Below, piece after piece: positions 1 through 32,000 of a stretch of DNA of 32,000 nt. This DNA is from Candidatus Saccharimonadota bacterium. Its GTDB lineage: Bacteria; Patescibacteriota; Saccharimonadia; Saccharimonadales; Saccharimonadaceae. The stretch is from contig JAIUPJ010000001.1 of the NCBI GenBank assembly GCA_020160975.1, positions 690,001 to 722,000 of the forward strand, read 5' to 3'. Made by a program: the position numbers and the translations under genes. The notes under the pieces are model-generated. The model did no database searches and had not been told where the DNA came from. It worked only from the letters and a program-made list of their open reading frames with translations. Positions within the stretch are counted from its first letter, which is position 1. The number at the start of each line of letters is the position of its first letter.

Positions 1-1
1 T

Positions 2-391
2 GTTATCACTACCCCACCCCATACTCCCCTGCCCGATCGACTCGAAGAAATCTACGATGGCCTCAGTGGTATTATTGCCGAGACCAAACCAACAGTCATG
101 GCAATCGAAAAGCTGTATTTTGCGCGCAATGTCACGACGGCGATCTCTGTCTCGCACGCGCGCGGTGTGGCAATGCTAACCGGGCGGCAGGCAAGGCTGC
201 AGATCGAGGAATACACACCGCTGCAAATTAAACAGTCGCTGACAGGCTATGGCAAGGCTGACAAAAAGCAGGTGCAGGAAATGGTGCGAATTCACCTAGG
301 CCTCAAGGAAGTGCCAAAACCAGACGATTGTGCTGATGCTCTGGCGACGGCGATTATGTGCGCCTTCATGTTGCGCGGGCAGGACAAGTAG
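2..391 (+). CDS. ruvC: Crossover junction endodeoxyribonuclease RuvC, C-terminal part (5' end upstream of window)
   Basis: Frame 2 is open from the window edge (VITTPPHTPLPDRLEEIYDGLSGIIAETKPTVMAIEKLYFARN...). This matches the RuvC pattern of a catalytic E in AIEKLYF and a C-terminal DDCADALA acidic motif. It is followed by ruvA and ruvB downstream. Confidence 0.85.
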   Translation, partial: VITTPPHTPLPDRLEEIYDGLSGIIAETKPTVMAIEKLYFARNVTTAISVSHARGVAMLTGRQARLQIEEYTPLQIKQSLTGYGKADKKQVQEMVRIHLGLKEVPKPDDCADALATAIMCAFMLRGQDK

Positions 392-406
392 TATAATGGG
401 TGGAGC

Positions 407-2797
407 ATGAATCGAAAGAAGCAACCAGCTCATCTTGGACAGTATGCAAACCTCGCTAAGCGCAAGCGAGTAGCACGCGTGCGGGCGAGACGAACGGGAC
501 GATTTGCCTGGTTTTGGAATCTTAGTCGCAAGAAAAAATTGTTGCTACTAGCAGCACCTATCGTTATTTTTTTGATTGCCACGCCGTTGGTGACCTATCT
601 CATGTTGGTAAATGACATTCGCGACCCTGAGCGTTTGATGAACCGCAACAATACCGGCATTGTGCTCGAGGATGCCAGCGGTGCTCCGTTCTTTACTGTG
701 GGCCGCGCTGAACATCGCAATCAAGTGCCGCTTGACCAAATATCGGACCCGATGAAAAAGGCACTGATCGCGAGTGAAGATAAAGATTTTTATAAGCACG
801 GAGGCTTCAGCGCCTTTAGTATTGCGCGCGCGCTGGTGACACGGACGGGCGGTGGTTCAACCCTGACTCAGCAATTGGTGAAGAACACATTACTAACCGA
901 CGAGCATAGTTTTTTGCGCAAGTACCAAGAATTATTTATGGCGGTTGCCGTTGAGCAAAATTACACCAAAGACGAGATCCTAGATATGTATCTCAACTCA
1001 GTGTATTTTGGTGAAAATGCTTTTGGTATCGACGATGCTGCGCGGGTGTATTTCAATAAATCGCCAAATGAGCTGACAGTCGCGGAAAGCGCCATGCTCG
1101 TAGGCCTCTTGCCTGCCCCAAGCGCTTACTCGCCGATTAGCGGCACTATGGAGTATGCAAAATCGCGCCAAAATCGTGTACTATCTCGCATGGTGACCGA
1201 GGGGTATATCACCGAAGCAGAAAAAACCGCGGCCTACAATCAGGAATTGGCATACGGCAAAGGTGCGTCAACAGACAATACTACTGCACCGCATTTCGTC
1301 GAGATGGTGATCAACCAGCTGAGTGAGAAATACGGGTATGAAACGGTGATGCGTTCGGGTTACCAAGTTAAGACGACGCTTGATTTGGATGCGCAAAAGA
1401 AGCTTGAGGACAGTGTCGCGGCGGGCATGCCGCATATCAATGCAATGGGAGGCAGCAATGCAAGCGGCATCGTGATCGACCCAAAGAGTGGCGCAATTCG
1501 TGCGCTCGTGGGAAGCGCGGACTATAACAATGATAAGTGGGGCAAAGTAAACATGGTGACAACGGCACGCCAGCCGGGCTCCAGCTTCAAGCCGATTTAT
1601 TATGCGGCAGCTCTTGCCGATGGTGTGATTACACCTGCGACGATTCTGCATGATGTGCGCACTGATTTCGGTGGCGGCTATGTGCCGCTCGATGCCGACA
1701 AAAAATTCCGCGGCGATATCTCGGTTCGGCGTGCAATTAGCCAGTCGCTCAACATTCCAAGCGTTGAGGTGATGCAAAAATACACCATCGACAAATCAGT
1801 CGCTGCGGCTAACAATCTCGGCATCTCGACAGTGAAAAAAGACGGGAATTATGGTCTGGCGCTGGCGCTCGGCGCAGCAGAGGTTCCGCTGGAGCAAATG
1901 ACAAATGCCTATGCAGCGTTTGCCAATCAAGGAGTGCAGCATACGCCAATTCTTGTCACGGGCATCAACAATAAATTTGGTAAGAGTATTTTCACGGCTC
2001 CTACGACAAGCAAACAAGCTATCAACAAAGACGGTGCCTTTCTCATTTCAAGCATTTTGAGCGATAACGCAGCGCGAGCGCCCATATTTGGTGGTAGTCT
2101 AACGGTAAACGGGCATACGGTTGCGGTAAAAACGGGGACAACCAACGACAGTCGTGATGCCTGGACGATTGGTTATAATCCAGACTACGCGGTGGGCGTG
2201 TGGGTCGGAAACAATGACAACACGGCGATGGCGAGTGGCGGATCGGACATGGCTGGGCCAATCTGGCGTAATACAATGACGAAGTTGTTGGCGGACAAGC
2301 CCAATACGCAATTCCCTGTCCCAAGCAGTATCGTACAACGAGATGTTTGTACGGCAAATGGGGGTCTGGCGGACAAGAAAGGGCCAAATACCTACAACGA
2401 GTTCTTTATGTCTGGCGCGTTACCGACAACTAGTTGTACTGCTACGCCAACTATGATTGATGTATGTGATACCGCGACTGGCAAGGTGATTTCAATCGAC
2501 GAGACGAAGTTTGATGCAGGCACACAGAGCAAGGACACGGCAAATTGTAAGCCGCCAACGATTCAAGCTTGTGATCTATCGACAGGAAAAGTCGTGACGA
2601 TCGAGCAATCAGCCTACAATGAGACCAGCTATTCAAAGGATGTAGACAACTGCAAAAAACAGGATTCAAACCAGACGGTAGCTGCATGTAACCTCACGAC
2701 ACACAAAGTAGAGCAAGTCGATCCCACGACCTACGACCAGACGAAATACACGCTGCAATTTACCAAGCAAGGCAGCAATTGTACGCCCACACCCTAG
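407..2797 (+). CDS. Class A penicillin-binding protein (GT51 transglycosylase + transpeptidase) with a C-terminal Cys-bracketed triple repeat
   Basis: N-terminal basic tail and one TM helix. GT51 motifs EDKDFYKHGG and GGSTLTQQLVKN. Transpeptidase motifs SSFKP (SxxK), SLN (SxN) and KTGTT. A -10-like TATAAT lies at 392-397. Confidence 0.9.
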   Translation: MNRKKQPAHLGQYANLAKRKRVARVRARRTGRFAWFWNLSRKKKLLLLAAPIVIFLIATPLVTYLMLVNDIRDPERLMNRNNTGIVLEDASGAPFFTVGRAEHRNQVPLDQISDPMKKALIASEDKDFYKHGGFSAFSIARALVTRTGGGSTLTQQLVKNTLLTDEHSFLRKYQELFMAVAVEQNYTKDEILDMYLNSVYFGENAFGIDDAARVYFNKSPNELTVAESAMLVGLLPAPSAYSPISGTMEYAKSRQNRVLSRMVTEGYITEAEKTAAYNQELAYGKGASTDNTTAPHFVEMVINQLSEKYGYETVMRSGYQVKTTLDLDAQKKLEDSVAAGMPHINAMGGSNASGIVIDPKSGAIRALVGSADYNNDKWGKVNMVTTARQPGSSFKPIYYAAALADGVITPATILHDVRTDFGGGYVPLDADKKFRGDISVRRAISQSLNIPSVEVMQKYTIDKSVAAANNLGISTVKKDGNYGLALALGAAEVPLEQMTNAYAAFANQGVQHTPILVTGINNKFGKSIFTAPTTSKQAINKDGAFLISSILSDNAARAPIFGGSLTVNGHTVAVKTGTTNDSRDAWTIGYNPDYAVGVWVGNNDNTAMASGGSDMAGPIWRNTMTKLLADKPNTQFPVPSSIVQRDVCTANGGLADKKGPNTYNEFFMSGALPTTSCTATPTMIDVCDTATGKVISIDETKFDAGTQSKDTANCKPPTIQACDLSTGKVVTIEQSAYNETSYSKDVDNCKKQDSNQTVAACNLTTHKVEQVDPTTYDQTKYTLQFTKQGSNCTPTP

Positions 2798-2928
2798 TGC
2801 ACGCACATGCCAGCAGCGCGACAAGCAAAAAAGCAAAATTATTATCTCGAGTCACGCAAGCGGTAGGGAGGGGTGGTGATGTGTCGAATCCACTTTGATG
2901 AATCATTGGGAGGGCAGGCCGTCCCTGT

Positions 2929-2934
2929 TATACT
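2929..2934 (+). promoter_or_regulatory. -10-like box TATACT, 6 nt upstream of the ruvA ATG (leaderless-type arrangement)
   Basis: The 15-mer TATACTAAGACTATG is identical to the sequence in front of bcp (26209-26223). It is preceded by the GC-rich imperfect palindrome GGGAGGGCAGGCCGTCCC (2908-2925). Confidence 0.45.
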
Positions 2935-2940
2935 AAGACT

Positions 2941-3513
2941 ATGATTGCACACGTATTTGGGACAGTGGCCGAAAAGTTTGCGGGAACAGTGATTGTAGAT
3001 GTGGCTGGAATTGGCTATGAAGTCAGCGTGGCGGCGGGTGACTATGATGCAGCGTTGCTGGGGCAAGAGATCAAACTCTACACTCATCATCATATTCGTG
3101 AGCAGAGCCAAGAATTGTTTGGGTTTTCATCGCTCGCAGCAAAAAAACTGTTTGAAATGCTGATTACGGTGCAAGGTGTCGGGCCAAAAGCGGCGCTAGC
3201 GATTCTTAGTCTCGACACGGCTGAGAATGTACGTAATGCCATCGCCAATGCCGATAGCGTCTACCTGGCGCGCGCTAGTGGTGTTGGTAAAAAAACCGCC
3301 GAGGGTGTGGTGGTGAAGCTGAGCGACAAAGTTGGCATGCCGGTTATCTACAAGCAATCCAGCAGCGTACAGACCGAGCTCAAAACCAGCGACGAAGCAC
3401 TCGAGGCATTGATTGCACTCGGCTACTCGCTCCAAGATGCCACGAGGGCACTCGAGCATGTCGATACAAAATTATCCACCAGCGAACGTGTGCGAGAGGC
3501 GCTGAAGGGGTAA
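2941..3513 (+). CDS. ruvA: Holliday junction branch migration complex subunit RuvA
   Basis: N-terminus MIAHVFGTV...VIVDVAGIGYEVSV is the typical RuvA OB domain. The helix-hairpin-helix region has VQGVGPKAALAILS and ASGVGKKTAE. A C-terminal domain III is present. It sits upstream of ruvB. Confidence 0.92.
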   Translation: MIAHVFGTVAEKFAGTVIVDVAGIGYEVSVAAGDYDAALLGQEIKLYTHHHIREQSQELFGFSSLAAKKLFEMLITVQGVGPKAALAILSLDTAENVRNAIANADSVYLARASGVGKKTAEGVVVKLSDKVGMPVIYKQSSSVQTELKTSDEALEALIALGYSLQDATRALEHVDTKLSTSERVREALKG

Positions 3514-3514
3514 T

Positions 3515-4054
3515 ATGTCTGAAACGTTAATCCAACTTGTTGATGAAAATGATGTGCCGCTGCGGGGCGGAACGATGGATGAAGCGCAGTTGGAGGGGTT
3601 TTGGCATCGAGTGACAGGCGTAATGGTCAAAGATTCGAGAAGGGGCAAGTACCTACTCCAGAAGATTGCGCCTAATCCATACTACAATGGTGGAAAATGG
3701 AATGTAACCTCCACAGGTCATGTTGACGACGGAGAGTCTTATGTTGATGCAGCAGCACGAGAAGCTGAAGAAGAAATGGGAATTGTTGGTTTGAATCTCG
3801 TAGAATTCGATGCGTATCGTGCAGAAAAGGAAGCGTATCGCACCGGCAGGAACCGGATGTACAAGAGGCATTATAAGATATTTTTGGCAGAAGCTAACAG
3901 CGATAATCTAGTAGTTTCTCCCGACGAGTCAGAAGTTGAGGAAGTGGTTTGGATGTCTGGAGATGAGCTAACTCGAATAAGGGCTAAGTCGCCGCAGCTA
4001 TTTTCGGATACTTTAAATCGATTTATCGATAGGGAATTTCCTAATGGCAATTGA
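3515..4054 (+). CDS. Nudix hydrolase (IDI/YfcD-like subfamily)
   Basis: Nudix box [23 protein letters not shown] (Gx5Ex7REUxEExGU). It starts 1 nt after the ruvA stop and overlaps the ruvB start by 11 nt. Confidence 0.8.
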
Positions 4055-5060
4055 ACGCATCATCGACACCAGTAGTCACGAAGATGACCCCGAAGAGCAG
4101 CGAATCGAAGTCAGTTTGCGCCCGCAGAGTTTTGCTGAATATGTCGGGCAGGAGCGGCTGAAGAAAAACTTAAAGCTGGCGATCGATGCGGCCAAAAAAC
4201 GCGGCGAGCCGATTGATCATGTGTTACTCTATGGCCCGCCAGGCCTCGGCAAGACGACCATGGCAACAGTGATAGCGAATGAAATGGGGACGAATATTCG
4301 CATCACCGCAGGGCCTGCGATTGAGCGAGCAGGAGACCTCGCGAGTATTCTGACCAACCTCCAAGACGGCGATATTTTATTTATCGACGAAATTCACCGG
4401 CTGGGCAGAGCGGTCGAAGAAGTACTGTATGCGGCCATGGAAGACTACAAACTCGACATTGTGATTGGTAAAGGACCGGCGGCGCGTAGCGTACGTCTGG
4501 ACTTACCACGTTTTACTGTTATCGGTGCGACAACACGAACGGGTAGTTTGGCGGCACCGCTACGTGATCGATTTGGTCATATTTATCGACTTGAGTTCTA
4601 TACTTTTGAAGAGATTGCCAAGATTATTTCGCGGGCAGCACACATCCTCGAGAGCAAAATCGACACAAAGGCGGCCGAGCTCCTGAGCACTCGTGCTCGT
4701 CTGACACCACGGATTGCGAATCGCCTACTGAAGCGCGTGCGCGACTATGCCGATGTCAATGGCGATGGAATTATCGATGAGCCAACAACGTCACGGGCGC
4801 TGACCATGATGGAGATCGATGATTTGGGGCTTGATCCGGCTGACCGTAACTTGCTGGGGAGCATGATTGAAGCCTATGGAAATAATCCTGTGGGCTTGAC
4901 AACGATCGCTGCGCTAACTGGCGATGAAGCGACGACAATTGAGGACTTTTACGAGCCGTATTTGCTACAGATTGGTTTCATCGAACGTACGCCACGGGGT
5001 AGACGGGTGACAGCGCGAGCGTATAAGCACATGGGGAAGACGGACAAGCTTGCAGAATAA
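4044..5060 (+). CDS. ruvB: Holliday junction branch migration DNA helicase RuvB
   Basis: Walker [10 protein letters not shown], Walker [10 protein letters not shown], sensor GATTRTG, and a C-terminal winged helix ending in FIERTPRGR. Confidence 0.95.
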
Positions 5061-5074
5061 GGTATAATAATGGC

Positions 5075-5962
5075 ATGGTAGTTCCATTACTGAAAAAGTG
5101 GGAGCACAGAGTACGATCCATTATGAGTGAACGAATACACGAAGATATCAGAAACAAACGAATCGAGGCTGCCCAAGAGGTACCACTGCCGGGTTCACCT
5201 GCACCTGAGGAAGTCCAGGCGCAAAAGCCGGTTGCCTATGACGCAGACGGCCGCCCGCTGTATGCGGCTCCTGTCGAGGCGGTGCCAGCAGCACCAGCAG
5301 AGGAGCTACCAGCTCAGCACCAGGTGGTGCATGTTTCGCGAGCAACCGAGCCTGTGGCAGTGCCGATTTCTGATGAAACGCGCAAAAAGCATGAAGCTGC
5401 CAAGAGGGCGTACCCATCGCTCAATTTGAGTGAGCACGAGTACATCATCCGTGCAGTGCGGCGCCATCCGGTGGGGATGCTAGGGCCGCTGCTTGCAACC
5501 GGCCTGTCGATTACATTGATGTTCATTTTGATTATGAACTATCCATATTTTAGCGATGTGTTGGGGTTGCCAATGAGCTCGTATGGTCTGGTTCTATTGA
5601 TGGGAGTATTGCTATCGGTACTCTTTTTGATCGGCGGGTACTTGGCAATATGGGTATATCTCAACAATCGGTTTTTCTTGACGAACGAAAGTGTGATCCA
5701 GGAGCTGCAGACAAGTGTCTTTTCTCGCAAAGAGCAAACAGTGAGTTTGATGAACATCGAGGATGCAAGTTTTAGCCAGAAAGGCGTGTTCCAGACAATG
5801 TTGAACTATGGATCAATACGTCTAAGTACCGAGGGTGATGAGACGACCTATCGATTTGATTTTGTTGCTAACCCAAAAGAGCATATCGCCGTACTCAACA
5901 ATGCGGTCGAGTGTTTCAAGAACGGCCGCCCGATCGAAGATATATCGAACAGCGATAATTAA
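5075..5962 (+). CDS. Membrane protein with bacterial PH (YdbS/YdbT-like, bPH_2) domain and a Pro/Ala-rich N-terminal region
   Basis: EHEYIIRAVRRHP is followed by two TM helices and a C-terminal beta-rich segment, as in YdbS/YdbT-type PH proteins. TATAAT at 5063-5068 lies exactly 6 nt before ATG 5075. An internal ATG at 5123 is an alternative start. Confidence 0.6.
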   Translation: MVVPLLKKWEHRVRSIMSERIHEDIRNKRIEAAQEVPLPGSPAPEEVQAQKPVAYDADGRPLYAAPVEAVPAAPAEELPAQHQVVHVSRATEPVAVPISDETRKKHEAAKRAYPSLNLSEHEYIIRAVRRHPVGMLGPLLATGLSITLMFILIMNYPYFSDVLGLPMSSYGLVLLMGVLLSVLFLIGGYLAIWVYLNNRFFLTNESVIQELQTSVFSRKEQTVSLMNIEDASFSQKGVFQTMLNYGSIRLSTEGDETTYRFDFVANPKEHIAVLNNAVECFKNGRPIEDISNSDN

Positions 5963-5965
5963 TGC

Positions 5966-6361
5966 CTAGTTATTGCGATTTGTTTTGATGTAATCTGCCT
6001 CACGCTCGAGACTCGAGCGGAGTTCGTAGCCTTTACAGTGATTATCGGTGGTACAGTCTTTGCCCGTGTAGCGGTAGTCGGCTCCCTCTTCACCTAGCTT
6101 GACTCCCAGTGGGTCAGTAAAAAGTCCTGGGTCCATAGCGCGCAATGTCTTGCTGTCGATATTTGCGGGATAATAGTGGTTCTTCTCGTAGAACACTTCT
6201 TCCAGATTGTAATACATGGCGTTGATGGCAATCTTGCGCTGGGAATCTCGCTGTACGGCGTCAACACGGGATTTCTCACTAAAGAACAGCCAGCTGCCCA
6301 CAGCCAAGACGACGATAATAACAAGAAGTTCGAGCACAGTAAAACCAGACGTACGTTTCAT
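5966..6361 (-). CDS. Type IV pilin / pseudopilin with prepilin N-methylation signal
   Basis: MKRTSG|FTVLELLVIIVVLAV matches the class III signal peptide (G/FTxxE plus a hydrophobic helix). A C-terminal Cys pair (CTTDNHC) resembles a D-region disulfide. I use the ATG at 6361 rather than the ORF-track start at 6406, because TATAAT (6368-6373, minus strand) lies 6 nt upstream of it. Confidence 0.8.
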   Translation of the reverse strand: MKRTSGFTVLELLVIIVVLAVGSWLFFSEKSRVDAVQRDSQRKIAINAMYYNLEEVFYEKNHYYPANIDSKTLRAMDPGLFTDPLGVKLGEEGADYRYTGKDCTTDNHCKGYELRSSLEREADYIKTNRNN

Positions 6362-6468
6362 GTGATTATTATAGCAAATATGTGCGCTTATGTTTGTACT
6401 TACCATAACAACGGAGTACGCTAGGCGTATCAGTGGTATAATAAAGAGAGTAATAAAGGGGGAGTGAC

Positions 6469-7506
6469 GTGGCTAAAAAGACTGAAAGTAAAGTGCTGGC
6501 CGAGAAGCCAACTGCCGACGAGGGAAAACTAAAAGCGCTAGGGCTAGCGATGGATCAAATCACCAAGCAATTTGGTGATGGCAGTATCATGAAATTGGGT
6601 GAGGCAAAAAAAGTAGATGTCGAGCTATTGCCGAGCGGAGCACTATCGCTTGATATTGCCCTTGGCGGCGGCTATCCTAAAGGCCGTATCATCGAGATTT
6701 ATGGCCCAGAATCTTCGGGTAAAACAACTTTGACGCTGCATGCGATTGCTGAAATTCAGCGCCAAGGTGGCACGGCGGCATTTATCGACGCCGAGCACGC
6801 GCTTGACCCTGCGTACGCCAAGAAACTCGGTGTTGATACTGATAATCTATTGGTGAGCCAGCCGGATAATGGCGAGCAAGCCCTAGAGATTTGTGAAACC
6901 TTGGTGCGCAGCAATGCGGTTGATTTGATTGTCGTGGATAGTGTGGCGGCATTGGTGCCACAGGCTGAAATTGATGGTGATATGGGCGATAGCCATATGG
7001 GTCTTCAGGCACGTTTGATGAGCCAGGCGCTCCGCAAGTTGACGGGTATTATCAATAAGTCGCATGCGACGGTTATCTTCATCAACCAAATTCGTATGAA
7101 GATCGGCGTGATGTTTGGTAATCCAGAGACGACAACTGGTGGTAATGCCTTAAAATTCTACGCCTCAGTCCGCGCCGACATCCGCCGCACCGGGCAGATC
7201 AAAGAGGGCGAAGAAATCATCGGTAATCGTACCAAGGTGAAGATCGTTAAGAACAAGATTGCTCCGCCATTTAGAATTGCCGAATTTGACATCATGTACA
7301 ACGAAGGCATCTCTAAGACCGGCGACGTACTCGACCTCGCAGTACAACACGGCATTGTCGGCAAAGCTGGTGCATGGTTTGATTATAACGATGCGAAGAT
7401 TGGCCAGGGCCGCGAGCAGACCAAGAAATACTTAAAAGAAAACCCAGAAGTCCTCGCTGAAATCGAGCAAAAGGTTCGCGAAAAAGTAGCTTCTGAGAAC
7501 GAATAG
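6469..7506 (+). CDS. recA: Recombinase RecA
   Basis: Walker [10 protein letters not shown], Walker [11 protein letters not shown], and the L2 region [29 protein letters not shown] start with Shine-Dalgarno AAGGGGGAG 6455-6463. Extended -10 TGGTATAAT at 6434-6442. Confidence 0.97.
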
Positions 7507-7507
7507 T

Positions 7508-8038
7508 ATGGCAAAGGAGCAGGCGTTTTTCAAGAATGGTCTGATGGCCGAAGGCATTGCGATCGATCGTGATGAGTTTGATGAGTCTGGCTACTACCAG
7601 GGGACGGTGCATGTTTGGCTTTACCGCAAAACTGAAAGCACGACAGAGGTATTGCTGCAAAAACGTGCTGCCACAAAACCAGTGCGACCAGGCGAGTTTG
7701 ATATTTCGGCCGCAGGGCATATTGATGAGGGTGAATCGCCTATAGAGACTGCAGTGCGCGAGACGTGCGAAATGCTTGGATTGGTGGTCGCACCTGATGA
7801 GCTGGAGCTTGCTTTTGTGATTCGTAAAACAGACCTCAAGAAAAGCATCGCGACAGTGTATTTGTATGAAGTCGATGACTCGTTCACTGCGACAATTACT
7901 GATGGTGAAGTCGAATCGATATTGTGGACGCCAATTGATGAGTTTAAGGCTATGACGGTAGATCCCGCTCGACACCTACTAGCCGAACACGGCAATGGAT
8001 ACTATGCAGTGTTAATTGAGCGGTTAGAAAGAGTGTAG
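7508..8038 (+). CDS. Nudix hydrolase (IDI/YfcD-like, paralogous in layout to 3515-4054)
   Basis: Nudix box GHIDEGESPIETAVRETCEMLGL. It starts 1 nt after the recA stop. Confidence 0.8.
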   Translation: MAKEQAFFKNGLMAEGIAIDRDEFDESGYYQGTVHVWLYRKTESTTEVLLQKRAATKPVRPGEFDISAAGHIDEGESPIETAVRETCEMLGLVVAPDELELAFVIRKTDLKKSIATVYLYEVDDSFTATITDGEVESILWTPIDEFKAMTVDPARHLLAEHGNGYYAVLIERLERV

Positions 8039-8040
8039 CC

Positions 8041-8628
8041 ATGAGGAAGCGACGAGCCGCACTACTGCACGGAACAGACGGTGGCCCAAACGAGCTGCGG
8101 TGGCAGGGTTGGCTTGCGAGACAATTTCAAGAGAGTGGCTACGATGTGTACTTTCCGCAGCTTCCAGACTCCCATACACCAAATCTAAAAACGTACGATC
8201 AATTCTTGAAAAATTCTGGTTGGGATTTTTCTGATAGTGTTCTGATTGGACACTCGTCGGGTGCTACAACAACACTTCACTTACTGCAGCAGGATTGGTT
8301 TCCACATGTGCGGGCAGTGGTGCTGGTTGGGACATTTCTCAACGAGCGATTGCTAAGTGCCGCATCATGGTATGTGCAAGGCCAATTCGATGATCTTTTT
8401 GTCGAAGAATTTGATGTCATAAATATTAAATCAAAGGCCGATGCATTTTACTTTGTTCATGGGGATAACGATCCGTATTGTGACTACGATGAGGCGAAGG
8501 TGCTGTGCGCTAAGCTTGGCGGTCTGTTTATTACGATGCGCGGTGGAGGTCATATTGCGAAGACGGCAAATATTGCTCAGCTGCCTGGGCTCGTGAAGCG
8601 TCTAAAGGCAGATGAGATTTTGAATTGA
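8041..8628 (+). CDS. Alpha/beta serine hydrolase, RBBP9/YdeN-like
   Basis: About 190 aa. Nucleophile elbow LIGHSSGA (GxSxG-like), acid in VHGDNDPY, and His in GGGH. This order and size fit the YdeN/RBBP9 family. Confidence 0.65.
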   Translation: MRKRRAALLHGTDGGPNELRWQGWLARQFQESGYDVYFPQLPDSHTPNLKTYDQFLKNSGWDFSDSVLIGHSSGATTTLHLLQQDWFPHVRAVVLVGTFLNERLLSAASWYVQGQFDDLFVEEFDVINIKSKADAFYFVHGDNDPYCDYDEAKVLCAKLGGLFITMRGGGHIAKTANIAQLPGLVKRLKADEILN

Positions 8629-9272
8629 AAATCACTGACATTTCGTTACAGGCCAAAAATCCCGATAGAGTGAATGTATCGGTTGATGGCAAGTATCGAT
8701 TTAGTCTCGACGTGTTTCAAGTGAGCGAGTTGGGAGTGAAGCTTGGTAAAGAGTATACCGATGAGGAGTTGCAAGAACTAGAGACCGAGAGTCAATTCGG
8801 TAAGCTCTATGGGAGGGCACTAGAGTATTGCATGCTGCGACCTCATAGTGTTCGCGAAGTGCGTGATTATTTGTACCGCAAGACCTTGACCAAGAAATAT
8901 CGGGACAGGAAAGGCGAAGTGAAGGAAAGGCAGGGCTACTCCCCTGCCCTGACGTCACGCGTGTTGGACAAATTACAACAGAAGCAATACGTCAGCGATG
9001 AGAACTTTGCGCGCTGGTGGATAGAGAATCGAAATCTCACTAAAGGCACTTCCCTGCGCAAACTGACGGCCGAGCTACGGGCGAAGGGAGTAGCGGGCAG
9101 TATCATCGAGGAAGTGCTGGGTGAGTCTGAGAGGACCGATGAGGATGAGCTTGCTAAGATCATTGCAAAAAAACGTGGCAAATACGCTGACGATCAAAAG
9201 TTGATGTCTTACCTGGCGCGCCAAGGGTTTGGCTATGATGATATCAAATCAGCGTTGAAAGACTTGGGTTGA
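8625..9272 (+). CDS. recX: Regulatory protein RecX
   Basis: The N-terminal beta-hairpin pattern (RVNVSVDGKYRFSLD) followed by three helical repeats (ALEYCMLRPHSVREVRDYL, ..YVSDENFARWW.., ..YLARQGFGYDDIKSAL) is typical of RecX. The TTG start overlaps the previous stop (TTGA). Confidence 0.8.
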   Translation: MKITDISLQAKNPDRVNVSVDGKYRFSLDVFQVSELGVKLGKEYTDEELQELETESQFGKLYGRALEYCMLRPHSVREVRDYLYRKTLTKKYRDRKGEVKERQGYSPALTSRVLDKLQQKQYVSDENFARWWIENRNLTKGTSLRKLTAELRAKGVAGSIIEEVLGESERTDEDELAKIIAKKRGKYADDQKLMSYLARQGFGYDDIKSALKDLG

Positions 9273-9839
9273 TTCGGGCGCAGTGTGAGCTGGTTTACGG
9301 AATGGATTGATGTAGCTGCCGGCTACTTCGTGGAGCTCTTGTTCTGGAATCGTCGCTTCTGAATGCACGACGATTGACTTGTTGTTGATCTCGATGATTT
9401 GTGAACGGTGAATCAAGAGCTCGGTGTCATTAAAACTTTTGAGAAGCGGTCGACGCACCGTCAGCTGCTGGACAACAAAGCCGCTGGTGTCGAGAGTAAA
9501 GTCGATGACTTTGCCGAGATTATGCCGCTTTTCGTCAGTTACCGGCATGCCGATGAGATGGAAGTTGAGTTCGGCAAGCTCTTTGAGTTTGATAATTTCG
9601 TCGAGCTGGGCAATATCGTCGATAGAATCGATAATAAAACCGAGATCGCTCAGCTCGCGCGAATCGGCAATGCGGAGAATATGAGTAGCGTGCGGTTCAA
9701 GGAGGTGACCCTGCACGAGGTAGGCTTTGACAGACAAATCCTCGGGATTAATCAATGGCTCAAGAGTGCGGGCGACCTCTCCGCCAGTCTGAAGGCTCAT
9801 CACTGGCGAGTCTTTGAGGTTTGATCCAAGAATAATCAT
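9249..9839 (-). CDS. Double PRC-barrel-like protein, last gene of the pilus operon
   Basis: Two similar modules, LKDSPVMSLQTGGEVARTLEPLINPEDLSVKAYLV and LIGMPVTDEKRHNLGKVIDFTLDTSGFVVQQLTV, resemble PRC-barrel (YlmC/YmxH-like) domains. I use the ATG at 9839, because the ORF-track extension to 9968 overlaps the upstream gene. The 3' end overlaps the convergent recX by 24 nt. Confidence 0.5.
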   Translation of the reverse strand: MIILGSNLKDSPVMSLQTGGEVARTLEPLINPEDLSVKAYLVQGHLLEPHATHILRIADSRELSDLGFIIDSIDDIAQLDEIIKLKELAELNFHLIGMPVTDEKRHNLGKVIDFTLDTSGFVVQQLTVRRPLLKSFNDTELLIHRSQIIEINNKSIVVHSEATIPEQELHEVAGSYINPFRKPAHTAPESTQVFQR

Positions 9840-9855
9840 AAGCCTAGTGTAGCAG

Positions 9856-10137
9856 TTAATTAAAAGGATTGGTACGGCCAGGAGGGAGAACGAGCGGCGT
9901 ACTGTCGGTGCGCAGTTCTTTGACTCGCTGAATGGTCTCGGTCTGGATAACGGGCACAGAGCTGGCATTGGTTGTCGCGGTTGTGTCTGGCGAAGGAGTA
10001 TTCATGGCGGTGGTGAGCAAAAGCGTCGCGACAGCGAGGCCACCGATGACTACCAATACAAAAATCACTACATGAAAACGATGCAAGAACTGGAAAAATG
10101 CACGTGAGCCGAGTTTTAGGTCAAGATTTGCTTGCAT
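9856..10137 (-). CDS. Small single-pass membrane protein in the pilus operon (possible minimal PilP-like component)
   Basis: One TM helix (VVIFVLVVIGGLAVATLLL), a Thr/Pro-rich linker and a C-terminal GRTNPF that recalls the RDPF motif of PilP proteins. The start overlaps the pilO-like stop (TAATG). Confidence 0.45.
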   Translation of the reverse strand: MQANLDLKLGSRAFFQFLHRFHVVIFVLVVIGGLAVATLLLTTAMNTPSPDTTATTNASSVPVIQTETIQRVKELRTDSTPLVLPPGRTNPFN

Positions 10138-10751
10138 TATCGTACGTATACCTCAATCGTGAGAACATCACTGGTTATGTTATTGCCGCTCTTGGCATCA
10201 GCAGTACGAGAAAGGCCGATGCTTGAAACACGCATGCGAAACAGTCCTTGTTCGATAGAATGGATGAAGTTGAGCGTCTTGTAGTAGTCGACCGGATTGG
10301 CGAGAGTAACAGTCGCGGTGCGGGTCTTGATGTTTGCAGGGGCAGGTGTCGAAGGGGCAGCTGCGCCAGTAGCTGGTGTTGCGGCCGTAGTGGCTGTCTT
10401 GATGTCACTAAAAGTGATGTTGGTTACCCCGAGACCTGCATCGCTTGCATACTTGGTGATGTCCTCGATGATTTTGTCCTGGTAGACATACTGCTGGCTC
10501 TCGGCAACGAGTTGTGTGGTGCGGTCAACGGTTGCTGATTCTTTTTCAAGCAGTTCCTTTGTTTTCTTGAGCTTTTCGAGCGAGGAACTACTATCCGTAG
10601 CTTGAGCAGCAGTTACCTGCGATTCTTTGGCGAATTCGGCAATGATTTCGCGGCCATACAAGAAAACGCCAACACCAACAACGAGCAAAATCGCCATGAT
10701 TGCGATCAGCATAAGACGAAGTCTCGTGGGTGTTAGTGCTGCCATTTTCAT
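10137..10751 (-). CDS. PilO-like type IV pilus alignment protein
   Basis: N-terminal TM helix, a coiled-coil segment (LEKLKKTKELLEKE), an Ala/Thr/Pro linker and a C-terminal alpha/beta domain. Its position after pilM-pilN and the ATGA overlap with pilN support the call. Confidence 0.55.
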   Translation of the reverse strand: MKMAALTPTRLRLMLIAIMAILLVVGVGVFLYGREIIAEFAKESQVTAAQATDSSSSLEKLKKTKELLEKESATVDRTTQLVAESQQYVYQDKIIEDITKYASDAGLGVTNITFSDIKTATTAATPATGAAAPSTPAPANIKTRTATVTLANPVDYYKTLNFIHSIEQGLFRMRVSSIGLSRTADAKSGNNITSDVLTIEVYVR

Positions 10752-11305
10752 AATTTTTTCAGCAGATCCTTTGAGTAGGTGACGTTATAGGTAGCGGTAT
10801 AGGGATACGTCGTATCTGTTCCCTGCACAACTGACTGGAAATTAACATCTGAGAAAATACCGGAATTTTGGAGATTGGTCTTGACATCAACTGATCTGGC
10901 ATAGGAGGTTGTTCTAACAAGAAGGGTCGTGGAGGTTCCGAACGTGTTTGGGTCGATGGTGAGTTTTTCAAAGACTGCATCACTCGGTAGCACAGATGCT
11001 AGTTTGAGGATAACAGTGGTATAGGGTACTTGCTGATCGAGAATGTATTTTGCAGTGGTGAGATTTGTCGAAAAGCGCGTCGCATCAGCTTTGACACTGG
11101 CGTATTGTTGGGTTTTTTGCTCGTTTTCTAAGATGATTGCTTCATTTCTCGCCTTTTCAGTGGACAGTACGACATAGGCGCCACCCATCTCTGCTACGAG
11201 CAAGAGAATGAACACGCCGAGTAGCAACGCATATCGCAGCAAAAGGGAATTTGTTCGTGCTGCAACGAGTTGGCGGCGGTCATCGGGAGCAAGGAGATTG
11301 ATCAT
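10748..11305 (-). CDS. pilN: PilN-like type IV pilus assembly protein
   Basis: The N-terminal MINLLAPDDRR (INLLP motif) is followed by a TM helix and a coiled coil. ATGA overlap with pilM. Confidence 0.75.
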   Translation of the reverse strand: MINLLAPDDRRQLVAARTNSLLLRYALLLGVFILLLVAEMGGAYVVLSTEKARNEAIILENEQKTQQYASVKADATRFSTNLTTAKYILDQQVPYTTVILKLASVLPSDAVFEKLTIDPNTFGTSTTLLVRTTSYARSVDVKTNLQNSGIFSDVNFQSVVQGTDTTYPYTATYNVTYSKDLLKKL

Positions 11306-12366
11306 TTCCAGATCTCCTCGTTACGCACGGTGGCGAGACCAGCAACTGTGATGTAGCGCGGTCGAAACTGTTTGTTTGGTTCCTGGAGGGCACCAAAGTT
11401 AAGCTTCTGCCAAGGGCTAGCAACGCGAGCTGGCATGACGAGCTCATTGGTAAAGTAGTCGCCGATACCAGGCACATTTGCTCCGCCACCGACGATGAGC
11501 ACTTGTTCGATTTTGCGGTCATTGTTGAGACGCTCGTTGTAGTAGCGGATGACTTTGCGAATCTCCGTGGTGATGCGGCCGAGACTTGGTTTGAGCGCAG
11601 CGGTCAGTTTGGCCTGGCGAGGCCCAGCGCCGAGGCCGTTGAGTACCTTGAGTTGATGAGCATTTTCCAGGGTGGTGTCGAGCTTTTTTGCAATATCGAG
11701 CGTGAAGGTATTGCCACCAATGCCGACTCCGCCAGTCACCCGAATTGCTCCCTGGTCAAGAATAGCGATATCGGTAGCAGCGGGGCCGATATCGACGATG
11801 AGTGAGCAGAGATGGCCTTCTTCGGTTGCCTCAATCACACGTGAAACAGCGTGGATGCCAGGTATGGCGCTGATAGGCACGAGATTGGCGGCTTTGACGG
11901 CAGCGACACAGGTATCAACAAGCGCCGAGGGGACTGCGGAAAGTGCGACAGTGGTCTCAGCTCGCTCCTTGTTTCGCTCTAAAATTTCATAATCGAGATA
12001 GAGTGAGCTCGAGGGAATGGGGATGTATTGGTCGACTTCGATTTCAACCGCATTTTTGAGATGTTTTTCTTCGCTAGTGGGGATGGTGAACGTACGGATG
12101 TAGGTTTTTGCGGTTGGCAGTCCGATCACCACGTGGTTGGTATTGAGGGTACCGATGATATTTTGCTTGATTAGATTCGTGATATTGTCGGCCAGGTAGG
12201 TATCTTCAGGGTTTTCAAGGGATGCTTGGACTTGTTGAGGGTTGAGATCGAGCGATCCATAGCCTAATACCAGCCATTTTTTCGGATCAATAGACATAAT
12301 CTTGACACCAGTTTGGCTGATGTCAAGTCCGATAAGTGGCTTGTCTTTGTAGAAAAGTTTTGTCAT
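11302..12366 (-). CDS. pilM: Type IV pilus assembly ATPase-fold protein PilM
   Basis: Actin/HSP70-like fold signatures GLDISQTGVKI, VDIGPAATDIAIL and LIVGGGANVPG. About 350 aa, placed upstream of pilN. Confidence 0.88.
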   Translation of the reverse strand: MTKLFYKDKPLIGLDISQTGVKIMSIDPKKWLVLGYGSLDLNPQQVQASLENPEDTYLADNITNLIKQNIIGTLNTNHVVIGLPTAKTYIRTFTIPTSEEKHLKNAVEIEVDQYIPIPSSSLYLDYEILERNKERAETTVALSAVPSALVDTCVAAVKAANLVPISAIPGIHAVSRVIEATEEGHLCSLIVDIGPAATDIAILDQGAIRVTGGVGIGGNTFTLDIAKKLDTTLENAHQLKVLNGLGAGPRQAKLTAALKPSLGRITTEIRKVIRYYNERLNNDRKIEQVLIVGGGANVPGIGDYFTNELVMPARVASPWQKLNFGALQEPNKQFRPRYITVAGLATVRNEEIWK

Positions 12367-12432
12367 TGATGCCCACTAAAATATAGTCCTTCATAGTATA
12401 GCATGAGCGGGTTGACTTGCTCTATACAATCA

Positions 12433-13665
12433 CTAATGAATTTGTTGCGAAAGTCCGGCGATCGGCCCCATCACGCTGGCGGCAATTAGCCCCACCATGG
12501 CACCCATTCCCAGGATCATGACCGGCTCGATAATCGAGCTGATGCCGTCGATAGCAGTGTCGACTTCTTCTTCGTAAAAATCTGCTACTTTGACCAATAC
12601 GGTGTCCGTCTGGCCAGTTTCTTCGCCCACAGCGAGCATCTGGGCGACGATTGGTGGGAACATTGGGTTCTTTTCAATGATACTTGAAAGATTTTTACCG
12701 TTCTTGACCTCTTCGGATGCCGCAACCAGCGCTTCTTCATAGACGACGTTGCCAACCGCACGGGCGGTGACATTAAGCGCCTCCAGCACTGCAACTCCGG
12801 CTCCCATCAATGCCGAGAAGGTTCGGGCAAATCGGGCAACGGCAACTTTCTGAATAATGGAATTAATGGCAGGGATTTTGAGGATAAGCCTATGAAAAAG
12901 GCGCTTACCTTTTGGTGTCTTGATAAAACGGAGCAGCAGGATAATACCACCGACGATTAGTGGAATGATAATGAACCAGAAGTGGATCAAGAAGTCACTA
13001 ATGCCAAGCATAATCTTGGTCAGCATCGGGAGCTCGGCGTCCGGCCCTCCTAGGTCTTTGATGATCTTACCAATCTGCGGAATGACAAAGATCATGAGTC
13101 CAAAGAAAGCAACGATGGTGATAAACACCAGCACCATCGGGTAGGTCATGGCACTTTTAATCTTTTTGCGCATGCTGGCGTTCTTTTCCTGCTGCATGGC
13201 AAGTCGTTTGAGGATATCATCCAGGATACCGGCGGCTTCTCCGGCTCGTACCATATTGACATAGACATCATTGAAGGTGTTTGGGTATTTGGCGAGCGAG
13301 TCAGCGAGTGTCGCTCCTGACTCGACATCCTTGACAATGCCAGCAGTGACTTTTTTGAGTGCTTTGCTCTGTGTGTGGTCATGCAGCGAGGAAAGAGCAC
13401 GAAGCAGTGGCACACCGGCGCTGACCATCGCGCTGAGCTGCCGCGTAAACATAACGAGATCGTCGCTTTTGACACGGTTACCACCTAGGAAGTCAAGAAA
13501 GCTAAACGAATTTTTCATCGCACCTGAACTGCTTTCTTTGAGGCTAATTGGCTTCATGCCTTGTTTTGTTAGGGCGACAAGCGCGGCGGCACGATCAGAG
13601 GATTCGAGTGAACCTGTAGAGGTTTTTCCATCGGCAGTCGATGCGACATATAAGAACTGTGACAT
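12433..13665 (-). CDS. pilC: Type IV pilus platform protein PilC (T2SS F family)
   Basis: About 400 aa with two T2SSF repeats (LSAMVSAGVPLLRAL and FSALMGAGVAVLEAL) and three TM segments. It lies immediately downstream of pilB. Confidence 0.9.
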   Translation of the reverse strand: MSQFLYVASTADGKTSTGSLESSDRAAALVALTKQGMKPISLKESSSGAMKNSFSFLDFLGGNRVKSDDLVMFTRQLSAMVSAGVPLLRALSSLHDHTQSKALKKVTAGIVKDVESGATLADSLAKYPNTFNDVYVNMVRAGEAAGILDDILKRLAMQQEKNASMRKKIKSAMTYPMVLVFITIVAFFGLMIFVIPQIGKIIKDLGGPDAELPMLTKIMLGISDFLIHFWFIIIPLIVGGIILLLRFIKTPKGKRLFHRLILKIPAINSIIQKVAVARFARTFSALMGAGVAVLEALNVTARAVGNVVYEEALVAASEEVKNGKNLSSIIEKNPMFPPIVAQMLAVGEETGQTDTVLVKVADFYEEEVDTAIDGISSIIEPVMILGMGAMVGLIAASVMGPIAGLSQQIH

Positions 13666-13670
13666 TTGCG

Positions 13671-15452
13671 TTAGTCCCTCGTCACCCTCAACACTTCGTC
13701 GAGGGTGGTGTTGCCACGAAGCATCTTCACCAGTCCGTCGCGCTGCATGGTGGTCATGCCTTCGGCAATTGCCTGGTCTTGAATTTGATTGCTCGTTGCG
13801 TTGCTGACAATCATTTTTTGCAACGGTATGGAGTTGCCAAGCACTTCGTAGATACCTATTCGACCTTTGTAGCCAGTGTGATTACACTCGTCACAGCCCT
13901 CGGGATTTTGTTTCCAAAGGCTGGTGACGGTTGTCTCATTGGTTGCAAGAGGGGTCTCGCCACCAACTCCTTGCGCAGCTGCCTGTTGGTCGAGGTTGTG
14001 AATAGTTGCAAAGTTTTCTTTGGTACGCAGGTTAAATAATTTTGTTATTTCAGCAATTTCCTCGGCGAGAGGCGTATACTGTTGTCGACAGGTCATGCAT
14101 AGGCGACGAACCAGTCGCTGACCCACCACGGCCTTGACAGTACTCGCAATCAAGAAAGGTTCGATGCCCATGTCCAGCAGACGAGGCAAGCACGTGGCGG
14201 CATTGTTGGTGTGGAGTGTACTGAAGACAAGGTGTCCGGTTAGGGCTGCCTGCACGCCAAGGTTGGCGGTCTCGCCGTCGCGAATCTCTCCAACCATGAT
14301 GATATTCGGGTCTTGGCGAAGGAGCGCGCGCAGTCCATTGGCAAATGTCATGCCGGCTTTGCTGTTGGTTTGCGTTTGGTTAACGCCCGGGATTTTGTAC
14401 TCGACAGGGTCTTCGATGGTACTGATATTGACATCGGGCTTGTTGAGCATCGTGAGTACGGAGAAGAGAGAGGTTGATTTACCTGACCCCGTTGGCCCGG
14501 TGATGAGAATCATCCCATTTGGCTCGGCAATGGCATGGGTAATAATTTTCAGCGAGTGTCCCCAATAGCCAAGCTCTTGGAGCGTGACGGCTTGGTTGGA
14601 CTCGTCGAGAATACGCATGACGACTTTTTCTCCATCGGCAATGGGGAGGGTACTGACACGAAGGGCATATTGTTTGCCTGCCACTTTTATTTTGAAGCGA
14701 CCATCTTGCGGCACGCGCCGCTCGTCGATCTTGAGGTTGGCAAGAATTTTTATGCGGCTGACCAGCGCACCAAGCACATTTCGCGGCAGTTGGTTGACCT
14801 CTTTTAGCACACCGTCTACACGGTAACGAACCTGCACGAATCCTTCGCGCGGTTCGATATGAATGTCGGATGCCTGCGAGCGAATTGCGAATTCAAGAAG
14901 GAGATTTACTGTCTGAGCGATCGGTGAATTTTCGGCTACATCTGCCTCACTGACCTGTTGCGCCGTACCATCGTCTTCGCGCTGAATGTCGATGACTTCG
15001 TTCAGCTCTTTGTTGACATCACCACGGTAGTTCTCGAGACAGAGCAGGATGTTTTCGTGGGGTGCGATATAAATCTTGGTATTGGTACCGATTTCTTTTT
15101 CGATGAAGCTGACTGCCTGGACGTCATCAGGATCATCCATTGCGAGGTGTATCGTGCCTTCCTCGTCTATTTTGAAGACAACGGCATTGTATTGACGCGC
15201 GATGCGTTCGGGAATCTTCTCGAGTGATTCGGTTGGAATGTCGCGCGGGTCAAGCTCGATAAACGGCAACTCCGCATACTCAGCAAATAGCTTCGTCAAG
15301 TCACGCTCGGTGATCAGCTTGCTTTCAAGAACCTGTGATTGTAGCGATTTTGACGCACGCGAAGCCTCTTCTCGAAGAGGATCGAGCTGTTCTTTGGTCG
15401 CGATAGAATTTCGCGTCAACAGCGTGGTCAAGGTGTCATCAGAAATGCGCAT
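13671..15452 (-). CDS. pilB: Type IV pilus extension ATPase PilB (GspE family)
   Basis: N-terminal T2SSE_N domain, Walker A GPTGSGKST, Walker B/Asp box IMVGEIRD, His box GHLVFSTLHT and a tetracysteine motif (CMTC...CDEC). Confidence 0.93.
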   Translation of the reverse strand: MRISDDTLTTLLTRNSIATKEQLDPLREEASRASKSLQSQVLESKLITERDLTKLFAEYAELPFIELDPRDIPTESLEKIPERIARQYNAVVFKIDEEGTIHLAMDDPDDVQAVSFIEKEIGTNTKIYIAPHENILLCLENYRGDVNKELNEVIDIQREDDGTAQQVSEADVAENSPIAQTVNLLLEFAIRSQASDIHIEPREGFVQVRYRVDGVLKEVNQLPRNVLGALVSRIKILANLKIDERRVPQDGRFKIKVAGKQYALRVSTLPIADGEKVVMRILDESNQAVTLQELGYWGHSLKIITHAIAEPNGMILITGPTGSGKSTSLFSVLTMLNKPDVNISTIEDPVEYKIPGVNQTQTNSKAGMTFANGLRALLRQDPNIIMVGEIRDGETANLGVQAALTGHLVFSTLHTNNAATCLPRLLDMGIEPFLIASTVKAVVGQRLVRRLCMTCRQQYTPLAEEIAEITKLFNLRTKENFATIHNLDQQAAAQGVGGETPLATNETTVTSLWKQNPEGCDECNHTGYKGRIGIYEVLGNSIPLQKMIVSNATSNQIQDQAIAEGMTTMQRDGLVKMLRGNTTLDEVLRVTRD

Positions 15453-15532
15453 AATGCTTATGGATATTGTAATCGACTCATCGTATTTTGTCGATGGATG
15501 TCAACAGTGGTGCCATCTGGTATACTTTTGAT

Positions 15533-15991
15533 ATGCAAGTTGCGATACCAACTCAAGAAGCCATGCATCAATTCGGTGTGCTACTCGGACAAGCCGTACA
15601 TGGTGGCGATGTCGTCGAGTTGGTTGGTGATGTCGGAGCAGGCAAGACAACCCTCACAAAATCCTTGGCAAAAGGCATGGGTATTACTGATGATGTGCAG
15701 AGCCCTACTTTCACGTTGTCGCGCATCTACGAGAGTGGTGACACGCGGCGGCTTGCTCATTATGATTTTTATCGGTTGCAGGACGCCGGTATCCTGTCAG
15801 CAGAGCTACGGGAATCGGTTGAGGATCCGTCAGTTGTAACGGTCGTTGAATGGGCGGACATCGTGCAGGGTGCGTTGCCTCGGGATCGACTGACAGTCAC
15901 AATCCGGCCAACGTCAGAAGAGTCGCGCCAATTACAGATCGAGAGTGGCGGCCCGCTCAGCCAACGGTTGCTTGAGGAGATTGAACGGTGA
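15533..15991 (+). CDS. tsaE: tRNA t6A37 biosynthesis ATPase TsaE
   Basis: GDVGAGKTTLTKSLAKGMG P-loop, SPTFTL and HYDFYRL motifs. I prefer the ATG at 15533 because TATACT at 15521-15526 lies 6 nt upstream. The ORF track starts at TTG 15488. Confidence 0.85.
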   Translation: MQVAIPTQEAMHQFGVLLGQAVHGGDVVELVGDVGAGKTTLTKSLAKGMGITDDVQSPTFTLSRIYESGDTRRLAHYDFYRLQDAGILSAELRESVEDPSVVTVVEWADIVQGALPRDRLTVTIRPTSEESRQLQIESGGPLSQRLLEEIER

Positions 15992-16374
15992 TTTTGCTTT
16001 GGGACAGTAGCGACAAGACAGTACGACTACGGCTGGTCGACAGTGAGTATCAAGAGGAATTCGCATGGCCAGTTGACCGGCAGCTCGCTAAAGACATGCT
16101 GGCGTATCTTCGTGATCGCTTGGCTCAGCGTGATAAGACATTGAAAGACCTGACAGGAATCGGTGTATTTCGTGGCCCGGGAAGCTTTACAGGTCTTCGT
16201 ATAGGGTTGACGGTGCTCAATACAGTTGCCGATGCCCAGAATATTCCGATTGTTGGCACGACCGGCGCGCAGTGGCAGGCGGAAGCACTGTCGCGATTGC
16301 AGGATGGCGAGAATGACAAGATTGTGATGCCAGAATACGGTTCACCAGCACATGTCACACAACCACGAAAATAG
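15988..16374 (+). CDS. tsaB: TsaB-like protein, N-terminal half only (128 aa)
   Basis: GVFRGPGSFTGLRIGLTVLNT is the TsaB/YeaZ signature. The GTG start overlaps the tsaE stop (GTGA). The protein ends after about 128 aa, whereas TsaB is usually about 230 aa. Confidence 0.7.
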   Translation: MILLWDSSDKTVRLRLVDSEYQEEFAWPVDRQLAKDMLAYLRDRLAQRDKTLKDLTGIGVFRGPGSFTGLRIGLTVLNTVADAQNIPIVGTTGAQWQAEALSRLQDGENDKIVMPEYGSPAHVTQPRK

Positions 16375-16400
16375 CAGTATCAAACCAGTCAGGAACGCGG

Positions 16401-16406
16401 TACAAT
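16401..16406 (+). promoter_or_regulatory. -10-like TACAAT followed by AAGACT; likely promoter giving rny a leader of about 130 nt
   Basis: TACAATAAGACT has the same composite shape as the ruvA, bcp and 28925 promoters (TAYAMT-AAGAYT). Here no start codon follows, and the rny ATG is at 16545 with Shine-Dalgarno GGAAAGGA. Confidence 0.35.
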
Positions 16407-16544
16407 AAGACTAGTCTGTTTTTATGAGTAGACGACTGATAGTTATTCTAATGATGATCAATTTCTGATACCGTCTGTACGTGCTTTGGCACTTCGTATT
16501 CTGAATGACACTGCACGCCTGAGTACCAGAGGAAAGGAACATAT

Positions 16545-18032
16545 ATGATAGAAGGTATTGCCGCAATTGTCGGGCTAATTGTTGGAGTGGGCGGCAAGTT
16601 TGCGTATGACAAGCAGCGAACTTCGAGTAGCAAGCATAGCGCCGAGAAGGTAGTAGCACGCGCCGAGACAAAGGCCAGCGAGATTGTGCTGAAGGCCAAA
16701 GACGAGGCACTGCGAATCGAACAAGAGCGCCGCAAGGAAATGCAAAAGACCGAGAATCGTCTGGCTGATCGTGAATCAAGTCTCGATAAGAAACTCGATG
16801 AGCTTGATCGTCGCGCTAAAAAATTGCGCAAAGAAGAGGACGAAGTTGATTCGCTGAAAAACGAAATCCGTGAGATCCGTACGCGTCAGCAAGAGAAGCT
16901 GGAAAAGATTGCCGGGCTGAAGAAAAAAGATGCTGCGGAGAAATTGTTGCAGATGACTGAGCGAGATGTCAAAGAGGACCTTGTCGGGTTGGTGACAAAG
17001 CTGCAAAAAGACGCGACTGATGACGCCGAAGAGCGTGCGCAACTCGTGATTTTGAGCGCCATGGAGCGAATGGCGAGCGAAGTCACGGCCGAGCGCACAG
17101 TGACGGCTGTCAAGCTAACCGATGACGAGATGAAGGGCCGAATTATCGGCAAGGAAGGGCGCAACATCCAGGCGATGCAGCGAGCAACCGGTGTTGATTT
17201 CCTGGTTGATGACACGCCGGGTATGGTAGTGCTGTCAAGTTTTGATCCGATCCGTCGTCAAGTTGCGCGAATGGGACTGGAGATGCTGATGAAGGATGGT
17301 CGTATTCACCCTGGTCGTATCGAGGAGGTTTTCGCAAAAGCTGAGAAACAAATCGAAAAAGAAGTTCTACGTGCTGGCGAAGATGCCGCGCGTGAAGTCG
17401 GCGTCACTGGTATTCCTAAAGATCTACTACAGCTCCTCGGCGAGTTGAAGTACCGTACAAGCTACGGCCAAAATGTCCTGATGCATAGTACGGAAATGGC
17501 ACACATGGCGGGGCTAATCGCGGCTGAAATTGGTGCTAATGTGCGTGTCACAAAAATCGCTACATTGCTCCACGATATTGGCAAAGCCGTTACTCACAAG
17601 GTAGAGGGGAAGCATCACCATATCGGTGCAGAATTGGCACGAAAGGCCGGACTGAGCGAAGATATTGTTCATGCTATCGAGGCGCACCACGATGATATCG
17701 AAGCAACTACGCCAGAAGCACTGGTTGTGCGTGTGTGTGACGCCATTAGTGCAGCTCGTCCAGGTGCGCGAAATATCTCTGCGGAGAACTTTGCCGAGCG
17801 CATGCGTGACCTCGAGAATATTGCCACCGGATTCAAGGGGATTGATAAAGCCTATGCGATCAGTGCAGGCCGCGAAGTGCGCGTTATGGTACGACCAGAG
17901 TCAATCGACGACCTCAGTGCCATCAAGTTAGCTCGCGATATCGCGACGAAGATCGAGAGTACCATGCAGTATCCAGGAACAATCAAGGTCAATGTGATTC
18001 GCGAAACTCGTGCTATCGAGTTCGCAAAATAA
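16545..18032 (+). CDS. rny: Ribonuclease Y
   Basis: N-terminal TM helix, a long Glu/Lys/Arg-rich coiled coil, KH domain GRIIGKEGRNIQ and HD domain LLHDIGK...HH. Confidence 0.95.
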   Translation: MIEGIAAIVGLIVGVGGKFAYDKQRTSSSKHSAEKVVARAETKASEIVLKAKDEALRIEQERRKEMQKTENRLADRESSLDKKLDELDRRAKKLRKEEDEVDSLKNEIREIRTRQQEKLEKIAGLKKKDAAEKLLQMTERDVKEDLVGLVTKLQKDATDDAEERAQLVILSAMERMASEVTAERTVTAVKLTDDEMKGRIIGKEGRNIQAMQRATGVDFLVDDTPGMVVLSSFDPIRRQVARMGLEMLMKDGRIHPGRIEEVFAKAEKQIEKEVLRAGEDAAREVGVTGIPKDLLQLLGELKYRTSYGQNVLMHSTEMAHMAGLIAAEIGANVRVTKIATLLHDIGKAVTHKVEGKHHHIGAELARKAGLSEDIVHAIEAHHDDIEATTPEALVVRVCDAISAARPGARNISAENFAERMRDLENIATGFKGIDKAYAISAGREVRVMVRPESIDDLSAIKLARDIATKIESTMQYPGTIKVNVIRETRAIEFAK

Positions 18033-18034
18033 CA

Positions 18035-18508
18035 ATGCGGACATTTTCTCCAGACGATGATAAAGCATTGCGAGCTGCTCTCGATCGAAGAGTGGCGAGT
18101 GCCGCTGCGTGGCTCGAGACGAACGACGGACGACTGATCATTGTCAAGTCAGACTACAAGCAATACTGGTCATTGCCAGGCGGGTTGATTGATGCCGGCG
18201 AGACGCCTCTCCAGGCGGTACGCCGAGAGGTCGCCGAGGAGATCGGTATCGACCTACCAGTTGAATCATTTGAGTTCCGAATGGTTATTAGTCGGGTATC
18301 GAGTAACCTTGGTATGAGCTATCAGTTTGTGTTCCGTGCTACGATTGCCGATAACTTGCTCGATACAACTCGCCTCCAAGAGGACGAGATTAAAGAACTA
18401 GCTTACGTATCCCGCGAGGAAGTGCACCATAACGACCGAGACTTTGCTGAAGTGATTTATGCTTGGGCTGCCAGCCAAACGGGTTACGCCGAGCACCGAC
18501 TGCCATAA
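18035..18508 (+). CDS. Nudix hydrolase
   Basis: Nudix box GGLIDAGETPLQAVRREVAEEIGI. It starts 2 nt after the rny stop. Confidence 0.8.
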   Translation: MRTFSPDDDKALRAALDRRVASAAAWLETNDGRLIIVKSDYKQYWSLPGGLIDAGETPLQAVRREVAEEIGIDLPVESFEFRMVISRVSSNLGMSYQFVFRATIADNLLDTTRLQEDEIKELAYVSREEVHHNDRDFAEVIYAWAASQTGYAEHRLP

Positions 18509-18518
18509 CAACGGGGCG

Positions 18519-19136
18519 TTACTGCTTGGGCTGCGAAGACTCAAGGGCAATCAGTCCGAGTGGCTTGGCAACATAGACGATACGGCCGGCATCTGCACCG
18601 CCGAGCTCACAGCTATAGAGCGTCAATTTTGATTCTTTTGATGGCGCTTCAATTTCAATCTGATTTGGTTTGACATCAAAAACTTTTTCCACTTCGTACC
18701 CATAGCGTGTGCCATCGTAGTCAATCACAATCTTATCGCTCACGGCGAGCTTGTCAATATTATAAAATGGCGATTTCTCAATCGTGCTTTGGGGAGTTGG
18801 CTGGATGCTGAAACGGTGGGCCGCGATGATAAAGTTCCCGCCTTTTTTAGGATTGCCTCGTTCGGGATAGCGCCACTGCGCGCCTCGGTCGAGGGCTGCT
18901 TCGCCTGGGGCAAACGCAATGTTGACACCAATTTTTGGTATGATGACACGGTTTTCGGACTTTTGAGGTGTCGGCAAGGCTTTGACGTCGATTGGTTTCA
19001 TGGCTATGAGCGGTGCGACTGTCGGTGCCGCAACAAGCGAGAGGAGATATACACCGCTTCCCATGAGCAACACAGCAATGAGCCCTATCAGGCGAGATCC
19101 TCGCATGTACTGCTTCCGCGTCTTTATTTTTAGCAT
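18519..19136 (-). CDS. Sortase family transpeptidase
   Basis: N-terminal TM anchor, catalytic His in IIAAHRF, Cys in LTLYSCELGG (TLxTC-like) and a downstream Arg (GRIVYV). Confidence 0.8.
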   Translation of the reverse strand: MLKIKTRKQYMRGSRLIGLIAVLLMGSGVYLLSLVAAPTVAPLIAMKPIDVKALPTPQKSENRVIIPKIGVNIAFAPGEAALDRGAQWRYPERGNPKKGGNFIIAAHRFSIQPTPQSTIEKSPFYNIDKLAVSDKIVIDYDGTRYGYEVEKVFDVKPNQIEIEAPSKESKLTLYSCELGGADAGRIVYVAKPLGLIALESSQPKQ

Positions 19137-19204
19137 CTCAGAACCCTTACTCTATTACCATATCCACTATATCACTTTTATCCAGGGTGACAAATCTGAT
19201 GTAT

Positions 19205-19792
19205 TTACCACACCTGCTCTGGTAATAGCCGCAATATCTTGTAACAAAGGTACTGAATTCCTATCCACAGCATGCTCATCGCGGCGCAAAATCCTCCGAT
19301 TGTCAAAACTACGAGTGGCTCAAGACCTGTTTGTGGCGAGGCTAGCCGAAGTGCCGCAAACGGAACAATGATAAGAACGAGTTTGACCCACCAAGTGAGT
19401 GTAAATGTCAGAGTCGCTCGTTGTTTCTTGCTGAGCTTCTTGTGATTGACGGCCGGGGCAATGACTGTTGCTGTCGACTGAGTTACGCGGTGGCCCGTTT
19501 TTCCAATCGTTGTCGGTAGTTTTGTAAGTACATAAATCGTGAGGGCAAGAACCGCAAGCGTGAAGACGATCGCGATACCAGTCACGACAGGAGACAATAC
19601 TCCCAGCTCGATAGGTTGCTGGGGTGATGGCTCGGTCGGTTTGGGAATGAGCAGTCGCCATTTGTCCGATGTAATCAATGGGTAGCCGACGGTGACCAAT
19701 GCCCAGAGCCACTGCGTGAGAATCGATGCATAGCCGAGCGCGCCAAAGGTATTGGTAAGTGCTGTCTGCGCATGTGTCGCGGGTTTTGCCAT
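19205..19792 (-). CDS. Hypothetical polytopic membrane protein (4 predicted TM helices)
   Basis: The hydrophobic segment pattern indicates four TM helices. I use the ATG at 19792 (MAKPATH...) because TATCAT (19799-19804, minus strand) lies 6 nt upstream. The ORF-track extension to 19978 runs through apparently non-coding sequence. Confidence 0.55.
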   Translation of the reverse strand: MAKPATHAQTALTNTFGALGYASILTQWLWALVTVGYPLITSDKWRLLIPKPTEPSPQQPIELGVLSPVVTGIAIVFTLAVLALTIYVLTKLPTTIGKTGHRVTQSTATVIAPAVNHKKLSKKQRATLTFTLTWWVKLVLIIVPFAALRLASPQTGLEPLVVLTIGGFCAAMSMLWIGIQYLCYKILRLLPEQVW

Positions 19793-19986
19793 GGTTTTAT
19801 GATAGCATGAGCCAAGAAAAAGGAGGGCGAAAGGACTCACCAACGTTCCGCGGACGTGGAAATCAGGCAGATAACTAAATGGAAAGGACATCGGCTGAAG
19901 CCTCCTCCGCTTGCTTGAAATAAAAAATAGCTGACGCTGCTTTGTTTCTGCACTGCGCTGCGCCAAACTTCGGCCCAATTACGGAT

Positions 19987-20028
19987 CAAAGTAAAAAGAC
20001 TGGCATGAATGCCAGTCTTTTTACTTTG
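19987..20028. terminator. Bidirectional rho-independent terminator
   Basis: Perfect 42-nt palindrome CAAAGTAAAAAGACTGGCAT-GA-ATGCCAGTCTTTTTACTTTG. It has a GC-containing 9-bp core stem flanked by an A5 run on one side and a T5 run on the other. It is the only strong terminator I can see in the window. Confidence 0.8.
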
Positions 20029-20379
20029 GTCGGCTCAGAACGACACTCAACGAACCTATCTACAAAATAGTCTATATACGATTTTGCGAAACCATCAGCA
20101 ATTTAGAGATAAGGTCGAGAAGCTACAACGCATTGTCGATAACGCTGTAAAGCCAGAGGGCTTGGAGCTTATCAAGTTTGTGTAGCGTATAATGTAGATA
20201 ATATGAGCGACACCGACGAAACCAAAGAAAACACAATGCTTCAAGAAAGTGAAGCCGTAGAATTGCTACCACAACAATAAGCAACCGATACAAGCAACTG
20301 GGACAACAAAGTCTCTACCGACCCTAGTGGCGAAAAGTACATATGAGCAGAAGACGAAGAAGCCTAGGTACTGACGAGT

Positions 20380-20793
20380 TTATTGCGTCGCCCAGTCAGG
20401 CTTGGTTTGGCGAGTTATTTCGTCGAACTCGTGATAGTTATTAGTAAGCTCTTCGCCAGCTTGGATATCTTTATTTGCCACAAAATACGGCTCTGGCGAT
20501 ACGCTTTCATCAAAGACGACAGATAGGTTATGTTCGTCGGAGTGGTTTGTATACTCCGCTGGGTCATTTTCTGGCGGAAATACCCAGAGATTAGACCAAG
20601 GCGAAAAGTATGCTGTATGCGCCAGACGTTCTCTTTTATCTGATGGTAGTTTTTGCAACTCGTCATCAGTCAATCTTTGGTCGTGGTCTTGCTTGAATAA
20701 CCATACGATTTGACCTTTCGGAATATCGCCACTAGCAAACACACCCTGACCGTCAATCGCCGATTGAGAAACTTTTACATCAACTACGTACAT
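20380..20793 (-). CDS. SET-domain protein (putative protein lysine methyltransferase)
   Basis: AIDGQGVFASGDIPKGQIV (GxG/N-SET), EYTNHSDEHN (NHS motif) and GEELTNNYHEF (ELxxxY post-SET-like), in 137 aa. TATTAT (20800-20805, minus strand) lies 6 nt upstream of the ATG. Confidence 0.75.
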   Translation of the reverse strand: MYVVDVKVSQSAIDGQGVFASGDIPKGQIVWLFKQDHDQRLTDDELQKLPSDKRERLAHTAYFSPWSNLWVFPPENDPAEYTNHSDEHNLSVVFDESVSPEPYFVANKDIQAGEELTNNYHEFDEITRQTKPDWATQ

Positions 20794-20999
20794 AGTTCTA
20801 TAATAACAGCCCCCCTACCCATAGAACGTGTTGTTTTACGGAAGCTTGTAAACGCACTTGTCAGCTAAAAATACGTCAGTATCAAAAAATGGTTTGTTCT
20901 GCCATTTCACCCAACAATTACTAACTGGGGTCGGTATTGAAAAATCGCCCAACAACCTAAAATAGTCAGAACAGAGGTAGGAGGTTACCTTATTGTTAG

Positions 21000-21740
21000 C
21001 TACTGGGCTGTTTTATTGGCTTCGGTATTTTCTTTAAGACTATAGTGGTCAAGAACATGCCTGATATTTTCTGCTAGTTGAGAGGGGCTTACGTTGACGA
21101 AGACTTTGAGTGGGTGGTTATCTGGTAGATTAACGAAATAGTCTTCACGACGTTCAACATCCCAGTGCTGGATTGAGGTGCGTAGTTTATTGACCTCGTC
21201 AACTTTCTCCATGAGCTCAGTACCGTAGATACTAGACTTACCCGAAAGTTGGGATGCTAATTTAGTGACCTTTGTTACAAAACCTTTGGCAGTAAACTCG
21301 GGAAAGATCAGCTCTTTTCCGTCAATCTCTACTTTTCTCTCTTTGTTTTTGCGTATGTACAATTCGTACACCATACTCTCAAGTGAAGAATATAAACCAA
21401 GCAACCCTAAGGACAGTAGTTGGATATAAGTGTAGAAAAGCTCCTCATCAACTAGGTGGTGGCTGCCGTTAGTTGTCGTGGTCTTCAAAGCCCGTGATTT
21501 GATAGCTTCTGCCTTGTCTAATTCTCTTTTTGACTGGAAAAAGATAAGTTCTGCCATACTCGGCAACGATAACGATACTTGTTGACCACCTATATCAACA
21601 AACGCAGAGCCTCGTACTACCGACCCTACTGGAAGCTCTATGCCGTTGGGACCCTTAAATGGCTTAGTGGTCGTTGACTCAAAGAGAACACGAGGGTCAC
21701 CGTATTTGATTGACCTATATTTTCTATTGTTACTAGCCAT
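21000..21740 (-). CDS. Hypothetical 246-aa protein; possible HEPN-like RNase (two Rx4H motifs)
   Basis: I recognise no family. The N-terminal ~70 aa look beta-rich, and the rest looks helical. R187-TSIQ-H192 and R227-HVLD-H232 both fit the HEPN Rx4-6H signature in the C-terminal third. The gene lies 6 nt after the S51-like gene with AGGA upstream. Confidence 0.3.
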   Translation of the reverse strand: MASNNRKYRSIKYGDPRVLFESTTTKPFKGPNGIELPVGSVVRGSAFVDIGGQQVSLSLPSMAELIFFQSKRELDKAEAIKSRALKTTTTNGSHHLVDEELFYTYIQLLSLGLLGLYSSLESMVYELYIRKNKERKVEIDGKELIFPEFTAKGFVTKVTKLASQLSGKSSIYGTELMEKVDEVNKLRTSIQHWDVERREDYFVNLPDNHPLKVFVNVSPSQLAENIRHVLDHYSLKENTEANKTAQ

Positions 21741-21746
21741 ACAATC

Positions 21747-22343
21747 CTACTGTTCAAATACTTTATATTCACCCTCTTCTAAAGCGTAAATTGGTAGTGA
21801 ATTATCACCATATTCTTCAAGTTCACGCTTCGCCTGCTCCCAGTCAATACTGCCACGTGGGTCATCATCACCAAATGCTGAGTTGTAATGGGGTATAAGC
21901 TTGATTGGCAACATGCCAAGACCATCACCGCACTGTCTCCAGTCACAAGTCCAGTAGTGTGTAACCAGCAGATTAGAGCTAGCCGAGTTAGTTGCAACGA
22001 CTTTATCCTTGAATAACTCTAATAAATCAAACTGACGCATCCAGTACTGAATTAGGTGGTCATCTCCACCGTGGAAGTAGATAATATCAGCTTCGCTACA
22101 TTGTCTAGCAAAAGTATCGGGCATTGCTAAAGCAAATGATGGACTTACGCTATCTGGCAAATCTTCTGATATAGCGTCCGAGTAGCCTCGAAACTTTGCC
22201 TCCCAATACTCCCTGCCTTGTGCGAAATTACAGAGAAGAAACTTAGGATTATTGCCTAAGTTTTTGACAAGTTCCCTATGGAACTCTCGCTTGAGATTTG
22301 GTGCGTTTTTTATACCGCCAGAGTTAAGAACATACTTTGTCAT
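21747..22343 (-). CDS. Peptidase S51 / type 1 glutamine amidotransferase-like hydrolase
   Basis: YFHGGDDHLIQYW (GG[DN]xxxL) and VVATNSASSN (a GxSAG-like nucleophile region) in about 200 aa resemble PepE/cyanophycinase-type S51 proteins. I use the ATG at 22343, which forms an ATGA overlap with the upstream stop. Confidence 0.5.
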   Translation of the reverse strand: MTKYVLNSGGIKNAPNLKREFHRELVKNLGNNPKFLLCNFAQGREYWEAKFRGYSDAISEDLPDSVSPSFALAMPDTFARQCSEADIIYFHGGDDHLIQYWMRQFDLLELFKDKVVATNSASSNLLVTHYWTCDWRQCGDGLGMLPIKLIPHYNSAFGDDDPRGSIDWEQAKRELEEYGDNSLPIYALEEGEYKVFEQ

Positions 22344-22960
22344 CGAGCCAAATCCCAAGTTGCAATTTGTCTAACACAAGTCCCGTTAGTGCCCATCTCG
22401 AATAATCCAATCCTATTGAAGACCCCACTAAAAGTACTGACGTCACTAGGTAGCAGGTTCAGTACTTCAGGTTTGTGCTCTTTTAAACGAGTGAGTGTAA
22501 TATGTGGTCTAAACAAATCGCCGATAGCTGGATAGCCATACTTTTGCAGGTTCTCAAGCTTTAGTCCTGTTGCATCTTGCATTTTTGCGATGTCACTTTC
22601 ACGCATACCAGCTCTGACAGGGTTAATCGCATCAACGATAGCATTTTGAAGCCCTGTCAGCTCATCAGTCACTTTATATTCTGGGTCGACATAACCAACT
22701 CCAAAACCTTGCCCTAAAGAGTACTTTGTAGCGGTAGCTGAAACCACTTGCGTCTGTTTAGCAATCTCGTTTAGTAAGGCTTCGACATTTTGTATATCAG
22801 TCTCTTCTAGCTGAAACATATAAAGTGACATATGTGGATAAAACTTGCCTACCTCAAGAGTAAAAAAACTATCAAGACTACTTATTGTCTTGCTGGCTTC
22901 GATGGCTTTATCGGCTAGTTCTTTAGAGGGCAAAAGCACTATGTCACAAGGGATGCTCAT
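22340..22960 (-). CDS. 2H phosphoesterase superfamily protein (LigT / cyclic phosphodiesterase-like)
   Basis: Two HxS/T motifs in the expected context and spacing: FYPHMSLYMF and FRPHITLTRL. I use the ATG at 22960, with TATAAT (22968-22973, minus strand) 7 nt upstream. The ORF-track N-terminal extension to 23068 looks non-coding. Confidence 0.6.
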   Translation of the reverse strand: MSIPCDIVLLPSKELADKAIEASKTISSLDSFFTLEVGKFYPHMSLYMFQLEETDIQNVEALLNEIAKQTQVVSATATKYSLGQGFGVGYVDPEYKVTDELTGLQNAIVDAINPVRAGMRESDIAKMQDATGLKLENLQKYGYPAIGDLFRPHITLTRLKEHKPEVLNLLPSDVSTFSGVFNRIGLFEMGTNGTCVRQIATWDLAR

Positions 22961-23055
22961 ATTTTTAATTATATACCAGAAAACCGTCGAACCTAGATTA
23001 CAAGCTCTAATGATAGGCAGTATGGCTATGAGGAGAAGAAAACCAGAACACGTAA

Positions 23056-23448
23056 AAAGCAAGTGCACGACCGCTTAGTGATAAGCAGTTGAAGCAAGCC
23101 GAGCAAGTTGTAGCCGAAAGCCTAAAAGATAACCCAGAGTTATTCAATCTACAAGTACCATGAGGGCAAACTAGAGGAGCACCAACAGCTGATACGCCTA
23201 GATGAAGAAACTATAACTGGCAACAAGACTGAACTAGCTAAGCTTGATACTTCACTGGCAACTGAGCAAGAGTTCTACGAACTCACACGTTCTAAGTTGT
23301 TAAACATGCTTAAAACTAATGACATCATGACTTTTGACACTATATGTAATGAGTTCGTTGCGAACCTACGTGCTGGAGATGATTCCACCCCTGTCATAAA
23401 GCTAAATCCACCATACAATTTGATGGTGGATTTAGAAAAAGTTCCTTC
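23056..23448 (+). pseudogene. Frameshifted C-terminal remnant of a recombinase-like (large serine recombinase-type coiled-coil) gene
   Basis: There are two open segments with no usable start. Frame 1 (23056-23163) reads ...RPLSDKQLKQAEQVVAESLKDNPELFNLQVP*. Frame 2 (from 23126) reads ...YHEGKLEEHQQLIRLDEETITGNKTELAKLDTSLATEQEFYELTRSKLLNMLK...VIKLNPPYNLMVDLEK and runs into the tRNA. The heptad-rich texture resembles serine integrase C-termini, but the family call is weak. Confidence 0.35.
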
Positions 23449-23524
23449 TGGTCGGGGTGAAAGGACTCAAACCTTCGACCTCACGGTCCCAAACCGCGCG
23501 CGCTATCAACTGCGCCACACCCCG
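23449..23524 (-). tRNA. tRNA-Pro (anticodon UGG), CCA encoded
   Basis: The reverse complement folds as a cloverleaf: CGGGGTG TG GCGC AGTTGATA GCGC G CGCGG TTTGGGA CCGTG AGGTC GAAGG TTTGAGT CCTTT CACCCCG A CCA. The 7-bp acceptor stem is perfect, the anticodon loop is UU-UGG-GA with G37, and the length is 76 nt. Confidence 0.92.
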
Positions 23525-23610
23525 ATGTGATAAGGGTAGTATAACAAAAAAGTAGGTACATTACCAGAGGCAGAGTAGCTTTTATTGAGATATATGCGTA
23601 TCATAGCAGC

Positions 23611-25095
23611 ATGAAAGCGCGACTCAAGAAATTATCTATGACTCAACGGTTTTGGTCGATTACTGGTTCATCGGCCCTACTTGCATCTATCATCAGTTTG
23701 AGTGTCGGGATGCGTCAAAGTATATGGTTCGACGAGGCGTACTCTTTGCTGGTTGCCAGGCAGTCACCTACAGAAATTGTCCGCTTGGCGGGACTCGATA
23801 CGCACCCTCCGCTGTACTATCTTCTCCTCCATGGGTGGGGTAGCATATTTCACTGGGATGTCTTCTGGCTGCGCCTACTCAGCGTGATCGCGCTCGCTGC
23901 GTCGATTGTTGTCATGGGGATTCTGTTGAAGCGATTATTTGGTGCGCGCGTGGCGGCGGTAGCCGTTTTGGTCGTGGCGCTGTCACCATTGTTGCTGCGC
24001 TATGGGTTTGAGATTCGTATGTATTCGCTGGCATCGTTGATTGGCGTGACGGCGACCTATGCCATGGTGCGGGCGAACGAACAACATGCTTCGAGGCGAT
24101 GGTGGATCATGTATGCGGTGCTGGTTGCAGTAGGGATGTATACGCTCTACTACCTAGCGCTGCTCTGGGTGGCGCATGCAGTGTGGCTACTGATGCGCGC
24201 TATACGCAGTCGAAAGCGATACGAGGCTTGGTACCGTTGGCCATGGCTATGGGCATATGGAGGGGCGGTGGCACTCTTCCTGCCATGGCTACCGACGTTC
24301 TTGCGCCAAACAACCAACGGCGCATTGGCGCCAATTGGACAGCCAATGACTGCCGACACTGTGCTGGGGGTAGCAAGCTTTAATCTGCTCTATCAACCGC
24401 TGTGGCAGCTCGACATGATCCATTCGATCCTGTACCTGATGGCCCTCGTAGCAGCGATATTTGCAGTGTCGTACGCCTGGCGTCACGCGACGAGGCAGCA
24501 GCGCTCGTCACTCCTGCTTTTGGTGGCGTATATTGGTGTGCCGATTGGCGTGCTTGTGGTGGTGTCGTTTGCTAGGTCGATGTACGTCGAGCGGTATTTG
24601 TCTCACGTTGCGATCGGATTAATGGCGCTAGTTGGGATTAGTCTGGGACTGTGGTTGGCTTCTCGGTCTCGGCAAGCGCTTCTCGGAGCTGGTGTGATAA
24701 TTCTGGCGCTACTTGTGGGCTGTGCGCACCTAGTGACAACTGGCAATTATAATTTTCAACGTATGTCGAGACCGGATGTAAAGGGGATCAGCGAGGTGGC
24801 CACAAGCACATGCCGAGACAAGGGGGCAATTGTCGCGGCTGATCCGTATGTTGCGATTGAATTGATGGCCTATGCATCATCGACTTGTCCAATCTATTTC
24901 TACAGCGACAGTGCATATCTTGGGGGTGGCTACGCACCACTGAACGGCAGCCCCAACCAGCTGACGAGCAAGCAAATCGATTTGCCATATGAACGACTTT
25001 ACTACGTCTACTACGACACGCCGCAGCTTGCACTACACGGCGAGCCTCGGGGTACGATTGACTCTGACAATCTTCATGTCACGATATACCGATAG
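23611..25095 (+). CDS. GT-C fold glycosyltransferase, family 39 / ArnT-PMT-like
   Basis: About 12 TM helices, the FDEAYS acidic motif in the first extracytoplasmic loop, and a soluble C-terminal domain. TATCAT at 23599-23604 lies 6 nt before the ATG. Confidence 0.7.
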   Translation: MKARLKKLSMTQRFWSITGSSALLASIISLSVGMRQSIWFDEAYSLLVARQSPTEIVRLAGLDTHPPLYYLLLHGWGSIFHWDVFWLRLLSVIALAASIVVMGILLKRLFGARVAAVAVLVVALSPLLLRYGFEIRMYSLASLIGVTATYAMVRANEQHASRRWWIMYAVLVAVGMYTLYYLALLWVAHAVWLLMRAIRSRKRYEAWYRWPWLWAYGGAVALFLPWLPTFLRQTTNGALAPIGQPMTADTVLGVASFNLLYQPLWQLDMIHSILYLMALVAAIFAVSYAWRHATRQQRSSLLLLVAYIGVPIGVLVVVSFARSMYVERYLSHVAIGLMALVGISLGLWLASRSRQALLGAGVIILALLVGCAHLVTTGNYNFQRMSRPDVKGISEVATSTCRDKGAIVAADPYVAIELMAYASSTCPIYFYSDSAYLGGGYAPLNGSPNQLTSKQIDLPYERLYYVYYDTPQLALHGEPRGTIDSDNLHVTIYR

Positions 25096-25097
25096 CG

Positions 25098-26162
25098 TTA
25101 ACGAGGAACGAGGTGATTGATATAGGGAATCTTCATGAGCGCCCATGTCGTGCCAACACTAAGAGCGGCTAGTGCTGTGTTGATCAAAAATTGACCCGTC
25201 GTGGGTGCGAAGAGTAGCTGAATGCACACGAGGGGAACCGTATGCAAAATATATGCAGTCAGTGAGCGCTCGCCAAAAATTAGCAGCCAACTGGCATAGC
25301 GCTTAAGTAGCGGCATGAGGTAACTAAATAGGCTCAGTAGTCCAAGGAACCAGCAAAACGCCATCGGAATAGTGAGCGGCGAGAGTGGGCGACGGGTAAA
25401 CAGCGGATCCGTGTATGTGCCGGGGTCATGGGCAAACACAATGCTCATTGAGTAGATAAATGCACCGAGCATACTGGCGATAAAGCCGACGCGGATTGTG
25501 GTGCGCAGTGCTGGCGCGAGCGCTCGAAAGCGAGCCAAAAGTGTATCGAAATGATAGCCAAATGTTGTTGCACCAAAGAATAAGACTTGCCACTGCAGCC
25601 ATTCGATTTCATGAGTGAGCCCGTACCAATACGCGGCACCGCTCGCGGCCAGTACGATCCACCAGAAACCCCGTCGCAGTAGCAAGATCACCCCCGGAGA
25701 CACAACCAGATAGATTGCGTAGAGATAGAGGAAATACGTCAACGAATGGGCATAATTGAAGGCCAGCATGAGATCGAACAGCGCCTTCCAATCACCGACG
25801 GGCACCGGTATGTACGCCATACCTCCTTTTGGCGCCAGATTCCAAGTGATTGCCACGAGGGCGAGTGTCGTTATCCACATCCATACATACAACATGATTC
25901 CGCGTTTAATGAGTTTCCAGCTAAGGGGAGCGAGAGGTTGTGCGCGTTTTTTGTAGCCGTGCACATAGCCGACGAGCAGACCAGAAATGATGATAAATCC
26001 TTCGGCCGCGGATACCCACAATTCACCGCGTCCTGTTGCAAACTGAAATAGATTTGGCCAACGCCACAGGTGGTCGACAATAATAACGCTGATGAAAAAC
26101 CCGCGTAGATAATCGAGCGCAAAGATGCGGCTCGAACGAGATTGGTGGCTACCCGTACTCAT
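25098..26162 (-). CDS. Integral membrane acyltransferase (acyltransferase_3 / OpgC-like)
   Basis: IFALDYLRGFFISVIIVDHL matches the N-terminal signature of these acyltransferases, and about 10 TM helices follow. I use the ATG at 26162, because the ORF-track extension overlaps the bcp promoter region. Confidence 0.6.
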   Translation of the reverse strand: MSTGSHQSRSSRIFALDYLRGFFISVIIVDHLWRWPNLFQFATGRGELWVSAAEGFIIISGLLVGYVHGYKKRAQPLAPLSWKLIKRGIMLYVWMWITTLALVAITWNLAPKGGMAYIPVPVGDWKALFDLMLAFNYAHSLTYFLYLYAIYLVVSPGVILLLRRGFWWIVLAASGAAYWYGLTHEIEWLQWQVLFFGATTFGYHFDTLLARFRALAPALRTTIRVGFIASMLGAFIYSMSIVFAHDPGTYTDPLFTRRPLSPLTIPMAFCWFLGLLSLFSYLMPLLKRYASWLLIFGERSLTAYILHTVPLVCIQLLFAPTTGQFLINTALAALSVGTTWALMKIPYINHLVPR

Positions 26163-26220
26163 TACTTGGACTATTATACCAAAATCACCTTGGAGGAAGC
26201 TTAGGGAGTATACTAAGACT

Positions 26221-26685
26221 ATGAAGCAATCAACTCCGTACCCTGCACCATCGTTTACACTCCTTGATAGCGAGGGGGCGACTAGGTCGCTCAAGGATTA
26301 CGCTGGCCAATGGCTCATTCTTTACTTTTACCCCAAAGACGACACGCCTGGCTGCACAATCGAGGCCTGTAGTTTTCGGGATATGCATGAGTCGTTGCTG
26401 GCGCAAGAAGCGGCGGTGGTCGGCGTCTCACAGGATGACACGGCTAGTCACGTGGCCTTTCGCCAAAAATACGACCTTAGCTTCACCTTGCTAAGTGACC
26501 CGGAGCGAAAAACAATTGAAGCCTATGGCGCATGGGGCAAAAAAATGTTTGGACATGAGGGCATCCTGCGCAAGACATTCATCATTGACCCAAACGGGCA
26601 GGTAGTAAAGGCCTATGGACGGGTCACACCGCTCGGCCATGCCGAAAAGGTGCTCGCAGACCTGAAACAACTCCAGGCACGCTAG
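26221..26685 (+). CDS. bcp: Thiol peroxidase Bcp / PrxQ-type peroxiredoxin
   Basis: YFYPKDDTPGCTIEACSF has the peroxidatic Cys in PGCT and a resolving Cys 5 residues later. I use the ATG at 26221, with TATACT (26209-26214) 6 nt upstream. Confidence 0.9.
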   Translation: MKQSTPYPAPSFTLLDSEGATRSLKDYAGQWLILYFYPKDDTPGCTIEACSFRDMHESLLAQEAAVVGVSQDDTASHVAFRQKYDLSFTLLSDPERKTIEAYGAWGKKMFGHEGILRKTFIIDPNGQVVKAYGRVTPLGHAEKVLADLKQLQAR

Positions 26686-27404
26686 CGAGGGCGACGGGCA
26701 GCGGTGTCGCGGGCTAAGCTCGCGAAGTGATCGTCTATCACCGCAGGATGAAATTCGCCGTACTTTCGTATCACGGCTTGCTCGATGAGCCAGTCGGCAA
26801 TTGCGGGATTTTTGGGGAGAAGTGATCCGTGCAGATAAGTGCCGATGACATTGTTGTACCGTGCGCCTTCGGTACGGTCTTGATTGTTGTTGCCAGCGCC
26901 ACGCATGACTGTTCCGAGTGGTGTTGCGTTCGCGCCAAGGGTAGTGAGACCACTATGGTTCTCGTAGCCGACAATCGAACCAAACTTATCGTTCTCAGTG
27001 ACAATGTTGCCAATGAGTCGCTCGTGCCCCCCGACGGTGACGATATCGAGCAAGCCAATCCCTTTTATTTCCTCGCCATCTTTTGTTTTGAAATAATGAC
27101 CAAATTGTTGGTAGAGCCCGCAAATCATCAACATTGGTACGCCCTGGTCAGCCAAGGTTTTTAGCCGATCGCCGATACCAAGAAGATCATCGCCAATCTT
27201 TGACTGACCGCTATCTTGCCCGCCGCCACCAACGATGAGGTCAACTTCTTTAGGAAATTCATCGCCAGGATTGTAGGCTACTAAATTGACACCATAGCCG
27301 TGCCACTCAAGTCGCCGCTTCAAAACAAGGGTATTACCCCAGTCGCCATAGATATTCATATCTCTTGGGTAAAGTTGCAGAAGCGTAATCGTGCCTCGTG
27401 TCAT
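26682..27404 (-). CDS. gatD: Lipid II isoglutaminyl synthase, glutaminase subunit GatD
   Basis: LYPRDMNIYGDWGN, ICGLYQQFG (Cys nucleophile) and YLHGSLLPKNP (His). It overlaps the murT stop (ATGA-type junction) as in known murT-gatD operons. Confidence 0.88.
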   Translation of the reverse strand: MTRGTITLLQLYPRDMNIYGDWGNTLVLKRRLEWHGYGVNLVAYNPGDEFPKEVDLIVGGGGQDSGQSKIGDDLLGIGDRLKTLADQGVPMLMICGLYQQFGHYFKTKDGEEIKGIGLLDIVTVGGHERLIGNIVTENDKFGSIVGYENHSGLTTLGANATPLGTVMRGAGNNNQDRTEGARYNNVIGTYLHGSLLPKNPAIADWLIEQAVIRKYGEFHPAVIDDHFASLARDTAARRPR

Positions 27405-28681
27405 CGTACGGTCTCCACGCTAGTGTATTTGCGAAGCAATTTCCGCACGCTGAGCATAGCGGTATAGGTGCAGTAAATGCGGCGGGTCGGCTGGGTACCC
27501 TGCTGCATGAATGCTGCCAGCGCTTTGTCGACCGATGGTTCGACGGTACCAATTAGAACTTCATCGTACTGTAGCCGAAGTGCCATGTCGTAGGCACGAA
27601 CACCGCTCACGACCTTGACGCCTTCGGTCAGTGAATCGAAATCAACATCCCACAGCCAACTCATGTCACGGCCATCGGCATAGTCGTCGTTGATGACAAT
27701 CATGGTATCGGTATCTTTCGACGAGAAGCTCTTGAGGCTCAGGCGAAATCCTGCGGGGTTTTTGACGAGTACTAATTCGTAGGTAGTCTCACCTACCGCG
27801 ATACTTTCTCCACGTCCAAACGCTGGCGTGACAGCGGCGAGTGCCGTGAGCATAGCTGTCACATTGAGCGTATCACCAAGTACCATGCGAGTGACGGCAA
27901 TCGCCCCGACGGCATTTTGAGCATTATAGATACCACGCAGTTTGAGATCGACGGTGTGTGATGTGCCCCCAAAACCAATACGGGCAGTTTGATCGGATAA
28001 TGCTTCTAGCATGGTCGTATCGGCGAAGCTTGGCTGCTTCACCAGAGGTAATGATGCTGCGCCATGAAGCGCATCGTCAGTGGGAAATTCTTTGAGGAGA
28101 TCTGGCGAGACGCCGTACGAGCGGACGGGAACCGTCAAGAGCGAGTGAAATGCGGGCTTGGCAAGTCGAGGGTCATCCTGATTGACGACGACGCCTTTGG
28201 TTGTATGCGCGGCGATTTTGTAGAGAAGCTCGGCTGTTTTGTCGATTTCTCCAAAACGATCCAGCTGGTCGCGCATGACATTGAGAAGGAGGCAGTAGCT
28301 CGGTGAAACTGCCTGCACGAAATGCACTGCATGAGCTTCATCGAGTTCAAGAACAGCGATATCGGCATCGAGCTTGCCGCGCTGGTCCACAGCACCGAGC
28401 AAAGCGGCGGTGACACCTCTGGTAAAATTACTGCCTGTGCGGTTGGTAAATACCGTGAGGCCCTGGCTTTTGAGTAGTTCAACGACCATTTTTGTCGTAG
28501 TGGTTTTGCCATTGGTGCCACTTACCAGTACGACTCCCATCGGCAAGGTGGTGAGGGTGCGGCGCATGAAATCACGGTCGATTTTCTCAACAAATAGTCC
28601 AGGCAGTGCCGAGCCGCCTCCGCGCAATTGAGAAATTTTTTTGACCGTCTTGCCGAGGCTGGTTGTGAGCTGATGACGCAT
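27401..28681 (-). CDS. murT: Lipid II isoglutaminyl synthase, Mur-ligase-like subunit MurT
   Basis: VSGTNGKTTT P-loop, LLNVMRDQLDRFGEID, and C-terminal DUF1727-like DGRDMSWLWD. TATAAT (28689-28694, minus strand) lies 7 nt upstream of the ATG. Confidence 0.9.
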   Translation of the reverse strand: MRHQLTTSLGKTVKKISQLRGGGSALPGLFVEKIDRDFMRRTLTTLPMGVVLVSGTNGKTTTTKMVVELLKSQGLTVFTNRTGSNFTRGVTAALLGAVDQRGKLDADIAVLELDEAHAVHFVQAVSPSYCLLLNVMRDQLDRFGEIDKTAELLYKIAAHTTKGVVVNQDDPRLAKPAFHSLLTVPVRSYGVSPDLLKEFPTDDALHGAASLPLVKQPSFADTTMLEALSDQTARIGFGGTSHTVDLKLRGIYNAQNAVGAIAVTRMVLGDTLNVTAMLTALAAVTPAFGRGESIAVGETTYELVLVKNPAGFRLSLKSFSSKDTDTMIVINDDYADGRDMSWLWDVDFDSLTEGVKVVSGVRAYDMALRLQYDEVLIGTVEPSVDKALAAFMQQGTQPTRRIYCTYTAMLSVRKLLRKYTSVETVR

Positions 28682-28742
28682 TCCTTTTATTATACCGATT
28701 TCGCAAGCGATAGCGAATTCTTCCGGGTCGCGGAACGTGACT

Positions 28743-28803
28743 GGGCAAGTAAGGCGGATTTATTCCGTCATACTTGCGGGAAGGGTTGGCCCTTCCCTTA
28801 TAC
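28743..28803 (+). repeat. 61-bp two-hairpin element, copy 1
   Basis: GGGCAAGTAAGGCGGATTTATTCCGTCATACTTGCGGGAAGGGTTGGCCCTTCCCTTATAC. Hairpin 1 (28745-28777) is GCAAGTA-A-GGCGGA-TTTAT-TCCGTC-A-TACTTGC. Hairpin 2 (28778-28797) is GGGAAGGG-TTGG-CCCTTCCC. It is identical to copy 2. Confidence 0.9.
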
Positions 28804-28846
28804 CCATTATACGTAAGCAAGCGATAGCGTAGCCTTTAGGGGATGG

Positions 28847-28907
28847 GGGCAAGTAAGGCGGATTTATTCCGTCATACTTGCGGGAAGGGTTGGCCCTTCC
28901 CTTATAC
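28847..28907 (+). repeat. 61-bp two-hairpin element, copy 2
   Basis: Perfect 61/61 identity with 28743-28803, at a period of 104 bp. The flanking box GCAAGCGATAGCG is also duplicated (28703-28715 and 28816-28828). Confidence 0.9.
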
Positions 28908-28912
28908 TTTAG

Positions 28913-28918
28913 TACAAT
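28913..28918 (+). promoter_or_regulatory. -10-like TACAAT, 6 nt upstream of ATG 28925
   Basis: TACAATAAGATTATG has the same shape as TATACTAAGACTATG at ruvA and bcp. Confidence 0.45.
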
Positions 28919-28924
28919 AAGATT

Positions 28925-29308
28925 ATGTTTATAGTGGGGCTGCTCTCTTGGTGGTACGGTGCAGGATGGGCGAGACAGGCGCGTGCAGTCAGAGATAGGC
29001 TTGCAGGTCTGTACGACTACTTTTCGATTGACCTATTGCTAAAGACTTTATTCTCGCCTTTTCGTCAGATTTCAGCTGGAAGCGTGCGTGGCTCGATTGA
29101 TGTACAAGTACGAGCCTGGCTTGACCAGCTTATCTCTCGGGTGATTGGTATGATTGTGCGGAGTATCGTGATGGTAATTGGCTGTGTGACGCTATTTTTC
29201 GCGGCAATAGTTGGGATTGTGTCTCTTTGTGTATGGCCACTGGTACCACTGACGCCGGTGTTGGGAATTGTTTTTGCACTGTCAGGATGGGTGCCGTGGA
29301 CGATCTAG
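28925..29308 (+). CDS. Small hypothetical membrane protein, co-oriented with and overlapping the Clp-like gene
   Basis: An N-terminal hydrophobic segment (FIVGLLSWWYGAGW) and two C-terminal TM helices. I recognise no family. Confidence 0.5.
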   Translation: MFIVGLLSWWYGAGWARQARAVRDRLAGLYDYFSIDLLLKTLFSPFRQISAGSVRGSIDVQVRAWLDQLISRVIGMIVRSIVMVIGCVTLFFAAIVGIVSLCVWPLVPLTPVLGIVFALSGWVPWTI

Positions 29309-31743
29309 TTGTCAACTATCATAGCCAGCGTGCTGCAGAGGCACGGTTCGGTGTACAATTACGAGGATTCATGGCGGCATCGCTACCTTGGACTGCGCTT
29401 CTCGGTGCGCTTCTCGGTGTGGGCTTGTTGGTACTGGGAGTGAGTATCGGCTGGGTGCTGGTGGGGCTTGCTGGCATACCATTGATGTTACACGCATACT
29501 ATCGACATCATCTCATCACGCTACCACCATCTACAAACAGCCTTACCGATATGATTGCAGGTGATGTATTGGGCCGACTGCCACGCAAGCCATCACCTGC
29601 AGACATCGCGAAGGTAGTAGGTGAGGTGCCGAGTGGACAGTTTATGGCAGTGCGATTCGGACTTACTTCTGGATTGTTGCTTTCGATGGCATCGGTAGAT
29701 GCCGGCACAGCAGCCGCAGTGTGGCAGCAGGCTGACAATATTCGTGAAAAATGCAAGCTCGATCAGATCAGCGGAGCGGTGCTTGCGGTTGCGATTGTCC
29801 GGTCGTTTCCTGATTACCAGGCAGTGCTCGCACAAATCCATATCGATGACGAAGACCTCGATAGGGGTATTCTCTGGCAACAACAGCTGATGACACTACT
29901 AGAGAAATATAGCAAGCCACGACGCACCGGCGGAATCGCACGCGACTGGTCATTTGGATATATTCCGCTACTGACACGATTTGGCCAGAATATCAGTGAG
30001 CAAATAAGTCGGGGTACTGGAGTGCTAACGGTTGACGTGGCTTCGCACCTGGAAGCAGTGATGCAATTGGTCGAAACCTTTGGAAGCGGCGGTCGTCAAA
30101 ACGTCGCGCTAATTGGTAAAGAAGGCGTGGGCAAGACGACAATTATTCATGCCTTTGCTGCTCGGTTGCTCGACGCCGACGAGATACTGCCCGACTCTCT
30201 CCGCTTTCGTCAAGTGTTTCTGCTTGATGCCGCAGCGCTGATTGCTGCCGCGCCGGGACGAGGCGAACTGGAAGGGCTTGTGACACGTGTGCTCGGCGAG
30301 GCGCACCGGGCAAAAAACATTATCATTTGTCTTGATAACGCCCAGCTGTTTTTTGAAGAGGGTGTAGGGTCGGTTGATCTAGCCAATGTCTTGCAGCCAA
30401 TTCTTGATGCCGGCAGCCTGCGCATCATTCTCTCTATGGACGAGCAACGATTTTTGCAAATCAGCCAGCGAAACCCTGGACTGGTGAATGTGCTTAATCG
30501 TGTAAATGTCGCACCTGCGAGCGAGACCGAGACAAAGACCGTCATGCAGGAGCAGTTGATTTTGATGGAAGTGCAGCGCCACGTCACCTATATGTACCAG
30601 GCAATCAAAGAGGCCTATCGTCTCGGCGAGCGCTATGTACACGACCTCGAGATGCCGGGGCGCGCGCTGAAGCTGCTTGAATCAGCAGCAAGCTACAGCG
30701 AGTCAGGACTCGTAACGATGAATTCAGTTCAGCAAGCAATCGAGAAAACACTTGATGTTAAGGTGAGTGTGGCAAGTAGCACCGAGGATCGAGAAAAACT
30801 GCTCAACATGGAAGAGTTGATCCATCAACGCATGGTCAACCAAACACGTGCGGTCAGTGTGGTCAGTGATGCGCTACGTCGCGCGCGGGCAGGGGTGAGA
30901 AATGAGAATCGGCCAATCGGTACGTTCCTGTTTCTCGGGCCGACGGGCGTAGGGAAAACCGAGCTCAGCAAAGCACTTGCTGACGTGTATTTCGGTGGGG
31001 AAGAGCGAATAATTCGCATTGATCTCAACGAGTTCGTGCGCGCAGAGGACGTGTCTCGGCTGATTCGTGATGGCGCCCAAGACCCCACGAGTTTGACCGC
31101 ACAGGTCATGAAACAGCCGTTTAGTGTTGTGTTGCTCGATGAAATCGAAAAAGCGGCGCCAGAAGTGCTTGCGACGCTGTTGCAGTTGCTCGACGAAGGC
31201 ATCCTGCGCGACGAGAAAAATCGCGAAGTGAGCTTTCGCGATGCCATCGTGATTGCCACTAGTAATGCTGGGGCTGATCGCATCAGAGAGTATATCGAAC
31301 GGGGCATGGAGGTTGCTAAGTTTGAGGACGCATTTATCGACGAGTTGATCAGCAGTAATCAATTTCGTCCGGAATTTTTGAACCGGTTTGATGAGATTGT
31401 GGTCTTTCGTCCATTTACGAAGCCAGAGTTAGTGCAAGTGTGCGATTTGATCTTGGCGAGTGTCAATAAAACCCTCGCAGTTCAAAAGGTATCAGTCGAG
31501 GTAGAGCCTGCAGCAAAACAGCTTCTGGTTGAACAGGGCTATGATCCACGGTTAGGCGCGCGACCGATGCGTCGAGTGGTGCAAAAAGCCGTTGAAAACA
31601 CTGTAGCAAAACAAATGCTCAGTGGAAGCGTTGCGTCTGGCGACACGATTACTATTACCGAGGCGCAAGTTGCGCAGGTTTTTGGTATCGAGGCAGGTCA
31701 TATGGGAGGAGACTCGCCCGTGACGCCGCCCCCTGGTGTATAA
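29287..31743 (+). CDS. Membrane-anchored Clp/Hsp100-family two-ring AAA+ ATPase
   Basis: Two N-terminal TM helices (LPWTALLGALLGVGLLVLGV, WVLVGLAGIPLML). D1 has Walker A GKEGVGKTT but Walker B IIICLDNAQ. D2 has Walker A GPTGVGKTE and Walker B VVLLDEIEKA, followed by sensor/ClpB_D2-small-like GARPMRR. The start is uncertain: ATG 29287 overlaps the upstream gene by 22 nt, and ATG 29371 (GAGGA upstream) is an alternative. Confidence 0.8.
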   Translation: MGAVDDLVVNYHSQRAAEARFGVQLRGFMAASLPWTALLGALLGVGLLVLGVSIGWVLVGLAGIPLMLHAYYRHHLITLPPSTNSLTDMIAGDVLGRLPRKPSPADIAKVVGEVPSGQFMAVRFGLTSGLLLSMASVDAGTAAAVWQQADNIREKCKLDQISGAVLAVAIVRSFPDYQAVLAQIHIDDEDLDRGILWQQQLMTLLEKYSKPRRTGGIARDWSFGYIPLLTRFGQNISEQISRGTGVLTVDVASHLEAVMQLVETFGSGGRQNVALIGKEGVGKTTIIHAFAARLLDADEILPDSLRFRQVFLLDAAALIAAAPGRGELEGLVTRVLGEAHRAKNIIICLDNAQLFFEEGVGSVDLANVLQPILDAGSLRIILSMDEQRFLQISQRNPGLVNVLNRVNVAPASETETKTVMQEQLILMEVQRHVTYMYQAIKEAYRLGERYVHDLEMPGRALKLLESAASYSESGLVTMNSVQQAIEKTLDVKVSVASSTEDREKLLNMEELIHQRMVNQTRAVSVVSDALRRARAGVRNENRPIGTFLFLGPTGVGKTELSKALADVYFGGEERIIRIDLNEFVRAEDVSRLIRDGAQDPTSLTAQVMKQPFSVVLLDEIEKAAPEVLATLLQLLDEGILRDEKNREVSFRDAIVIATSNAGADRIREYIERGMEVAKFEDAFIDELISSNQFRPEFLNRFDEIVVFRPFTKPELVQVCDLILASVNKTLAVQKVSVEVEPAAKQLLVEQGYDPRLGARPMRRVVQKAVENTVAKQMLSGSVASGDTITITEAQVAQVFGIEAGHMGGDSPVTPPPGV

Positions 31744-31773
31744 TAGTGCGATACGACTAAGAGGATTTTTCTG

Positions 31774-32000
31774 ATGGCGAACTGGGATGATATCAGCAGT
31801 GAAGGCAATGTCGAAGACCGACGGGGTACCACGCCAGCGATTGCATTTGCCGGTGGTGGGGGCATTATCGCACTCCTGTTAACGCTTGGGCTTAATTTTT
31901 TGGGACTTAGTGTCGACCCCTCGACTGTTGAATCGGTGCTCAATACTGTACAGTCCCTCAATGCCGGACAAGCAACACAGGTAGAGCAGCCGCCAGAGTA
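31774..32000 (+). CDS. YpfJ-like putative neutral zinc metallopeptidase, N-terminal part (continues past window)
   Basis: MANWDDISSEGNVEDRRG followed by a Gly-rich TM helix matches the YpfJ/PF04228 N-terminus. Shine-Dalgarno AAGAGGA at 31759-31765. The frame is open to the window end. Confidence 0.7.
   Translation, partial: MANWDDISSEGNVEDRRGTTPAIAFAGGGGIIALLLTLGLNFLGLSVDPSTVESVLNTVQSLNAGQATQVEQPPE

Follow-up and report, generated by a model that had tools for sequence, protein, structure and literature searches.

Rickettsia palindromic elements (RPEs) are structured repeats of ~100-150 bp that occur in a reduced genome, both between genes and in-frame within housekeeping genes, where they give rise to a recurring peptide, and for which no transposase is known (PMC10969869). 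Modular, structured intergenic repeats with a variable number of modules have been described as the pneumococcal BOX, RUP and SPRITE, as ERIC and as the Coxiella QMITEs, some of them terminator-like (SPRITE) and some occasionally intragenic (PMC10969869). The REP sequences are 20-40 nt long, extragenic and near-identical within a genome, and the same REP flanks the RAYT gene. The locus analysed here is a duplicated module in the spacer between the divergent murT gene and a gene pair coding for a membrane protein and a Clp-like ATPase. An earlier sequence-only reading had proposed possible local regulatory roles for its two 61-mers. Each of them comprises hairpins P1 and P2 of a dispersed multi-hairpin repeat of ~90-100 nt, present here in two copies arranged head to tail.

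The spacer is 243 bp long and contains two 61-mers (28743-28803 and 28847-28907) that are 100% identical and lie 104 bp apart; no such pair was obtained in dinucleotide shuffles of the window, by which we mean the whole 32,000-nt stretch of DNA that was analysed. The boxes GCAAGCGATAGCG and ATTATA (TATAAT on the minus strand) are duplicated beside the 61-mers, and the plus-strand box GCAAGCGATAGC is found at 28703-28714 and 28817-28828. Each 61-mer forms two hairpins, one of 33 nt and a GC-rich one of 20 nt, with fold energies of -35.5 kcal/mol (z = -6.8) on the plus strand and -30.0 kcal/mol on the minus strand, and the G-T pair of hairpin 1 on the plus strand is a C-A mismatch on the opposite one. 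The identity of the 61-mers, their period, the boxes and the two hairpins were thereby reproduced as the sequence-only reading had given them. Two covariance models were built, one from 5 copies (R1) and a refined one from 33 copies (R2). The copies in the spacer span about 89-99 nt each, and compared with R2, copy 1 carries a 10-nt insertion in its single-stranded region (Table 1). The element is not confined to the spacer (28682-28924): the window contains a third, degenerate copy, which opens with the same CGCAAGCG box, lacks CTTTAG and lies between two plus-strand genes, and the genome as a whole contains about 15. On either side of the module, the murT start codon is at 28681-28679 (cat at 28679-28681 on the plus strand), and the 127-aa membrane protein (ATG at 28925) had no Pfam match, while the Clp-like ATPase matched AAA_2 and ClpB_D2-small. 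A small ORF within the module is not conserved, and the sister species has no ATG there.

Table 1 Features of the murT spacer, further copies and tandem arrays. Plain positions are those of the window, except for the array elsewhere in the same genome; G numbers designate other genomes and C numbers loci in them.
Feature	Position	Strand	Evidence or remark
Element copy 1 (variant)	28702..28800	+	R2 69.3 bits, E = 5.1e-16
Copy 1, P0 box, as in copy 2	28703-28715	+	alignment A1
Copy 1, unrelated ~29 nt instead of the CTTTAG/G-rich stretch	28716-28744	+	
Copy 1, P1, as in copy 2	28745-28777	+	alignment A1
Copy 1, P2, as in copy 2	28778-28797	+	alignment A1
Element copy 2 (canonical)	28816..28904	+	R2 95.3 bits, E = 1.6e-22, model positions 1-89
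Copy 2, P0 hairpin, including the box of the sequence-only reading	28817-28833	+	
Copy 2, single-stranded CTTTAGGGGATGGGG	28834-28848	+	
Copy 2, P1 hairpin	28849-28881	+	fold and repeat analysis
Copy 2, P2 hairpin, then TTA tail	28882-28901	+	fold and repeat analysis
Third, degenerate copy	2855..2928	+	R2 30.0 bits, E = 3.4e-6
murT -10 box TATAAT, 7 nt 5' of the ATG	28689..28694	-	cat-N6-8-ATTATA layout kept in genus relatives
Second TATAAT box	28806..28811	-	TTATACCGATT / TTATACCCATT direct repeat flanks copy 1
-10 box TACAAT for the gene of the 127-aa membrane protein, with the ATG 7 nt further on	28912..28917	+	promoter scan, 9/12 matches
murT, neighbour of the element and not part of it	27401..28681	-	Pfam MurT_C 93 bits, Mur_ligase_M 66 bits
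gatD, downstream of murT	26682-27404	-	GATase_3 128 bits
127-aa membrane protein and overlapping membrane-anchored Clp-like ATPase, neighbours and not part of it	28925..31743	+	ORFs
Tandem array, same genome	438337/438404		
Tandem array	G013 C24		3 units
Tandem array	G013 C18		2 units
Tandem array	G013 C4		2 plus 1 units
Tandem array	G006 C11		2 units
Tandem array	G075 C84		2 units; P1-P2 identical and 5' halves different, as at the murT locus

From 5' to 3', the element consists of a small GC hairpin present in many copies (e.g. GCC-GTA-GGC), P0, a CUUUAG motif with a G-rich run, P1 and P2. P0 is a short hairpin, often of the form C-G / G-A / A-G / GGC-GNNA-GCC, with a GNNA cap and tandem G-A pairs, and the box noted by the sequence-only reading is the P0 of the local subfamily. 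The CUUUAG motif and the G-rich run after it are conserved and single-stranded. In P1 the lower stem varies between copies, and the apex, YCGAAUUYAYUUCGR (GAAUUYAYUUC core), is conserved. P2 is a GC-rich hairpin of 8 bp; in all cases its 5' arm is rich in purines (GGGAGGGG) and its 3' arm, after which T follows, in pyrimidines. As to the T-run of an intrinsic terminator, the scan lists the distal copy with 5 T in 8, and across the family the tail has only 1-3 T. The 5' arm of P2 is mirrored in the G-rich junction, which, judging by its sequence, could switch pairing with the C-rich 3' arm.

The covariation of the fold is strong. Within two largely independent sets of copies (A4 and A5), 95.7% of the cells are paired in A4 (73.5% when shuffled, 41-56% in slid controls) and 93.4% in A5 (73.9% and 38-57%), and the cells changed on both sides number 152 against 46 in the shuffled alignment for A4, and 138 against 38 for A5. 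Covariance analysis had been suggested by the sequence-only reading; over both sets, 93-96% of cells are paired compared to 74% in shuffles, and P0 covaries too (e.g. CCAATGC/GCATTGG and CGATAC/GTATCG). Copies within one genome have almost wholly different stems and retain the loops, P0 and the single-stranded motif. The G-T pair had been read as a sign that the structured strand is the plus strand, and this is supported: across the family there are 24 G-U versus 8 A-C pairs on the modelled strand, counted on an alignment fitted to the model, and R2 scores of the reverse strand are 10-14 bits versus 69-95 bits. The fold may be maintained by selection at the level of the element, by in-place selection for a host or element function, or by template-switch correction at quasi-palindromes. 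Template switching at quasi-palindromes can yield compensated changes without selection, and G-A-closed GNA/GNNA mini-hairpins are very stable in single-stranded DNA also.

The divergent pair is conserved within the genus: of 30 loci examined, 29 have murT next to the gene for the membrane protein. The spacer is 45-83 nt long (197 nt in one case) and devoid of the element in 27 of the 29 genus genomes with the divergent pair; an insert in this spacer was found only in the present genome (G000) and in one sister species (G013), with two copies in each. The two G013 units are identical over about 88 nt, have a period of 160 and are 83% identical to those of G000. Between the two species the pairing is kept by two-sided changes, by which GCAAGTA/TACTTGC is replaced by GCTC/GAGC, the G-T pair by T-A and an A-A opposition by G-C, and in hairpin 2, G013 shows a G-T pair that is new and once more belongs to the plus strand.

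The sequence-only reading had also proposed a search for further copies. Plain BLAST of the 61-mer matched the sister genome only, and it was with covariance models that the dispersed family surfaced. R1 found 12 copies in G013 and matches in 11 of 81 genus genomes. With R2, 15 copies (E < 0.005) were found on both strands of the 971,550-bp genome itself, with one more at 2855-2928 of the window, and matches were obtained in at least 41 of 301 genomes and at least 39 of 218 genera of the order, these order-wide counts being lower bounds because of the strict filters applied. At least 14 copies are present in a genome of another family (G324), and related genomes differ in copy number, from none up to at least 14. 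R2 had no match in the ~330 genomes from outside the order in a phylum-wide sample of 351, which doubles as a control of specificity. Searching the region 28300-29300 against Rfam 15 gave no match at E <= 10, and at four loci with canonical copies there was none on the element at E <= 1, the sole match being elsewhere in one of them (L168). No such repeats in Saccharibacteria or Patescibacteria came up in literature searches, phage records contained no match to the element, and an exact 53-mer had no match among metagenome contigs. The family is new with respect to Rfam 15 and the searched literature on Saccharibacteria and Patescibacteria.

The positions of 66 copies were classed relative to the neighbouring genes, gene calls in the relatives being based on ORF heuristics. 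Between co-directional genes, 14 copies are in sense and 12 in antisense orientation (e.g. der/pth, mraZ/rsmH, pilC/pilin and rpsI/trpS), while 14 are in convergent and 8 in divergent spacers. A further 16 overlap ORF calls, most of which are short and probably spurious. A riboswitch or cis-regulatory leader was considered and rejected on this distribution, as there is no consistent sense 5'-UTR position and some copies are intragenic. In-frame copies that leave the ORF open are found in topA and gltX of the genome itself, and in der, fpg (antisense) and uvrD of others, the identities of the host genes having been confirmed by Pfam. The topA insert is present only in G000 and G013 among 41 genus genomes, topA being contiguous in the remaining 39 of 41. 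In gltX, copies at the same site were found in G006 (decayed), G017, G025 and G291 (another family), and the close relatives G019, G023, G014 and G021 have the empty site YEALG-x3-P-x-FAHMPHI. The G017 gltX insert is clean, with a length of 96 nt from the 5' mini-hairpin to the end of P2, and it has neither terminal inverted repeats nor a target duplication. No terminal inverted repeats were seen by eye among the G324 copies either, and in a scan for target-site duplications, significance was reached at the lepA and pth loci and inside arrays, but nowhere else. The intragenic sense copies of topA, uvrD and gltX share one reading frame, in which the P1 loop reads E-F-T/A-S and P2 reads Q-A-E-G, and in the topA copy a stop codon is avoided by CTTCAAG in the place of CTTTAG. 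Between the orthologous gltX copies of G000 and G025, three pairs of P1 have changed, each with full compensation.

The promoters flanking the copies provide the context for what the element could do at the murT locus. In the relatives, the spacers are bracketed by cat-N6-8-ATTATA on the left and by TACAAT-N7-atg on the right, the latter being kept across the genus, so that -10 boxes lie 6-8 nt from both ATGs. The proximity of the first TATAAT to the murT start codon, already pointed out by the sequence-only reading, was confirmed. From this box, the murT mRNA would be leaderless or near-leaderless, and the spacer as a whole would amount to two back-to-back promoters of such mRNAs. With the -10 boxes this close to both ATGs, the element lies upstream of the promoters and outside any leader. 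By its sequence, the second TATAAT, 117 nt upstream of the first, is the murT -10 box duplicated as part of the tandem unit. In copy 2, the loop of P2 (TTGGCC, 28890-28895) coincides with the -35 position of the TACAAT promoter. Effects on the two promoters are possible, with this loop and the second TATAAT as candidates.

Head-to-tail arrays of 2-3 units recur at several loci (Table 1). At a second G013 locus there are two further tandem units with different stems. On the 3' side of lepA, three species have the element between two copies of the gene's last ~62 nt, with 87-90% identity within a genome and about 74-80% between species, as counted on alignments. That these flanks are more alike within a genome than between species indicates concerted evolution or repeated re-duplication. 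The duplication unit at the murT locus likewise includes adjacent sequence, namely the murT -10 box (TTATACCGATT and TTATACCCATT flank copy 1), and the TATAAT was duplicated because the unit comprises the element together with this flank. The identical 61-mers of the window fit the homogenisation pattern of the other arrays. The identity of the 61-mers beside diverged flanks had been attributed by the sequence-only reading to selection or recent conversion; recent duplication or conversion is supported by the other arrays and the hairpins are under constraint, but the roles specific to this locus are not supported.

The most local of the alternatives is that the module is a device serving murT and the Clp genes, be it that a regulator controls both operons through tandem operators, that murT receives a structured leader from the duplicated promoter, or that the Clp operon has a cis-regulatory leader, as the sequence-only reading had envisaged. 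It does lie between divergent promoters, with a duplicated TATAAT and with the P2 loop at a -35 position. Tandem operators are nevertheless hard to reconcile with an element found at ~15 unrelated sites in any orientation, including inside five housekeeping genes, and with stems that change freely between G000 and G013 while the pairing is kept, which is unlike a sequence-specific operator; the CtsR, HspR (HAIR) and CIRCE operator sites were also compared by eye, and none matched. The duplicated murT promoter is accounted for by the duplication unit, and a leader of the Clp operon is contradicted by the TACAAT box, which puts the element upstream of the transcription start, and by the absence of the element in 27 of 29 relatives. 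We regard such a device as very improbable. Taken together, the distribution of the family, its gain at this site in one small clade, its random orientation and its translated intragenic copies indicate that the module is no dedicated regulator of murT or Clp, which removes a false lead. A functional RNA of the host would not be tied to this locus: each copy would be an sRNA or a module such as a terminator, a stabiliser or a protein-binding structure, the murT/Clp pair would be a locus of tandem sibling sRNAs, and the intragenic copies would be accidents or decayed relatives. The strong covariation, the conserved loops and single-stranded motif, the RNA-like GNNA-capped P0 with its tandem G-A pairs, the excess of G-U over A-C pairs on one strand and the compensation seen when orthologous copies are compared all speak for it, as does the GC-rich P2, the end of which is in many cases 1-10 nt away from the following gene or tRNA, or immediately in front of a -10 box, and one copy (L060) has a GATAAT box after the terminator of the upstream gene. 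These have to be set against sense copies that are translated in-frame in gltX, topA, der and uvrD, against the antisense orientation of 12 of the 26 copies between co-directional genes, and against a copy number that varies so widely between related genomes. There is in addition no consistent -10 box of the element's own, the second copies of arrays have no visible promoter, and P2 is followed by only 1-3 T, though terminators with T-runs exist in these genomes. Mini-hairpins of the GNA/GNNA type are stable in single-stranded DNA as well, and template switching mimics compensation. This explanation is kept alive by the conservation of the loops and by the compensation between orthologues, but we consider it unlikely.

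A more specific version of the explanation that we prefer, a selfish insertion element, is that the hairpins are mobilised as single-stranded DNA, in the REP/RAYT manner, by a RAYT-like Y1 HUH transposase acting in trans. The genome has one candidate, a 202-aa Y1 protein (456241-456849) with an HUH motif (HFH) and a YIHLNP motif, which matches PF01797 at 29.9 bits (cut-off 23) and for which the best NCBIfam match is REP-associated tyrosine transposase, although at 42 bits this remains below the cut-off of 80. As for RAYT genes, the Y1 gene is flanked by inverted hairpin repeats (TTAAGGGTTGCACCCTT), the stem of which (AAGGGTTGCACCCTT) resembles the P2 core of the window (AAGGGTTGGCCCTT), but these repeats, with a third copy elsewhere and 3-4 copies in all, are not members of the element family according to R2. 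The lack of terminal inverted repeats and target-site duplications and the presence of hairpins near the ends of the element would also agree with such a mechanism. Co-occurrence of the Y1 gene with the element is pronounced in hand-picked genomes (10/11 versus 1/10, p = 3e-4) but weak in the order sample (17/41 versus 66/260, odds ratio 2.1, p = 0.04), a Y1 match being missing in 24 of the 41 element-positive genomes. No copy adjoins a Y1 gene in G324, G375 or G013, and there is no bias with respect to the direction of replication, with 7 loci in leading and 6 in lagging orientation relative to an origin placed near 500 kb by GC skew and gene-strand bias. The genome has no reverse transcriptase of the RVT_1 type, and no association of RVT_1 with the element was found. 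Mobilisation by this Y1 protein is possible, but on balance we find it doubtful. The element could also be a new class of structured nucleic acid that is selfish and functional at once, for instance a compact four-helix RNA or single-stranded DNA fold, with the GNNA-capped P0, the junction of CUUUAG and G-run and the P1 apex, recognised by a dedicated protein of the host or the element such as the RAYT-like Y1, and we hold this to be quite unlikely; if true, no REP/RAYT-like or RNA-mediated mobile system would have been known before from the candidate phyla radiation (CPR), and this one would be kept in place by selection and able to colonise essential genes in-frame.

The explanation that we consider probable is that the module is a non-autonomous selfish insertion element of the RPE/REP kind, dispersed in the genome and in the order and duplicated locally. 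The element behaves as one, in that it is gained and lost site by site, occupies spacers in any orientation, is inserted in-frame in housekeeping genes and lacks terminal inverted repeats and target-site duplications. According to this scenario, one copy would have entered the short spacer between the divergent -10 boxes in an ancestor common to G000 and its sister species, and a local tandem duplication would then have copied the element together with the adjacent murT -10 box. Conversion would keep the 3' halves of the two copies identical, and the fold would be retained because a single-stranded form of the modelled strand, as DNA or RNA, serves spread or persistence, any effect on the expression of murT or Clp being a by-product.

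Some observations sit less easily with a selfish element. No mobilising enzyme is tied to it, no recent insertion (a near-identical copy at a new site) was caught, and the diverged stems with kept loops, together with the compensated changes in gltX, look more like in-place selection on a functional fold than like a transposon that has recently multiplied.

The family is a new one that extends across the Saccharibacteria order, whose ~1-Mb genomes are a place where selfish DNA is expected to be scarce. Its in-frame copies explain some lineage-specific protein insertions, in parallel to Rickettsia. For annotation, copies create spurious ORFs, may break assemblies (the G013 gltX is at a contig end) and can pass for regulatory RNAs. 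The strand-specific conservation of structure raises a mechanistic question that is open to bench work in genetically tractable Saccharibacteria, for which genetic tools are published (PMC10633639).

Compared with the systems described above, the element appears to behave most like the RPEs, with REP and BOX as more distant parallels (PMC10969869). What it shares with RPEs are in-frame insertions (gltX, topA, der, fpg and uvrD), the presence of empty sites in relatives, and a recurring peptide (E-F-T/A-S, Q-A-E-G). It differs in being modular, with four hairpins and a single-stranded motif, in forming head-to-tail arrays, and in having far more diverged stems and conserved loops. The likeness is one of functional kind, in the sense that the element would work like an RPE; the phylum is a different one, and a relation in sequence is not expected. 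With REP/BIME and RAYT, it has in common that GC-rich hairpins are repeated at the ends of genes, in many cases as arrays and without a fixed orientation, and that there is one Y1 gene flanked by inverted hairpins. Unlike a REP, it is 89-99 nt long with 3-4 hairpins, is also intragenic and highly diverged, and is not the repeat that flanks the Y1 gene. With BOX and the other modular repeats, it shares structured modules in variable number. MITEs typically have terminal inverted repeats and target-site duplications, whereas the clean gltX insertion has neither, and elements derived from IS200/IS605 insert strand-specifically, whereas no orientation bias was found here (7 versus 6 loci). Tandem sibling sRNAs and tandem riboswitches resemble the murT locus in having two adjacent units, in each of which a conserved 5' part is followed by a hairpin that varies and by a GC hairpin at the end, but the element has no consistent orientation or 5'-UTR position, has translated intragenic copies, and has no match in Rfam.

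Throughout the genus, murT and the divergently oriented gene for a 127-aa membrane protein each carry a -10 box (TATAAT or TACAAT) 6–8 nt from the ATG, and neither start is preceded by a Shine-Dalgarno sequence (window positions 28679-28694 and 28912-28927; loci L025-L053). Taken together, these two features suggest that the genes are served by back-to-back leaderless promoters contained within a 45–83-nt spacer. In the sister species (G013; L003, 1282-1460), the start region of murT is also present as an inverted copy, located after the first element copy (CATAGACTCTCAGTAGACATGGGG vs catATAGTCTCAGTATACTACCCC), which points to a rearrangement more complex than a simple tandem duplication.

A duplication of host sequence is also found around the element copy at the end of lepA, which in three species is bracketed by duplicates of the last ~62 nt of that gene, stop codon included. 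The duplicates are 87–90% alike within one genome and less alike between species, a sign of concerted evolution or recurrent duplication. Two coding sequences of the source genome hold element-derived inserts in frame, one of 43 aa in GltX, immediately ahead of the FAHMPHI segment, and one of about 29 aa in TopA. Elsewhere, a second conserved block, ACTGCTCGCGCTTGCGGG.AGAGCGTAAGCC, follows some of the copies (L080 and L088, from G067 and G013), and the copies of another relative (G324) have GAGCTCGACAG next downstream; these additional blocks suggest that the element is part of larger composite units in some lineages.

Across the family (alignments A3-A5), the single-stranded G-rich run and the 5' arm of the P2 hairpin mirror each other and vary together, as in GGGATGGG/GGGAAGGG and GGAGTGG/GGAGAGG. 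The run could provide an alternative pairing partner for the C-rich 3' arm of P2, or fold into a G-quadruplex whose long loop contains P1.

As for the neighbours of other copies, tRNA genes lie 2–10 nt from the ends of seven of them: three sit just upstream of the tRNA gene and point the same way, and the other four are convergent with it and adjoin its 3' end. In one relative (G025; L071, about 1600-1630), a CIRCE-like inverted repeat, CTAGCACTC-N9-GAGTGCCAA, separates an element copy from dnaJ. Three copies on contig C4 of the sister species (L024/L089) are interleaved with three genes whose putative identities come from reading their sequences.

Coordinates and loci of the features (C1, contig of the source genome)
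Feature	Location	Description
gltX	C1:185249-186793	element-derived in-frame insert
topA	C1:208798-211290	element-derived in-frame insert
lepA-end duplication	C1:671750-672000 (L076); L077; L072	
tRNA-adjoining copies	L059, L062, L069, L103, L105, L109; source genome 811895	
Genes among copies (putative identities)	G013 C4	PspC-domain-like membrane protein; GlsB/YeaQ/YmgE-like 87-aa protein; receiver-only response regulator
Y1 HUH gene and flanking repeats	C1:456211-456897, outside the window	RAYT-like, 202 aa

A 29-nt hairpin repeat (core TTAAGGGTTGCACCCTT) brackets the RAYT-like gene of the source genome in inverted copies and occurs a third time at 648446. Y1 genes of a similar kind (~200–215 aa) are present in 83 of the 301 genomes sampled from the order. 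Gene and repeats together make up a small REP/RAYT-like unit within a genome of the Saccharibacteria.
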